From the NCBI GenBank assembly GCA_964560875.1, contig CAZLMW010000014.1, positions 22,864 through 86,863 of the forward strand: a stretch of 64,000 nucleotides of DNA. Direction: 5' to 3'. The notes beneath the pieces are model-generated. The model made no database searches. It worked only from the letters and a program-made list of their open reading frames with translations, and was not told where the DNA came from. This stretch comes from an uncultured Enterobacteriaceae bacterium (GTDB lineage: Bacteria > Myxococcota_A > UBA9042). This document shows, piece after piece, positions 1-64,000 of the stretch. The position numbers and the translations under genes were made by a program. The first letter of the stretch is position 1. Every line of letters begins with the position of its first letter.

Positions 1-1474
1 CGTCCGACAGGTAGCCGCGCAGTTGACGGCTATCGATCCGGCGCGCTGCGTCCTGCAAACCGAGCCCGAAACGCGTTGGGAACAGGCCGCGCAGGTCTGC
101 GGCTTGCACCCCGGGGCGATAGGACGTGCGCTCGGGGAGCTCTCCCGCGCCGCGATCGGCCACAAAATCGACGAGGCGCTGCGCAGGGGCCCGATAGCCG
201 CCGCCACCGAGTTGATAGGCCCGGCGTTCCAAGATGCCCTGCAGCGCGATGCCTGCGAGGGCTCCATCGGCCACGTGCGCGCCGAAATCGGGGTCGTCGT
301 CGAGGTCACCAGGCGCGTCGAGGTACATGTCGCCCGGCATCACCTGCATGACAAGCGCGGCGTTCGCGAAACGGCCGCCGCGGTTGCTGTTGCTCATCCC
401 GTTGACGTTGAGGTGGTCCAGCACGGTCGGTGACGGCAGAACGAATCCGCCCGGGCACATGCAGAAGCTGTAGACGCCGCGCTTGCCGACAGCGGAATCG
501 ACCTGTTGGCGCACGAAATACTCGGCGGCGCCGACCGATGCCCAGCCGGCAAGTGGACCGAGCTGCACGTCGTCGATGAGCGCCTGGGGATGTTCGACGC
601 GGGCGCCGATCGCGAACGGCTTGCGCTGCATCTGCACGCCATGGCCGGCCATCATCCGGTAGGTGTCGCGGGCCGAATGACCCGTCGCGAGCAGAACAGG
701 CGTGCCGATGATTTCGCGTCCGTCGGCGACAACGACACCCGCTACGGTGGCCCGATCGACGGCGGGATCGGGGCCTGCATCGCGGATGACGAGGTCGGTC
801 ATGCACGCGTCGAAGAGGAGCTCGTGACCCGCTTCGAGAAGGGCGTTGCGCAGCACTTTCATCATCGGGATCAGGCGATTGGTGCCGACGTGCGGATGGC
901 CGTCGACGAGGATGCGTCGTGCCAGTCCGAGCGCCACGAGGCGTTCATAGACTTCGCGCACCCGGGGGCTCTTGCCGCGGGTGTACAGCTTGCCGTCCGA
1001 GTAGGTGCCGGCGCCGCCTTCGCCAAAGCAGAGGTTGGACTCGGGATCAAGCACGCCGGATACGCGCAGGTCGCGCACGTGGAGGTTGCGCTCTTGCACC
1101 GCGGCGCCGCGGTCGAGGATCGTGCACTTGATGCCGAAATCGGCGAACCGGAGCGCGGCGAACAGGCCCGCGGGTCCCATGCCGACAATGACCGGACGAA
1201 GCTGCGGATGAGGGCGTGCGAGATGGCGCGGCCGGATGACTGGGGGCAGCGAGAGATCGGGCGGACCGTCGAGCGTGTCGAACACGTCAGCACGGATGAC
1301 CCACATGGGACGGCGGCGGGCGCGGGCGTCAAGCGATCGGCGGCGGATCACAACGGCCGTGACGTCCTCGGATGTGAGACCGGCTTCGAGCGCGGCGGCC
1401 TGGAGCAACGCTGGATCGGTCGCCTCGGGGGGCGAATCAGGCGAAACCGGCAGCTTGATCGTGACGGTCTTCAC
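1..1474 (-). CDS. FAD-dependent oxidoreductase, COG2509-like (partial; the 3' end runs off the window start)
   Basis: Minus-strand frame gives ...SLDARARRRPMWVIRADV...RPVIVGMGPAGLFAALRFADFGIKCTILDRGAAVQERN...GVLDPESNLCFGEGGAGTYSDGKLYTRGKSPRV. This is the Rossmann GxGxxG followed by the GGAG(T/A)xSDGKL motif of COG2509 dehydrogenases. The N-terminal 'VVIRRRSLDAR' domain is typical of the family. Probable GTG start at 1474. There is no stop before position 1, which is why the ORF track does not list it. Confidence 0.75.
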   Translation of the reverse strand, partial: MKTVTIKLPVSPDSPPEATDPALLQAAALEAGLTSEDVTAVVIRRRSLDARARRRPMWVIRADVFDTLDGPPDLSLPPVIRPRHLARPHPQLRPVIVGMGPAGLFAALRFADFGIKCTILDRGAAVQERNLHVRDLRVSGVLDPESNLCFGEGGAGTYSDGKLYTRGKSPRVREVYERLVALGLARRILVDGHPHVGTNRLIPMMKVLRNALLEAGHELLFDACMTDLVIRDAGPDPAVDRATVAGVVVADGREIIGTPVLLATGHSARDTYRMMAGHGVQMQRKPFAIGARVEHPQALIDDVQLGPLAGWASVGAAEYFVRQQVDSAVGKRGVYSFCMCPGGFVLPSPTVLDHLNVNGMSNSNRGGRFANAALVMQVMPGDMYLDAPGDLDDDPDFGAHVADGALAGIALQGILERRAYQLGGGGYRAPAQRLVDFVADRGAGELPERTSYRPGVQAADLRGLFPTRFGLGLQDAARRIDSRQLRGYLSD

Positions 1475-1528
1475 GGCAGTGACCGGTGCTGGAGGACGCG
1501 TCGCAGCTGGGTCGCCGGACGCGGACGC

Positions 1529-2770
1529 TCAGATGGGGGCGACGTTGTGAGCGATGGCGCGCAGCAGGCCGACGATATCTTCATCGTCTTGCAAGGCGGG
1601 GGTCTGCCAGACGACGGCACCCTGCACCATCACGCCAGGCGGCACGGGGCCGACGCGTTCGGTGTTCCCGATCGCCAGCGGCAAGACCGCGAGGGTGGGG
1701 ACAACGGCGAGCGGTTCGATCTGCCATGCGCAATGCAGGGTTGCCGCGCGGTCGGGGAGATCGACCACTTTCGCGCCGGTCGGCACCCGGAAATAGAGCC
1801 GCAGCCCGTCGGGCAACACGTGCATGTGCAGCGGGCGCTTGAGCTCCTGACGCCAGGCAGCTGGCACGGTTTCAGTCAGCACCTGCAAGCCCGCGAGCGC
1901 GTCATTGATCGGGAACATGAGGCGTTGTTCCCCCTCGAGTTGCACCAGGGTGACGTCATCGTGCTCGAAGGCGACAGCCGCGGAAGTTCGCAGCACGGCC
2001 GCGAGGTGCGCGCCCTGAGCTTGGTACAGGTGGACATCGTGCAGCGTCCACGAGTTGCCGGTTTCGAGGGTGTCGAGCAGCTCGCGCAAGGTCGTCAGGC
2101 TGTCGTGCCAGCGGCCGGCGACGGAGAGGGAGTACGTGTGGTCGCACGCCGGGAAACGCCAGACGTTGCGCGACCGCACGAGATCCAGGCGCGCGAGGTC
2201 GAATGGACCGGAGCCGCTGTCATCGACTTCGAGTACGGACGGCACGGCTTGGACCACTTCGGCCGCTTCAGGCAGCCCGGCGAGCGTTGCGCGAACGTAG
2301 GCGCCGAGACCGTGCGCTGGGCCGCGAAAATACAACGCGACCCACGGCCGCTGTCCGGGGGCGCTGACCAGCGCGTGCAGGGCCGTTGCCCAGGTGACGG
2401 CGACCGATGGACCGCCGAGAGAGGCGAGATGCGCGGGCCAGCGCGCTTGGCGGCTGATTTCCCGGGCCACATGACCGAGGTGGGGGGGATCGAGATCGAC
2501 GACGACAACAACAAGCGGTGACTGCAGCGACGGCGCGGACGGTCCAGAGGCGCGGACGCACATGGCGTCTCCACCCTCGAGGGCCACGGCTTGTTCGCTG
2601 ACCGAGCAGCCCGTCGCGAACAGCAAATCGAGCATCGTGTGCCGAAATGCGAGCGGGTTGGCGTGCTTGTCGCGGAGCCGGGCAGCGGCGCTGTTGAGGT
2701 CGTAGGGCATGACCACAAAGGCTAGACCAAAAGCGACGATTGCGAACCCCCGCGCCCCAAAGATCCCCAA
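1529..2770 (-). CDS. hypothetical protein (start uncertain; alternative ATG at ~2710 'MPYDLNS')
   Basis: A 413-codon ORF with protein-like composition and no recognisable motif. Its stop abuts the downstream FAD-oxidoreductase start on the same strand. Confidence 0.45.
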   Translation of the reverse strand: MGIFGARGFAIVAFGLAFVVMPYDLNSAAARLRDKHANPLAFRHTMLDLLFATGCSVSEQAVALEGGDAMCVRASGPSAPSLQSPLVVVVVDLDPPHLGHVAREISRQARWPAHLASLGGPSVAVTWATALHALVSAPGQRPWVALYFRGPAHGLGAYVRATLAGLPEAAEVVQAVPSVLEVDDSGSGPFDLARLDLVRSRNVWRFPACDHTYSLSVAGRWHDSLTTLRELLDTLETGNSWTLHDVHLYQAQGAHLAAVLRTSAAVAFEHDDVTLVQLEGEQRLMFPINDALAGLQVLTETVPAAWRQELKRPLHMHVLPDGLRLYFRVPTGAKVVDLPDRAATLHCAWQIEPLAVVPTLAVLPLAIGNTERVGPVPPGVMVQGAVVWQTPALQDDEDIVGLLRAIAHNVAPI

Positions 2771-2821
2771 AGATCCAGGCCCGATTGGAAGTCGCTGACT
2801 GAGCGATAGGCCGGGTCCGGA

Positions 2822-2848
2822 CCACCCGAACCCGAACCCGAACCCGAA
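2822..2848. repeat. (CCGAAC)4.5 hexanucleotide repeat; reads (GTTCGG)n on the minus strand
   Basis: Direct reading: cccgaacccgaacccgaacccgaac. It lies ~50 bp upstream of the minus-strand gene that starts at 2770. Confidence 0.9.
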
Positions 2849-3057
2849 CTCACACCCTCACGGGGTGCCGCTGTGCTTGCGAATCAGGCCCGTGAGCATG
2901 GCCGCGACCTTGTCGGCCGCCGCCAGCAGCGCTTCGGCTTCGGCGGCCGGCACCAGACCAAGCGCCGCGGCCAACTCCACCGCCACCGCGCGGGATGCCC
3001 TCACCCCGAGAGGGGCGCCGATCAGCCGGCGTTGAGGAGGCTCGAGGAGCGAGTGGG

Positions 3058-3085
3058 TGTTCGCGTTCGGGTTCGCGTTCGGGTG
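3058..3085. repeat. inverted degenerate copy of the same hexamer: (GTTCGS)4
   Basis: gttcgcgttcgggttcgcgttcggg. Its reverse complement matches the 2822-2848 array including the flanking 'cacccactc' motif. The two copies bracket ~210 bp containing a 48-codon minus-strand ORF (GTG ~3003..2858, '...AVAVELAAALGLVPAAEAEALLAAADKVAAMLTGLIRKHSGTP'). Confidence 0.8.
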
Positions 3086-3394
3086 CTGATGCCCGCGCGA
3101 CGGCCGCCACGATCGCCGGCCTGCGTCTGCCCATGCAGCCGCAGGCCATGAGCTGATCCGCCGGGGGCCGCTGTCCGCCGTCGCGGCGGTGGGCGATGAC
3201 AGAACCGGGCCGCGTGCCCGTCGTCTCAACCGAGCGCCGGGTCGGGGAGGGCGACGTGCGCGCTCGGGCCGGCCGGGATAGCGAACGGCAGTGCGGCAGC
3301 ACCCGCGGAGCCTCGCGCCCCGCGAACTCCAATCGAACCTGGGGTCGCGACGGCAACGGTGGCGATCGAGCGCGATCTGGACTATGACGCGACC

Positions 3395-3844
3395 ATGAGG
3401 GCGGTTGTCCAGCGTGTGCAGCGAGCATCGGTATCGGTCGACGGCGCGATCGTCGGCGCGATCGAACAGGGGTTGTGCGTGCTCGTGTCGGCGGGCCACG
3501 ACGATGACGCCAAAGATGCTGCGTGGATCGCCGCGAAGATCGGCGGACTGCGCATCTTCGAAGACGACGCCGGCAAGATGAACCTGGACGTCGCGACCAT
3601 CGGCGGCGGCGTGCTTGTGATCAGCCAGTTCACCCTGCACGGCGACGTCCGCAAGGGTAAAAGGCCGAGCTTCATCGCATCGATGCGCCCCCAATACGCG
3701 CGCCCGTTGATCGATAAAGTGGCCGCGTTGTTGCGGGATTCCGGCTTGCCTGTGGCCGAAGGCGTGTTCGCCGCTGATATGCTCGTTGAGATCGCCAACG
3801 ATGGCCCGGTCACGATCCTGCTCGACAGCGAGAAGGTATTTTAG
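3395..3844 (+). CDS. dtd: D-aminoacyl-tRNA deacylase
   Basis: MRAVVQRVQRASVSVDG...GLCVLVSAGHDDD...GKMNLDV...VLVISQFTLHGDVRKGKRPSF...NDGPVTILLDS is the full-length Dtd signature (SQFTL, NDGPVT). The ATG is the internal Met of the 3359 ORF. Confidence 0.9.
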   Translation: MRAVVQRVQRASVSVDGAIVGAIEQGLCVLVSAGHDDDAKDAAWIAAKIGGLRIFEDDAGKMNLDVATIGGGVLVISQFTLHGDVRKGKRPSFIASMRPQYARPLIDKVAALLRDSGLPVAEGVFAADMLVEIANDGPVTILLDSEKVF

Positions 3845-3954
3845 TGTCTGGTTGCAAAGGAAACGATCAGTGGACGGCGACGAGACACAGCCGCGAAGCG
3901 GAGGTTGGGGTGAGGCACGAAAACGACGCCCACTGCTGCCAAACAACGCGGGCC

Positions 3955-3980
3955 AAGGGGCCTCCCCCGCGAGGCCCCTT
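3955..3980 (+). terminator. perfect 10-bp GC-rich hairpin (aaggggcctc-ccccgc-gaggcccctt) between dtd and the hydrolase gene
   Basis: Perfect inverted repeat seen directly. It is followed by 'gcaaataaaa' rather than a U-tract, so intrinsic-terminator status is uncertain. Confidence 0.3.
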
Positions 3981-4047
3981 GCAAATAAAAGCTGGTGGTC
4001 CGACTTTCGGCCGGCAGCTCAATCACACTTCTGAGACGGACCACTAG

Positions 4048-4977
4048 ATGGCTAGCACGAACGTGGCCGATCTCGGCGTCGTGGCACGCGATGGGGTGCA
4101 GCTGCGCGGCTATACCTGCGGCAGCGGACCTGGACCGGCGATCTTGCTGTGCAACGGGCTGCTCGGCGGCATCGACGCGTGGCGTGAGCTGATCGAGGAC
4201 TTCGCGCCGCTGCACAAGATCGTCAGCTGGGAGTACCGCGGCCTGCGCTGGGGCGAGTACGCATCCATCTCGGTGCAAAAACACGCCGAGGATATGATCG
4301 ACGTGGCCAACGCGGCGGGGCTGGACCGATTCGTCGTGGTCGGGTGGTCGGTTGGCACGCGAGTCGCGCTCGCTGCGGCCCCCGAAGCTGGACAACGATT
4401 GGCCGCGCAGGTGCTCATCGCGGGTCTCTACGGGCGACCGCTGCGCCGTGTTCTCGCCCCGTACATCGGGCCGCTTTCGGCGGTGGGCCCGCAGCTGACC
4501 GAGATCGCAGCCGCGCTCGCCCCCTATGCCCCCACAATCTGGAAGGTCGCCGGCCTGGGTGCGCGTTCGGCGACCGTTCACGATGTGCTTCGGGTGGTTG
4601 GCGCGGTGTCCGAGATGCTCGATTCGGGCCGGCTTGGTGAGCTGCTCGCCGACGGAGCGACGATCGAATTGCCGCGCTTGCTCGCGTTCCTGCAGGCGGT
4701 CGACAGCCACACCCGCGACGCGCCCGAGATCGAACTGGACGTACCTGCCCTGTTGGTCAGCGGGTCGGCCGATCCGCTGTCGCCGCGAGCTGACGTCGAA
4801 CAAGCAGCCGAGCAGATCGGCAACGCGGAGACCATGCGCGTGCCCAGCGCCGGGCAGCTGCTACCGGTCGAATTCTCGGAGCTCTTGCACTTGAGGATCG
4901 ACCGCTTCTTCCGGGTTCAGCTCGGGTTTGACCGCCTCGTGCACGAAAGGGCCGTCAACCAGCCAGCAGCCCGCTGA
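4048..4977 (+). CDS. alpha/beta-fold hydrolase
   Basis: A GWSVG nucleophile elbow (GxSxG) sits in an ~300-aa protein whose N-terminal region 'LLCNGLLGG' matches the oxyanion region of alpha/beta hydrolases. Confidence 0.75.
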   Translation: MASTNVADLGVVARDGVQLRGYTCGSGPGPAILLCNGLLGGIDAWRELIEDFAPLHKIVSWEYRGLRWGEYASISVQKHAEDMIDVANAAGLDRFVVVGWSVGTRVALAAAPEAGQRLAAQVLIAGLYGRPLRRVLAPYIGPLSAVGPQLTEIAAALAPYAPTIWKVAGLGARSATVHDVLRVVGAVSEMLDSGRLGELLADGATIELPRLLAFLQAVDSHTRDAPEIELDVPALLVSGSADPLSPRADVEQAAEQIGNAETMRVPSAGQLLPVEFSELLHLRIDRFFRVQLGFDRLVHERAVNQPAAR

Positions 4978-5779
4978 GCTGTTCGCGCCAGTCCGTGGCG
5001 GCCAGCTCGGTGCCCTCGGCCAGCTCCCAGAAGTCGGCGGGCGGATCCTGGGCCACCATCACCGATGGCTCTTTGCCCCGGGCCGGAACGATCAACATCG
5101 CCGCGTGCAAGCCGACGCGTGCCTGGCTGCCGATATCGCCGTAGCGCCGGTCCCCCACGATGGCGCCCACGCCCCACGCCAGGTGTGCGCGCGCCTGGTG
5201 GGTGCGACCGGTGTGAAGTCTGACGGCGACGAGGGCCACACCCGCATCGCGATCTTCGGCGAGCCGGAGCACGGACGTCTTGGCGGACTTGCCGGTGGGA
5301 TGCACGTACATGAGCCCGCCGCCGCGCACTTTGGCGTCCTTTTTCGTGGCCTTGAGCAGCGATTCATCGATCGTCGTTTCGGCCGGCGCGCAGTCGGTGC
5401 GGACCAGGGCGAGATAGCCGCGACGGATCGTGCGTTCCTGTAGGCAGTTGGACAGCCACGCGGTGGTTGAATCGTCGCGACCGAAGACCACCAGGCCTGA
5501 AACGGGCGCATCGAGTCGATGGACGACCTTCGCTTTGCGACCGAGCAGGTCTGACACGCGATCGCTGAGCGCGCCTCCGCTGCGACGTGCGGGCTGTGTG
5601 GGTTCGCCGGCCGGCTTGCTGACAACGACGAGCCGATCGTTTTCGAAGACAACGTGGACTGGATCGGTCGGTTGTGCGGCGGGCGGATTGTCTGGTTGTG
5701 GAGCGTTCACGTCGGCAGAGTTGGCGACCGTTGCCGAATGTGCAAGGGCCACAAATGTGCCAGGGCCGGGAATGTGCAA
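4955..5779 (-). CDS. RluA-family pseudouridine synthase (start uncertain: TTG 5779 or GTG ~5707)
   Basis: VVFENDRLVVVSKPAG...KAKVVHRLDAPVSGLVVF gives the catalytic-Asp HRLD motif and the KPxG motif. The 3' end overlaps the convergent hydrolase gene by 23 nt. Confidence 0.75.
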   Translation of the reverse strand: MHIPGPGTFVALAHSATVANSADVNAPQPDNPPAAQPTDPVHVVFENDRLVVVSKPAGEPTQPARRSGGALSDRVSDLLGRKAKVVHRLDAPVSGLVVFGRDDSTTAWLSNCLQERTIRRGYLALVRTDCAPAETTIDESLLKATKKDAKVRGGGLMYVHPTGKSAKTSVLRLAEDRDAGVALVAVRLHTGRTHQARAHLAWGVGAIVGDRRYGDIGSQARVGLHAAMLIVPARGKEPSVMVAQDPPADFWELAEGTELAATDWREQLSGLLAG

Positions 5780-5848
5780 GGGCCTGCCAACTGGCGTAGA
5801 CTCGCGACCGAACCCGCCAGAGGCCGCGGCGGCCCGGGACCCGAAGCC

Positions 5849-6613
5849 TTGACCACCATCGCAATCGAACCCGACGTTCCCACCGATCCACTCGCCCCTT
5901 CAGGCGGCGCGCAATGGGCCGTAGCGCGACACCAGGCTGTGTTGGCGCTCCCGACGGACCAGCGCGTCGCGAGCCTGCTCGATGCCCTCAATGAGCTCGA
6001 CGGGATGCTCGACGCGGGCGGTTTGCTCGCGCTGACCGACGAGCTGATCGACGAATCCGAGATCGAGATCCTCGAGGACGACGCGGAGTCGGCAGCCGAA
6101 CGTTTTGTCCGCGCCAAGACCAAGGCGCCCGAACAGCTTGCTTCCGCCGAGACCATCGTGCTCTCGGGCCCCGAGGTGAAGCGCAAGATCCGCTACAAGC
6201 AGTCGGTCATGCCGTCGGTGATCGCCGACAACCTCTTCTCGGATGTGAAGTCGCTCTTCGAGATCGGTGACCGGGAAGGCGCCCTTGTCTCGCTCGAGCG
6301 CATGGTCGTCGTCGCGCCGCTGACCCCTTCGATCGGCAACTTCCTGCGCCACAACGAGGGACGTTTGCTCGACTACTACCAGAATGTCTTCGGGCCGTTT
6401 TCGCGCGTTGTCAGCATGAAAGAGGAAGACCAGACCATGCCGGGCGGCTACTTCGCGCTCGACAAGGTCAAGGCGATCACGTCGCTCATCGACGGACAGC
6501 GTTCGGTCCAGCAGGTCATCGACCACTCGGGTCTGTCCACGGTCGAAGCGTGCGCCGTCATCTCGCAGCTCTGTCGCAGCGCCTCGGTCAACGTCGCCGA
6601 AGTCGAAATCTAG
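5849..6613 (+). CDS. hypothetical protein; C-terminal region resembles DUF4388 (low confidence)
   Basis: ORF with protein-like composition. The TTG at 5849 is chosen because upstream sequence overlaps the rluA-like 5' end. The C-terminal 'LIDGQRSVQQVIDHSGLSTVEACAVISQL' resembles the tail of DUF4388 proteins. This cannot be verified without a search. Confidence 0.45.
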   Translation: MTTIAIEPDVPTDPLAPSGGAQWAVARHQAVLALPTDQRVASLLDALNELDGMLDAGGLLALTDELIDESEIEILEDDAESAAERFVRAKTKAPEQLASAETIVLSGPEVKRKIRYKQSVMPSVIADNLFSDVKSLFEIGDREGALVSLERMVVVAPLTPSIGNFLRHNEGRLLDYYQNVFGPFSRVVSMKEEDQTMPGGYFALDKVKAITSLIDGQRSVQQVIDHSGLSTVEACAVISQLCRSASVNVAEVEI

Positions 6614-6757
6614 CTCGCCTTTCTCCATCCAGCTCAAACACGGCCGGCAGCCGTCGATCGATCGGCAGCGATCAGCCGGTGACATCGGCCAAAAACGCCA
6701 CCGCGACGTCGCCCAGGGGACGCGTCGCGGGACGTAGCGTGTTGGCTGCTTTGAGCG

Positions 6758-9700
6758 TTACTTGCAGATGATCGTGATGTTGTCGATGTAACCCTTGAGG
6801 TCGGTCACGACCTTGGGCGAGGTGACCCAGATCTGCGGGATGAAGACGCGGCCGAGGCCTTCGTCGGGCACCTTGCCTTTGAAGCGCTTCCAGCCCGAGC
6901 TGCTCTCGCATTGACCGTGGATGCTGAACCAACGCGGGTCATTTGGACCGAGCTGAGCCGTCTCGAACGAGTCGATGTAGTCCTGGTATTGACCCTTGAT
7001 GTTGACCGTGTCGATGTTGCCCGTAGCGGGGACACCCGGCGCCGGACACAGCTTCTTGTTCATGAAGATGTTGGCGTCGTACTCCCAACTCATGCCCGAC
7101 ACGGAGCCCTGGATCATCAGGTTGCTGCCCGGCTTGGAACCCACGATGAGCGGCACCTTGTCGTTGATCCCGCTGCCGTGTGTCACGTACAGCGAGTTGG
7201 GCTTGGTCTTGGCCTGGGTGGTCGACAGCTTGGCGCTCTTCTTCTTGTCCTTGGTCAACACCTGCCACTTCTTGATGCCGTACAGGTCCCAGCTCTCGCG
7301 GAAACATGCGTACTGGCACAAACCCTGGATGGCGATCGAGTCGAGCATGAACGTGCCCTTGGCGCCCTTGGCCGTCGCGGTCTTGGCCCGCCACTCGAGG
7401 TCGATGCTCTTGCCGGCGTAGGCGCTCAGGTCGATCTTCACCACGCTCCAGCCCGGCTTGGTCACCGTCCGCTTGAAGATCGAGGTGCTACCGACGATCG
7501 AGCTCTCGGTCTTGTCCCACTGGTGAGCGATAACCGATAGCTCGTCGCCCGCGGCGCCCGTGTCTTCGAGCTTCATGGCGAAGTAGAGGGTGTCCTTGGC
7601 GACCGGTCGGATGATCGGCATGCGCAGCGACGCGGTCTGGGCCTTACCACCCGGAGGCGCCCCGCTGTACTTGGCCTGCACCGCACCACGGCCGGTGTGC
7701 GTTCCCTTGGTGACCAGCTTCCAGCTGAAGTAATTGGCGGCGCTGGCGGTCGGCTGCACGTTGGCCGGGATAAACGGCGGCAGCTCCGGCGGCTTGGCGT
7801 TGGGGAGCTTCGGATCGGGCTCGTACGGCGGGTTGAGACCCACCGTTTCGAAGCCGGCCGCGAGGCAACCGGGTCCGCAGTTCCCCGCGAGCATGACGTC
7901 GTCGATCTTCACCCAACCACCGGACGTTGTGTCCTTGCCGTCGGCCCAGACGCGGAACTCGATGTCGACCGTGTCGCCGGCCCACTTCGCGAGCGGCAGC
8001 TGGATGAACTGCGAGGTGTCGGAGCCCTTGATCTCGGTCGACGGGGTCGTCTTGCACTGCTGCCATTGGACCTCGTTGTTGATGACGACCTGGACGACTT
8101 CGCGCGCGCAGCCCTGGTCGGTGAACTTGGTCAGCAGCTTGAACTGGAAGACCGGCGGGATCGTGCCCTTGCGCAGGTAGTAGCGGCGGTGCAGCAGGCG
8201 GACCGGGATCGGCTTCTCTTCGGTGACGAGCTTGCCGGTGTGGTCCTTGTACTTGAGCTGGCCCTTCCACTGCGCGATGACGCCGAGCTGGCTGTTGTCG
8301 ATCGCGCCGGCTTTGTCGAGCTTGAACGAAACGTGCTTGGGATGCTTCGAAGACGGCGCCCAGTCCTTGAACGTGGGCAGGCCGGCCTTGTCGTCGGGCT
8401 CAAAGTCATCGTCGATGCACTTGACGCAACCGGCGATCTTCTTGTGGCTACAGGTGCCGTCCTTGGCGACGCAAGCGTCCAACGTGCAGGGATCGCGATC
8501 GTCGCAGTCCTTGCTGCTCTGACCGGTGCAGCTGCCGCCGTGGCAAACGTCGGACTGCGTGCACTGGCTGCCGTCGTCGCAGGTGACCTGGACGCTCGGC
8601 TGGCACAGGCCCTTCTTGATCTTGATCTTCTTGGTCTTGTCCTTGGGATCGACGACCTCGACGGTGCCGGTCTGGCCACAGAGGTAACCCTTCAAGCACG
8701 TGTCCTGCGCTTTGCCCGTGGTCGGCGTGCAAGCCGTGGGCGGATCGAGCGTCTTGTACGATTCCTTCGCCGCCACGAGGCACTTGAAGTCGTTGCTGCC
8801 CTTGGACTGGCACTTTTCGTTGACGCACGGACCGGCCACTGACTTGCAGGTCTCGATCGCGCCCTTGGTGCAGGTGCCGCCCTCGCAGGCGTCGTTCTTC
8901 GTGCAGCCGTCGTTGTCGGCGTTGCACGTTTGACCGTTCTTGCGCGGATACGGCTCGCAGAGGTACTTGTCGCTGCCCTTGTTGGTGCAGCCGCCGAGCA
9001 CGCACGCGCCCTTGGTGTGGGCCGAGCAGTCCGGGGCTTTACCGGCCACGCACTTGCCGCCCTGGCACTTATCCTTCTCGGTGCAGCCGTTGCCGTCCGC
9101 ATCGCACGGGGTGTTGTCCGGCTTGGCCGCGCCCTTGCACTCGAACTTGTCGGTGCCGACGCTGACGCAGGTGCCGATCGCGCAGGTTCCGCTGTCCTTG
9201 TTGCAGTTGACGGTCGGGCCAGGCTGGCAGGCGCCCTTGTCGTTGCAGGCGTCATTTCGGGTGCAGCCGTTGCCGTCCGAATCGCAAGGCGAACCCGTCT
9301 TGGCCGGCGACCCGATGCACGTGTATTGGGCGTTGCTGAGCGATTTGCAGGTACCGACGAGGCACTTGCCGTCGCCCTTGGCTTTGCAGTCGGCCGGCGT
9401 ACCAGCGGTGCACTTGCCCTTCACGCAGCGGTCACCAATGGTGCAGCCGTTCTTGTCGGCCTCGCAGGGTTTGGCTTCCCGAGTCGGCGCCGCGACGCAT
9501 TCGAACTGCAGGGCACCCGTTGACTTGCACGCACCGACGGTACACGCGCCGTTGAGCTTGGCGCAGTTGGGCGGCGCACCGGCGACACACACACCGTTGG
9601 CACAGATATCATTGACGGTGCAGCCGTTGCCGTCCGCGTCGCATGGTTTCTTGTCGCTGCCAGGCTTGATCTTCGGCTGGCAGGCGCCAAATCCGCCGTT

Positions 9701-12700
9701 CTCCTTCGGGTCGCAGATTCCGCTTGAGCACGCGCCATCGAACTTGGAACAGTCGGGCGCTTTTACGCCCCCGGTGCACTTGCCGGACTTGCAGGTGTCG
9801 CCGGCGGTGCAGAACTGCTTGTCGTCGCAGCTGGCGCCGTCCTTGGCCGGCGTCTTGGCGCATTGGAACGTCTTTTCGCCGGTCGACTTGCACGCCGCGA
9901 TCTCGCATTCGCCTGCCGTGCCGGAGCAGTCGACCTTCTTGCCGGCGATGCACTTGCCTTCTTTGCAGTAGTCATTGGCCGTGCAGCCGCTTCCGTCCGC
10001 GTCGCAGAGCGGGGTCGCCGGTCGTGGAATCGGCACGCATTCGTAGCCGGTCTTGGTGTCGACCGAGGCGCGGCAGACCGCCGTGTTGCAGGCGTTGGCG
10101 ACGGTGCTGCAGTCCGCTGGGATGCCGGGGCTGCACTTACCGTTGCTGCACTTGTCGTTGACCGTACACGCGTCGCCGTCCTGGCAGATCGTGCCGTTGG
10201 TCAGCTGGGTCATCTTGCACTTGCCGGTCAGCGGCTGGCACAGGTTCTTTTCGCAGGCCGCGTCGCCGAGCGTGTCGCAGACAATCGGATCCTGCTTGAA
10301 CTTCGGATCGTTGCGGGGCTGGCAGGTGCCGAACTTGGTTCCCTTGGGAACGACGCACTCGAGCCATCCGTCGCACTTGTTGTTGTTGTCGTACTGGTCG
10401 CAGTCCTTCTGGACCTGGCACTGGAAGCAGATCTTGTTGCCGCCGCTGCACAAGCCGCCGTGGCACTTGGTCTTCGCGGTGCAGATGTTGCCGTCGTCGC
10501 ACTTGGTTCCGTTGGGCTCGTCGGTGGTGTGGTTGCAGCCCTTGTCCTTGGTGCACAGGTCCTTGGTGCAGTCGTTGCCGTCGGAGCAGTCGATCTTGGT
10601 GCCCACGCACTTACCGAGGCCGTCGCACCGGTCGGAGGTGCACTTATCGCCGTCATCGCAAACCGTCGTGGTGCTCTGGACGGGCAGGAAGACGCACGCG
10701 GACTTGGGCGCGTTGGAGTCTTTGGGATCGGCCTTCCACTTGGCGTTGCAGCTGTCGAGCGTGCAGGTGTTCTTATCGTTGCAGATCACCGCTTTGACGC
10801 TGCACTTCTTGCCGGCGCACTTGCCCTTTTGGGTGCATGGGTTGCCGTCGTCGCAGGGCTGGAAGCCGTCGAGCGCGTTGTTGACGCAGCCCTTGCCGGT
10901 GCCGTTGGGCGCCGCGGCGGACTTGGGCGGGTCGCACTTATCGTGGGTGCAGTCGTTGCCGTCGTCGCAGGTGTTGAGCTTGTTGCGGCAGCCGGCCTTG
11001 GGATCGCAGCTGTCGACGGTGCACGGGTTGTTGTCGTCGCACTTGAGCGGCAAGCCCTGGCATGAACCGCCGCTGCACTTGTCGTTGAACGTGCAGAGGT
11101 TGCCGTCGCTGCAGGAGACGCCGTCGTTGTCCGCGATCGTGCAGCCATTGGTCGGCGAGCACTGACCGACGACCTTGCGGCACTTCGTCTTGATCTTCGA
11201 GTTGCAGTCGACGATCTGGGACTTGCAGACGCCGTCCTTGTCGCACGTGTCTTTCTCGGTGCACTTGCTGCCGTCGTCGCACGGCAGACCGACCTTCGCC
11301 TTGGCGATGCAAGCGCCGTTGACACACGAGTCTTCGGTGCAAGACGCGCCGTCGTCGCAGTTCTTCTTCTTACCCGCGCACTTGCCGGCGAGGTCGCAGC
11401 GATCGGTGATCGTGCACGGCTGACCGTCGTCGCAGTCCTTGCCGCCCTGGACCACGTTCTTGCAGCCCGCCTTGCCCGCGCAGACGTCGATCGTGCAGGG
11501 GTTCTTGTCGTTGCACGTCACGTCGTCGGACTTGCAGATGCCCTGGTCGCAGCGGTCCTTGACCGTGCAGGGGTTGCCGTCGTCGCACTTGAGCGTGTTG
11601 TCGACCTGGTTGAGACACCCCGAACCCGCCTTGCAGGTGTCGAGCGTGCAGCCGTTGCCGTCGTCGCAGTCGACCTTCTGACCGGAGCACTGGTCGTCCT
11701 TGTCGCACTTGGTCTTGGTCGTGCACGCGTTTCCGTCATCGCACGCCGCGCCGATGCCCTTCTTGGCCTTGTTGCAGCCGAAGATCTTGTCGCAGATGTC
11801 GTCGGTGCAGACGTTGTTGTCGTCGCACAGGCCGGCCTTGAGCGCGTCTTCGCCGTCGCACTTGCCGTTGCTGCACTTGTCCTTGAGCGTGCACTTGTTG
11901 TTGTCGTCGCAAGCCTGGCCGGTGGGCAGCTTGATCGGCGCGCACTGGCCGTTGACCTTCTGGCAGATGTTCTCGATGCACGGCACGTCGGACTTCTTGC
12001 ACTTCACCTCGCTGTTCTTCTTGGGCAGGCAGAGGTTACCGGTGCAGGCGAAGACGCCGTTGCAGAGGTCGCCGTCGTCGTACTTCTTGCAGTCGTCGTC
12101 CTTGAGGCAGGTGCAGGTGTTCTTCGCGTAGATGCACACGCCCTTGTCGCAGGTGTCGCCGGTCGTGCACTTGTTGTTGTCGTCGCAGGTCTCTTTGTCC
12201 TTCTTCTTGGCGTGCAAGCAGCCCTGTTTCGGGTCGCAGCTGTCGACCGTGCATGACTCCTTGTCGTCGCAATTGATCTTCGGGCCGATGCAGGCGCCGA
12301 CCTTGTCGCAGGTCGTCTTCTCGGTGCACTTGCTGCCGTCTTTGCAGGGCGCGCCGTCGGGCTTGAGTTTCTTGAGGCAGGCGCCGGTTTTCGGGTTGCA
12401 GGAGCCGATCGAGCAGATGCCGTCGCCGAGCTTGGCGCAGTCGGGGATGGTCTTCTTGTCGACGTCGCAGACCTTCTTGGTGCCCGCGGTAACGCACTTG
12501 ATAACGCCGTTGCAGGGGTCACCGTCGTCGAGCTTGGTGCAGTCGGACTGCTGGGCGCACTTGGTGCAGTTGTCTTTCACGACGAGGCACTTGCCGGAGT
12601 CGCAGACCTCTTGGGTGGTGCAGGCGAGCCCGTCTTCGCACTTGGTGCCGCCCTTGACGTTGATGTAGGTGCAGCCCTTGTCGGACGCGCAGACGTCGAT

Positions 12701-14296
12701 CGTGCACGTGTTGTTGTCGTTGCAGTCGATGTCCTTGCCGACGCACTTGGCGGCCTTGTTGCAGATGTCGTTGGTGGTGCACTTGTTGTTGTCGTTGCAC
12801 GGGCCTTCGAACTTGGTGTGGCCGCACTTGCCGGCCTGGTCTTTCAGGCACGCGTCGTTGGTGCACGGATCGCCGTCGTTGCAGTTCTTCGCGACGCCCT
12901 TGCAGACGCCGAGATCGCACTTGTCGTTGACCGTGCACGGGTTGTTGTCGCTGCAGAGCCCGGCCTTGGGCGTGTAGAAGCAGCCGGTCTGAGGCGAGCA
13001 CGCGTCGTTGGTGCACGGGTTCTTGTCGTCGCAGTCGCCGGTCTTGGTGTAAGCGTCGCCGTTGCAGACGCCGCCGGTGCAGCGGTCGTTGCTGGTGCAC
13101 TTGTTGGAGTCGGTGCAGTTGGTCACGCCGTCGGCGAGCGGGACGGACACGCACGAGCCCTTCTTCTTGTCGCACTCGTCGAAGGTGCAGTCGTTGGAGT
13201 CGTTGCACTTGAGCGCTTTGCCCTTGCAGCCGCCGGACTGGCACTCGTCGTCGATCGTGCAGGCGTCCCCGTCGCTGCAGACGCCGCCGTCGGCGACCGG
13301 CGTGAACGTGGTCTTGCCCGACGTCGCGTTGCACTTGGCCTTGACGCACGGGTTGGGCGCCTTGGCGTCGTCCTTGAGCTGACCTTTGCAGATGCCGGCT
13401 TTGCACTCGTCTTTGTCGGTGCACTTGGAGCCGTCGTCGCAGGTCACGCCGTCTTGGCGCACCTTGAACTTGCAGCCGTCAGCCTTGTCGCAGCTGTCGG
13501 TCGTGCAGGGGTTCTTGTCGTCGCAGGTGACCTTGACGCCGCCGCCGCAGACGCCCTTGGTGCATTCGGTCTTGTCGGTGCACTTGTTGCCGTCGTTGCA
13601 GATCGTCTTGTCGGCCTTGTTGATGTTCACGCAGCCGTCGGCCTTCTTGCACAGGTCGTCGGTGCACTCGTTCTTATCGTCGCAATCCTTGGCGGTGATG
13701 ATGTCGCCAAAGCAGCCGCCGAGCTTGCAGGTGTCGTTCTTGGTGCACTTGTTGTCGTCGTCGCAGTCCTTGGCCGCGGTCGACGAGATGTTGGTCCAGG
13801 CGCACGATCCGTCGGTCTTGCAGGCGGGTTCGACGCACTCGGCGACCTTGCCGGGAGGCGCTTTGCCCTTGCAGGCCGCGCCAGTTCCCTTGGTGCCCTT
13901 TTGGCACTTGCCGTTCTTGCACGTGCCTTCAGCGGTGCACTCCCAGCCGTCATCGCAAGCGCCACCGTCCTTGATCGGCTGGGCTTTGCAGCTGCCGGAG
14001 ACGCACGCGGCTTCCATGCAGGCTTGACCGTCGATGCCGAGATCCTTCTTGGAGCAGTCGGCGGCCTTGGTGCAGTCGGCAGCGGGGCCAGTGTCCTTGT
14101 CCCCGGTCCCTGTGTCGGTCGATTTCACGTCGGCGTTGATACCGCCGGTGTCGGCGGTGTCTTCATCACCTACCGAAGTGTCTTCTCCGCCAGGCGGCGT
14201 CACCGGATCCGAACATCCGATCGCGACCGCGAGCAACGCGATCGCAAAAAACGATGTCAGGCTTTTGCCGCAAGGGCACCATTGAGAGTAGCGCAT
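6758..14296 (-). CDS. giant (2,512 aa) secreted lipoprotein: ~45 Dictyostelium-type CTDC cysteine repeats plus three C-terminal MAM/galactose-binding-like beta-sandwich domains
   Basis: N-terminus MRYSQW...FFAIALLAVAIGCS has a lipobox. SD GAGGGGAAGGA lies upstream of ATG 14296. The body is tandem ~26-aa units 'CDDxNxCTxDxCxxxxGC' (the Pfam Dicty_CTDC pattern). The tail has 'GWVKIDDVMLAGNCG', 'FMLDSIAIQGLC' and 'GYIDNITIICK' MAM-like endings. Confidence 0.9.
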   Translation of the reverse strand: MRYSQWCPCGKSLTSFFAIALLAVAIGCSDPVTPPGGEDTSVGDEDTADTGGINADVKSTDTGTGDKDTGPAADCTKAADCSKKDLGIDGQACMEAACVSGSCKAQPIKDGGACDDGWECTAEGTCKNGKCQKGTKGTGAACKGKAPPGKVAECVEPACKTDGSCAWTNISSTAAKDCDDDNKCTKNDTCKLGGCFGDIITAKDCDDKNECTDDLCKKADGCVNINKADKTICNDGNKCTDKTECTKGVCGGGVKVTCDDKNPCTTDSCDKADGCKFKVRQDGVTCDDGSKCTDKDECKAGICKGQLKDDAKAPNPCVKAKCNATSGKTTFTPVADGGVCSDGDACTIDDECQSGGCKGKALKCNDSNDCTFDECDKKKGSCVSVPLADGVTNCTDSNKCTSNDRCTGGVCNGDAYTKTGDCDDKNPCTNDACSPQTGCFYTPKAGLCSDNNPCTVNDKCDLGVCKGVAKNCNDGDPCTNDACLKDQAGKCGHTKFEGPCNDNNKCTTNDICNKAAKCVGKDIDCNDNNTCTIDVCASDKGCTYINVKGGTKCEDGLACTTQEVCDSGKCLVVKDNCTKCAQQSDCTKLDDGDPCNGVIKCVTAGTKKVCDVDKKTIPDCAKLGDGICSIGSCNPKTGACLKKLKPDGAPCKDGSKCTEKTTCDKVGACIGPKINCDDKESCTVDSCDPKQGCLHAKKKDKETCDDNNKCTTGDTCDKGVCIYAKNTCTCLKDDDCKKYDDGDLCNGVFACTGNLCLPKKNSEVKCKKSDVPCIENICQKVNGQCAPIKLPTGQACDDNNKCTLKDKCSNGKCDGEDALKAGLCDDNNVCTDDICDKIFGCNKAKKGIGAACDDGNACTTKTKCDKDDQCSGQKVDCDDGNGCTLDTCKAGSGCLNQVDNTLKCDDGNPCTVKDRCDQGICKSDDVTCNDKNPCTIDVCAGKAGCKNVVQGGKDCDDGQPCTITDRCDLAGKCAGKKKNCDDGASCTEDSCVNGACIAKAKVGLPCDDGSKCTEKDTCDKDGVCKSQIVDCNSKIKTKCRKVVGQCSPTNGCTIADNDGVSCSDGNLCTFNDKCSGGSCQGLPLKCDDNNPCTVDSCDPKAGCRNKLNTCDDGNDCTHDKCDPPKSAAAPNGTGKGCVNNALDGFQPCDDGNPCTQKGKCAGKKCSVKAVICNDKNTCTLDSCNAKWKADPKDSNAPKSACVFLPVQSTTTVCDDGDKCTSDRCDGLGKCVGTKIDCSDGNDCTKDLCTKDKGCNHTTDEPNGTKCDDGNICTAKTKCHGGLCSGGNKICFQCQVQKDCDQYDNNNKCDGWLECVVPKGTKFGTCQPRNDPKFKQDPIVCDTLGDAACEKNLCQPLTGKCKMTQLTNGTICQDGDACTVNDKCSNGKCSPGIPADCSTVANACNTAVCRASVDTKTGYECVPIPRPATPLCDADGSGCTANDYCKEGKCIAGKKVDCSGTAGECEIAACKSTGEKTFQCAKTPAKDGASCDDKQFCTAGDTCKSGKCTGGVKAPDCSKFDGACSSGICDPKENGGFGACQPKIKPGSDKKPCDADGNGCTVNDICANGVCVAGAPPNCAKLNGACTVGACKSTGALQFECVAAPTREAKPCEADKNGCTIGDRCVKGKCTAGTPADCKAKGDGKCLVGTCKSLSNAQYTCIGSPAKTGSPCDSDGNGCTRNDACNDKGACQPGPTVNCNKDSGTCAIGTCVSVGTDKFECKGAAKPDNTPCDADGNGCTEKDKCQGGKCVAGKAPDCSAHTKGACVLGGCTNKGSDKYLCEPYPRKNGQTCNADNDGCTKNDACEGGTCTKGAIETCKSVAGPCVNEKCQSKGSNDFKCLVAAKESYKTLDPPTACTPTTGKAQDTCLKGYLCGQTGTVEVVDPKDKTKKIKIKKGLCQPSVQVTCDDGSQCTQSDVCHGGSCTGQSSKDCDDRDPCTLDACVAKDGTCSHKKIAGCVKCIDDDFEPDDKAGLPTFKDWAPSSKHPKHVSFKLDKAGAIDNSQLGVIAQWKGQLKYKDHTGKLVTEEKPIPVRLLHRRYYLRKGTIPPVFQFKLLTKFTDQGCAREVVQVVINNEVQWQQCKTTPSTEIKGSDTSQFIQLPLAKWAGDTVDIEFRVWADGKDTTSGGWVKIDDVMLAGNCGPGCLAAGFETVGLNPPYEPDPKLPNAKPPELPPFIPANVQPTASAANYFSWKLVTKGTHTGRGAVQAKYSGAPPGGKAQTASLRMPIIRPVAKDTLYFAMKLEDTGAAGDELSVIAHQWDKTESSIVGSTSIFKRTVTKPGWSVVKIDLSAYAGKSIDLEWRAKTATAKGAKGTFMLDSIAIQGLCQYACFRESWDLYGIKKWQVLTKDKKKSAKLSTTQAKTKPNSLYVTHGSGINDKVPLIVGSKPGSNLMIQGSVSGMSWEYDANIFMNKKLCPAPGVPATGNIDTVNIKGQYQDYIDSFETAQLGPNDPRWFSIHGQCESSSGWKRFKGKVPDEGLGRVFIPQIWVTSPKVVTDLKGYIDNITIICK

Positions 14297-14613
14297 GGCT
14301 TCCTTCCCCTCAGACCGCTATTCGTGTACCGCAAGTGCCTCGACAGGGGGGGACAGGCACTTTACTGGTGGAACAGGGGCACGTTCGTACTTTCAGACGC
14401 GCTCTGGAGATTAGCAGATGCCGCGAGAGAGCGGCAACAACACGACGATTGGAACACGGATCGGTGTCATGTCACCACAGTATCTGTACGCGAAGATCGG
14501 TCCAGAATTGATCGGGCACTGGTGCGCTTGTACCCTTCGGGCCAGCCTGCGGAGGCGACATGAGACAGTTTTTGGCCACAACTCGTACCAAAAGGGCCAC
14601 TGAAGGGGCTTTT

Positions 14614-16548
14614 ATGGGGCGTTGTGACCTCGCATCGCCGGCCCTTGTTGCGGTTGTTGTCCTCGTCATCGCGGCTTGCGGTGGTGATCCGGAGTCGGGC
14701 AGCGGCACAGCCGGGTCATCTGGCGGCAGCAACGACGCTGGTGCGGGGACCGTTGGCGACGGTGAGGACGACACCGGCCTGCGGTTCAATTTCGACACGT
14801 CCGGTGGTGGCGGCGACGACACGATCGAGCCCGGCACGTTCGGCGCGCCTTGCAAGACCAACTCGGAGTGCGACTCGACCCTCTGCATCCAGACGGCCGA
14901 CGGCCAGGTGTGCAGCAGGACGTGCATCGAGGACTGCCCCAGCGGCTTTGAATGCCTCGAAAACAAGGTGGCTGGCGGCGACACCGTCTTCATGTGCCTG
15001 CCGCGCTGGCTGCGGCTGTGCGACCCCTGCAACGAGAACAAGGAATGCAACGCTGAGGGCAAGTCGGGCAACGTGTGCGTTTCGTTTGGCAAGAACGGCA
15101 GCTACTGCGGCGTCAAGTGCGAGTTCGACAAGGAATGCCCCACCGGCTACGAGTGCTCGTCGGTGACCGATGCGTCGACCGGCACCAAGTCCAAGCAATG
15201 CGCGGTGACCGCGGGACTGTGCTCGTGCAGCAAGCGCGCCGAGGACCTCGGGCTGACCACCAAGTGCCAGAATTCCTTCCAGGGCGCGGTCTGTGATGGC
15301 ATCCGCAAGTGCCGACCCGGCGGGCTATCCGATTGCAGTGCCGAGGTCCCCAAGCCCGAAGAGTGCAACGGCATCGACGACGACTGCGACGGCAAGACCG
15401 ATAACTTCGACGGCGGCGGCGGCAAGTGCAAAGGCAAGAAGAACGATTTCGGTCAGTGCGAGGGCGTCATCACCGCTTGCAACAACGGCAAGGTCACGTG
15501 CGATGCGCCGGCCGCGCAGCCTGAGAAATGCAATGGCAAGGACGACGACTGCGACGGCGACACGGACGAAGGCCTGTGCGACGACGGCAAACCCTGCACG
15601 CAGGACCTGTGCAACACCGACGGGTCGTGCAAGCACACCAAGGTCGCGGGGATGAAGTGCGACGACGGCAACATCTGCACGCAGACCGATAAGTGCAAAG
15701 CGGGCAAGTGCGTCGGCGGCAACACCCTCGACTGCGACGACCAGGACGCTTGTTCGTCCGACTCGTGCGACAAGCTGACCGGCTGCAAACACAAGCCCAA
15801 CTCCGCTGCAAGCTGCAAAGACGACGGCAACGTGTGCACCCAGGACGTGTGCCAGGCCGGCTCGTGCGTGCATCCGCCCGTCAAGGAAGGCAGCCCGTGC
15901 CCCGATGACGGCCAAGCGTGCACGCAGGACATTTGCAACAACAAGATCTGCCTGCACCAGCCCAAGGACGGCAAGAAGTGCGTCAGCGACGGCAACCCGT
16001 GCACTGCGGACGTCTGCCACAACGGCAAGTGCGCCCACAAGCCGTCCAATGGGGGCAAGTGCCTCGACGACGGCAAGCCCTGCACGCTCGATGTGTGCGA
16101 GCTCGGCAAGTGCATTCACAAGCAGTCCAGCGGCGGCAAGTGCGAAGACGGCAACCCGTGCACGCTCAACGACAAGTGCCTCGGCGGCAACTGCCTGGCC
16201 GGCACGTTCAAGAGCTGCAACGACGGCAACCCGTGCACCAAGGACGCCTGCGATCCCAAGAAGGGGTGCCAGCACGCCAACAACGACTACGCGCCATGTC
16301 AGGCCAAGAGCGGCACCTGCCCGACCGGCATCTGCTGGGGCGGCGGCTGCCAGAGCAAGCCCAACGAGCCGTGTTCGACGAAGGTCAAGGTCGGCCTGTG
16401 CAGCTCGGTTCCGGTGACCGGCAAATGCAGCGCGTCGGGTAAGTGCTCACCAACGAGCAGTCCCAAGCAGGTGACGTGCACCATCAACTGCCAGGGCTTC
16501 TGCATCAACTGCCTCGGCATCCAGCTCTGCATCCCGATCAACTACTGA
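14614..16548 (+). CDS. secreted cysteine-rich lipoprotein (MopE-like CxGxDDDCDG motifs plus CTDC repeats); alternative start ATG 14560
   Basis: MGRCDLASPALVAVVVLVIAACGG has a lipobox, with GAAGGGG SD 7 nt upstream. 'EECNGIDDDCDGKTD' and 'EKCNGKDDDCDGDTDEG' motifs are followed by ~12 'CxDDGNxCTxDxC' repeats. It is divergent from the 2,512-aa gene with a 260-bp shared upstream region. Confidence 0.85.
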   Translation: MGRCDLASPALVAVVVLVIAACGGDPESGSGTAGSSGGSNDAGAGTVGDGEDDTGLRFNFDTSGGGGDDTIEPGTFGAPCKTNSECDSTLCIQTADGQVCSRTCIEDCPSGFECLENKVAGGDTVFMCLPRWLRLCDPCNENKECNAEGKSGNVCVSFGKNGSYCGVKCEFDKECPTGYECSSVTDASTGTKSKQCAVTAGLCSCSKRAEDLGLTTKCQNSFQGAVCDGIRKCRPGGLSDCSAEVPKPEECNGIDDDCDGKTDNFDGGGGKCKGKKNDFGQCEGVITACNNGKVTCDAPAAQPEKCNGKDDDCDGDTDEGLCDDGKPCTQDLCNTDGSCKHTKVAGMKCDDGNICTQTDKCKAGKCVGGNTLDCDDQDACSSDSCDKLTGCKHKPNSAASCKDDGNVCTQDVCQAGSCVHPPVKEGSPCPDDGQACTQDICNNKICLHQPKDGKKCVSDGNPCTADVCHNGKCAHKPSNGGKCLDDGKPCTLDVCELGKCIHKQSSGGKCEDGNPCTLNDKCLGGNCLAGTFKSCNDGNPCTKDACDPKKGCQHANNDYAPCQAKSGTCPTGICWGGGCQSKPNEPCSTKVKVGLCSSVPVTGKCSASGKCSPTSSPKQVTCTINCQGFCINCLGIQLCIPINY

Positions 16549-16561
16549 TCCGGGGGTGTGA

Positions 16562-17761
16562 CTACTGGTTGCGGCGCTTGATGTGGGCGCGTTTGTCCGT
16601 GGGCGGGGAGCCGAGGACGCTCTTTGCGGCGGGTTCTTCGGCGAGGTGGGCAGCAAAGAACGCGCTGACCCAGCGGGCTGTGATGTTGATGGCCTCGGCG
16701 ACCGGGATGTAGGTGAACGGGCTGCCGTCTGTCTGGCGCACGCCTTTGCCGCACCCGGCGAACCAGCCGTCGGCGAGGCCCGCGAGATCGGCGACCGAAA
16801 AATGCCCGGCGTCGTCGATTTCGAGCTTCCAGGCCGGCGTCTTGGCGGCGTCGAAGTTGCCGCGGATGAGGGTGTTGCCGACTTCGGTGATGCTGTTGTC
16901 TTCGCGCGCCACGACGAAGAGCACGGGCACCTTGATGTTGGCCATCTTCACGCCGGGGATGAGCGGGTTTTCCATTGGGGCGGCGAGGCCGGCGACGGCC
17001 TTGATGCGTGGGTCGGCCTGGGTGAGCGCGCCGGCGGTGACGCTGCCGAAGCTGTGCCCGTAGATGCCGACGCGGGCGGGGTCGATGCGGCCTCGAACGG
17101 CTTGGGGGAGGGCGGTTGCGGCGGGATCAACCAGCATGTCGAGCGCGAATTTCACGTCGCCCACACGCAGATCGAGCCACTTCTTGGAGAGATCACCGCC
17201 CTTGCCCGCGAGCGAGTCGAACATCGTGTTGCCCGCGTGGTCCGGGGCGATAACGACGATGCCGTGCGAGGCCAGTCGTTCGGCGATGCTGAAGCTCGAA
17301 AAGCGGATGCACGTATGGCAATGCGAGAACACCACGGCAGGCAGGCCATTGGCGGAGGGGCCCGTGTCGGCGGTGGCGGGGCCGTCGCGGTGTGCTCCGG
17401 TGTTGCGGGTTGTGCACTGCGTTGCCGAGGTGGCGAGCTGCGATGCGAGGGTCTTGGCGTCGGCGCCTTCGGTGACGAAGCCTTCGGTCTTGCCGGTCTG
17501 GACGGTGGCGGCCTTGCCGTTGGCGTCGACGCGGGCGACGGACGGGTACCAGACCTCGAAGATCAGCTCGCGCTTGGTCTTGGGATCTGTTGCTTTGAAG
17601 GTGCGGTGGGCGACGACGTAGCGGCCGGGGTTGTCATAGTCCGACGGTTGCAGTTCGACGGTCTTCGGCGCGCTATCGTCGCCGCCGCGATTGTCTACAG
17701 CGCTCGAGCACGCCAACCCAAGTATCGCCACCGCTAACACGGTCGCGTGATCCAGCTTCAT
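16562..17761 (-). CDS. secreted lipoprotein alpha/beta hydrolase, PAF-acetylhydrolase/lipase-like
   Basis: Start at the internal MKLDHATVLAVAILGLACSS (lipobox). 'YGHSFGSV' is the nucleophile elbow. It lies 13 nt downstream of the carbonic-anhydrase gene on the same strand. Confidence 0.7.
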   Translation of the reverse strand: MKLDHATVLAVAILGLACSSAVDNRGGDDSAPKTVELQPSDYDNPGRYVVAHRTFKATDPKTKRELIFEVWYPSVARVDANGKAATVQTGKTEGFVTEGADAKTLASQLATSATQCTTRNTGAHRDGPATADTGPSANGLPAVVFSHCHTCIRFSSFSIAERLASHGIVVIAPDHAGNTMFDSLAGKGGDLSKKWLDLRVGDVKFALDMLVDPAATALPQAVRGRIDPARVGIYGHSFGSVTAGALTQADPRIKAVAGLAAPMENPLIPGVKMANIKVPVLFVVAREDNSITEVGNTLIRGNFDAAKTPAWKLEIDDAGHFSVADLAGLADGWFAGCGKGVRQTDGSPFTYIPVAEAINITARWVSAFFAAHLAEEPAAKSVLGSPPTDKRAHIKRRNQ

Positions 17762-17774
17762 GGTCTTGGCTCGC

Positions 17775-18410
17775 TCAACTGTCCAGGTGATAGATCTCGC
17801 GGATATCGGCCAGGATCTCGCTGAAGGGCACTTCGAGATCGTGCAACAAGCCCTCATCCAACGAGTACACCCAGCCGTGCACGATCGGATAGCCGGTCTT
17901 GAGAAACGCCTTCTGTACACACGCTGTCTTGATGACGTTCACGGCCTGATCGATGACGTTGAGTTCAACGAGGCGTCGGTACCGCTTTTCCTCATCCTCG
18001 ATGGCCATCAACTCTTCGCGGTGACTGCGGAAGACGTCGCGCACTTCGCGTAGCCAGCCGTTGAGGGTCCCCAGGTCGGCGGACTGCATCGCTGCCTGCA
18101 CGCCACCGCAGCCGTAGTGGCCACAAACGACGACGTGCCTTACGCCCAGGTGCGTTACGGCGTACTCGATAACGCTCTGGCCGTTGAGGTCGGTGTTGAC
18201 CACAAGGTTGGCGACGTTGCGGTGAACGAATACTGCGCCGGGCTCCAGGCCCATGATAACGTTCGCGGGCACGCGGCTGTCGGCGCAACCGATGTAGAGA
18301 AAGTCGGGATCTTGCCCCTTGGCCAACTCCGTGAAGAATTCGGGGTTGGATGAGCGGGTCTTAGCGACCCAGCGGCGGTTGTTCTCGAATACTTCTTGGT
18401 AGCGCTTCAC
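17775..18410 (-). CDS. beta-class carbonic anhydrase
   Basis: MKRYQEVFENNRRWV...IGCADSRVP...VVCGHYGCGG carries the beta-CA zinc ligands (CxDxR, HxxC). Confidence 0.9.
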   Translation of the reverse strand: MKRYQEVFENNRRWVAKTRSSNPEFFTELAKGQDPDFLYIGCADSRVPANVIMGLEPGAVFVHRNVANLVVNTDLNGQSVIEYAVTHLGVRHVVVCGHYGCGGVQAAMQSADLGTLNGWLREVRDVFRSHREELMAIEDEEKRYRRLVELNVIDQAVNVIKTACVQKAFLKTGYPIVHGWVYSLDEGLLHDLEVPFSEILADIREIYHLDS

Positions 18411-18607
18411 AGGCTAACTCCAGCGGCAGTTGGGGCGTAAGGCCGCTATTGTTGCGATATGTCCGCCGCGCGCAAGCCGTCTCGCACAACTCCACAAAGA
18501 GACTCGATTTCGGCGCTCATGACGAGTCGCACAGCGCCGCGAATGCGCGACCATGCTGGGGCGTTGGGTAACACGACGAGGGGCCAACCGGCGTGTAGAC
18601 TTCGCGC

Positions 18608-21600
18608 GTGAACGATTTGCGACGGACCGGTATCACCAAGCGCGGCGCGAAGCGGCTTTTGAAGGTCGTCGGCGTGAGCCTGTATGCGCTCGTTGTTCGC
18701 ATCACGCTTGCGGTCGTCGCGCTGGTTTTGTGGGTCTATTTCGCCGTCAACTCGGCCTTCGTCGCCGGCCAGATCAGCACCTTTGCAACCGACGCGCTGC
18801 CCGGTTCGGTCACAGCGGCGCACGTGCAATGGGGCCCGGCACCGGGCTACTTGCGGCTCATCAAACCGGTCGTCAAAGCGCCCGATGCAACCGTGGTGAT
18901 CGCGGCAGAATGGCTCGACCTGCGGGTGGACTGGACCAGCCTCGTCAGCGACCTCGTGGCGGGGCGGGACGCAATCGAGGTGCGCATCTTGACAGCACGC
19001 ATGGTCGCTCCGCGCATCCGGCTGGACACCGACGACAGGGGCCGACTGAAGATCGCGCTTGCCTTCGCCGACCCCGACGCGGCCAAGAAGAAAGACGGCG
19101 GCCGACCGTTCATGCTGTCGATCGACTCGTTGTCAGCGCGCGAAGTGGACTACTTCATGCAGCTCAACGGCACCAAGCTCGTGGCGAAGGGCGGCGAATT
19201 GGAAGGCAGCGTGGCAATGCGTACGGCGGCCAACGAGAAGACCACCCTGAGCTGGGAGACACGCACGCTGACCGTCGCTCACGCGCAGGTGTGGCTTGAC
19301 GCTTTCGATCGAAGCGGGCTCAAGCAGCTGCCGGGCGGACCGTTCGTCGTGCAGTCGATGAAAGGCGACCTCGAGCGCGTCGATATCCAGGGCGCCTCGA
19401 TGGACCTGCCGCATATCAACCTGGCCCGGTCGGACTACACGATGACATTGGGGCCGCCGTTGGACATCCGCGGCAGCCGTGTGCTGATGACGGCGTCGAC
19501 CAGGGCGCCGATGTTCAACGCCATGCTCGGGCCGCTGTTTGACTGCGACGCGACGATCGACGGCGGTTTCCACTGGCGATCCCCGACCAAGGAGGCCGCT
19601 GCCGCCGGAGAGCGCGGCTTGTTCGAGGCCACCGGTAATGTCACCGGCGAGGGGTTGATGGGCGGCTTCATGACCCGGTCGGTCAAGGGTCGCGTCGCGA
19701 TGAAGATGGGCCACCACACCGCCGAGCACGTCGCGTCGGGCAAGCCGTCGATGGAGATCGACACGACCGGGCTCGTCATCGATGCGTTCGATGGGCGACT
19801 GCGCAGCGATCGGGTGCGCTACAAGCTGTTTGACAAGGGGCGGATGACGACGCGCGGCAAGATCGCGTCCGACAACGTCTCAATCGGCAAGGTGCTCGCG
19901 ACGCAGGTCGTCAACATCGGCGGCAAGGCGGCGATCGCGATGCAGGGTCGGCTCAGCGGTGTAGCGGACACGTTCGTCGATTTCACGATGCGAAAGGACG
20001 CCGACGAGCTGCGAAAGGCGGGCAAACCGCCGTTTGATCTCCAGGTCACGCTCGACACCGACTTGCGGATGGCCCGGCAGACCGAAGGCGTGCTGCTCAA
20101 GAAGGCGCTGCCGCAGCTGTTTGTGCGCGGCGGCATCGACTACGCGACCGGACCGGATCGCGGCACGAAGATGGCGTTTCGCAAGGTCGAGCTGTCCAAC
20201 CTCGGCAGCGGCGAAGGGATCGACATGCGGCCGACGCTGGCCCACAAGGCGCAGTGGCTCAAGGCTGATGGTGTACTGGCGCTCACCGAGGGCAAGGTCC
20301 GGCTGAAGACCGACCTGCACATGCCCGACCTCGCGGCGCTGCTCGAACCGCTGGATATCAAGGGCATAACGGGCGCCTTGTCGTTGCGCAACGCGGAGAT
20401 CGAGGGCGATCTGCTGGCGCCACGGGTCAAAGGCAAGCTGCAGGGGCGCAAGATCGTCGCGGCCGGCTATTCGGTCGAGGAGATCGACGCCGGCCTGGGG
20501 CTGCGAGACGGCAAACTCACGCTTGATGGGGCGAACATCGCGGTCTTTGGCGGGCGCCTCTCGGGCGACTTCGCGATCGGGTTGTTTTCCAAGGATCTCA
20601 AGACAATACGCAAGCTGCCGGTGATCGAGGCGCGGAAGCTGTCGGTGTTTGGCATGCCGGTGCAGCGCATCATCGAGCCGATGGGGATCACCAACGTCCG
20701 GACGGTCTGCGACGTGCGCAACGGCTCGCTCGACATCGACCTGCGCGAGCCGATGAAGACGATTCGTTTCTCCGGCCAGACCCGGCTCGTCAAGGTCGAC
20801 GTGCCCTACCAGAAGTACGACGCGCTGCAGGCGAACGTGTTGATGACCGGCGGCAAGATCACGCTCGACAAGCTGGTCGCCACGATACCGGCGGCGGGCA
20901 GGGGGCGCAGACCGGTGCAGATAACGGGCCGCATGGCGCTCGACATCACCGAACCCAAGCGGTTGCGCTACGACATCGACCTGGACACACCGCGGCTCGA
21001 TTTCGACCAGCTCGACTACCTGCGCGGCTTGCGCATGCCGATGCGCGGGCAGCTGGCGGGCCGGATCAAGATGCGCGGCGACCTCGTTGACGCCGCGATG
21101 GACCTGGATCTGCAGGTCACCGGCCTGGCGTGGGACAAGATCTGGATGGGTGACAGCCAGGTTTCGCTCGCCAAGAAGCGCGGCAAGCCCGCGATCGTCA
21201 CCAGCCGCAAGTTCTTCAAGCGCTTCGACCTGCTCGACAAGTCCACGATCATCTTCGAGCGGCTGATTCCCAACCAATGGGCGATCAACATGCGGGCTCA
21301 CGACCTCGATCCGATGCAATTCCTCGGGCTTGAGCCGATGCAAGGCGCGCGGGTCATCACCAACGGCACAGGCCTGTTCAAGATGGACTTCAGGCCCGGC
21401 AAGGACGTCTTTTCGGTCGCGCTCGAGGTGCCGGACGCGGGCATGGAGGTCGAGCTCGACGGCGGCTTCGACAACCTGCGCAACAAGGGGATCATGCGGA
21501 TGATGGTCCTGCCGACGCGGGTCGACTTTCAGAGCACGCGCTTTCAGATCGGCCGCGAAGTGGTCGAGATGTGTGGCGCATTCCTCTACGCCGATCAGCT

Positions 21601-23191
21601 CAAGAAACTGCCCGCGCGACTGCGAATGTACATGGCGGGAACGCTCGACGTGCCGCGGTTTGGGGCGCTCAAGAAGTCGATGGCGACGCTTGATATGCGG
21701 CTGTCCGTGATGCGGTCGCCGGCGCTCAAGGGAGACACGAAAGCCTGGTGTCTGCGCAAACCGGCGAAGGGCGCGATGCGCCTGACCGGCCCGTTCGATG
21801 GGCTGCGGCTCGATGGACGGCTCAAGCTCAAACCGTCGACCGTCGTGCCGCGCGGCTTTGGCAAGGAAGTGCTGCTCGCCGGTGGCGGCGCGATCGACCT
21901 GCGCACCGATGGCAAAGAGGGCATGACCATCACCGTCGACGAAAGCCACACGATCGAGGGCCGCATCGACGACGGACGGTTCCGCTTCCACGGCACGGCG
22001 CAAATGGTCAAGTACAAGGTCGACCACATGAACGCCCACTTCGAGGCCGAGGACTACGAATACGTCCAGCCCAAGGAGTACTCGGTCATCGTCGCGCCCA
22101 CGCTGCACGTCGTCGGCACCAACATGCTCGATGACAAGCGCCGCGATGTGACGCTGTCGGGCGATGTGAAGGTCACCGAGGCGGCGTACACCAAGAGCCA
22201 CGATGCGCTGCGGGCCATCGGACAAAACCTGGTCAGCCGCGAGGTCAGCGGCGGCGGGGAGTCGTTCCTTGAGAAGAACCCGGCCTACAAGGACATCAAG
22301 CTCAAGCTCCGGGTCAGCGGGCGCAACATCGAGGTGACGTCCAAGCTGCCGTTCTTGCGCACCGATGTGGAGATGAGCGCGCGCGAACTCAAAGTGGGCG
22401 GCACCCTCGGCAACATGACGGTCGATGGGCGGCTGCGCATCGAACACGGCTCGACGCTGACCTACGAGCTCTTCAAACGCGAGTTCGAGGTCGAAAAGGG
22501 CTTCCTGGACTTCTCGGGCAACGTCGCCAATCCCAACGTGCAGGTGCAGGCGCGGACCGACATCGAGCTCGCGCAAACCGACGACGCTGCGGGGTCCAAT
22601 CTCGACATCGGACCCGGCTTTGGAGGCTCGGCGGGCAGCGGCAGCGGGCAGATCCGCATCATCAAGGTGTGGGTCGGCGTTGACGGCTTGCTGTTTGACC
22701 CTGCCAAGGCGGCGCGCGGCGACTTCTCGGCGATCAACAAGAAGCTGAACATCCGCTTGTGGTCCATGCCCAGCTACGACCAGGCCAACCTCATGGCGCT
22801 CGTGCTCACGGGCAACCTGCTCACCGGCGGCCAGGGGGCGTCACTCGGGTTGGGTTACCTGACCAATGAGCTGTCGGAGATCTTCGCCTCGACGCTGCTG
22901 TCCTCGTTCATCAAGCTCGACAAATTCGAGGTCGCCCCGAAGCTCGACGGCGGCGCGTTGATCGAGGTGCGTCAAAAGCTCGGCAGGTCGCTGTCGATCG
23001 CCGGAAAGGCGGAACGAGGCGGCGCACGGACAAGCACCGAGGCGAGCTTCAACTTCCGGATCAGCGATCGCTTGTCGTTTGACGGGATGGCGCGGTCGGC
23101 CCAATCGACGCAGTACAACCAGCAGATCTACAGGGCGACTCTGCGCTACCGCGTGCCGATCGAGCGGTTCTCGGAGATCTTCGGCCTGTGA
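18608..23191 (+). CDS. TamB/AsmA-like translocation-and-assembly-module protein (DUF490 C-terminus), 1,527 aa
   Basis: An N-terminal signal-anchor helix (RLLKVVGVSLYALVVRITLAVVALVLWVYF) is followed by a long beta-rich body. The C-terminal 'SMPSYDQANLMALVLTGNLLTGG' matches the DUF490 'S.P.lsq.dilslLltGr' motif. Its stop overlaps the next gene's GTG (GTGA). Confidence 0.8.
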   Translation: MNDLRRTGITKRGAKRLLKVVGVSLYALVVRITLAVVALVLWVYFAVNSAFVAGQISTFATDALPGSVTAAHVQWGPAPGYLRLIKPVVKAPDATVVIAAEWLDLRVDWTSLVSDLVAGRDAIEVRILTARMVAPRIRLDTDDRGRLKIALAFADPDAAKKKDGGRPFMLSIDSLSAREVDYFMQLNGTKLVAKGGELEGSVAMRTAANEKTTLSWETRTLTVAHAQVWLDAFDRSGLKQLPGGPFVVQSMKGDLERVDIQGASMDLPHINLARSDYTMTLGPPLDIRGSRVLMTASTRAPMFNAMLGPLFDCDATIDGGFHWRSPTKEAAAAGERGLFEATGNVTGEGLMGGFMTRSVKGRVAMKMGHHTAEHVASGKPSMEIDTTGLVIDAFDGRLRSDRVRYKLFDKGRMTTRGKIASDNVSIGKVLATQVVNIGGKAAIAMQGRLSGVADTFVDFTMRKDADELRKAGKPPFDLQVTLDTDLRMARQTEGVLLKKALPQLFVRGGIDYATGPDRGTKMAFRKVELSNLGSGEGIDMRPTLAHKAQWLKADGVLALTEGKVRLKTDLHMPDLAALLEPLDIKGITGALSLRNAEIEGDLLAPRVKGKLQGRKIVAAGYSVEEIDAGLGLRDGKLTLDGANIAVFGGRLSGDFAIGLFSKDLKTIRKLPVIEARKLSVFGMPVQRIIEPMGITNVRTVCDVRNGSLDIDLREPMKTIRFSGQTRLVKVDVPYQKYDALQANVLMTGGKITLDKLVATIPAAGRGRRPVQITGRMALDITEPKRLRYDIDLDTPRLDFDQLDYLRGLRMPMRGQLAGRIKMRGDLVDAAMDLDLQVTGLAWDKIWMGDSQVSLAKKRGKPAIVTSRKFFKRFDLLDKSTIIFERLIPNQWAINMRAHDLDPMQFLGLEPMQGARVITNGTGLFKMDFRPGKDVFSVALEVPDAGMEVELDGGFDNLRNKGIMRMMVLPTRVDFQSTRFQIGREVVEMCGAFLYADQLKKLPARLRMYMAGTLDVPRFGALKKSMATLDMRLSVMRSPALKGDTKAWCLRKPAKGAMRLTGPFDGLRLDGRLKLKPSTVVPRGFGKEVLLAGGGAIDLRTDGKEGMTITVDESHTIEGRIDDGRFRFHGTAQMVKYKVDHMNAHFEAEDYEYVQPKEYSVIVAPTLHVVGTNMLDDKRRDVTLSGDVKVTEAAYTKSHDALRAIGQNLVSREVSGGGESFLEKNPAYKDIKLKLRVSGRNIEVTSKLPFLRTDVEMSARELKVGGTLGNMTVDGRLRIEHGSTLTYELFKREFEVEKGFLDFSGNVANPNVQVQARTDIELAQTDDAAGSNLDIGPGFGGSAGSGSGQIRIIKVWVGVDGLLFDPAKAARGDFSAINKKLNIRLWSMPSYDQANLMALVLTGNLLTGGQGASLGLGYLTNELSEIFASTLLSSFIKLDKFEVAPKLDGGALIEVRQKLGRSLSIAGKAERGGARTSTEASFNFRISDRLSFDGMARSAQSTQYNQQIYRATLRYRVPIERFSEIFGL

Positions 23192-26100
23192 CGACACGCT
23201 GCTTCATCGGCGTCGTGGCGACGGGCCTGCTGCTTTGCGGCGAGGCGGGGGCACAGCCGTACAGCACGGCAACAAGCGGCGATCCGGCCATCGCGGACGA
23301 GCTGCGGCTGACCTGCTGCAACAAGGCGATCAAACGTTCGGCCAACGCACCGGTTTGCCCCAAAGATGCGCTCGATGTGCAGGACGGAGCGGCCGGGCGG
23401 GTGGGCGCGCGCGGTATCCAGGCGCAGCAGAAGAAGCGTGAGGCCGTCGCCGTCGCCGACATCAAGAAGGCCGAAAAGACGTGCCTGGGTCACCCCATCG
23501 CCGAGGTGGATCTGCAGGGCTGCATCGGCACCCGGTGCCAATCCGAGGCGCGTCGCCGCCGATTTCTGAGCCTGCTCGACCTGGCCATCGACAAGCCGCT
23601 CAAGGCAGGCCAACTCGCGCTCGGACGACAACGGCTGCTTCACACCGGCTTCTTCCAGGTCCCCCACGTCTACTGCCGCATCCGGTACGGCAAGGCGAAA
23701 ATCGCGTTCAAAGTGAAAGGCAACCGCTTCATCCGACGGATTCGCTTTCATCGCAACGAAAAGGTCTACGGCGAGGACTTGCAGGGTCGGCTCATCTTCC
23801 AGCCGGGCGACGTGCTCGACCCGCTCTCACCAGCCGGGCGCGACATCTTGCAGCGGCAATGTTCGGTGCTCGCGACCCTGTACACCAAGCGCGGCCACGA
23901 CGACGCGGTGATCCATGTGCGCAGCCGCTCGACCGGAATCGGGCTCGTTGCCGTGGATATCGCCGTGGACGAGGGCGTCAAGCACCGCGTGTCGCGCTAT
24001 CGGGTCACAATCAAAGATCCAGCCGTGCCCAGCAGCGACGAGAGACGGCTCGGCCTGGCCTGCGAGAAGGTCACCAAGAGAGACATCCTGCGGGTCAGCG
24101 GACTGGAGGGCGAAGACGTCTTCGCGGGCCGCCTCCGCGTCAAGGCACGAGGCAAGATCCGCCGCTACTTGCGCATGCTCGGGTACGCCAAGCCGCGCAT
24201 CACGATCGAGCACCTCGATGTCGAACAGCTGGTGAAGATCGGCGTCAAGCTCGGCCGCTGCAACGTCGTGCGCATGATGACGCGCGAGACCACCGACAGC
24301 CCGTTCACGCCGACCTCCGACGAAGATCTGCTCGGCTCCATGAGCTTTGCCGAGTCGGGCGTCTTCGACCTCGACGAAGCCGAACGAAGCCGCCGCGCCC
24401 TGCGCGCGATGCTCGAAAACCGCGGCGCCCTCTTCGCCCAGGTACGCATGGACTTTCGGCGCGTGCCGAGGACCACGACGGGACGCATCGACACCGCCGT
24501 TACCTATTACATTACAACTCGTTACGCAGCACAGATCCGCGCGCTCCGGTTCCCCGGGCTGGCCCACTACAAGGACGAACAGATCAAGGCTGTCATCGGC
24601 ACGCACGCCTACGATTTCTTCGGTCAGGGCGGCTACTTGCAGATCAACCAGATGCTCGCCGACCTGTCGCGGCTCAAGTCGTTTTACGAGTCGGAGGGGT
24701 TTTTCGAGTTCCGCTACAAGCTGCGACGCGGCGCAGCCAGCCGGTTCAAGGGCGTCTTCGACCGGCGCCACTACACCCGTGGACGCGAGGAGATCTGGGA
24801 GTACCTGCTGCCCGATCGCGGCTTCAAGGTCCGTCGGCCCGGGGGCGAAAATTTCATCTACGTCGAGGTGCCGGTCGAAGAGGGACGCCGGTCGCGCCTG
24901 ACCAAGCTCAGCATCGCGGGCGCATCCAGGGGGCACGCCGCCAGGGTTCGCGAGCTCATGGGGCTGTCCAAGGGGTCGGTCATCAGCTACCGACGCTTGC
25001 TCGAGGGCGTGCACGCGGCCGAGCGATACTACCATGATCTCGGCTACTTCCAGATGCGCTTTCTGCTCGAATGTTGGGGCCGCGGCTACTCGGGAGCTGG
25101 CGTTGCCGGGTTGGGCAGGCTCGGCGGCGACGACAAGGCCGGTCTGAAAGGAAAGTCCAGCGCTGCCAAGGCGGGCCCGGCGGCGGACAAAGGCAGCAAT
25201 CCGCTCGCGGGCCTCGTCGGCAAACAACCCGCTAAGAATCTGACGCCGTGGGAGCAGGGCAAGTCCGAAAACCGCTGCCGCCAGGCGCGCCTGCTCGCCG
25301 AAAAAGTCTCGCTCCGGCTCACGGTCGCCGAAGGAAAGCGCGTGCGCATGGGCGAGGTCTTCATCTCGGGCAACTTCGACACCGACGACGACATCCTGCT
25401 GCGGGACCTGCCGCGGCCGGGCGAACCGTTCTCCAAGCCGCGGCTTTTCGATGCGCAACGCATGCTCCGCAACACCGGCCTGTTCGACTCTGTGACCTTC
25501 GACTACATCGGCGCGGATGAAGACCCCGTGCGCGACCGCATCGCCGTGCTCGTCCGGGTGGTGGAGTCGCGCAGCAAGGACCTGCAGTTCGAAGCGGGCT
25601 TTCAGACCATCAACGCCGAACGCCAACAGCAGCAAAGCGGCGGCAGCTCGGTCGTGACCACGCCGGCCTTCGTCGTCGATCATATCGAGCACCAGACCAG
25701 CGCCCAGCAGCGCCTGACCACGGGCTACGGCACGCATATGGGCGTCGTCTTGCCGAGCCTGCTGCTCACCGGCGGCGGCAGCTTCGTCGAGCGCAACCTG
25801 TGGGGTCAGGGTCACTTGCTCGAGCTGCGCGGACAGCTCGGGTGGACCTTCGACAAGATCGGCCCGGACCTCATTATCCCCGAGCTCGTCAACGTGGGTC
25901 TGACCTACTTCAACCGGCGGCTCGCGGGCTCGGACTGGTCGCTGCGACTCATCGCGCCGTATTTCATCCGCGACTACGCGACCATCACCATCGATATCGA
26001 CAAGATCGGCGCGGCGGCGGAGGTGTCCAAGCGGTTTGGCCGACTCGCGTTTACGACCGGCGTCGACCTCGCTTATGTGCGCACCCGCGAACTGCTGCTC

Positions 26101-26922
26101 AACGAGCCGTTTACCGACTTCTCGTTTCAGCAAAAGCTCATCCCGCGCGTCACCTACGACTCGACCGACAGCCCGCTCAACCCCACCCGCGGCGCGTTCC
26201 TCGCGGTGTCTGCGGCGCTCATCAACGCGCAGCTCTTCGACACCGCGGGCAAGAGCACCGGCACGGGCTCGTTCGTGAAGATCGACGCCACCGGCAAGTG
26301 GTTCAAGCGCTTCGGCGGCCAGTGGGTCCTGGCGAGCATGTTGCGACTCGGCGGCGCGTATCACCTCGCTACCAACACGACCAGCGCGTCAGACCGCAAG
26401 CTGCCGGCCAACGAACGGTTTCGACTTGGCGGAGCGCTTGGCGTGCGCGGCTTCTCGACCGGCGGCATCCCACAAGCCAACCCCGACGGCACAACACGCG
26501 GCGTCGACAACGCGGACCCGGTCGACTACGACCCGCAGGGCAACCAGCTGCCGTACAAGTGCGCGCAAAAAGACAGCCTCGACAACTGCGTGGCGTACCA
26601 AGTGGCAAACGACGGCGACGTTCTCGTCAGCGGCGCCATCGAGCTGCGCACCCCGCCGGTCTTCTTCGACTCGCTACGGCTGGCCTTCTTCTACGACTTC
26701 GGCGGCATCTCCGAAGACCTCGGCGGGCTCAACGCCGAAACCATCCGGACGGGGACAGGCGTCGGGCTGCGCTGGCTCTTCTCCGGCCAGATTCCGGTTC
26801 GACTCGACGTCGCGACGCCAACAGAAACGCGCTGCCTCGATCCGGGCGTCAAGGAAACAGCCGCCTGCGAAAACATCGAAGAGCCGGTGCAATTTCACTT
26901 CGGGCTGCTCTATGCCTTCTGA
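23188..26922 (+). CDS. Omp85/BamA-TamA-family outer-membrane protein, unusually long (1,244 aa)
   Basis: Signal peptide MTTRCFIGVVATGLLLCGEAGA|QP, followed by POTRA-like repeats. The C-terminal beta-barrel ends '...FHFGLLYAF' (OMP terminal Phe). It is translationally coupled to the TamB-like gene. Confidence 0.8.
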   Translation: MTTRCFIGVVATGLLLCGEAGAQPYSTATSGDPAIADELRLTCCNKAIKRSANAPVCPKDALDVQDGAAGRVGARGIQAQQKKREAVAVADIKKAEKTCLGHPIAEVDLQGCIGTRCQSEARRRRFLSLLDLAIDKPLKAGQLALGRQRLLHTGFFQVPHVYCRIRYGKAKIAFKVKGNRFIRRIRFHRNEKVYGEDLQGRLIFQPGDVLDPLSPAGRDILQRQCSVLATLYTKRGHDDAVIHVRSRSTGIGLVAVDIAVDEGVKHRVSRYRVTIKDPAVPSSDERRLGLACEKVTKRDILRVSGLEGEDVFAGRLRVKARGKIRRYLRMLGYAKPRITIEHLDVEQLVKIGVKLGRCNVVRMMTRETTDSPFTPTSDEDLLGSMSFAESGVFDLDEAERSRRALRAMLENRGALFAQVRMDFRRVPRTTTGRIDTAVTYYITTRYAAQIRALRFPGLAHYKDEQIKAVIGTHAYDFFGQGGYLQINQMLADLSRLKSFYESEGFFEFRYKLRRGAASRFKGVFDRRHYTRGREEIWEYLLPDRGFKVRRPGGENFIYVEVPVEEGRRSRLTKLSIAGASRGHAARVRELMGLSKGSVISYRRLLEGVHAAERYYHDLGYFQMRFLLECWGRGYSGAGVAGLGRLGGDDKAGLKGKSSAAKAGPAADKGSNPLAGLVGKQPAKNLTPWEQGKSENRCRQARLLAEKVSLRLTVAEGKRVRMGEVFISGNFDTDDDILLRDLPRPGEPFSKPRLFDAQRMLRNTGLFDSVTFDYIGADEDPVRDRIAVLVRVVESRSKDLQFEAGFQTINAERQQQQSGGSSVVTTPAFVVDHIEHQTSAQQRLTTGYGTHMGVVLPSLLLTGGGSFVERNLWGQGHLLELRGQLGWTFDKIGPDLIIPELVNVGLTYFNRRLAGSDWSLRLIAPYFIRDYATITIDIDKIGAAAEVSKRFGRLAFTTGVDLAYVRTRELLLNEPFTDFSFQQKLIPRVTYDSTDSPLNPTRGAFLAVSAALINAQLFDTAGKSTGTGSFVKIDATGKWFKRFGGQWVLASMLRLGGAYHLATNTTSASDRKLPANERFRLGGALGVRGFSTGGIPQANPDGTTRGVDNADPVDYDPQGNQLPYKCAQKDSLDNCVAYQVANDGDVLVSGAIELRTPPVFFDSLRLAFFYDFGGISEDLGGLNAETIRTGTGVGLRWLFSGQIPVRLDVATPTETRCLDPGVKETAACENIEEPVQFHFGLLYAF

Positions 26923-27361
26923 TCGCTCGGCGACCGACAAGACCGAACCAACGACCGGCTCGGCTACCGCGGACCAAACCATGGCCACGCCGCTTGACGT
27001 CGCCGCTGCTTTCGGCCGCGCCGCCGCGAATAACAACCCCAGCGTTGCCGAGGCCTTGTGCGATCCTGTCGCGTGGGCCGATCCGCGCCTTGAATCCATC
27101 CAGCGCTTCTTCGGCCGAGCCTGCAACCCGATGTTCGGGTTCGTCATCGTGCCGCAAAACACCATCGCCGGGGCCGACAACAACCGCACCGCTGTCCGCA
27201 TCGCCCTGCAACAAGCCGGCGAGACCGTGTCCGAAGGCTGGCTGCTCGGCGCCGGATCGCCCTGGCACATCCACGCCTACGTCAAATCCGAAGACGACGT
27301 GTTCGCGTTCCTGCATCCGCCTGACACGAAATCACGGGGCCCCAGCTGCCCCCACGACTGA
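26910..27361 (+). CDS. hypothetical small protein (149 aa), overlapping the Omp85 gene end by 13 nt
   Basis: MPSDRSATDKTEPTTG...DPVAWADPRLESIQRFFGRACNPMFGFVIVPQ... has protein-like composition. There is no SD or recognisable motif. Confidence 0.3.
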
Positions 27362-27454
27362 GGCGCACATGGGCTGCGACAATCAGGGTTGCGGATCGCG
27401 GAGGCCGGCGTGTCCAAAAGCCTGTGAGGCACCGGCGAAAAGGAGCAACGCGCG

Positions 27455-30400
27455 TTGAACACACCGCCGATGGCGATTAGAGTGGCCCGACTCTCCAACC
27501 TCCTGCGATGCAAAGGGCCGCCGCACATCATGTCCGTCTCTGGCTCCAGCCGCGCGCGTTTGCGCAATCTCGCCGCGACCGTCGCGGTCGTTGCGCTGGC
27601 GTTGGCCATGACGACCGGCTGTGGCGCCGACCTGTTGGATCCGGACGAGTTCAAGTACGACGACCCGCAGTCGATGGTCGAAACGGACAGCGCCGCCGAT
27701 GCCGGCCCCAAGGACACGAGCGGCCAGGCCGACACCGGCTCAACCGATGTGGGTGAGGCCAAAGACACAGGCGGCGGCGACAAGTGCCTGACCGATTTTG
27801 ATTGCCTCAACATCCCCGGCAAGACGCCGTGCAAAGTGCCGTGGTGCGATAAGGGCGCGTGCAAGCTCAAGCAGCACAAAGAAGGCACCAAGTGTTCCAA
27901 CCCGCTGGTCACCCTCGGCGAGTGCGAAAAGACGAGCTGCGACGCCAAGGGTCAATGCGTCGTCAACGATCGGCCCGACAAGAAACACTGCGGCTTTGGT
28001 GTCTGCGGCAAACACTGCATGAAGGGCAAGTGCGTGGTGGCGCCGGCGGACGCGTATGACGACGACAACCCGTGCACCAAGGACTTCTGCAAACAGGGCA
28101 GTGAGATCGTGCACGAGCCGTTCACCGACCTCTCGCTGGCCTGCGACGACAACAATCCGTGCACCGAAAAGGAGTACTGCGCGGCGGGTAAGTGCCTGGG
28201 ATCTCCCGCGGATTGATCCGACGGGTTCGACTGCACCATCGACGCGTGCGATCCCAAGTCGGGCTGCGTTGCGACGCCCAACAACAGCGTTTGCGACGAC
28301 AATGATCCGTGCACAAAGGACGGCTGTGATCTCGCAGCGGGCTGCACGGTCACCGGCGTCAATCCGAACGTGAAGTGCGACGACGGCAACGCCTGCACGA
28401 CCAAGGACGCGTGCCGCAAGAACGGCAAGTGCGACGGCGAAAAGACGTGCGCGTGCAAGAAGGACATCGACTGCGACGGCAAGAGCAACAACAAGTGCAT
28501 CGAGCTGATCTGCGAAAACCTGCAGTGCGCGATCGACAAGTCCAAGGCGGTTGTCTGCGACGACAGCAACGACAGCTCGTGCGCCAAGAACACCTGCGAT
28601 CCGGCGCAGGGCAAGTGCGTGATCAAACACCTGGCCGAGGGGCAGACGTGCGACGACGGCAACCCGTGCACCAAGACGTCCAAGTGCAAGGCCAGCCAAT
28701 GCATCGGCTCAGGTGCCGTGACCTGCAATGACAACAACCCCTGCACGACCGACTCGTGCAACCCGGCGGAGGGTTGTGTCTTCGACTTCAAGCCCGGGGC
28801 GTGCGACGACGGCGACAAGTGCACCGAAAACGATAACTGCGACTCGGCCGGTTGCGTCGGCAAAAAGAAGGTCTGCGACGACACGGTGGCCTGCACGTCA
28901 AACGACTGCGACAAGGCGACCGGAAAGTGCCTTTTTCAGGGCAACAACAAGCTCTGCGAAGACAACAACCCGTGCACGATCGATAACTGCGACGAAAAGA
29001 AGGACTGCAGCAACACGCCGCTCAAGGGCGCCACGTGCGACGACGGCGACGCATGCACCAAGGATGCGTGCGAGGAAGGCAAGTGCGTGGTCGTGGACTA
29101 CATCTGCAAGTGCAAAGGCGCCGCGGACTGCGACGACAACAACCCCTGCACCACCGACGCGTGCACCGGCGGCAAATGCGAGAACAAGACCGCCAGGGAT
29201 GGCACCGGCTGCGACACGGCCGATAAATGCCACGCCGCCAAGTCGGGCGTCTGCAAAGCGGGCACGTGCACCGGTGGAAAGCCCAAGGACTGCAGCAAAG
29301 GGCTCGGCCCGTGCGTGTCTGGCAGCTGCAACCCCGCCACCGGCAATTGCGAAAAACTGAACAAGACCGACGGCACGTTGTGCGACGCCGACAAGACCGG
29401 ATGCACGGTCGACGACAAGTGCGTGGTCGGCGCTTGCGTCAAGGGTTCAGCGCCCGATTGCAGCAAGCTGGACGCGCCGTGCGCGAAGGGGACCTGCACG
29501 AGCACCGGCGCCAACACATTCAAGTGCGAGGGCAAGCCGCTGGCCAAGGGAACGGCCTGCGAGGACGGCAAGTTCTGCACCGTCAAGGACTCGTGTGACG
29601 CCGCGGGCAAGTGCCTGTCCGGCGGGGTCAATCCGTGCGGGTCTGCGGGCGACCAGTGCAACACCGGATTCTGCGACACCAAGGCCGACAAGTGCGCCAA
29701 GAAGCCCAAGGAGAACACCGTCAATTGCGTCGACGGCTCGTTCTGCACGGTGCACGACAAATGCGACGGCAAGGGCGTCTGCGGAAGCGGTCAGGCGCGC
29801 GTGTGCCCGGGCGCGACCTGCAAGCTCGGCCGCTGCGATGAGAAGGGCAACAAGTGCTACCACGTCCAGGCGACAGGCGGCGCGGTCTGCAACGACAACA
29901 ACGCGTGCACGACCGTCGACAAGTGCGACAAGGCCGGCAAATGCGTCGGGACCACGCCCAAGACGTGCCCAAGCTCGCCGTGTCGCCTCGCCGCGTGCGA
30001 ATCCAAGAGCGGCGAATGCAAGCTCACCAACGCCAGCAACGGCGCTGCGTGCAACGACGGCAACGCGTGCACCACCGTCGACGCCTGCAGCAATGGCATT
30101 TGCGCGGGCAGCAAACCCAAAGTGTGCGGCGGCGACGCCTGCAACAACGGCGTCTGCAACACGGCATCGGGCGGCTGCGAGAAGAAGCCCAAGGCCGGTA
30201 CCGTCAAGTGCGAGGACGGCACCGCCTGCACCACCGGCGACCTGTGCAAGTCCGGGCAGTGCGTGGCCGGCAAGTACACGTGTGACTGCAAGGTCAACAC
30301 CGACTGCGACGACAAGAACGGCTGCACAGACGACGTCTGCGTGTCGTCGAGCGGCACGAAGCGCTGCGACAACAAGCCCAAGACCAACGCGGGCTGCAAC

Positions 30401-32062
30401 GACGGCAAGGCCTGCACCACCGGTGACAAGTGCAGCAACAGCGGCGTCTGCGTCGGCACGCCCAAGGTCTGCAACGACAGCAAGAGTTGCACGTCAGACT
30501 ACTGCGACACCAAGACCGGCAAGTGCGTGTTCAAGCCGCTGACCGGCCAGAGCTGCAAGGACTCGAGCCTGTGCACGACCAACGACAAGTGCCAATCCGA
30601 TGGCTCCTGCAAGGGCACCGCGATCACCTGCAACGACGGCAACGCGTGCACCAAGGACGCGTGCGTCGCGGCGACCGGCAAGTGCGGGTTCACCAACACC
30701 AGCGGCGGCTGCAGCGACGGCAACGCGTGCACCACGTCCGATTCGTGCAGCGGCGGCAAGTGTTCAGGCAAGGCAAAGAGCTGCAGCGACGGCAACAGCT
30801 GCACCACCGACAAGTGCGACACCAAGACGGGTAAGTGCGGCTACAGCAACACCAACGAGGGCAAATACTGCGCCAGCGGCAAGGCGTGTCTCAAGGGCAA
30901 ATGCACATGCACGTCGAGCCTGTACAAGGGCGGTGATGGCGCGCAGGAGGTCTTCTACGACGCGGCACCGACCGACAGCGGCGGCATCATCGCGGTCGGC
31001 CGCAAGAACCGCAGCGGCAAGGGATATGAGGGCTATTGCCGCGGCATGGGCGATCACGCCAATCACAACGTCGGCGCCCAGCACTACAGCAACTCGTCCA
31101 ACGACGACCAGCTACGCGATATCGCCAAGTTTGCCAGCGGCACCTACCTGGCCGTGGGCAGGTACTACGACTCGGGCATCAAGGATGACGCGGGGTGGCT
31201 GCTCAAGGTCGGCAGCAACTGCAAGGTCTTTCAACATAAGCTCATCAAGGACACCAACGACGACCAGTACTTCGAAGGCGTGGCGTCGGACGGCAACGGC
31301 GGCGCCTGGGTCGTCGGGGCGCGCAAGTACGTCGAGAAGATCAAGCTCCCGTTCCCGGGCGGCACCAAGACGGTCACCCACTGGTGGGGCTGGCACCTGC
31401 ACCTGGACAAGAACCTCAACGTCGTCCGCAACAGCAAATTCCAGCAGGGCAAGGGCATCAAGGCGAAGAAGACGGTGATGACGGCGGTCAAGATCGACAG
31501 CAAGAAGTACAATATCTCGGTCGGTTACACCGATTGGAAGACGCCAGGCGATCGATTCAATGGCTTTGCGACCTATCGCAACACAAACGGCGAAAAGAAG
31601 TGGGAGCGCGACTACGGCGGTAAGGAACACGACCGCTTCCTCGATGTTGCCGTCGAGGGAACCTACGCGTGGATCGCCGGGGACTCCGACGAGTTCAAGT
31701 CGTCCAAGGGCTCGCAGATTTGGCTGGTGAAGATGCGGCTCAGCGACGGAAACCCGACCGTGATCAAGCACTATGGCGGCAGCACCGGGGACACGGCGTA
31801 CGGCATCGAGGTCTACGGCGGCAACCGTGTGCTCGTCGGCAAGTCCGATAAGAGCGGCGTCGCGTACAAGCTCTCGTCGTCCGGTTCGATCTCCAAGAGC
31901 CGCACGTGGAGCGTTTCGGGCGGCAACGTCCTGTGGGAAGGCATCACGCGCCGCAACAACGGGGTCTTCGTGCCGGTCGGACAGGGCTACGGCGGGTCCA
32001 GCAAAGCGCAGGACTTCTGGGCGGCATACCTTGGCACCAACCTCGAGAGCGGGTGCAACTGA
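27455..32062 (+). CDS. giant secreted lipoprotein (1,535 codons), CTDC repeats plus C-terminal beta-propeller-like domain, interrupted by one in-frame TGA at 28214-28216
   Basis: TTG 27455 with AAGGAG SD 8 nt upstream. Lipobox ...VALALAMTTGCG. Track ORFs 27455..28216 and 28370..32062 are in the same frame. The only stop is TGA, at the position of the first conserved Cys of a repeat (...GSPAD*SDGFDCTIDACDPKSGC). The downstream part has no signal peptide of its own. Confidence 0.8.
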
Positions 32063-33087
32063 TGCGGCCGATGCACCACCACCTCGTGTCGCGCATGTTG
32101 ACCGCGCTGCTGGCGCTGGGAGCGTTCGCGACGACATCGACGATCGCGCTGCCAAGCGCCGTCGCCAAGCGCCACAAGAAGCGCAAGAAACACCGCAAAA
32201 AGAAGGCATCCAGGGGCGCGACGACGGTGGCCAAAGATAAAAAGGACGCAGCCAAGCGGGGCGGCACCACTGCTGCTAGCGGGGAGGGCAGCAAGAAGGA
32301 CGACACGATTGCGGTGGACCAGTCCGGCTACCAGGAGGCGGCCAAACAAGCGCTCAGCATCGCCACGTTCCACTACAAGAAGGGCAACTTCAAAGAAGCG
32401 GCGCCGATGTTCCACCAAGCCTACAAGCTACAGCCGCGGGTCGAGTTCTTGTTCAACGCGGCGCGCTGCGAGCAACGATCGATGCAGCTCGACGCCGCCG
32501 AGAAGCACTTTCAGCAGTGCCTCGAGCACAAGGACGCGCCGCCCCAGGTGATCCGGCGGGCCACGGTGCACCTCGGCGAAATCCGATCGATGAAAGCGGC
32601 CCTCAACAAGGCCAACGCGAAGGCCGAAAAGGCGCGCGCTGAAGCCGACGCTGCCAAGAAGGCTGCGGCCAATATCGCCGCTGGCAAGACCGCATCGGGC
32701 CGCGTCAAAGCCGCGCGAAAACCGCTCAACCCGTGGAAGGAGCCCGCCGGCTATGGGGCCGTTGGACTCGGCGTCGTGATGCTCGGTGTCGGCGGCTACC
32801 TGGCGGCCACCTACGCATCGGGCCAGGCCGACCTCGACGCCAAGACCGAGCAACGCGACGACGCCAAGCTCGTCGTGGGCATCGACTGGCAGAGCTACGA
32901 GACCGAGCAGAACGACCTCAACGGCACCGCCGCCATGCGCACCACGCTCCTGCTCGCCGGAACCGCCGCCGCCGCCGCTGGTGTCTGGATGCTGCTCACC
33001 GCCGACGAGCTTGAAGATCCCGCCGCGCCCAAGGTCTCACTGGTCCCGACCAGCGGCCGGTCTGTCGCGCTAACCCTGCAGTTTTAG
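32062..33087 (+). CDS. secreted/membrane TPR-like protein with Lys-rich region, coiled coil and two C-terminal TM helices
   Basis: ATG overlaps the preceding stop (ATGA). Signal peptide MRPMHHHLVSRMLTALLALGAFA, KKRKKHRKKK stretch, TPR-like 'AAKQALSIATFHYKKGNFKEAAPMFHQAYKLQP', and C-terminal TM segments. A paralog is at 60924..61680. Confidence 0.6.
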   Translation: MRPMHHHLVSRMLTALLALGAFATTSTIALPSAVAKRHKKRKKHRKKKASRGATTVAKDKKDAAKRGGTTAASGEGSKKDDTIAVDQSGYQEAAKQALSIATFHYKKGNFKEAAPMFHQAYKLQPRVEFLFNAARCEQRSMQLDAAEKHFQQCLEHKDAPPQVIRRATVHLGEIRSMKAALNKANAKAEKARAEADAAKKAAANIAAGKTASGRVKAARKPLNPWKEPAGYGAVGLGVVMLGVGGYLAATYASGQADLDAKTEQRDDAKLVVGIDWQSYETEQNDLNGTAAMRTTLLLAGTAAAAAGVWMLLTADELEDPAAPKVSLVPTSGRSVALTLQF

Positions 33088-33589
33088 CGTTGTAGGGCCA
33101 GGTGATCTTCTTTTCGTCCCAGCTGTCGTCGGGCACGTAGAACGTCTGCACGTCGCCGTTGTTGCCCCAGGCGTAGCCCTTGAACGCGGTCATCCGAAAC
33201 TCGACCTTCTCCACCTTCGCGCCCGCGGGCAGCGCGCTGAGATCGAAACGCACAAAGCCATAGCGCTTGTTGGCATTGCTTACCGACTGGCCAACGTAGA
33301 TCTCGTTGGACGTCCCATAGTTGCTGCTGCTCGACCCCTTGTAGACCCACGAATCCGCCACGGCCTCGACAGTGACCTCGCCACACACGTTCTTGTCGAA
33401 CCCGCACTTACCGGCCTTGCACTGGTCGCCCTGGGTGCACTTGTTACCGTCGTCGCAAGGCTGGCCGTCAGGCGCCGCGTTGGGGGTGCAAATGCCCGCC
33501 TCCTTCTTGCAGGCGACCGTCTTGATGCACGAATGCGAGACGAAAGGACGACTCTGGACAGCAACGGGAACCCGAGGGGCGCGCATCAT
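32996..33589 (-). CDS. secreted protein: one CTDC-type Cys module plus a beta-sandwich 'DNRLRE-like' domain
   Basis: MMRAPRV... then 'CDDGNKCTQGDQCKAGKC', then 'RYGFVRFDLSALPAGAKVEKVEFRMTA...DDSWDEKKITW', which resembles YxRFDLSxLP carbohydrate-enzyme accessory domains. The start is chosen just downstream of the TlpA stop. The 3' end overlaps the convergent 32062..33087 gene by 92 nt. Confidence 0.45.
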   Translation of the reverse strand: MMRAPRVPVAVQSRPFVSHSCIKTVACKKEAGICTPNAAPDGQPCDDGNKCTQGDQCKAGKCGFDKNVCGEVTVEAVADSWVYKGSSSSNYGTSNEIYVGQSVSNANKRYGFVRFDLSALPAGAKVEKVEFRMTAFKGYAWGNNGDVQTFYVPDDSWDEKKITWPYNAKTAGLARQTGRWSGPVRPWARRDLQARRR

Positions 33590-33617
33590 AACGCATTCGG
33601 GCGGTGAGCCACCCGGT

Positions 33618-34217
33618 TCAACGGCGAGGAATTTTGAGTGTGTCGATTCGCTCGCCAATGTCGGCCTCGTGCGTGACGGTACCGTTGCCATCCACGACGA
33701 GCGTCCGCGGAATGGATGAGACAACGAACGCCTTGTGCGCCTTGCCGGCCGGGTCGTGCAGCACGCGGTAGGTGTGGCCGGACTTGTTCATGTAGGCGCG
33801 GATGTCTTGCACGTCGTCTCCGCTCACGGTGAGCAGCTCGAAACCCTCGGCGGCGGCACGTTTATGCAGGGCGACAAGCTGCGGTGCTTCAGCGAGGCAC
33901 GGTTGGCAATGCGGGCCCCAGAAATGCAGCACGAACGGCTTGCCGGCGAGGTCTTCGGGGATTGCAACACGCGTCACTTCGGGGGTCGCGGTGAGCGGCA
34001 AGACGGCAAGATTGACCGACGGCGCGCGCTGACCTTCGAGCCCGGATGCCGGCCTGGTGTTCTGTTTGAGGCCGATCGCGGTGAACACGGCGGCGGCAGC
34101 GATGCCCAGGGCGAGGAGCGCGCGAATCTTGTCGCGAGCGCCGTCGCGATGCGGGTCGGGTTGGGAGGCGGTCGATGAGGTCGACGATGAGGTCGGGGAG
34201 GGGGCTTGCTGGTTCAT
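33618..34217 (-). CDS. membrane-anchored TlpA/ResA-like thiol:disulfide oxidoreductase (thioredoxin fold)
   Basis: MNQQAPS..., TM segment IRALLALGIAAAAVFTAIGL, then 'FVLHFWGPHCQPCLAEAP' (CxxC) and 'SSIPRTLVVD' (cis-Pro loop). Confidence 0.8.
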   Translation of the reverse strand: MNQQAPSPTSSSTSSTASQPDPHRDGARDKIRALLALGIAAAAVFTAIGLKQNTRPASGLEGQRAPSVNLAVLPLTATPEVTRVAIPEDLAGKPFVLHFWGPHCQPCLAEAPQLVALHKRAAAEGFELLTVSGDDVQDIRAYMNKSGHTYRVLHDPAGKAHKAFVVSSIPRTLVVDGNGTVTHEADIGERIDTLKIPRR

Positions 34218-34255
34218 TTTCGTCAAAGGTCCTGCCTGGCTCGCGCGCCTGCTTC

Positions 34256-36040
34256 TCAGGGAAGCGGCAAGCGGGCGTCGCCGAGTACGTGGTAGCGACC
34301 GTCCATTGTCATCTTGGGAAGGGTCACTCCGGCGCGAACAAGGGCGGTTTGGTCTTCGAACCACAGCGGCACGACCGGCACGTCAGCGGCGATCAGGTGT
34401 TGGGCGCGGGCATACAAGCGGTGACGCTCCTTGCGGTCGAGCACGCTGCGGCCACGTTCGAGCAGGCAATCGACCACGGGTTGATGATAGGACGTGCGAT
34501 TGGCCGATCCGTGACGTTCTGCAAGGCCCAAAGGGGCGAGGGCGAAAGCGCGCATGGCGGCGAGGGAGGCGTCCCGCGACCAGGTTGAGCAGTCGGGATC
34601 GGTGGCGACGGCCGATCGGAAGATTCCGGGCGGCAACGCGCGCCTTTCGATGCGGGCATAAGGGCTCGCAGCGTTGGGATCAGCGGTCTTGATGGCGGCA
34701 TTTTGGCTGTGAAACATCCACGCCAGGAAGTCCGGCTCGAGCGGCTCGGGCAGCAGCAGCAAGAACAGGTCGAAGCGACCGGCCCGCACGTCGGCGAGGA
34801 ACGTGCCGATCTCAAACGACCGCACGACGACGTCGATGCCAACCTTGCCCAGCGCGCGAGCCACAGCGCGACCGACAGCCCGACGTAGCCTGTTGGTGGA
34901 GACCTTCAAGCCGAGCTTCAACCGCACGCCATCGGGGCCACGTTTAAGCCCCGCGTCATCGAGCAGCGCGTTGGCCTTGGCGATGTCGTGAACGGTCGTG
35001 GGCAGCGGCTCGTAGGCCCAATGCTCGGGCGCCATCATCCCTTCGGCCACGCGGGCACGACCGCCAAAGAGGGTCGCCACGATGTGGTCGCGGTCCAGGG
35101 CCATGGCGATCGCGCGGCGCACCCGGTGGTCGTGCAGCTTATCGTGACGCAGGTTCAAGCCCATGTAGGCCCACGCGATGCCGTTGGCGCGAGCGATCGA
35201 GGCGCGACCACCCGTCGTTGCCGAGTCGAGCACCGCCGGGGACAGGCCGCCCATCGCAACATCGCCGCCGCCGCCGAGAACCGACAAAGCCCGCGCCCCC
35301 TCATCCGCGATCGCGCGAAAGACCAGCGAGCGTGGTTGACCGGGTTGGAGCGGTTGGAAGCGGCGGTGTTTTTCGTAGCGGGCGATGACGACGCGGTCTT
35401 TGCGAAACGGGGCCACTAGCCGCCATGGGCCCGAGCCAACCGGGAGTCCCTCAAACCGCTGTTTGGGCGCGTTTTTCAGTCGCCGGGGCGCGATGCCGAG
35501 CACGACATCGGTCAAGAAGGTGGCGAGCGGGCGACGCAGCAGAAAATGCACCACGTACGGGTCGGCCGGGTCCACGACCACCGCCTTGAAGCGGCGCCGG
35601 AAAGCGCCGGAGATGACCGTCCCGAAGGCCGGATCCATCACCGACTGGTAGGTGTACGCGACGTCAGCTCCAGTCAGCGGTGTGCCGTCGTGAAACGTCG
35701 CGTCCTTGCGGATCAGCGCCCGGTAGCTGAGGGGTCGGCCAGCGGCGTCCTTGTCCGGCCCTGGATCGATGCGTTCGGCGAGCACGAGGCGCGGCAGCCC
35801 GGCTTCGTCGATCTCGGTCAGGCCTTCGAAGATGAGGCGGCTGAGGCGGGCCGAGGCGTTGTCCACGGCGAGGCGTGGGTCGAGCGACCGGACCGACGCG
35901 TCCACGACGGCGACAAGCTGGTCGGAAGGACGGTCGGGCCGGCAGCCGAGGGCGAAAACGGTGAGGAGGACGGAGGACCAAAGGAGGCCGTTGGCCGCAG
36001 CATTGATTTGCCCCTCTCTGCAGCGGCAGCTGAACATCAC
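34256..36040 (-). CDS. ABC-transporter substrate-binding lipoprotein, family 5 (peptide/nickel, DppA/OppA-like)
   Basis: Lipobox LLTVFALGCRP. Family-5 SBP length and motifs are present (…GGDVAMGGLSP…, C-terminal …WFEDQTALVRAGV…). Confidence 0.8.
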   Translation of the reverse strand: MMFSCRCREGQINAAANGLLWSSVLLTVFALGCRPDRPSDQLVAVVDASVRSLDPRLAVDNASARLSRLIFEGLTEIDEAGLPRLVLAERIDPGPDKDAAGRPLSYRALIRKDATFHDGTPLTGADVAYTYQSVMDPAFGTVISGAFRRRFKAVVVDPADPYVVHFLLRRPLATFLTDVVLGIAPRRLKNAPKQRFEGLPVGSGPWRLVAPFRKDRVVIARYEKHRRFQPLQPGQPRSLVFRAIADEGARALSVLGGGGDVAMGGLSPAVLDSATTGGRASIARANGIAWAYMGLNLRHDKLHDHRVRRAIAMALDRDHIVATLFGGRARVAEGMMAPEHWAYEPLPTTVHDIAKANALLDDAGLKRGPDGVRLKLGLKVSTNRLRRAVGRAVARALGKVGIDVVVRSFEIGTFLADVRAGRFDLFLLLLPEPLEPDFLAWMFHSQNAAIKTADPNAASPYARIERRALPPGIFRSAVATDPDCSTWSRDASLAAMRAFALAPLGLAERHGSANRTSYHQPVVDCLLERGRSVLDRKERHRLYARAQHLIAADVPVVPLWFEDQTALVRAGVTLPKMTMDGRYHVLGDARLPLP

Positions 36041-36073
36041 GAGACTGCGGCTACCGGCCGGAGGTAAGCCGCC

Positions 36074-38722
36074 CTATTTCTTGTGCTCATGGCGGCGCTC
36101 GCGCTCCATGCGCTGCAGCTTCTCCTCGATCTTCTTGAGCCGCCGGTTGGCGCTCATGTTCTTGCCGAGCTTGCGAAGGTTGAGCTTCATGCGGAATGCC
36201 CACCGGGCGTGAGGTTCACGTGCGACGACCGCGAGCAGGGCTCCTCGTGACGCGGGATCTCCAATCGCGCCCACGGCGTTGGCCGCCGCCGCCCGGAGGC
36301 GACGATTCGGATCGTTGAGCAACGCCTCGAGCGCGCCCCGCAGCCGGTCTCGGACAGCCCGGTTGTCGGTCCGCACAGCCATCGCCGCCACGGCATATAC
36401 GGCGCCTTTGCGCAGGTGTAGGCGCTGATCGGACCCGATGGCGGCCAGCAGTGTCTCGATATCGCGGGGGTCGCCGATCTTGCCGAGGCCCTGCAACGCG
36501 GTCGTCTTCACACGGTCGCGCTCGGACGGGATCTTCAGCGCCTGCAACATCACGTCCCTGGCACGTTTGCTGTCGATATTCACGAGCGCCCGCAACGCCG
36601 CTTGCTGCACCGCGTGGCTGCGCTCCTGCGTGGCCGCCATCACCAGCGCCTGCCAAGACCGCGCGTCGTGCAGCTGCCCCAATGCGGTCGCCGCCTTCTG
36701 CCGAACCGGCGCCTGCTTGTCCTTGCGCATGGCAACGAGCAGCGCGTCACGCACCTCCGCTCGGGTGCCGCGGCCGAGAATCTGCGCCGCCGCCCCGCGC
36801 ACATGGCGAGCCTTGTCGTTGCGCAACACGTCGATCAGCGTCGCCACCGCCCGCTGCGACCTGAGCCCGCCCCGCCGCAGCGCTCGAACGGCCCGCAGGC
36901 GCACATCCGGATGCCGGCCCCAGCGCGCGATGTTGGCCAGCACGTCGGGTCCCGCGTCGAGCCGCCACTTCGCGTACAGCTTCATCTTCGGGTCGATCTC
37001 GATGACCTCGGGGCGCTGCTTGGCCGGGATCGTCAGCGTCGCCCGCTTGCCGCTCAGCATCACCGTGTGCACCTGGGCTACTGCGCTGTCCTTGCGGCGC
37101 CGAATCGCCACCTCGATCGGCAATCGATAAAGCGGCATCTGGCGGGTCACGCGCTGCGTCTGTTCGAACTTCAGGACAACCTTGCGGTTGCGGTAACGAA
37201 TCCTGGCCCGGATCCGCGGATGGCCGGCCTGGCGCACCCATCGCTGGAAGAAGCCGCGCAGGCTGATGCCCGACTCCGCCTCGAAGGCGCGCCGCAGATC
37301 CTCGGTCTCGACGCTGCCGAAGCGGTGCCGCTTGAGGTACTTGCCAACGGCATCCAAGAACGCCTTTTCGCCGATCTTGTTGGCGATCATATGCAGCACC
37401 CACGCGCCCTTGGGGTAGCTGTTGGCGTCGAACACATCGACCGGATGCGCGTAGCGGTCGGACACGATGGGGCGCAGGTAACGGTCCTTGTCGAGCCCGG
37501 TCGACGATCGCCGCGCGCCGTCCATCTCCTCGGCGAACCGCGCGGCCCCGAAGTGATGGCGCGTGTAGAGCTTTTGGTAGTACGTCGCGAACGACTCGTT
37601 GAGCCAGATATCGGCCCACGTTCTGCACGTGACGAGGTCGCCAAACCACTGGTGCGCCAGCTCGTGGGCGAGCAAGCCGTCGATCGTCCAGTCGTGATCG
37701 GTGTGTTTGTTGCCCATCGCGCGGCTGGTGAGCGAGGTCAGCGTCACGTTCTCCATGCCGCCGCCGCCAAACTCGTGCACAAAGACCTGACCGTAGCGAA
37801 TGAAGGGATAGGAGGTGCGCGTGATCTTCTCGAAAAAGTCCAGCATGTCCGGTAGGTTGCGGCTGTTGTATTTGACGCGGCTGCGATCCCGCGCAAACGC
37901 CCAGGACGACAGCTTCACGCGACCTTTTCGATGCACGACCTCGGTGAACGGCCCAGCCACGAGGGTCAGCAGGTAGATGGGGTGGGGCAGCCCCATGCGG
38001 TAGGTGGTGGTCTTCCAGCGGCCGCGCTTGGACTCGTTGAGCTTGGTGCCGTTGGACAGCACGTTCATCTTGGCGGGCAGCGTCGCGCGCACCGTCCAGG
38101 TCAGCCGCGCGTCGGGATTGTCGGGGCACGGCATCCAGTGGCGGGCCTCGATGGGCTCGCCCTGGGTGAAGATGTGCAGCGGCCGGTCCTTGTCGCCGGG
38201 GATCGGCGCGACGAAATACACGCCGAGCTTGGGGCGCGCGCGGTAGACGATCTTGAGGCGGAAAACGTCGCCCTTTTTGTCGGTCGGGGGCTTGAGGGAA
38301 ATCCGCTGGTTGTTGACGGCGACCGCGACCGGCTGGGTTTTTTCGGCTGCGCCAGCTGCAGCTGTGACTTTTTTTTGCGCGATCCACTCGGCGCTGCGGA
38401 TATCGAGGTCGGCGGCGTGAAGCTCCAGCTTTCCGCCGGGTTTGCTCACCTCGACCGTGAGGATCGCGGTGCCCTCGACGGTCTTGGTTGAAGGATCGAT
38501 CTTGACGGCGAGGTCAAGGTCCGTCACACCGACGCGCCGATCGCGCGGCTCATGCCATGGAACATTGGCACCGAGAAAGCGATCGGTGTTGGGCCCAGCG
38601 GCGTACGCAGGCGCAACGAGAAGGTCGGGCAGCAAGCAGGGGCCGAGCGCCACCACGAGCCCGATAAACACGGCGGTTTGCGGGCCATTTCCGGCGCTGC
38701 ATCGCAACGGAGACGGCAACAT
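36074..38722 (-). CDS. M1-family zinc aminopeptidase (aminopeptidase N-like) with C-terminal HEAT/PBS-lyase repeat domain
   Basis: Start at the internal MLPSPLRC... (signal peptide). 'LAHELAHQWFGDLVTCRTWADIWLNESFATYY' gives the HExxH(x18)E zinc motif. The tail has repeated '...VRLRAVRAL...HVRGAAAQILG...APVRQKAATALG...' HEAT-like units. Confidence 0.85.
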   Translation of the reverse strand: MLPSPLRCSAGNGPQTAVFIGLVVALGPCLLPDLLVAPAYAAGPNTDRFLGANVPWHEPRDRRVGVTDLDLAVKIDPSTKTVEGTAILTVEVSKPGGKLELHAADLDIRSAEWIAQKKVTAAAGAAEKTQPVAVAVNNQRISLKPPTDKKGDVFRLKIVYRARPKLGVYFVAPIPGDKDRPLHIFTQGEPIEARHWMPCPDNPDARLTWTVRATLPAKMNVLSNGTKLNESKRGRWKTTTYRMGLPHPIYLLTLVAGPFTEVVHRKGRVKLSSWAFARDRSRVKYNSRNLPDMLDFFEKITRTSYPFIRYGQVFVHEFGGGGMENVTLTSLTSRAMGNKHTDHDWTIDGLLAHELAHQWFGDLVTCRTWADIWLNESFATYYQKLYTRHHFGAARFAEEMDGARRSSTGLDKDRYLRPIVSDRYAHPVDVFDANSYPKGAWVLHMIANKIGEKAFLDAVGKYLKRHRFGSVETEDLRRAFEAESGISLRGFFQRWVRQAGHPRIRARIRYRNRKVVLKFEQTQRVTRQMPLYRLPIEVAIRRRKDSAVAQVHTVMLSGKRATLTIPAKQRPEVIEIDPKMKLYAKWRLDAGPDVLANIARWGRHPDVRLRAVRALRRGGLRSQRAVATLIDVLRNDKARHVRGAAAQILGRGTRAEVRDALLVAMRKDKQAPVRQKAATALGQLHDARSWQALVMAATQERSHAVQQAALRALVNIDSKRARDVMLQALKIPSERDRVKTTALQGLGKIGDPRDIETLLAAIGSDQRLHLRKGAVYAVAAMAVRTDNRAVRDRLRGALEALLNDPNRRLRAAAANAVGAIGDPASRGALLAVVAREPHARWAFRMKLNLRKLGKNMSANRRLKKIEEKLQRMERERRHEHKK

Positions 38723-38899
38723 TCGATGCACGGGCAACTCCCACCAAGGTCGCGCAGGGTCGCAGAAAAACGCGGCGCAGCAAACGGCGGCGCGCACAAC
38801 GTCCATACGCCCGCAACTGCGAACCCCGCCGTTGCAACGCGACACGGCGACGCCAAAGCCGGTACAATCGACCGCGCCAACGCGCGTCGTGGGGGGACG

Positions 38900-40510
38900 G
38901 TGGCGAAATCTGCGCGAATCCTGGTCGTCAGCAACGCAACCGACGTGCTCAAGACCGTCGGCCGCGTCGTCCAACCGCTGCAACACCTCCTCTTTCACGC
39001 CGAGTCGCTCGAAGACGTCACCCTGCGCTTTGGCGACCTGCAGCCTGATGTGACCATCCTCGACAGCGATCACGCCCCGGTCCGCGATACCGCCGGCGTC
39101 GCGCGGCTGATGGCGCAGGTGAGTGCCCGCGAAAAACGCACCCAGATCATCTTGCTCAGCCGCCCCGAAGACGTGCTGCGCGGCGAGCTTGTCGAGGCCT
39201 GCCAACCGAGCAGCCTCGTCGACAAACCGGTTGAAGATAACGAGCTCTCGATCGAGGTCCGAACCCTCGTGCGGGTCCGCCAACTCACCGCCAAAGCCGT
39301 GCGCGACCGCGACGTGGTCAACCAACTCTTCGAGCTGTCGACCTTCTCAACGACCTTCGAGTCCAGCGGTGACGTGCTCAAGGCGCTCGCCGGCCGCGTG
39401 GCCGAGTGGATGGCGCTGCCGCATGTCGTCATCACCCTCGGGCCGCGCAAAGCGCCTCGCATCGCCGCCGCTGTGCACGCTGAACACCTCGGATCGGGCC
39501 GCACCATGGTCGACCGCCGCCACGCCGAGCTCGTGACCAGCGGCGCCGTCCTGCAGATCAGCGCCGACGCGGGAGTGCTCACTGGCGACGATCCCTCGAC
39601 GCTGCCCTACAACGGCATCCCGTTGCGGGCCACCGACGGCGAGATCCTCGGCGCGCTTCACGCCTGGGGCGGCCACTCCCTGCCGTCCGGCGAGCATCTG
39701 CGCGTGCTGTGCGTCGCCGCCGAACGCATCAGCACCGAAATCCAGCTGCACGACAGCAACCGACGGCTCGAAGAGATGGTCGAGGAGCGCACCGGCGACC
39801 TCACCGCCGCGCTGCAGCGCCTCCGCGCCGTCAACGAACAGCTGCTCGAAGCCAGCCGCGACACCATCAACCGACTCGCGCGCGCCGCCGAATACCGCGA
39901 CGGCGACACCGGCGAACACGTCGAGCGCATGAGCAGCTACGCCCAGTGCATCGCGGCCCAGCTGGGTATGTCGGTCGAGTCGCAGGCGCTGATCAAGCTC
40001 GCCGCGCCGATGCACGACGTCGGCAAGATCGGCATCCCCGACGCGATTCTGCTCAAGGCCGGAAAGCTCACCCCCGACGAATACGCGGTGATGAAGCAGC
40101 ACCCGACAATCGGCGCGACAATCCTCGGCGGTTCGCGCAGCAAGCTCCTGCAGATGGCCGAGCGGATCGCCGCTACCCACCACGAAAAATGGGACGGCAG
40201 CGGCTATCCCGAGGGCCTCAAGGGCAACGAGATCCCCCTCGAAGCGCGGATCGTGGCGCTCGCCGACGTGTTCGACGCGTTGACCTCGCCGCGCGTGTAC
40301 AAAGACGCGTGGAACGTCGATGAGGCGGTCGGCTACATCCTCAAGCTCAGCAGCACCCACTTTGATCCACGGGTCGTAGCCGCGTTTGAGCAGTGCATCG
40401 ATCGTTTGCTCGACATTCGCGCGCAGCTGAGCAACGGCGGCAGCGACCTGGGTCCCAGCGAACACCGCACCGAAGGCCGGTCGATCCACCACGCCGAGGG
40501 CGTTCCGTGA
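38900..40510 (+). CDS. HD-GYP c-di-GMP phosphodiesterase with N-terminal atypical receiver and GAF domains
   Basis: GTG 38900 is preceded by a GGGGGG run. REC-like 'ARILVVSNATD...PDVTILDSDHAP...ILLS...VDKP'. 'HHEKWDGSGYPEG' and 'MHDVGKIGIPD' are the HD-GYP catalytic motifs. Confidence 0.8.
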   Translation: MAKSARILVVSNATDVLKTVGRVVQPLQHLLFHAESLEDVTLRFGDLQPDVTILDSDHAPVRDTAGVARLMAQVSAREKRTQIILLSRPEDVLRGELVEACQPSSLVDKPVEDNELSIEVRTLVRVRQLTAKAVRDRDVVNQLFELSTFSTTFESSGDVLKALAGRVAEWMALPHVVITLGPRKAPRIAAAVHAEHLGSGRTMVDRRHAELVTSGAVLQISADAGVLTGDDPSTLPYNGIPLRATDGEILGALHAWGGHSLPSGEHLRVLCVAAERISTEIQLHDSNRRLEEMVEERTGDLTAALQRLRAVNEQLLEASRDTINRLARAAEYRDGDTGEHVERMSSYAQCIAAQLGMSVESQALIKLAAPMHDVGKIGIPDAILLKAGKLTPDEYAVMKQHPTIGATILGGSRSKLLQMAERIAATHHEKWDGSGYPEGLKGNEIPLEARIVALADVFDALTSPRVYKDAWNVDEAVGYILKLSSTHFDPRVVAAFEQCIDRLLDIRAQLSNGGSDLGPSEHRTEGRSIHHAEGVP

Positions 40511-41304
40511 GAGGTGAAGCCCGTGCCGGGTTGGTTCACCTGCCGCTGATCTTGCTCGCACCGGCGCTGCTCATCGCCCCAGCTTGCGGTAAGAAGGGCA
40601 GCGACTCGACGGTCAAAACAGCCCGAGATCACAGCAAAAAAGCCCAGAATCACGGCAAAAAGGACAGGACAGCTGCGAAGAAGCCCGAAACCGCGGGCGC
40701 AGCGGCGGCCGATCCCGCAAAAGGCAGCGAATCCATCGACCCTGCGGCGTCCACGTCCGCTACGGCCGACGAGATCATGGGTGAGCGGCGCAACCGCAAG
40801 CCCGCGATCATCGGTGGCTGCGCCGAATCATGCGCCACACCGGCCAAGCTGGTTGGGCTCCTCTTCGAGGGCTTCACGGCGCGTGATCGTGTCGACAAGT
40901 TGCGCGGGCTGTTTGATTGGTCGATGCTCGAGGTCGACGGTGACAAGAAGGGCGATCGGTGGGCGCTGATGTGGGCGGACCTGCGGCAGCGTTCCAAGCG
41001 CGACGATGAGATTCACGCCTGGCTCAAAGGCTGGGCGTCGTGGGTCGACCGGATCGAAGACAAACACGCGCTCGTTGCGGCGCGGATGAATGGCATCGGG
41101 CTGCAACCGTTGCCGGGGCGCAACGATGTCGTCGCGATCGTGTTCAAGCATCCGAGGTTGCGCGATGACGCGACCGAGCAAAGCTGGCGATTGTTGGCGA
41201 CGCGCCGTGGCTACGAGTGGCTGATCAGCCGGATCGACCACGCGCCGAGCAAGCGACCTTTGCGCAATGTTCCACGCGGCAGCGAGTCGGCCAACAGGAT
41301 CTGA
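40505..41304 (+). CDS. hypothetical secreted lipoprotein
   Basis: GTG overlaps the HD-GYP stop (GTGA). Lipobox ...PLILLAPALLIAPACGKKG, followed by a Lys/Ala-rich linker. No recognisable domain. Confidence 0.5.
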
Positions 41305-41316
41305 ACGGAGGCCCCG

Positions 41317-42441
41317 ATGCGACCGATGCGACGCAAATTCGTGCTGGCGATGAGCGTTGCGGCGCTGGCCCTGGCTGGCTGCAGCAATGGCGACGATGGC
41401 GGTGACGACGCCGGCGGCAAGGACGCGAACTACCTCGAGGGCTGGGCGGTGCTCGGCAAGGACGCGCTGCCGATCAGCAACCTGACCTCGGTCTGGAGCA
41501 ACGGCAAATCGGGCGCCGACCGGGAATGGCTGATCGTCGGCGGGTCGGCGGCAGGCAACAAGGACGGGCTGGTGCTCGAGCTGCGCGGCGATACCTGGTC
41601 CAAGCACACTTTCAAGGGCGTCGGGCTGCTCTGGTGGGTCCACGGCGACGCATCGGGACGACGCATCGCGGTCGGCGACGGCGGCACCATCATTCGCTGG
41701 CAGTCGGGCGATAAGACGCTCACCCACCAGCAGGTGCCATCGCTGCGCAAGGCCAAATCGCAGCTCTTCGGGGTGTGGTTCGCCGACAAGGCCGAGCGCT
41801 TCTTCCTGGTGGGCGGCAACGCCAGTGACCAGACCGCCAAGGGCTTGCTGTGGACGGTTCCGTTTTCGGCCAAGACCGGCGACGACATCGACGCCAAGGC
41901 GACGCAGGAGAAGCTCGACGGCAAACAGGGCTTGCTGATGAAGGTGTGGGGCGCGAGCAATGAGCGCGTGTTCACCGTCGGCGAAGAGGGCAAGATCTGG
42001 GCGCTTGACAAGGGCGCGTGGAAGCTCGACGGCACCATCGAGACCGACCGCTTCATCGGCGTGACCGGCCGCAGTGAAAACAATGTCGTGGCGGTCGGCG
42101 GCCTCGGCTCCGGGGTGATCGCCAAGCGCGACGCGACCGGTTGGAAGCAGGTCGCCGGTTGTTCGACGTGCTTCATCAACGGGCAGCTCGCCGCGGTGAT
42201 CTTGACCGAAGACGGCACGACGATCGTCGGCGGTTCGGTCGGCTACCTCGCGACGCACAAGGGCGAAAAGACCGAAAAGGACCTGCCGACCCTCGACCCG
42301 CCGATCAGCGAGCTGACCTTGCACGGCGCGTGGGCGGACAGCCACACGATGGTCGTGGTTGGCGGCAACCTGTCCAACCCGTCGACAGCCGCGGGCGTCG
42401 TGATGGTCCGCGGCGAAAAGCTCCCGGAATTGCCGCAGTAG
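41317..42441 (+). CDS. secreted lipoprotein, beta-propeller-like (Ycf48/BNR-like repeats)
   Basis: MRPMRRKFVLAMSVAALALAGCS has a lipobox. Repeated 'W..VG..G.I' units appear (WLIVGGSAAG, RIAVGDGGTIIRW, FFLVGGNAS, VFTVGEEGKIWA, VVAVGGLG, TIVGGSVG). Confidence 0.6.
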   Translation: MRPMRRKFVLAMSVAALALAGCSNGDDGGDDAGGKDANYLEGWAVLGKDALPISNLTSVWSNGKSGADREWLIVGGSAAGNKDGLVLELRGDTWSKHTFKGVGLLWWVHGDASGRRIAVGDGGTIIRWQSGDKTLTHQQVPSLRKAKSQLFGVWFADKAERFFLVGGNASDQTAKGLLWTVPFSAKTGDDIDAKATQEKLDGKQGLLMKVWGASNERVFTVGEEGKIWALDKGAWKLDGTIETDRFIGVTGRSENNVVAVGGLGSGVIAKRDATGWKQVAGCSTCFINGQLAAVILTEDGTTIVGGSVGYLATHKGEKTEKDLPTLDPPISELTLHGAWADSHTMVVVGGNLSNPSTAAGVVMVRGEKLPELPQ

Positions 42442-42501
42442 CGATCTTCGAGCGTGAATCGGCCGTTTGACGCGGTCTGGGTGGCTCCGGATACTGCTCG
42501 C

Positions 42502-45500
42502 ATGGGCGGATTCCTGCAGCGATCGACGACCTTGGCGGCGCCTTGGCTGGCGGCCGCGATGCTGTTCAGCGCATGTGGCGACCGGGTAGCAAAGGATAAG
42601 TTTCGTTTCGCGACCGAGTCCGAGCGCAAGGCTGCCAAGACCGGTGACATCGCCTCCGCGAACACCGCCAGCGATACGACGTCCATCGATGCCCAAACCC
42701 CCGACGCCCAAGCCCCCGACGCCCAGACCCCCGACGCCCAGACCCCCGACGCCCAGACCCAAGACGCCCAGACCCCCGACGCCCACACCCCCGACGCCCA
42801 GGCCCAAGACGCTCAGGCCGCGGACGCAACAACCGGCGACGCGTTAGCGGATAGCGCTGCCGCCGCAGACGCCATGGACGAAAAAGACGCCGGCGTCACG
42901 GCCGACACGTCCCAGCCCGATATTCCTGCGCCGCTCGATACAGGCGCCACCGACACCGCCACACCCGAAGATGCCGGGATCGCCGACGGCGGCCCGGTCA
43001 ACAATCAAGACGCCGATGGCGATCCGTCCGACGTCGCGGCGATCGACACGGGGTCTGTCCAGGACGCCGGCGCCGCTGCCGACGCCGCTGGAGGCACGGA
43101 TACCGGCAAAACGGACACAGGGCCGGCGCCCGACACGTCCGGACTGTGCGCTGGCAAGGCAGACGGCTTTGCCTGCGGGGCGACCCAGGGATGCGTGGCC
43201 CGCACCTGCAAGAAGGGTCAATGCGAAAACACGCCCCACAAGGGTGCCTGCGACGACAACAAGCCATGCACCGTCAACGACAGCTGCAAGACCGGCGAGT
43301 GCAAGGGCACCCCCAAGGACTGCGACGACAAGAAGGTGTGCACCAACGACACGTGCGATCCGAAGATGAACGGGATGTGCCGGTACAAGCCGGCAAGCGG
43401 GCCGTGTGAGGACGGCAACCCGTGCACGCTGCTCGATCAATGCCACCAGGGCAAGTGCAAGGCGGTCGGCAAGAACAAGGACTGCGACGACAACAACGCG
43501 TGCACGGTCGACAGCTGCGATCCCAAGATCAAGGGCGCCAACCCAAGCTGCGTGAACAAGGCCGATGCGACCCAGCAAGGAAAGACCTGCGGCTCGGGCA
43601 AGACCTGCAAATCGGGCGTATGCACAGGGGGCTGCAAGAGCGCGGCGGAGTGCGACGACGGCAACGCGTGCACCGCCGACGGGTGCGCCAACAACCTGTG
43701 CATCAACAACGCGAAGTCGGGGCCATGCGACGACGGGCAGAAATGCACCTCGGCGGGAACGTGCAGCAACAAGACGTGCAAGGCGGGCAAAGCCAAGTGG
43801 TGGCTGCGCGACGTAACCACGTCCGAAGCGAGCCAGGGTCTGGTCGCGATGGCGCACAAACCGAGCGGCGGGCTGGTGTTCATCGGGACGACGCAGACGA
43901 CGAAAAACGACCGGGAGTTTTCGGCGCTGCATACCGACGACTACGGCAAGACGACCAAGGTGGTGACCTACGGCGGGCCCGGCCAGCACCAGGCCCATGG
44001 CATGGAGATGGGGCCAGCCGGCGACATGTACCTGTGCGGCAACGCGAATGTGCCCGGCAAGACGGCGAACTGGGACCCGTGGATCGCCCATATCAAGGCC
44101 GACGGCAGCGTCGATTGGACCGCGATGCCCGGCACGTCAGCCAACGCATGGTGCCGCCGAGCGCGACGTTTTCATGGTGGCGTGTTCGCGTTTGGCAACC
44201 GGGAGATGGGGGCTGGCAACGCCAAGTCGCGCGACCTGACGCTGCGCCGGTTCGACACCAGCGGCAAGCAGCAATGGCTGCAGGTCTACGACGTGGCGGG
44301 CACCCAGACCTACGACTACGCGCGCGACCTCGCGGTTGCGGCCGATGCCGACCCGGTGATGTGCTCAATCTCGTACTTCGGCAACGACACGACCGGTCAC
44401 TACGACGCGACGCTTGTGAAGGTCGACGGCAGCAACGGCAAGAAGCTGTGGACCAAGCGCCTGAGCAGCCAGGGCAACCGTCACGACTATTGTTTCGTCG
44501 TGATTCCGCGGGCCAGCAACCGCGTGATGATGGCCGGGGCCAAGGCGATGACCGGCAAGAAGCTCGGCCTGTGGCTGGTCGAGGTGGACGACCAGGGCAA
44601 GCAAAAGTGGGACAAGCTGATGGACCCGATGGCCAATATCGTCGCCGAAGGGCTGCATCCCGCGCCGCATGGGGGCCTGTACTACCTGGGGGCGGAGCAG
44701 AAGACGGGCGGCTTGCTCGTCGGCGTGTTCGGCGAGCTCGACCTGGCCGGCAACTGGCTCACCAAGCGCACCTACACCGGGGCCAAGCAGGTGTATGCGC
44801 GGGCTGGGGCCCTGATGCCCGATGGTGGCATCGCGATGTTCATGTACCAGGTGCCGTCCAACAGCCAGTGGAAGATCGCGCGCGCTTCGCCATGGGGACA
44901 TCGATCCTGTTCCGGTTCGGGCAAGTGTGCTGAACCCAAGACCGTGGGGTGCTCAGACGGCAATGGCTGCACCTACGACTCCTGCGGCAACACATCGGGG
45001 TGCAAGAACACGACCTTCTTGCCCGCGACATCGCCCTGTGAAGACGGCAACCCGTGCACGGTCGGGCAGGCTTGCGTGGCGATCCCACAGAAAAAGACCC
45101 AGTGCGGCGGCGGCGGCAAGCGACTGTTCTACACCACCGTTACCGGCACCAAGAACGAGACCCACGGCATGGCGGAGCTCGCCGACGGGTCGATCGCATG
45201 GGTCGGCACGCACAACAACACAGCGCGGCTACGGCACGTGCTGCCGGGCGGCAAGGTCAACAAGCAGTCGGACTTCAAAGAAGGGACCGGGACCGGGTTT
45301 TCGGACGTCGTGGTCGATAGCGGCGGCCGGCTCGTCGCATGCGGCGCATATACCGCCGGGGGTGGCGGCAAGTATGCGCGGCTGACTTGGTTTGACTCGC
45401 ACTTCAAACCCGCGCTCAAGAAGGATTATCGGATCGGCAACAAGGACTCGTATTGCAGCGCCGTGCACGCGCGACCGGGCGGTCTGCTGGCATTCATGGG

Positions 45501-46209
45501 CCGGCGCGACACGCCCAGGTGGGGCGCCTACTACCACCTCGTCGACGCCACCGGCGAGCACAAAGGCAGCCGCAACTTCGACCACGCGACCGACAGCATC
45601 AGCCCAGCCGGCTTCGCGCCGAGCAGCGACGGCAAGGAATACCTGCTCTTCGGCGGCCGGGGTACGGCGGCAAAGGGGTACGCACATTGGATCGCCGCTG
45701 TGAAGGCGAGCGGTGTTGTTTCACTCGACCAAAAAACGACGTTCAGCGCCATCCAGGGCACCGCGTCGAGCTACCAACGCTACGGCGGGGCCGTTGGCTA
45801 CAAGGGCGACTGGGTCTTGACCGGCCAATTCGTCCACAGCACCGGGTTGCGGTCGTTCGTGGAGAGGCTCGACAAGACGGGCAAACGCAAGTGGCTACAG
45901 GACGTCACTGGCGTGGCCAAGGCGGACTTCCGCGGCCTGGTCATCGGCGCACAGGGCGACCGTTTCATCGCGTCGGGCGTGTCTTCGTTCGGCGCGGGGA
46001 CCGCCATCCGTCTGCTCACGGTGGACGAGTTCGGCAAGAACAAGCACTCCACGCACATCGGCGTCGGCACGAGCTTCGAGGTCTTCCGCAGCAAGCTCAC
46101 CAAGGACGGCGACACGCTGATCGCCGCAGCCAAACATGCCCCCGCCAGCAGCGGCGCAGACGCCCTGGAGATCCGCGCAGACGCCCTCGGCAAGACCACC
46201 TGCAAGTAG
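42502..46209 (+). CDS. giant secreted lipoprotein (~1,235 aa): (TPDAQ)n linker, Asp/Thr-rich acidic region, CTDC Cys repeats, C-terminal PQQ/beta-propeller-like domain; alternative GTG start 42454
   Basis: MGGFLQRSTTLAAPWLAAAMLFSACGD has a lipobox. A 15-nt in-frame tandem repeat is present. 'CDDNKPCTVNDSCKTGECKG', 'CDDNNACTVDSCDPK' etc. follow, then 'LWLVEVDDQGKQKW'-type propeller blades. Confidence 0.85.
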   Translation: MGGFLQRSTTLAAPWLAAAMLFSACGDRVAKDKFRFATESERKAAKTGDIASANTASDTTSIDAQTPDAQAPDAQTPDAQTPDAQTQDAQTPDAHTPDAQAQDAQAADATTGDALADSAAAADAMDEKDAGVTADTSQPDIPAPLDTGATDTATPEDAGIADGGPVNNQDADGDPSDVAAIDTGSVQDAGAAADAAGGTDTGKTDTGPAPDTSGLCAGKADGFACGATQGCVARTCKKGQCENTPHKGACDDNKPCTVNDSCKTGECKGTPKDCDDKKVCTNDTCDPKMNGMCRYKPASGPCEDGNPCTLLDQCHQGKCKAVGKNKDCDDNNACTVDSCDPKIKGANPSCVNKADATQQGKTCGSGKTCKSGVCTGGCKSAAECDDGNACTADGCANNLCINNAKSGPCDDGQKCTSAGTCSNKTCKAGKAKWWLRDVTTSEASQGLVAMAHKPSGGLVFIGTTQTTKNDREFSALHTDDYGKTTKVVTYGGPGQHQAHGMEMGPAGDMYLCGNANVPGKTANWDPWIAHIKADGSVDWTAMPGTSANAWCRRARRFHGGVFAFGNREMGAGNAKSRDLTLRRFDTSGKQQWLQVYDVAGTQTYDYARDLAVAADADPVMCSISYFGNDTTGHYDATLVKVDGSNGKKLWTKRLSSQGNRHDYCFVVIPRASNRVMMAGAKAMTGKKLGLWLVEVDDQGKQKWDKLMDPMANIVAEGLHPAPHGGLYYLGAEQKTGGLLVGVFGELDLAGNWLTKRTYTGAKQVYARAGALMPDGGIAMFMYQVPSNSQWKIARASPWGHRSCSGSGKCAEPKTVGCSDGNGCTYDSCGNTSGCKNTTFLPATSPCEDGNPCTVGQACVAIPQKKTQCGGGGKRLFYTTVTGTKNETHGMAELADGSIAWVGTHNNTARLRHVLPGGKVNKQSDFKEGTGTGFSDVVVDSGGRLVACGAYTAGGGGKYARLTWFDSHFKPALKKDYRIGNKDSYCSAVHARPGGLLAFMGRRDTPRWGAYYHLVDATGEHKGSRNFDHATDSISPAGFAPSSDGKEYLLFGGRGTAAKGYAHWIAAVKASGVVSLDQKTTFSAIQGTASSYQRYGGAVGYKGDWVLTGQFVHSTGLRSFVERLDKTGKRKWLQDVTGVAKADFRGLVIGAQGDRFIASGVSSFGAGTAIRLLTVDEFGKNKHSTHIGVGTSFEVFRSKLTKDGDTLIAAAKHAPASSGADALEIRADALGKTTCK
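42688..42815 (+). repeat. in-frame 15-nt minisatellite (CCCGACGCCCAGACC)~8.5, encoding (TPDAQ)n
   Basis: gatgcccaaacccccgacgcccaagcccccgacgcccagacccccgacgcccagacccccgacgcccagacccaagacgcccagacccccgacgcccacaccc... with single-base variants per unit. Confidence 0.9.
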
Positions 46210-46262
46210 TATTTGGGGGTTATGTCTTGGCAGACGGGTCAGCCCCCGCTGCGTTATTACGG

Positions 46263-46979
46263 TTAGCGGTGGCGGATGTCGAGGCGGCTGGGGACCTTGC
46301 CGCCGTCGAACTCGATCGCTTCGCGGATGTCTTTGGGCACGGGGGCGCGCACGGCGAGGTGTTCGCCTGTCGCCGGGTGCTTGAGTTCGAGGGAGCGGGC
46401 GTGCAGCAGGGTTCGCGGGGCCATTCTCGCAACCCGGCGACCGCCGTAGAGATAGTCGCCGACGATCGGGGCGGCCATTTCGGCGAGGGCGGCTCGGATC
46501 TGGTGTTTTCGGCCTTGTTCGGGGATGACGCGCACGAAGCCGAGGCGCCGGCCGCGACCGAGCACTTCGATCTCGCACACCGCGGGTTTGCCGCCTTGTT
46601 CAACGACGAGCATCTTCTCGCCGCCCTGGATGCGTTGCGGCTGCAAGCGGAGCTCGGAACGGCACCAGCGCACGTGTGGACACGGCGTTGTGAGCGCCAC
46701 GTACATCTTGAGCACTTTGCGGTCCTGGAACGCCTGGGTGACGCGTGCGGCGTTTTTCTTGCCGCGCACCATGAGCAGGACACCTGACGTGTCTTTGTCG
46801 AGCCGGTGGACCAGCAGCAGCTGATCGGGGTCGCGGTTGGCGGATTTTTCGCGATCCTGGGCCCACGCGAGCACGGAACGGCGGCCTTTTTCGTCGTGGG
46901 TCAGCCAGCCGGCGGGTTTGTTGACGGCGAGCACGTGATCGTCTTCGAAGATGACTTTGGGTTTGTCGGCAGCGGCCAT
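46263..46979 (-). CDS. RluA-family pseudouridine synthase
   Basis: MAAADKPKVIFEDDHVLAVNKPAGWLTH...LLLVHRLDKDTSGVLLM gives the KPxG and catalytic HRLDxxTSG motifs. Confidence 0.85.
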   Translation of the reverse strand: MAAADKPKVIFEDDHVLAVNKPAGWLTHDEKGRRSVLAWAQDREKSANRDPDQLLLVHRLDKDTSGVLLMVRGKKNAARVTQAFQDRKVLKMYVALTTPCPHVRWCRSELRLQPQRIQGGEKMLVVEQGGKPAVCEIEVLGRGRRLGFVRVIPEQGRKHQIRAALAEMAAPIVGDYLYGGRRVARMAPRTLLHARSLELKHPATGEHLAVRAPVPKDIREAIEFDGGKVPSRLDIRHR

Positions 46980-47064
46980 CTTCTCAACCTGTACGCGAGG
47001 GCGACGCGAATACGCCCCCCAAAAGCCAACGAGGCGCCCTGGATGATACCGGGACGCCTCGCGG

Positions 47065-47138
47065 TCGGGGTGACTGGATTCGAACCAGCGACTTCTTGCT
47101 CCCGAAGCAAGCGCGCTACCAGACTGCGCTACACCCCG
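47065..47138 (-). tRNA. tRNA-Pro (anticodon CGG)
   Basis: Reverse complement: CGGGGTGTAGCGCAGTCTGGTAGCGCGCTTGCTTCGGGAGCAAGAAGTCGCTGGTTCGAATCCAGTCACCCCGA. It folds as a cloverleaf with a 7-bp acceptor stem, GTTCGAATC T-loop, and anticodon loop TTCGGGA (CGG). There is no encoded CCA. Confidence 0.85.
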
Positions 47139-47255
47139 TAATCCCCTCGCTATGACGCGTTGGGGCTGCGTTGTTTGGCCGATTTGTGGGTGCCTGTCAA
47201 GCTCGCTGTGCGGATCGCCGGGAGCACATGCGAATGCACATTGACTGGCACGAGG

Positions 47256-47984
47256 TCAGACTCCGCGAGCGCCGGTCGACGCGTCGCAGAGAGTCGAGGC
47301 GCTCTGTGAGCCAGGGTGGCTGGCGCGAATAGCCAAGCTGCCGATGTTGGCCATGAAGTCGAGCTTGGCGCTGCGGCGGGGCTCGGGGGTCGCGGGGTCG
47401 ATCGGCGTGTCGTCGAGGCATCGAAATCGCGCGTCGACGGCGAACCCAACGTCTTCCAACGCGCGCTTCCAGCCGCTCTCCGACAGGCGGATCAGTGGCA
47501 CGCCCAGGTCTGCAGACCACGATGCGGAGTGCGGGTTTTCTTTGTAGTGGTCGACACAGATCGTCAGTGTGCCGCCGGGTTTGAGCACACGCGCGGCGCT
47601 GACGAGCGCGGGGTTGAGCGCAGGTGCGTAGTACAGCGCTTCCATGCTGAAGATGTGGTCGAAGCTGGCGTCCCGAAACGGCAGGTCATCAAACGCGTGG
47701 CGCCGGTAGCTGACGCCGTCGACAGGCACGAGCCGGGCTCTTTGCAGCATGACAGCGGCGACATCGACCCCGATTGCGCTGCCGCCATCGCCGGCCTGGG
47801 CACGCATCCAGCGGGTGGCCCAGCCGTTGCCGCAGCCGAGATCGAGCATCCGCTGGCCGGGCGCGATTGGGATCTGTCGCAGGGCTTGGAGGCCGCGGCG
47901 CTTGTGGGATCGCTCCATCCCTTCGGCGCGGCCACGTCCGGCCCAGTCGTCGAACAGAGCTTCGGTCGCGTGGTGGTGGGGCAT
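47256..47984 (-). CDS. class I SAM-dependent methyltransferase
   Basis: '[16 protein letters not shown]' is motif I (GxGxG), followed by '[10 protein letters not shown]' (post-II). Its start is 3 nt after the upstream zinc-ribbon gene's stop. Confidence 0.8.
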
Positions 47985-47987
47985 CGG

Positions 47988-48386
47988 CTATTTCTTGCCG
48001 AAGAGCGCGTCGAGCTTGGCGCGGGCTTCATCTTCGGGCGACGAAGCGCCCCAGCTCGCCTGGGGTTTGGCCGGTCCGCCGCCGAACAGCGCATCGAGCT
48101 TGGACTTGGCCTCGTTGAGCTCGCCGCCGACCTCTTCGCCCATCACCCGGAACTGGAAGTGTCCGCAGAAGTTGCCGGCTTCCCGGTCGCGGATGAACTC
48201 GCCCTGGTTTTCGAGGCATTGGTTGTGGGCGCTGGGGCTCCAAAACCGGCAGTTGCGGCACGAATGCAGGTAGGCGCTGCAGTTGGGGCACGTATCGAGG
48301 CGGCCAATCTTCACGTCAAAGACCAGCTCCTCTTCGCACTTGTAGCACTGGTGCCGCTTCTCTTCGGCCTTACCAAACAGGGACAT
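47988..48386 (-). CDS. small zinc-ribbon protein (132 aa) with duplicated C-terminal 'KLDALFG' motif
   Basis: ATG 48386 with GGGGAGG SD 5 nt upstream. CYKC...CPNC...CRNC...C cysteine ladder. The repeat array lies immediately upstream. Confidence 0.6.
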
Positions 48387-48402
48387 CACGACCTCCCCGA
48401 GT

Positions 48403-48588
48403 TTGCGCAACCCAAACCCAAACCCGAACCCGAACCCGAACCCGAACCCAAACCCAAACCAGAACCCGAACCCGAACCCGAACCCAAACCCAAACCCAAA
48501 CCAGAACCCAAACCCGAACCCGAACCAGAACCCGAACCCAAACCCGAACCCGAACCCGAACCCAAACCCGAACCCAAATCCGAACTAA
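48403..48588. repeat. 186-bp hexanucleotide microsatellite, ~31 units of CCGAAC/CCCAAA/CCAGAA; G-rich (GGGTTC/GGGTTT)n on the minus strand
   Basis: Directly visible tandem hexamers. The array fills the entire intergenic space between the S8 protease stop (48585) and the SD of the zinc-ribbon gene. Confidence 0.95.
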
Positions 48589-51500
48589 GCGACCGACCGC
48601 CGCCGAATCGCCACGACCGCGAGCAATGCCAGTCCGAGCAACCAACCCATCGGGCCGGGGCCATTGCTGACCGGATGCGCGGCACACGAGTCGTCCTCGG
48701 GCTCCTTGTCGTCGTCCTTCTTGGCGCAGACAGCCCTGTCGCCGGTGTAGGGGTCGGTATCGGCGTGGTAGTTGTTGGTGTTGTGCAGGTCGTGGCCGTA
48801 CCAGGTCCACTCGTTGACCGAGCCTTCCTTGGGGCCCTTGGTCTTCCACGCGAACATGTAGCCGTTGCGCGTGCCGACCGCGACGTCCCAGTTGCCATCG
48901 CCGTCGATATCGCCGAGGCCGGGAGACGCGAGGATCCAGCCGTTGGTGTACTTGGGGAAGCCTTCGGGCTCCTTGCCGAGGTAGTTCCAGGCGTGCAGCA
49001 GGTAGCCGGCTGACCCTGCGATGACCTCGGCGTCGTCGTCGCCGTTGATGTCCACGATCGCGGGGTTGGAGAAGAACTGCCAGTCTTCGATGACGCGCGG
49101 CCAGCCCTCGACCATCTTGCCGGTGAGCGTATCCCAGGCCGACAGGTGGTGGTCGAAATCGGCGCGCTCGCCGCCCGACGCGAAGGTCAGCGCGAAGTTG
49201 AAGCCGGCCGTCGCCTTGACGAAATCCACGCCGCCGGTGCGGTCGATCTTTCCGAGCGAGCCGGTCGCGATGAGGATGTAGGCCGGGCTGTCTTCGGTGT
49301 TGCTGCCCTTGCCGAAGTTGATGTTGTCGAGCTTGTCGGCGAGCTTGTTTTTGCCGGGGATCTTCCACTTGTGCGGCTCTCCGTCGTGCTTGAAGAAGAG
49401 GCCAGCGGAGCCGATCGAGTCGAAGTTGATCTCCAATTTGCCGTCGAGATCGATGTCGACCATCACCGGGTTGCCGGGCACGCCGCGGCCGACGAGGGGC
49501 AGCACGTCCGCCATCAGGCCGTAGACCTTGATCGGCCAGCCTTTGTGGAACGGCCCGCCCGCGTGCTCGTTGCCGTCACCGTGGATGAGGTAGCCGCGCG
49601 CTTCGTTTTTCACACCCGCGGCGCCGAGCACCTCGTTGGTGCCGACCGCGATGTCGAGCTTGCCGTCGCCGTCGACGTCACCCACCGCGGGAGTCGCGAC
49701 GATGCGGGCCCGCAGTTTGCCTTTGAGCGCCGGGTCGCTGACGAGCACGGGGAAGCCTTTCTGTTGCGAGCCGTCGTGGCGGAACACGTACAGGTGCTGG
49801 TCCATGGCCGAGACGACGATCTCGAGTTTGCCGTCACCGTCGAGGTCAGCGAGCACCGGGCTGCTGCAGATGCCGTCGTCGAGCACATGATCGGGGCTGG
49901 TCTTGCTGGACAGCACGTTCTTCACGCTGTCGTCGATGACGTTCTTGGGGTCGGTGCGCACAGGGAAGCCAGTGACCGCTTTGCCGTCCGCGTGCCAGGC
50001 GAGCAGCGAGCCGTCGTAGGTCGCGACCACGACTTCCACTTTGCCGTCGCCGTCGAGGTCACCGACCGCGGGCGAGTTGATGATGATGGTCTCGCGGTAT
50101 TTGCCGGGCAGCGTGCCCTGTTTGGCGACGCAGTCCTTCTTATCCTTGCGGTAGGCGCAGGCCTTGAGGACGTTGAAGTGGTAGTCGTCCCGGAACTCGA
50201 GGCGCACAGGCGCGTATTGCGGCCACCCCTCGGCCTCGGTGCCGTCGCCTTTCCAAACGTGGATCGCGCCGTCGGTGGTCGGCTGCACGATCTCGTCTTT
50301 GCCGTCGCAGTCGATGTCGAACAGCTTGGGCGACGCCTCGATGCTGGTGCCGATACGCTTGGGGTAGCCGGGCAGCAGGTCGGGCTCCTGGTACAGGCCG
50401 ATGGTCTTGCGGAACTCGCCCTCGACGGTCTTGCCGGCCTTGTTCTTGGCGGTCGCCGTGAGCCTGAGGGTGACCGTGTACTGGTCGTGGTGCAGCAGCG
50501 GCGCGGTGTAGTTGAACAGCTCCTTGGCGATGGCGGCGGCGTCCATCTCGAAGATCGTGCCTTCCATGCCGGCGGTGCTGCCTTTTTTCAGCTCTTTCCA
50601 GCCCGACTTGGGGTCGACGCCCTTGGCATATTCGAGCTTCCATTCGTACTTGTTGTAGCGCGGGCTCTTGCCGTCGGGGCGCTTGCCGATGCGGCCCTTG
50701 ATGGCGATCTTGGGCGACTGCGTGATCTCGATGGGCTGGAACCAACCCGGCTCGACGATGTCGATCTCCGGCGGAATTTCGTCGTCAAGGATCATCGACA
50801 CCGACTTGAAGACGTTGTTGCGTCCGTACCCAAAGTGCAGGTCCCAGCCGGCGACCGACGGGAATTTTGTCTTGTCGGTCTTGGACTCGGGCACGTTGAT
50901 GTCGTCGGCGGACTTGAGCAGCACGCCGCGCATCTCTTCGGCGCTTATCGGTGGGTTGAGCTTGGCTTGTAATGCGGCGCTATACATCAAGCCCGCGTGG
51001 CCCGATGACATGCCGACAGCTTCGGATGAGCAGCCCGTTCCCGGTGTGCTGAGCACGAGCTGGCCGCCGTAGTTGGTGCAGTTGTTGAAGTTGAGGAAGG
51101 TGGTCGACGTCTTGGGCGAGTTGCCGTTGTAGACGATCGCGTGCACGTAGATCGTGTGGTTGTTGGTGCCCGGGAAGTTGTGGTGAAAGCTCAGCTCGTC
51201 GGCGGCTGACGCGATGACGGCGACGTTGTTGCTGTACGCGTATTCGATCGCGTTCATCGCGTAGGGCGTGTTGTTGATGCTGCCGAGGGCCTCCTGGATG
51301 ACGTGGGCGCCGCTGTCGACCGCGAAGACGACCGACGCCGCGAAGTCGTTGACATCGCACACGAAGCTGTCAGCCACGCGCACGTTGATGATCGTGCACT
51401 CGGGGCAAACGCCGATGCTCCCGCGGCCGTTGTTGCCCTCGGAGGCGGAGTCGCGCGCTTCGCCGGTGCCGTGGCCAAAGCGGGTCTCGTCGTACGGGTT

Positions 51501-52301
51501 GTTGTCGTCGCGGAAGAAGTCCCAGCCGCTGATGTCGTCCACGTAGCCGTTGCCGTCGTCGTCCTTGCCGTCCGAGAAGGTGCGGATGAGGTCGCCCGGA
51601 TCGATCAGCCCGTTCTTGTTGACGTCCTTGACGCGCGAATCGCAGGGCGTCTTGGGGCGCGCGTTACCGTTTTCCTTGGTCCAGTCGAGCATGTTGAAGA
51701 TGCCGTCGCCGTTGGTGTCGTACGGGTCGGACGCCTTGAAGTCCTTGGTGCGGCAGGCTTTTTCGGGTTCGGGCAGCTCCTTCTTGTTGAGGTAGTGCTT
51801 GTTGACGAGGTCGTCGTGGTCCCACTTGATGCCCGAGTCGAGCACCGCGATGCGGACGCGGCGGTCGCCTACGGTCTTGGTCCATGCTGTGTCGGCGTGC
51901 ATGCCGGCGCCGGCTTTGAATTCCGGCTGGCGAAAGCCGTCGGTCATCGCGTAGCTGATCGGCGTCCACGACCAGAGGTTCCAGTCGCCGCCGTCGACGA
52001 TGTAGCGGGTCTTGCCGTCCTTTTCGGTCAGCTTGTCGTACTTGGCCTTGCAATCCGCGAGCTTCTTGGCGTCTTTGGTGGCCAGGAAGTTTTCGCACGT
52101 GAACGGCAGGCATTTGCCGTCTTTGCCCTTCTTGCAGCGCGCATAGCCGCCGTCGTTGGGCCAGTTGGCGGGATCGCTGAAGTCAGCGCCGGGTTTGGGC
52201 GGCCATGCGGCATCAGCTGGCGGGCTCGAAAACGCGGTGATGGCGAACAGGACCAGCGAAGCGGCCCACACGACGCGCGGAACGGGAGCGAAAAAGCGCA
52301 T
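48585..52301 (-). CDS. secreted S8 subtilisin-family peptidase fused to FG-GAP beta-propeller repeats, with MYXO-CTERM-like C-terminal sorting signal (1,238 aa)
   Basis: ATG 52301 with GGAGG SD. Signal peptide [31 protein letters not shown]. 'RIAVLDSGI' (Asp), 'FGHGTGEA' (His), 'GMSSGHAGL' (Ser). About 8 units of 'DLDGDGKxE'/'[15 protein letters not shown]' FG-GAP repeats. The tail '[33 protein letters not shown]' has a Cys, then a TM helix, then Arg cluster. Confidence 0.85.
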
Positions 52302-52591
52302 AGCAACCTCCGACAATGGCCGCGGAAGGTAGCGGAGCGACGTATTGGGGGCAACGGGGAAACGAAAGGAGCCGCCCTTGTCCTCAATGGAGTCGACGAA
52401 GATGGCGACGAACCCACGCACGGCTATTCGGTGCTCAAACTGCAGCGGTCGCGAAGCCACAACGTGAGATTCGCCTTGTCCTGCTCCCCGCTCTGAACAA
52501 GCTGTTCACCGGGCAGACGACCATTGCGGAGGCCGACGCGATCACCTACTTTGCCGTCAGACAGGGGTCTACCCGCACAAGGAGGCCACCC

Positions 52592-53596
52592 ATGACCCGC
52601 GAAGAGCACCCCGGTGGGGGAGCATCGGGCGACGTGACACGTACGAGCCAGGCGCTCTCGACACCCGTCGCCATCTATTCGTCACCCGTAAAGGCCAAGG
52701 CCAAGAAGCGCGGCAACCGTCCCGAGAGCGGCGGTGTCGAGCTCAAGGCGCGCCAACCCGTGCGCGTGCACCACCTTCGTCGCATGAAAAAGCGCGGTCG
52801 CAAGATCGTCGCGGTCACGTGCTACGACGCTACGTTCGCGCGCCTCGTTGATGACGCCAATGTCGACGTCGTGTTGGTCGGTGACTCGCTCGGCAACGTC
52901 GTGCAGGGCCAGGAGTCGACGCTGCCGGTGACGGTCGAAGACATCATCTATCACTGCCGTGCCGTCGCGCGCGGGCTCACGACGCCACATCTCGTCGCCG
53001 ATATGCCGTTTATGAGCTACCGCACGGTCGACGTCGCGCTGCAAAACGCCGGCCGCTTGATGGCCGAAGGGCACGCCCACGCGGTCAAGATCGAGGGCAG
53101 CTTCGTCAAGGTCGCCGAGGCGCTGGTCGCCCACGGTATCCCGGTGATGGGCCATATCGGCTTGACGCCACAATCGGTCCACGCGCTTGGCGGTCATCGT
53201 GTCCAGGGCAAGTCCCGGGCGGCGCGCGAACGGATCCTCGGCGAAGCGCTCGCCCTGCAGGAAGCCGGCTGCTACAGCATCGTGCTCGAAGGGATCCCGG
53301 CGCGGCTCGCGGCCGAGGTGAGCGACGAGCTGACGATCCCGACGATCGGCATCGGCGCGGGCGCCGGTTGCGACGGCCAGATCCTGGTGCTCTACGACAT
53401 GCTCGGCCTCAACCCCGAGTTTCAGCCCAAGTTCCTCAAGCGATTCGCCGAGCTCGGCCGCGCGACGATCGGCGCGCTGCAAGATTACGGCGACGAGGTC
53501 CGCACCGGCAGCTTCCCGGCGCGCGAACACGAGTACGCCGGCGGCAAACGGGGCGATGAACCGGCCCTGGTCGCCGTGGACGGTCAAGCCGTGTAG
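52592..53596 (+). CDS. panB: 3-methyl-2-oxobutanoate hydroxymethyltransferase (ketopantoate hydroxymethyltransferase); N-terminal extension, alternative start further downstream
   Basis: AAGGAGG SD 6 nt upstream of ATG 52592. '...RKIVAVTCYDATFARLVDDANVDVVLVGDSLGNVVQG...AVKIEG...GHIGLTPQS' are PanB motifs. Confidence 0.85.
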   Translation: MTREEHPGGGASGDVTRTSQALSTPVAIYSSPVKAKAKKRGNRPESGGVELKARQPVRVHHLRRMKKRGRKIVAVTCYDATFARLVDDANVDVVLVGDSLGNVVQGQESTLPVTVEDIIYHCRAVARGLTTPHLVADMPFMSYRTVDVALQNAGRLMAEGHAHAVKIEGSFVKVAEALVAHGIPVMGHIGLTPQSVHALGGHRVQGKSRAARERILGEALALQEAGCYSIVLEGIPARLAAEVSDELTIPTIGIGAGAGCDGQILVLYDMLGLNPEFQPKFLKRFAELGRATIGALQDYGDEVRTGSFPAREHEYAGGKRGDEPALVAVDGQAV

Positions 53597-53605
53597 TGTG
53601 CGGCC

Positions 53606-54463
53606 ATGCAGACCGTTCACGCGATCACACGCGCGCGCACTTGGATCAAGCAGCGTCGCGGCCGCGGCGGAAGGGTCGCGCTGGTGCCGACGATGGGCGC
53701 CCTGCATGAAGGCCACCTGAGCCTGGTCGACACGGCCAAGCGCCACGCTGAACACGTGGTTGTCTCGATCTTCATCAACCCCAAGCAGTTCGCGGCGGGC
53801 GAGGACCTCGACAGCTACCCGAGGACGCTCGACGACGACGTGCGGATGCTCGAAGCGCGCGGTGTCGGCCTGGTGTTCGCCCCGAGCGGGCGCGAGATGT
53901 ACCCCGACGGTTTCCAGACCGCGATCGAGGTCACGCAGCTGGGCACGGGCAAGCTCTGCGCCATCAGCCGCCCGCACTTCTTCGGCGGCGTCGCGACAGT
54001 GGTGATGAAGCTGCTGAACATCGCGATGGCGGACGTCGCGATCTTCGGTGAGAAGGACTACCAACAGCTGCAGGTGATCCGCCGCATGTGCGCGGACATG
54101 AACCACCTGACCGAGATCATCGGCAGCCCGCTGGTGCGCGAAGAGAGCGGCCTCGCGATGAGCTCCCGCAACCGCTACCTGGCGCCCCAACAGGCCGAGG
54201 CGGCCACGGCGATCTCCAAGGCGCTGTTTGCGATGCAGCGCGCGGTGGCGAAGGGACACGTCAACACGGATGGATTGGTCCGCGAGGCGACCGCCATGAT
54301 CACGGCCGCCGGAGGCCGGGTCGACTACGTTCAGACCGTCGATGCCGCCACTTTGGAGCCGATTGCATCGGTGCAAAGTGCCGCGCGCTGCCTGGCGGCG
54401 GTGTGGTTTGGCGAAGCGCGCCTGATCGACAACATCGCGCTCGATCCGCCGACTGCGCGCTGA
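53606..54463 (+). CDS. panC: pantoate--beta-alanine ligase
   Basis: 'VALVPTMGALHEGHLSLV' (HxGH) and 'IFGEKDYQQLQVIRRM' are PanC signatures. It starts 10 nt after panB. Confidence 0.9.
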   Translation: MQTVHAITRARTWIKQRRGRGGRVALVPTMGALHEGHLSLVDTAKRHAEHVVVSIFINPKQFAAGEDLDSYPRTLDDDVRMLEARGVGLVFAPSGREMYPDGFQTAIEVTQLGTGKLCAISRPHFFGGVATVVMKLLNIAMADVAIFGEKDYQQLQVIRRMCADMNHLTEIIGSPLVREESGLAMSSRNRYLAPQQAEAATAISKALFAMQRAVAKGHVNTDGLVREATAMITAAGGRVDYVQTVDAATLEPIASVQSAARCLAAVWFGEARLIDNIALDPPTAR

Positions 54464-54544
54464 TCGAGCGGACCGGCGCGGGCGACCTGTGCCCCGATGG
54501 GGTCCATGTGAGCGGTTTTGTGGAGCAGTTGGGCGAAAGCTCTG

Positions 54545-54574
54545 CTTGACGCATCAAAAATCCTTTCCCTATGA
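54545..54574 (+). promoter_or_regulatory. sigma-70-like promoter: TTGACG-N18-TATGAT, ~160 nt upstream of the Cys-rich lipoprotein gene
   Basis: cTTGACGcatcaaaaatcctttcccTATGATgcg, in a locally AT-richer intergenic stretch after panC. Confidence 0.45.
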
Positions 54575-54738
54575 TGCGCGCGCTTTTCGGCTCAGGGGCC
54601 GACTTGACCCGGCCGAACGAACGAAGAAGCGTCGGAAAATAAAGGAAAAATCACGCGGTCACCGAAAGTACGAGTCCCATCTCGTGCCGCTGTGCCCCAC
54701 CAAAGCGACGCCTCGCCGTCCTGCTTGGAGACCTCAAC

Positions 54739-57282
54739 ATGAACCAACTGCGCACGATCCTTGCCATCGTTGCCTGCGCCGCGTTTGTCGTTGCCTGCGG
54801 CAGCGACGGCACCGGTACAGGCGGTGGCACATCCTCAGGCGGAACCTCTTCGGGCGGCGTCGATGCCGGCACCGACGCGGGCGCAAGCTCCAGTTCTGGC
54901 GGCTCTTCCAGCAGCGGCTCGGACGCCGCTTCGGGCACCGACGCGGGCGCAAGCTCCAGCTCCGGCGGCAGCTCCAGCTCCGGCGGCGGCATCTGCGACT
55001 GCAAGGTCCAGAAGGCGCAGTGCGGCTTCCTCCCCGGCTGCACAAAATCGTGCGGCCCCTGCCCCGTCGGCCAGGTCTGCAAGGCCAACAAGTGCGAGAA
55101 AGGCACCTCGGTCAAGCTCAAGAAGTTTGGCGAGTGGTGCGGTCCCAACAAGGACTGCCGCCCGCCCGTGCGCCTGCAGGCTGATGACGACAACCAGTGG
55201 GACACCAAGCTGCAGACCTACCGCCAGTGCCTCAACAGCCAGTGCGAGACCAACCTTTGCGCGGGCAACGTCTGCATGAAGGACTGCCAGTACACGGTCG
55301 ACAAGGTCATCAACCACTCGGGCGACGCCGGCAAGGACGGCATCGAAGACCCGGGCGTCGACTCGGCGTGCAACGACGCGGAAAACGGCCCCAAGGGCGA
55401 CAAGTGGCGCTGCGTCGAGCTCCGCAGCGAGCAGCAGGTGACCCAGCAGGGTTCCTTCGCGCGTTGCTTCCCCGGCACCGGCTTCAAGCCCTGCAAGAAC
55501 ACCGCGGATTGCCCCACCGGCGAGTCCTGCCAGTTCAGCCTCTTCTACGGCACCTACCAGTCGCGCTGCATGGGCGCCAAGAAGCAGCCCGACGGCAAGC
55601 CCGGCGGCAAGGCCGGCACGCGCTGCAACGACGACCCGCTCAAGGAAGAGGTCAACGTCTGCCAGTCCGATCTCTGCTTCGGCATCGGCTGCATCGACTT
55701 CTGCAAGACCAACGCCGACTGCAACACCGCGGCCAAGGGCGCCTGCAAAGCCGGCAAGTGCGACAACGGCAGCGCCTGCAAGACCGACACCGATTGCTCG
55801 GCGTGGTCGTGCCAGCCCCGTTCGCTCACCAGCCAGAGCACCGAGAAGTTCAACGTCTGCTGGCCCAAGAACTGCGAGCTCAACGGCGACTGCCCCGGCG
55901 GCAACTTCTACTGCCGCTACTACTACAACGGCGTGAAGAACAAGGACGGCGACCCGGACCCGAACGACAAGACCAAGGTCATCAAGCCGGGCTGGGATCC
56001 GATCTGCCTCGCCAAGATCAAGGACGGCGCCAAGCCGGGTGAGAAGTGCGACTCGTACACCACCGATGACGACACCAAGTACAAGCAGTGCGAGACCCCC
56101 AACCAGTGCTCGGGTGGCTACTGCGGCAACATGTGCAAGGCCGACAAGGACTGCCCCAAGAACATGAAGTGCGGCACGCTCCACTTCGGCATCGACCTGA
56201 CGACGCCCGAAGACAACGTCGACGACATCTACCTGAAGTACGGCAGCTGCCAGGCGATGCCCGGCTACGACGGTGAGTGCCTCAACGGCAAGAAGTGCAA
56301 GGCCGGCAAGGTCTGCAAGTACTGGGCGCACGCGATCGACCAGTCCAAGCAGGCGACCCCGACCGACTTCAAGTACACGGGCGCTGGCGCGTGCATCGAC
56401 GACGACGCCGAGCACGGCAAAGCGGGCGAGCTCTGCGGCGCTGGTTCGACCGGTAAGAAGCTCTGCAAGAGCGGCTTCTGCCTCGGTCAGCAGACCCAGT
56501 GGTGCAGCCAGATTTGTGGCAGCAAGGCCGATTGCCCGGCGCTCGTCACCATCGGCAGCTTCGGCCAGTACAAGATGGCTTGCCGTTCGCTGACCTACAC
56601 CGCCAACAACACCGGTGACCCGCGCGACGCCATCCACGTGCCGCTGTGCCTGCCCTTCAACGAGCAGACCAACCCGCTCACCGACTGCAGCAAGACCAAG
56701 AAGTGCGGCGCCAACCAGACCTGCTGGGCGTTCTCGATCGCCACCGGTCCGGACAAGCCCGCCAACGTCGAGTACCTGTGCATCAGCAACCAGAACTCGC
56801 CGACGCAGCAGGGTCAGAACCCGCCGCAGCCCACCAAGGACATCGGCGCCGAGTGCGACGTCGAAGCCCAGTTCCAGGAGTGCAAGTCGCGCCTCTGCCT
56901 GCCCAGCAACAAGGCCGGCAAAGGCTACTGCTCGGCGCTCTGCAACGAGGACAAGGACTGCGGCACGGGCATGTTCTGCGACATGAACCAGACCGGCTTC
57001 CTCGGCACCCCGCGTAAGATCGACGCCAACGCCGGCAAGGTCCCGATGTGCCGCAAGAAGCTGTCCTGCAGCACCTGCGCGTACGACTGGCACTGCCCGT
57101 CGACGTACCAGTGCACCAACGTCGGCGGCGCCGGCGGTTCGCTCGCCAAGCAGCGCTGCGCTCCGTCCTGCAAGGTCGACGCCGACTGCGGCAAGACCGA
57201 CGGCGGCAGCAAGTGCACCGACGCGATCGACTACGAAGGCAAGAAGCTGGGCCACAAGGTCTGCACGCCTTCCTGCAGCTAG
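54739..57282 (+). CDS. secreted cysteine-rich lipoprotein (847 aa, ~90 Cys; modules differ from CTDC)
   Basis: MNQLRTILAIVACAAFVVACGS has a lipobox. A Gly/Ser/Thr-rich linker is followed by many 'C..G.C...C' modules (CDCKVQKAQCGF..., CQFSLFYGTYQSRCMG..., CSTCAYDWHCPSTYQCT...). Confidence 0.8.
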   Translation: MNQLRTILAIVACAAFVVACGSDGTGTGGGTSSGGTSSGGVDAGTDAGASSSSGGSSSSGSDAASGTDAGASSSSGGSSSSGGGICDCKVQKAQCGFLPGCTKSCGPCPVGQVCKANKCEKGTSVKLKKFGEWCGPNKDCRPPVRLQADDDNQWDTKLQTYRQCLNSQCETNLCAGNVCMKDCQYTVDKVINHSGDAGKDGIEDPGVDSACNDAENGPKGDKWRCVELRSEQQVTQQGSFARCFPGTGFKPCKNTADCPTGESCQFSLFYGTYQSRCMGAKKQPDGKPGGKAGTRCNDDPLKEEVNVCQSDLCFGIGCIDFCKTNADCNTAAKGACKAGKCDNGSACKTDTDCSAWSCQPRSLTSQSTEKFNVCWPKNCELNGDCPGGNFYCRYYYNGVKNKDGDPDPNDKTKVIKPGWDPICLAKIKDGAKPGEKCDSYTTDDDTKYKQCETPNQCSGGYCGNMCKADKDCPKNMKCGTLHFGIDLTTPEDNVDDIYLKYGSCQAMPGYDGECLNGKKCKAGKVCKYWAHAIDQSKQATPTDFKYTGAGACIDDDAEHGKAGELCGAGSTGKKLCKSGFCLGQQTQWCSQICGSKADCPALVTIGSFGQYKMACRSLTYTANNTGDPRDAIHVPLCLPFNEQTNPLTDCSKTKKCGANQTCWAFSIATGPDKPANVEYLCISNQNSPTQQGQNPPQPTKDIGAECDVEAQFQECKSRLCLPSNKAGKGYCSALCNEDKDCGTGMFCDMNQTGFLGTPRKIDANAGKVPMCRKKLSCSTCAYDWHCPSTYQCTNVGGAGGSLAKQRCAPSCKVDADCGKTDGGSKCTDAIDYEGKKLGHKVCTPSCS

Positions 57283-57305
57283 TAGCTGAGTAGACTCAAA
57301 CATGG

Positions 57306-57343
57306 CGCCCCGGTCGGAGACGGCCGGGGCGTCGTGCTTTTTG
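57306..57343 (+). terminator. rho-independent terminator after the 54739 gene
   Basis: gccccggtc-ggagac-gaccggggc hairpin (9 bp with one G.U), followed by gtcgtgcTTTTT. Confidence 0.7.
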
Positions 57344-57598
57344 ATCCGTGTGACCAGGTTCCGATCTATTCCCGGCCAACACAGCGCGGGTCTTTGCAGA
57401 TGTACACGTTGAGGCGGTGATCCTCGGCCGGCGGGGCGGGCAACCCAATAACGATCCCGGGTGGCTCTCGGGCCGAAAACTCCGCGCTGCAACAGATCCT
57501 GTCCGCCCACGAACGGGTCAGCCTGCTGCGCATCCGCGTACGGCGCTGCGGTACTCAGCCCGACGTCAAGCGCACCGCCGGCTGAACGGTGCCGCGGT

Positions 57599-58723
57599 TC
57601 AAGCGAGCCACCTGGACTCGCCGTCGACCGCGCCGAGCTTGATCGCGTCGTACCCGAACTGCTCGCGCACCTTGTCGATCGCGCTGCCGATGCGCGGGCG
57701 GTTGCGACCGTCGAACGGCAAGTTGAGCTGGCGATTGGCCGAGACGAGGTTGGACAGCGCCACGCCCAGCAAGCGAATCGGCACGTCGCGGGTGTGGGCC
57801 TTCTCGTAGAGCGCGGTGATGCACCGCATGACTTCCTTTTCGGCGTCGGTGGCCGGAATCGTCCGCGCCCGCGTCAGGGTCTGGAAGTCGGCGTAGCGCA
57901 GCTTCAAGGTGATGGTGCGCGCGTGCACCTTGCGCCGCCGGACGCGCCAGCACACCCGCTCGCACAGGGACCGAAGCTGATCGCGTACACGCCGATCGTC
58001 GCCGACGTCGGACATGAACGTACGTTCGTTGGAGATGCTGCCGATCGCGACGCCCTCCAGGTCGTGCTCCCGAAAAGCGGGTCGCTCCCCCGACCAGGTC
58101 TGCATTTGATCGGCCGCGACGACCCGACGGACCCGTTCGGCCAGCCCCGTGAACTGCCGCGCTCGGCGGGTCTGCACCAGGCCGATGAGCTCGCCGAGGG
58201 TATGAATGCCCGCAGCGTGCAGACGGCCTTCCGCGACCGGGCCGATGCCGGGGAACTTGCGAACGGGCAGCGGTTGCAGAAAACGGCGCTCGTGACCCGC
58301 CAAGACCATCACGCAGCCATCGGGTTTGGCGCGCCCGCTCGCGATCTTGGCGATCGTGCGGCTGGTGCCGATCCCAGCGCTGGCAGGCAGCCCGACCTCG
58401 TCGCGAATCGCCGCCCGAATCTCTTCAACCACGCGGCGAATGGTCGCGTCGCCGTCCACGTCGCTGGGCTTGCGGTACAAGCGCTCGCACCCCGCGAAAT
58501 CCACGAAGTACTCGTCGATGCTGGCCGCTCGAACCGTCGGCGAGTAGCGGCGCAAGATCTCGCCGGCCCGCTTGGAATAGGGGCTGTACGTGCCACAGGT
58601 ATCAAAATGACGTGTCGACGGTGAAAAACCCGCGGCGATCGTCGTTAGTACGGACGAATGCACACCGAGTGAGTAGACTGGCGCTCCCTTCCCGAGCACC
58701 CCCACATGGAGTCCCGCGATCAT
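57599..58723 (-). CDS. dinB: Y-family DNA polymerase IV (DinB)-like protein apparently lacking the N-terminal catalytic 'hvDmD' segment (start ATG 58723 or 58744)
   Basis: 'RHFDTCGTYSPYSKRAGEILRRYSPTVRAASIDEYFVDFAG' matches the DinB palm, including the SIDE catalytic pair. 'GLPASAGIGTSRTIAKIASGRAKPDG', 'FPGIGPVAEGRLHAAGIHTLGEL' and the little-finger domain follow. No reading frame upstream encodes the usual MRKIxHVDMDxFFAxVE. Confidence 0.65.
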   Translation of the reverse strand: MIAGLHVGVLGKGAPVYSLGVHSSVLTTIAAGFSPSTRHFDTCGTYSPYSKRAGEILRRYSPTVRAASIDEYFVDFAGCERLYRKPSDVDGDATIRRVVEEIRAAIRDEVGLPASAGIGTSRTIAKIASGRAKPDGCVMVLAGHERRFLQPLPVRKFPGIGPVAEGRLHAAGIHTLGELIGLVQTRRARQFTGLAERVRRVVAADQMQTWSGERPAFREHDLEGVAIGSISNERTFMSDVGDDRRVRDQLRSLCERVCWRVRRRKVHARTITLKLRYADFQTLTRARTIPATDAEKEVMRCITALYEKAHTRDVPIRLLGVALSNLVSANRQLNLPFDGRNRPRIGSAIDKVREQFGYDAIKLGAVDGESRWLA

Positions 58724-59543
58724 GGTGAGTTCGACTCTTCGCATCGACCCAAACGAAGCATCCAAGGTGCTGGCCGCTCTCAACCGCCACGTGATGATCG
58801 TCGGCGCGTCCCGCGGTATCGGCGAGGCGCTGGCCCGACGTATGGCCGGCATCGACGGCGTGCGCCCGACGCTGGCGTCGCGGTCGTACAACAAGCTCAG
58901 CGGCTTGAAGATGGAGCTCGACAATCCGCTGGTGCAGACCACGACGTGCGATCTGCGCGACGATGACAGCATCGACGACGCGATCGCCGCCACGGTCGAC
59001 CTCAACGGGCCGCCGACCGGGCTGGTGATCACCGCTGGTACCCACAAGCCCACGCCGCTGGATGACTTGTCACGGCGCGGGCGCGAGCGTTTCGACGAGG
59101 TGATGCGCGTCAACCTCACCGGCCCGTTCTTTCTCGCCCAGAAGATCGCTGACCACATGACGCGCGGCGGTTCGATCGTGTTTGTCGGCAACAGCCGCGC
59201 CCATTCCGGGATGCCGGGACGACACGCTCATGCAGCGGCCAAACACGGCCTCGAGGCGCTGGTTCGTGGCATGGCCAGGGAGCTCGGACCGCAGGGCATC
59301 CGGGTGAACATGCTGCTGCCCGACGGGATCGAGACGCCGCTGGGTGACTCGCTGCTCAACGAACGGGCGCATCGCAGCGGGCAGCCGATCGAGCGGATCC
59401 GCAAGCGCATGAAGGCGACCCACGCGTTGCGCCGCTTCGTCAAGGCCGACGAGGTCGTGGACGTGATGCAGTTTCTGCTCGGCTACGAGAGCGTGGCGAT
59501 CACCGGGCAGTCGATCGATGTCTCGTGCGGGGTGATTCGCTGA
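58722..59543 (+). CDS. SDR-family oxidoreductase (start ATG 58722 or GTG 58768)
   Basis: 'VMIVGASRGIGEALARRMAG' is the TGxxxGxG NAD(P) motif. 'NSRAHSG...HAHAAAKHG' is the YxxxK catalytic motif (with His substitution). Confidence 0.8.
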   Translation: MVSSTLRIDPNEASKVLAALNRHVMIVGASRGIGEALARRMAGIDGVRPTLASRSYNKLSGLKMELDNPLVQTTTCDLRDDDSIDDAIAATVDLNGPPTGLVITAGTHKPTPLDDLSRRGRERFDEVMRVNLTGPFFLAQKIADHMTRGGSIVFVGNSRAHSGMPGRHAHAAAKHGLEALVRGMARELGPQGIRVNMLLPDGIETPLGDSLLNERAHRSGQPIERIRKRMKATHALRRFVKADEVVDVMQFLLGYESVAITGQSIDVSCGVIR

Positions 59544-59570
59544 CAGACCGAACGCGTCCGACGGCGTCGC

Positions 59571-60701
59571 TCAGGCGTCGAGAAGCGCGCGAACACGGTC
59601 GGCGATCGCGAGGCTCGCGGTCAGGCCGGGGCTTTCGATTCCGAGCAGGTTGACCCAGCCAGGGCGGTCGCGGGCAGCTTCCTCGGCGATGTGGAAGTCG
59701 GCGAAGCGATCGGTGGCGAGCTTGGGGCGAAAGCCGCTGTAGTCCGGTGTCAGGGCGTCGTCGGGGAGCGCGGGCAGGAAGTGCCGGGCGGCCTTGAGGA
59801 ACGCTGCTGCGCGGCTTGTGTCGACGGTGTGGTTGTCGGCGTCGGCGTCGAGCTGCACGTCGGGCCCGAGGCGTCCGCGGCCGGCGAGATCGATGGTGAG
59901 ATGTGTGCCAAGGCCCACGAGGTTGGGGCGCGGGACGGGGTAGACGAGGGTGTCGGCGGGCGCGGGGCCGGCGATGCTGAAGTAGTTGCCCTTGACCGCG
60001 ATCTGGCGAGGCGTCTGCAGCCCGATGAGCGACGCGACGTGGTTGGCGCCATGGCCGGCGGCGTTGATGACACAATCGAACGCGTGGGTTTCGGTCCCGT
60101 GGCCGTCGACAGCCAGCTCTACCTCGTAGCCGCCGGTTGAACGCGACGCAGCTATCACGCGGTGACCGACGAGGACGAGCGCGCCATGTGCCTCGGCCCG
60201 AACCCGCAGCCGATGCATGAAGGCGTGGCCGTCGACGATGCCGGTGCCCGCGCTCCACAAGGCCTCAACGGCGCGCACAGCGGGCGCGCGATCGTGCACC
60301 TGGCTGGCGGTCCATCGCTGCAGGGGGACGGCCGGTCCGGCGGCGGCGGCGCGGGTTTCGATGGTGTCGAGGGCGCCGCGTTCTTCATCGGTACACGCGA
60401 CGATGAGCTTGCCGCACAGGCGGTAGGGCACGTTTTCGCGTTCACAGAAAGCGACGAGGCGCGCGCGGCCTTCGATGCAAAGGCGCGTCTTCAGCGAATC
60501 GACCGGGTAGTAGATGCCGGCGTGGATCACCTCGGAGTTGCGCGACGATGTCTCGCTACCCAGCAACCCGTTCCGCTCGACCACTACCACGTCGTGTCCA
60601 CGCGCCGCGAGCATGTGTGCGCAGGCAAGACCGACGACTCCGCCGCCGATGACGAGGATGGAACGGGGTTGAGTCACACGAACTCCACACAAGCGGCGCA
60701 T
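59571..60701 (-). CDS. FAD-dependent oxidoreductase (L-2-hydroxyglutarate oxidase/LhgO-like, DAO family)
   Basis: Internal ATG 60701: MRRLCGVRVTQPRSILVIGGGVVGLACAHML... has GxGxxG. 'HAGIYYP' and the C-terminal 'GLTASLAIADRV' are DAO-family features. Confidence 0.7.
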   Translation of the reverse strand: MRRLCGVRVTQPRSILVIGGGVVGLACAHMLAARGHDVVVVERNGLLGSETSSRNSEVIHAGIYYPVDSLKTRLCIEGRARLVAFCERENVPYRLCGKLIVACTDEERGALDTIETRAAAAGPAVPLQRWTASQVHDRAPAVRAVEALWSAGTGIVDGHAFMHRLRVRAEAHGALVLVGHRVIAASRSTGGYEVELAVDGHGTETHAFDCVINAAGHGANHVASLIGLQTPRQIAVKGNYFSIAGPAPADTLVYPVPRPNLVGLGTHLTIDLAGRGRLGPDVQLDADADNHTVDTSRAAAFLKAARHFLPALPDDALTPDYSGFRPKLATDRFADFHIAEEAARDRPGWVNLLGIESPGLTASLAIADRVRALLDA

Positions 60702-60923
60702 CGGACCACTGGTCGTCGCGGAGGGCAAGGGCGACGCGGCGGCGCGATTTGGGGCAGAAAGCGTGAATTCGACGTGTTGTGGAGGCCATTTTGGGACCGA
60801 TATGGCCCTGTAGTCGTTGTAGAAGCCCCAGGAGCGGTTTTGGTAGGGGGGAGCTATATCAATAGCTCTCCGCCTTGATCGGCCCGTAGAACGAGCCACG
60901 TGACAGTCCGGGATCCACACGCC

Positions 60924-61680
60924 CTAAAAGAAATAGGTGAACACGGCGCCGGCGGTTGTCGGCGCAATGTGCCAGCGAGCAGTGGACTTGTCGGGATCTC
61001 GCAGCAGCAGCCAGGTGCCGACGCCGACGCCCACAAGCCCGACTCCCCCGATCGCCCACGACAGTCGAATCCGGTTGTTGGCGTCTTCGCGGTCCGCGGA
61101 GGCTTGGTTGAAGCTGTAGGCGGGGTTGGGGTTGGCGCGCGTATACCCCTTGAGCTTGTCATCGATGTCTGTGTTGTCCGTGGCCGCGATGCCGAAGACG
61201 GCCCCGGCGGCGACGATGGCTGCGGCGCCAACAACGAGGGCGCCGACTCCGAGCGGGCTGACCGATGAGCCCTTCTTGGCCTTACCGGGCGTGACGATGA
61301 GGCTCTTGGATGCCTGGTCGGTGGCCAAGGAGCGGCGCGCGTCGGCGAGGTGACCGCGCGCCTTGCTCGCGTGTGGCGAGTTGCCATCGATGTTGCCGAG
61401 CAGCTGCTCATACAGGTTGATGGCCGCCCGGTAGCGTTCCGCTTTGTGCTCGGATCGAGCGGCGCCGTAGAGGTATTCGGGATGCTGTGGGTCGAGCCTG
61501 TAGCACCGCTTGTAGAGCTCGGTCGCGATGCTCCACTTGCCCTGCTTGTAGAACTCGAGCGCCTGCTTGGCGACCACGGTTGCTTCGCGGGCGCGGCGAC
61601 CCGCATGGGCCGGCGAGGCGACCAGCCCGATGGCGACGATGAGCGCCGCAAGCGAGCCAAATCGAATCAGCTTACTCGGG
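60924..61680 (-). CDS. secreted TPR-like/two-TM protein, paralog of 32062..33087 (start codon not resolved)
   Basis: '...LIRFGSLAALIVAIGLVASPAHA' looks like a signal peptide. 'AKQALEFYKQGKWSIATELYKRCYRLDP...YLYGAARSE' is the TPR-like region. The C-terminal TM helices end in ...YFF. The upstream end overlaps the kinase gene's 3' end. No ATG/GTG/TTG is evident near the signal peptide. Confidence 0.5.
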
Positions 61681-63684
61681 CAGGAAGAGACCGCCCTTGG
61701 GCTTGGTGGCTGGCGGTGGTGGCGGCGGTGGGGCCCGGCGGCGAACAGGGCGGCGAACGGCCCGGCGGGGCGAGCGACGTCGGCGCCGCGGCTTGCGGGC
61801 CTTGCGGCGGGCAACTGCGGGCGTGCGGGCGGCTGGTTGGCTGACATCTTCCGTCGCACCGGCATCCTCGTCACGTGCAGGCACAGTCGGCGTCTTCGGG
61901 CCGGCATCGACCGCTTGTGGCGCGCTGGCGGCCGCGGCGGGCTCTCCGAGTGAGGGCTGTGGTTGTTCAGCCTTCGCGTCGGACTTGCCGGGCGACGATA
62001 CCCCGACTGTGGGACGCGCGCCAATCGGCGCGGGATTGGCTGCTGGCTCCGTTTGGCCGCCGCTCAACGCAAGGCCAATCCCCGCGGCCGCGCACAACGC
62101 GCCGAGCCCGATCATCAACGCGCGCGAACCTTCGCGCCGCCGCCTGGCCGGGGCCGCAGCGGCCTCATCGCGGTGCCGATCGGTCTTCGCGTGCTCAGCT
62201 GACCGCTGGCCGCCGGGTTGATCGAGCTCGTCACTCTGCAGCGGGGTCGGAGCGTTTTCAGCGGCATCGACGTTGGCGCCGAGCGAAAAGCCTGGCGTCG
62301 TGGCTCCGACGTCGTCGTGATCGGCATGTGTCGTCACGACTTTGTCGGTCGTCAGCGGACCTTTGGTCGGTGTGACGGGGGCATCGGTCGCGTTCTCACG
62401 CACAGTCGGCGAGTTTCGCGCAGGCTCCGCGGTCTCGGATTCGATCCGGCCGACGCGGGCAACGCCGTCGATCGATGCTTCCGGTGGCGCCATGCCTCGC
62501 CGCATCCATGCGCGGCTCTCGGCGCGATCGTCGGTCGGCTCGGTCTCCGTCAACGCGCTGACCTCGCCGCGACGCGCAAACATCGACGACGGCCGTGGCG
62601 GGCGCGGCTTTGGGGCGACGGGCAGCGGCGCGCTGGCGGACCTTCGCAGCTCCTCTTCGTATTCTTGGACGGCTTCCTTGACCGACTCGTAGCGCGCCGT
62701 CCGCAGGCCACCATCTTTGGGTCGCAGTTCGGCGAGGGCGCGGCGCAGCTGGCGGGCGTTCTTCGAGCGCGCGTCGGGGTCCTTGCTGAGGTTGCGCATC
62801 ACGAGATCGGCGAATCGATCGGTGATGGGCTCGAGCACGTATTCGCGCAGGTCGATCGGGTCATCGCGCACCTGCATCATCATCTGCGTCAGCGGCACAT
62901 CGTGGCTGAAGACAAGCCGGCCGGTGACGCAGACGTACATCAGCGTCGCGAGGGCGTAGAGATCGCTGCGTCCGTCGAGCCGCTGCCCCATGCACTGCTC
63001 GGGGCTCATGAACGCCGGGGTGCCGACGCAGCGCCCGTCCTGGGTCAGGCCTGAGCCCTGGGACCGAACGATGCCGAAGTCGAGGACCTTGATGACCGGC
63101 TCACCGGCGACCGACGACAGCATGATATTGGCGGGTTTCAGATCGCGGTGTACCAGGCCCTTGTCGTGTGCTTCCGCGAGGCTGCCAAGGATCGCGACGC
63201 CGATATCGATCGCCTCGGGCTCGGTGAGTGTTTGACCCTTGCCCGCGAGCTTGATGAGCAGCTCTTCGAGGGTCTTGCCGTACAGCCTCTCCATCGCGAT
63301 GAAGAACGCGCCGTCCTTGGTCTGACCGATGTCAAAAACGCGCACGGTGTTGGCGTGGCGCAGGTTCGCGGTGACCTGGGCTTCACGGTAGAAACGGCGC
63401 ACGTGCTCTTCGGGCGATCCAGCCGGCGCGGGCATCAGCAGCTTGAGGGCGACAGGCTGCTTGGTCGTGACGTGTTCAGCGCCGTAGACCGCTCCGAACG
63501 CACCCTGACCGAGCACTTCCATCACGCGGTATCGGTCACCGATGATGTCGCCCGCTCGCAGCTCGACCGACGGCAGCCTGAGCGCCACGCGCGGCAGGGT
63601 AGGCGACGTGCACCCGGGGCACTGCAGCTGGTCGGAGTTCAACCCGCAAGCAGGGCAATACCGATCGTCTTGCTCCTCGCTCAA
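61672..63684 (-). CDS. Hanks-type Ser/Thr protein kinase with N-terminal zinc ribbon and Pro/Arg-rich C-terminal tail
   Basis: TTG 63684. 'CPACG...CPGC'. 'LGQGAFGAVYGAEH...ALKLL' (Gly loop, VAIK), 'VHRDLKPANIML' (HRD), 'DFG' (LDFGIV), 'APE' (SPEQ). The tail is RRKARKPRRRRRSPRRAVRRPVRRRAPPPPPPP. Confidence 0.9.
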   Translation of the reverse strand: MSEEQDDRYCPACGLNSDQLQCPGCTSPTLPRVALRLPSVELRAGDIIGDRYRVMEVLGQGAFGAVYGAEHVTTKQPVALKLLMPAPAGSPEEHVRRFYREAQVTANLRHANTVRVFDIGQTKDGAFFIAMERLYGKTLEELLIKLAGKGQTLTEPEAIDIGVAILGSLAEAHDKGLVHRDLKPANIMLSSVAGEPVIKVLDFGIVRSQGSGLTQDGRCVGTPAFMSPEQCMGQRLDGRSDLYALATLMYVCVTGRLVFSHDVPLTQMMMQVRDDPIDLREYVLEPITDRFADLVMRNLSKDPDARSKNARQLRRALAELRPKDGGLRTARYESVKEAVQEYEEELRRSASAPLPVAPKPRPPRPSSMFARRGEVSALTETEPTDDRAESRAWMRRGMAPPEASIDGVARVGRIESETAEPARNSPTVRENATDAPVTPTKGPLTTDKVVTTHADHDDVGATTPGFSLGANVDAAENAPTPLQSDELDQPGGQRSAEHAKTDRHRDEAAAAPARRRREGSRALMIGLGALCAAAGIGLALSGGQTEPAANPAPIGARPTVGVSSPGKSDAKAEQPQPSLGEPAAAASAPQAVDAGPKTPTVPARDEDAGATEDVSQPAARTPAVARRKARKPRRRRRSPRRAVRRPVRRRAPPPPPPPATKPKGGLFLPE

Positions 63685-63865
63685 CCGTCGACCTCGCGGT
63701 TTTGGCTACCTTTTGGCTCAGCTCCAAGCCGAATCATGCCGTTATCGTGCCCCACTTGGCCCGCGCCTCCAAACGGCACCGCCGTCATTGGGATTCGCGC
63801 GTCTTGGCGGCTGGTTTGAACGGGCCGGATTGCCGTATGCTCGCGCCTCCGCGAGGATCGGTGCC

Positions 63866-64000
63866 ATGACCCAGCCCCAGTTCGACATCCGCCCGGGAAC
63901 GATGCTGGCCCAGCGCTATCGGGTCGATTCGTTGCTCGGCCGCGGCTCGATGGGCGCCGTCTATCGCGGCACGCAGCTGTCGATGAAGCGGTCGGTCGCC
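63866..64000 (+). CDS. second Ser/Thr protein kinase (5' fragment, continues beyond window)
   Basis: GAGGA SD 8 nt upstream of the ATG. 'MLAQRYRVDSLLGRGSMGAVYRG' is a kinase Gly-loop. It is divergent from the 61672..63684 kinase. Confidence 0.55.
   Translation, partial: MTQPQFDIRPGTMLAQRYRVDSLLGRGSMGAVYRGTQLSMKRSVA

Follow-up and report, generated by a model that had tools for sequence, protein, structure and literature searches.

A long, putatively G-quadruplex-forming hexanucleotide microsatellite in the subtilase-to-zinc-ribbon intergenic spacer of an uncultured Myxococcota-like bacterium

In an uncultured Myxococcota-like bacterium, the spacer between the gene for an S8 protease and that for a zinc-ribbon-like protein is filled, almost up to the Shine-Dalgarno (SD) sequence, by a G-rich hexamer repeated head to tail, which we infer, with a probability of about 0.6, to be a lineage-specific microsatellite that arose by slippage, is co-transcribed with its neighbors, and is passively carried without a dedicated, selected function. 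The repeat lies in a metagenome-assembled stretch of 64,000 nucleotides, called the window here (G+C content, 65%). The positions of the features and the lengths of the orthologous spacers used for comparison are collected in Table 1.

Table 1. Features of the repeat locus in the window and lengths of the corresponding spacers in relatives
Feature	Position	Strand	Size or sequence	Basis or remark
Subtilase gene (Peptidase_S8 + FG-GAP repeats)	48585..52460	-	1291 aa	Profile matches
S8 protease TAG stop	48585..48587	-		Array begins at next base; stop position after RRRxxx C-terminus conserved in relatives
Hexamer microsatellite	48411..48584	-	29 units, 174 bp	Read from sequence and TRF
Array unit types			14 TTCGGG, 11 TTTGGG, 3 TTCTGG, 1 TTCGGA	
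Array unit-type string			ATCTCCCTCWCCTWTTTCCCWTTCCCCTT	Read from protease stop codon
Non-repeat spacer remainder	48399..48410	-	12 nt, TTGCGCAAACTC	Between array end and Shine-Dalgarno
Shine-Dalgarno	48392..48398	-	GGGGAGG	5 nt upstream of ATG; read from sequence
Local hairpin at Shine-Dalgarno and start codon	48379..48398	-	20 nt	Predicted, ensemble centroid; SD GGGGA paired with UCCCU of codons 2-3, AUG enclosed
Zinc-ribbon ATG	48384..48386	-		Read from sequence
Zinc-ribbon-like Cys-rich protein gene (multiple CxxC), conserved	47988..48386	-	132 aa	Homologue comparison
SAM-dependent methyltransferase gene	47256..47984	-		Starts 3 nt past zinc-ribbon stop
Orthologous spacer, L133-135			13 nt	
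Orthologous spacer, L004/5			50 nt	
Orthologous spacer, L130-132			54 nt	
Orthologous spacer, L007/8			57 nt	
Orthologous spacer, L129			83 nt	
Orthologous spacers, L136-L144			~2-240 nt	Nine further loci

The array is a head-to-tail tandem repeat with a copy number far above chance, as in microsatellites and long simple sequence repeats; an 18-mer probe of three units has 33 matches in the 64-kb window, against 0.06 expected from shuffles. TRF calls the repeat at 48409-48585 with a period of 6, 29.5 copies, 87% matches, and a score of 249, and it also reports a partial higher-order period of 36 bp (six units) with a score of 277, a combination of a 6-bp head-to-tail and a 36-bp higher-order period that is typical of slippage plus block duplication. 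The first base of the array directly follows the protease TAG, and the G-rich strand is the sense (minus) strand, on which 25 G3 tracts are distributed in runs of 8, 3, 6, and 8, the G3-N3 pattern being broken by the three TTCTGG units and the single TTCGGA unit. The longest pure run of the same unit is four units. Among the variant units, 11 of 15 carry a C-to-T change at the single CpG of TTCGGG, giving TTTGGG, and C-to-T at CpG is a common transition. Because about three founding mutations, multiplied by duplication, are enough to account for the variants, their pattern carries no signal of coding or structural constraint. A preliminary description of this locus had put the repeat at ~31 units and 186 bp, an overestimate that arose because 48403-48588 are the coordinates of an artefactual open reading frame (PNPN) running through it. 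The same description had the repeat fill the whole interval; it is indeed intergenic but fills almost the whole spacer, ending 12 nt short of the SD. For a sense-strand (GGGUUY)n with G3-N3 spacing near the ribosome-binding site, the strand and the spacing were correctly described, but only 25 of the 29 units have a G3 tract. The designation as a gene leader is better replaced by intercistronic spacer, given that the corresponding spacers of relatives can be as short as 2-13 nt.

The array is set in a row of minus-strand genes that comprises, in order, the protease, the zinc-ribbon gene, the SAM methyltransferase, tRNA-Pro, and an RluA-type pseudouridine synthase. The protease matches the Peptidase_S8 (E=2.9e-16) and FG-GAP_3 (E=1.3e-20) profiles and ends in a hydrophobic segment followed by RRR, where a MYXO-CTERM match stays below threshold (18.6 bits against a cutoff of 20). 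The 132-aa zinc-ribbon-like protein is matched at 100% by P0001 and has no family match in Pfam or NCBIfam; its start codon is fixed by homologues, which are ~130 aa long. The earlier calls for the flanking genes (S8 protease, zinc ribbon, and methyltransferase) were confirmed by profile searches and homologues. At the corresponding position in the relatives L004 and L130/L131, the methyltransferase gene is absent. The part of the spacer that lies outside the array amounts to only ~24 nt, within the range of the relatives. No promoter-like hexamers or sigma-70-like site were found in a promoter scan of 47900-49000, and an Rfam scan of 46000-50000 (E up to 1) returned nothing at the array, its only matches being the tRNA-Pro and a chance miRNA match. 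Five minus-strand matches in a terminator scan were rejected as an intrinsic terminator in the array, as they are 20-pair stems with only three to five G-C pairs, arise from self-pairing of the repeat through G·T wobble, and have GGTTCTGGTT-type tails with no T tract.

That the array is a lineage-specific expansion or insertion follows from its absence from all 14 orthologous spacers. The orthologue set consists of 14 distinct loci (Table 1) with zinc-ribbon identities of 67-83%, all of which keep the order of a protease with a hydrophobic-RRR C terminus followed by the zinc-ribbon gene, and none of their spacers, at ~2-240 nt, contains even two consecutive hexamer units. Presence of the array is thus lineage specific, as in a microsatellite, and conservation of the kind seen in a regulatory G-quadruplex (G4) or a structured leader element was found neither in the 14 orthologous spacers nor in Rfam. 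Two candidate proto-repeats in one relative (L004), the sequence CGG-TTC-GCG (one rotated unit) just before the stop codon and a loose GTTTTCG duplication after it, were judged too weak to be ancestors of the array. The short spacers of the relatives suggest that the spacer was ancestrally short and that the protease and zinc-ribbon genes are probably co-transcribed.

The same locus is present in three independent metagenome assemblies (ENA ERZ27251152, JGI 3300009703, and ENA ERZ27249630), and the array is base-identical in all three at the consensus level, the populations being almost clonal. Two of the assemblies are identical to the window across 6.4 kb, and the third has three synonymous SNPs, all confined to a 52-bp stretch where the zinc-ribbon gene begins. 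Across these three consensus assemblies, which come from at least two projects and include one slightly different strain, no polymorphism in array length was found, and the description of the repeat as a slipped-strand hot spot is not borne out by an array that is identical even where the flank carries three SNPs. The base identity could reflect stabilizing selection, or it could reflect the stabilizing effect of the interruptions together with very recent common ancestry. A metagenome scan for length variants with the unique 3' junction GGGTTGCGCAAACTCGGGGAGGTCGTGATG gave 0 matches in a collection that does not hold the JGI contig carrying GGGTTGCGCAAACTCGGGGAGGTCGTGATG.

Similar arrays are found elsewhere, as a scan for (GGGTTY)5 in one genome per species returned at least 120 stretches, and the matches listed fall in Actinomycetota, Pseudomonadota, Bacillota, Planctomycetota, Cyanobacteria, Bacteroidota, and other phyla. 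Under the same extension rule, at least 121 arrays among the matches listed are 5-27 units long; the 29 units of the window array exceed this maximum, an observation that in itself speaks against passive carriage. Some of the matches are intergenic, among them a 27-unit array in Planctomycetota (L056) that follows a stop codon and reads (GGGATC)n(GGGTTC)n(GGCTTC)n over >300 bp, a 25-unit array in Acidobacteriaceae (L083) that begins after a stop codon, an apparently intergenic array of 24 units in a betaproteobacterium (L017), and short arrays between same-strand genes (L116 and L125). Others are apparently coding, such as (EP)n in L079, (GS)n followed by (GGGS)n within an open 125-aa ORF on a complete Polyangiales chromosome (L074), and, among the matches listed, many further apparent linkers (PE, NP, and GS frames) spanned by long ORFs. 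Such repeats also break assemblies, because several GGGTTY arrays in other MAGs abut contig ends (e.g., L045, L063, L081, L096, L099, L105, and L113). The scatter of these arrays is that of a sporadic mutational process, not of a single family with a shared function. Records labeled Myxococcota or "delta proteobacterium" make up 18 of 120 matches listed, an unnormalized share that we take to resemble over-representation, and given this count, there is a small chance that the window array is one of a class of sense-strand GGGTTY arrays enriched in Myxococcota. A search of the literature for bacterial (GGGTTC)n arrays returned no prior description, only primer sequences and a table of G4-ligand oligonucleotides.

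The same hexamer occurs twice more in the 64-kb window, in arrays of four to five units at 2823-2855 and 3053-3085, and this recurrence hints at a genome-wide propensity. The 197-bp segment between these mini-arrays, at 2.8-3.1 kb, was considered as the remnant of a four-helix-bundle gene and rejected, as support was sub-threshold only (TIGR02436, E=0.12, 12.7 bits against a cutoff of 24; PRK12275, E=0.049); the segment gave nothing relevant in Pfam or PDB, and neither the window nor the loci retrieved contain a second copy.

Prediction and analogy together support the array as G4-capable. Computed from unit composition, the G4Hunter score per unit is 1.33 (GGGTTC) to 1.5 (GGGTTT), and the 25 G3 tracts with their 3-nt loops compare with the four or more G3 tracts and loops of 1-7 nt required of a putative G4; other G-rich spots in the window score >1.5 on G4Hunter. 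With the G-quadruplex option of ViennaRNA, the 231-nt sense RNA is predicted to fold at -95.7 kcal/mol with five G4s, while the hairpin-only fold reaches -61.8 kcal/mol (z = -2.5 versus shuffles) in a very diffuse ensemble (MFE frequency, 0.0001), and the C-rich antisense RNA, at -11.3 kcal/mol, is essentially unstructured. A long hairpin would be an alternative to the G4s because GGGUUC is self-complementary via G·U wobble, a competing structure that the preliminary description had overlooked. The sole structure retained in the ensemble centroid is the local hairpin that encloses the start codon (Table 1), which is independent of the repeat. Both d(GGGTTC)3GGG and d(GGGTTT)3GGG stand in the G-quadruplex category of a published oligonucleotide table (PMC8305571). 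The G4 capability proposed from the sequence alone is thereby upheld on the level of prediction, but the proposal that the array throttles read-through or translation initiation finds no comparative backing, the repeat being missing from 14 of 14 distinct orthologous spacers.

The effects reported for bacterial G4s differ in sign. RNA G4s in 5' UTRs raised translation in Escherichia coli up to 12-fold in a size-dependent manner (PMC11087576), whereas translation of mycobacterial PE/PPE proteins was inhibited by G4s (PMC10801317), and the direction of any G4 effect of the array is therefore not predictable. It may also be observed that long G4-capable sense-strand tracts beside a ribosome-binding site are likely to have a phenotypic effect, which makes strict neutrality doubtful and counts against the passive reading (PMC11087576, PMC10801317).

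Under the passive reading that we prefer, replication slippage would have expanded the hexamer in the short spacer between the protease and zinc-ribbon genes, multi-unit (36-bp) blocks would later have been duplicated, and point mutations, chiefly C-to-T changes at CpG with a few transversions, would then have partly degraded the array, so that its interruptions should now slow further slippage. The array would be part of a transcript extending from the protease gene into those for the zinc-ribbon protein and the methyltransferase, and both the RNA and the non-template DNA strand, once displaced, could fold into up to five tandem three-layer G4s or, alternatively, into a long G·U-rich hairpin. 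A bulky structure 12 nt upstream of the ribosome-binding site could incidentally alter read-through, mRNA processing, or initiation of zinc-ribbon translation, and an incidental effect of this kind is plausible in light of the folding models.

Other explanations for the array have to be weighed against passive carriage. A coding repeat, whether as (FG)n read-through from the protease, as additional N-terminal residues of the zinc-ribbon protein, or as an opposite-strand (PE/PK)n or (PN)n protein, would be in keeping with the openness of all six reading frames across the array, and the (FG)n frame in particular coincides with that of the two flanking genes, only the TAG intervening, and has a coding-like GC3 of 0.79 (against 0.83-0.89 in the neighboring genes) and unit variants (C/T and G/A) that are synonymous; the same DNA repeat is also apparently coding, as PE, NP, or GS linkers, in other genomes. 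This explanation is nevertheless barely credible, as the FG frame has no ATG, GTG, or TTG from the TAG to position 48410, the protease stops in the same place after an RRRxxx tail in all relatives, the zinc-ribbon homologues are ~125-140 aa long and have no repeat extension, and three well-supported genes lie antisense to the ORF on the plus strand. As few as three mutations, of which two fall at wobble positions, would suffice for the synonymous pattern, which lacks significance; it was set aside as a coding signal in the FG and PN frames, where CpG transition and block duplication explain it. The FG read-through, GS, VR, PE/PK, PN, and RT frames were rejected on the basis of start codons, of collision with genuine genes, and of the length of homologues, and the two longer ORFs that cross the repeat on the minus strand share sequence, in different frames, with the well-supported gene for the protease. 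The preliminary description had already taken three ORFs through the repeat for artefacts, which agrees with the lack of any start codon where the repeat is read in the frame of the neighboring genes. The coding reading is largely refuted, and we treat the array as non-coding. There is likewise only a slim chance that short-read assembly, faced with low-complexity sequence, invented or collapsed the array or its length: several GGGTTY arrays do lie at contig ends in other MAGs, but the same 174 bp with the same irregular interruptions appear in two ENA MEGAHIT k141 contigs and one JGI contig of 23-90 kb, and an array with such irregular interruptions is for that reason resolvable by assembly. 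Repeat tracts between the promoter and the start codon act as contingency loci in some pathogens, and a long repeat with a short unit is an intrinsic slippage substrate; a contingency locus in which the gain or loss of units would alter spacer length or G4 number and thereby give heritable, phase- or rheostat-like expression variants is nonetheless very unlikely here. There is no length difference among the three assemblies, in spite of their origin in at least two projects and one slightly different strain, the array is interrupted (longest same-unit run, four units) and interruptions lower slippage rates, no promoter elements are predicted around it, and the organism, in which this is a single locus, is environmental and not a host-adapted pathogen. 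Phase-variable repeats are placed inside an ORF or between -35 and -10, whereas this array sits after a stop codon and before an SD, and changes by 6-nt units cannot shift a reading frame.

That the array is a selected cis-regulatory structure we consider somewhat unlikely. Tandem G4s in the RNA or the non-template DNA, or the G·U hairpin, would here serve as an intercistronic insulator or tuner, either by pausing or terminating read-through from the protease or by forming a bulky barrier ahead of the ribosome-binding site through which translation of the two downstream genes would be increased or decreased. Such a role would suit the G-rich sense strand, with its 25 G3 tracts, 3-nt loops, and last G tract 12 nt from the SD, as well as the predicted stability of the five-G4 fold relative to the hairpin-only fold (-95.7 versus -61.8 kcal/mol in ViennaRNA) and the identity of the array in three assemblies; it would also suit the placement of oligonucleotides of exactly these units in a G-quadruplex category (PMC8305571), the shifts of up to 12-fold in E. 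coli translation caused by 5' UTR RNA G4s (PMC11087576), and inhibition by G4s in mycobacteria (PMC10801317). However, a structure that is missing from 14 of 14 orthologous spacers is neither ancestral nor conserved, and the array can pass no covariation or conservation test. The published results, moreover, do not allow the sign of any effect to be predicted, the hairpin reaches a z-score of only -2.5 with a diffuse ensemble (MFE frequency, 0.0001), and the SD is already held in a separate local hairpin in which the repeat has no part. It also seems rather unlikely that a very recent, de novo G4 or wobble-hairpin barrier, produced by microsatellite expansion, now sets the ratio in which the secreted protease and the zinc-ribbon and methyltransferase products are expressed, which would make G4 number an evolvable tuning knob in a natural bacterial setting.

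The array can be compared with several known systems. Prokaryotic long simple sequence repeats (LSSRs) form a class with units of 5-11 nt (Mrazek et al. 2007, as summarized in PMC4679880), and in that summary they resemble the array in being short-unit, head-to-tail repeats beyond chance that turn up sporadically across the phylogeny, at genic as well as intergenic positions, and have a slippage-type origin (PMC4679880). The array differs from them as a single locus in an uncultured Myxococcota-like MAG, and its 29 units top the range of the matches listed. Direct repeats of the heptamer TAACTGA are intergenic, lie upstream of start codons, and occur in Beggiatoaceae, Cyanobacteria, and Bacteroidetes (PMC4679880). 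They share with the window array the tandem arrangement of short units (up to 43 copies of TAACTGA), the intergenic position, oriented toward and near a downstream start codon, the occasional start directly after an upstream stop, and a strain-specific presence and length (PMC4679880). Unlike the array, they recur throughout the genome as one family, with 169 sets in a single genome; their strong positional bias suggests a trans-acting binding factor, and they are poor in G tracts and have stop codons in every frame (PMC4679880). The window, for its part, has one large array and two arrays of four to five units in 64 kb, with no demonstrated positional bias.

Hexamers that form G4s are also familiar from eukaryotes, in the GGGGCC expansions of C9orf72 and the GGGTTA repeats of telomeres. 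Repeats of this type resemble the array as hexamers with a tract of three or four Gs, as non-coding, transcribed expansions, and in having all frames open, such that dipeptide repeats are conceivable, and they differ from it in being eukaryotic and in the sequence of the unit. Bacterial G4s in 5' UTRs or transcripts, like the array, have sense-strand G3 tracts with short loops near a ribosome-binding site (PMC11087576, PMC10801317). They are single units or G-rich coding regions with experimental support, and the known cases alter transcription or translation (PMC11087576, PMC10801317), whereas the array is a 25-tract microsatellite with predicted G4s only, without conservation, and with a competing wobble hairpin.

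The array is a further prokaryotic long microsatellite and putative G4 sequence, of note mainly for its length and position. A functional reading of it is unproven and, as far as sequence comparison can indicate, is not favored, and either outcome would leave the current understanding of major questions unchanged. If the array is neutral, it would be a clean example of a 174-bp G4-capable microsatellite that sits in a bacterial operon spacer and leaves the genes undisrupted, and it would illustrate the spurious ORF calls and assembly breaks to which such repeats give rise. If expression is affected, the locus would instead represent a rare natural multi-G4 array beside a bacterial ribosome-binding site, and it would then be convenient for testing the contradictory findings on whether bacterial translation is raised or lowered by RNA G4s.

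The protease ORF, the frame of the large GGGTTC/GGGTTT array that would encode Phe-Gly dipeptides, (FG)n, and the zinc-ribbon ORF all lie in one common reading frame (window 47988-52460), and a single TAG is all that separates them in frame. We judge this agreement of the three frames to be a one-in-three coincidence. The flank of the array also holds the sole differences between L001, one of the three metagenome assemblies that contain the array, and the other copies of the 6.4-kb locus. These are three synonymous SNPs (L001 positions 3030, 3075, and 3081), all confined to a 52-bp stretch in the opening part of the zinc-ribbon gene (window 48306-48357), 54-105 bp from the array. The clustering may have arisen by chance, by recombination between strains, or by repeat-adjacent mutagenesis.

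The hexamer of the large array recurs within the window as two short arrays of opposed orientation, which together constitute a 33-nt inverted repeat with 88% complementarity, enclosing a segment of 197 nt. This element (window 2823-3085) lies in the intergenic space between divergent genes, upstream of one for a D-Tyr-tRNA deacylase-like protein; in the predicted fold of its minus-strand RNA (-168.5 kcal/mol, z = -3.96), the two arms pair with each other. Translated, the enclosed segment gives a peptide whose resemblance to four-helix-bundle (23S rRNA IVS-type) proteins, at their C-terminus, stays below threshold (TIGR02436, E = 0.12; PRK12275, E = 0.049), and no second copy was found in the 64-kb window or the fetched loci. 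Three further tandem repeats were detected in the window, one of which sits within the gene for a 1251-aa Cys-rich protein with matches to Dictyostelium repeats, where its product is a low-complexity stretch of the (PDAQT) type. The plus strand of this repeat is C-rich, with a G4Hunter score of about -1.6.

Tandem repeats and hexamer arrays in the window and in other genomes
Feature	Location	Coordinates	Details
Short hexamer array (CCCGAA)4.5	Window	2823-2855	Orientation opposite to 3053-3085
Short hexamer array (TTCGCG/TTCGGG)4	Window	3053-3085	Orientation opposite to 2823-2855
81-bp tandem repeat	Window	15976-16171	2.5 copies, 75% matches; TRF
21-bp A-rich tandem repeat	Window	40609-40662	Unit CAAAAAAGCCCAGAATCACAG, about 2.4 copies; TRF
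15-bp/45-bp tandem repeat	Window	42687-42827	9.4 copies of 15-bp unit, 86-87% matches; TRF
(GGGATC)n(GGGTTC)n(GGCTTC)n	L056, JACKHP010000033.1, Planctomycetota MAG	3580-3950	Compound microsatellite, >300 bp
GGGTTC array	L074, OZ245758.1, Polyangiales	4007-4170
GGGTTC array	L118, OZ245758.1, Polyangiales	4430-4581
GGGTTY arrays at contig ends	L045, L063, L081, L087, L096, L099, L102, L105, L113, L127

Among the matches listed from the scan of other genomes, the nearest analogue of the 29-unit array is the compound microsatellite of L056, which begins about 20 nt past a stop codon and fills an intergenic region. In the complete 9-Mb Polyangiales genome, GGGTTC arrays next to other microsatellites occur at least twice, one being followed by (GGTGGTGGTTCC)5, such that it would translate as (GS)n(GGGS)n, and the other being preceded by (GGTTTC)n. 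Of the 121 GGGTTY arrays among the listed matches, about ten are situated right at a contig end; such arrays often terminate short-read assemblies, and their true lengths are therefore underestimated.

Downstream of the array, the methyltransferase gene (window 47256-47984) begins 3 nt past the zinc-ribbon gene. It is missing from this position in the related loci without the array (L004, L130, and L131), in which a pseudouridine synthase gene directly follows the zinc-ribbon gene. Given this absence in the relatives, the pairing of the zinc-ribbon and methyltransferase genes is lineage-specific as well.
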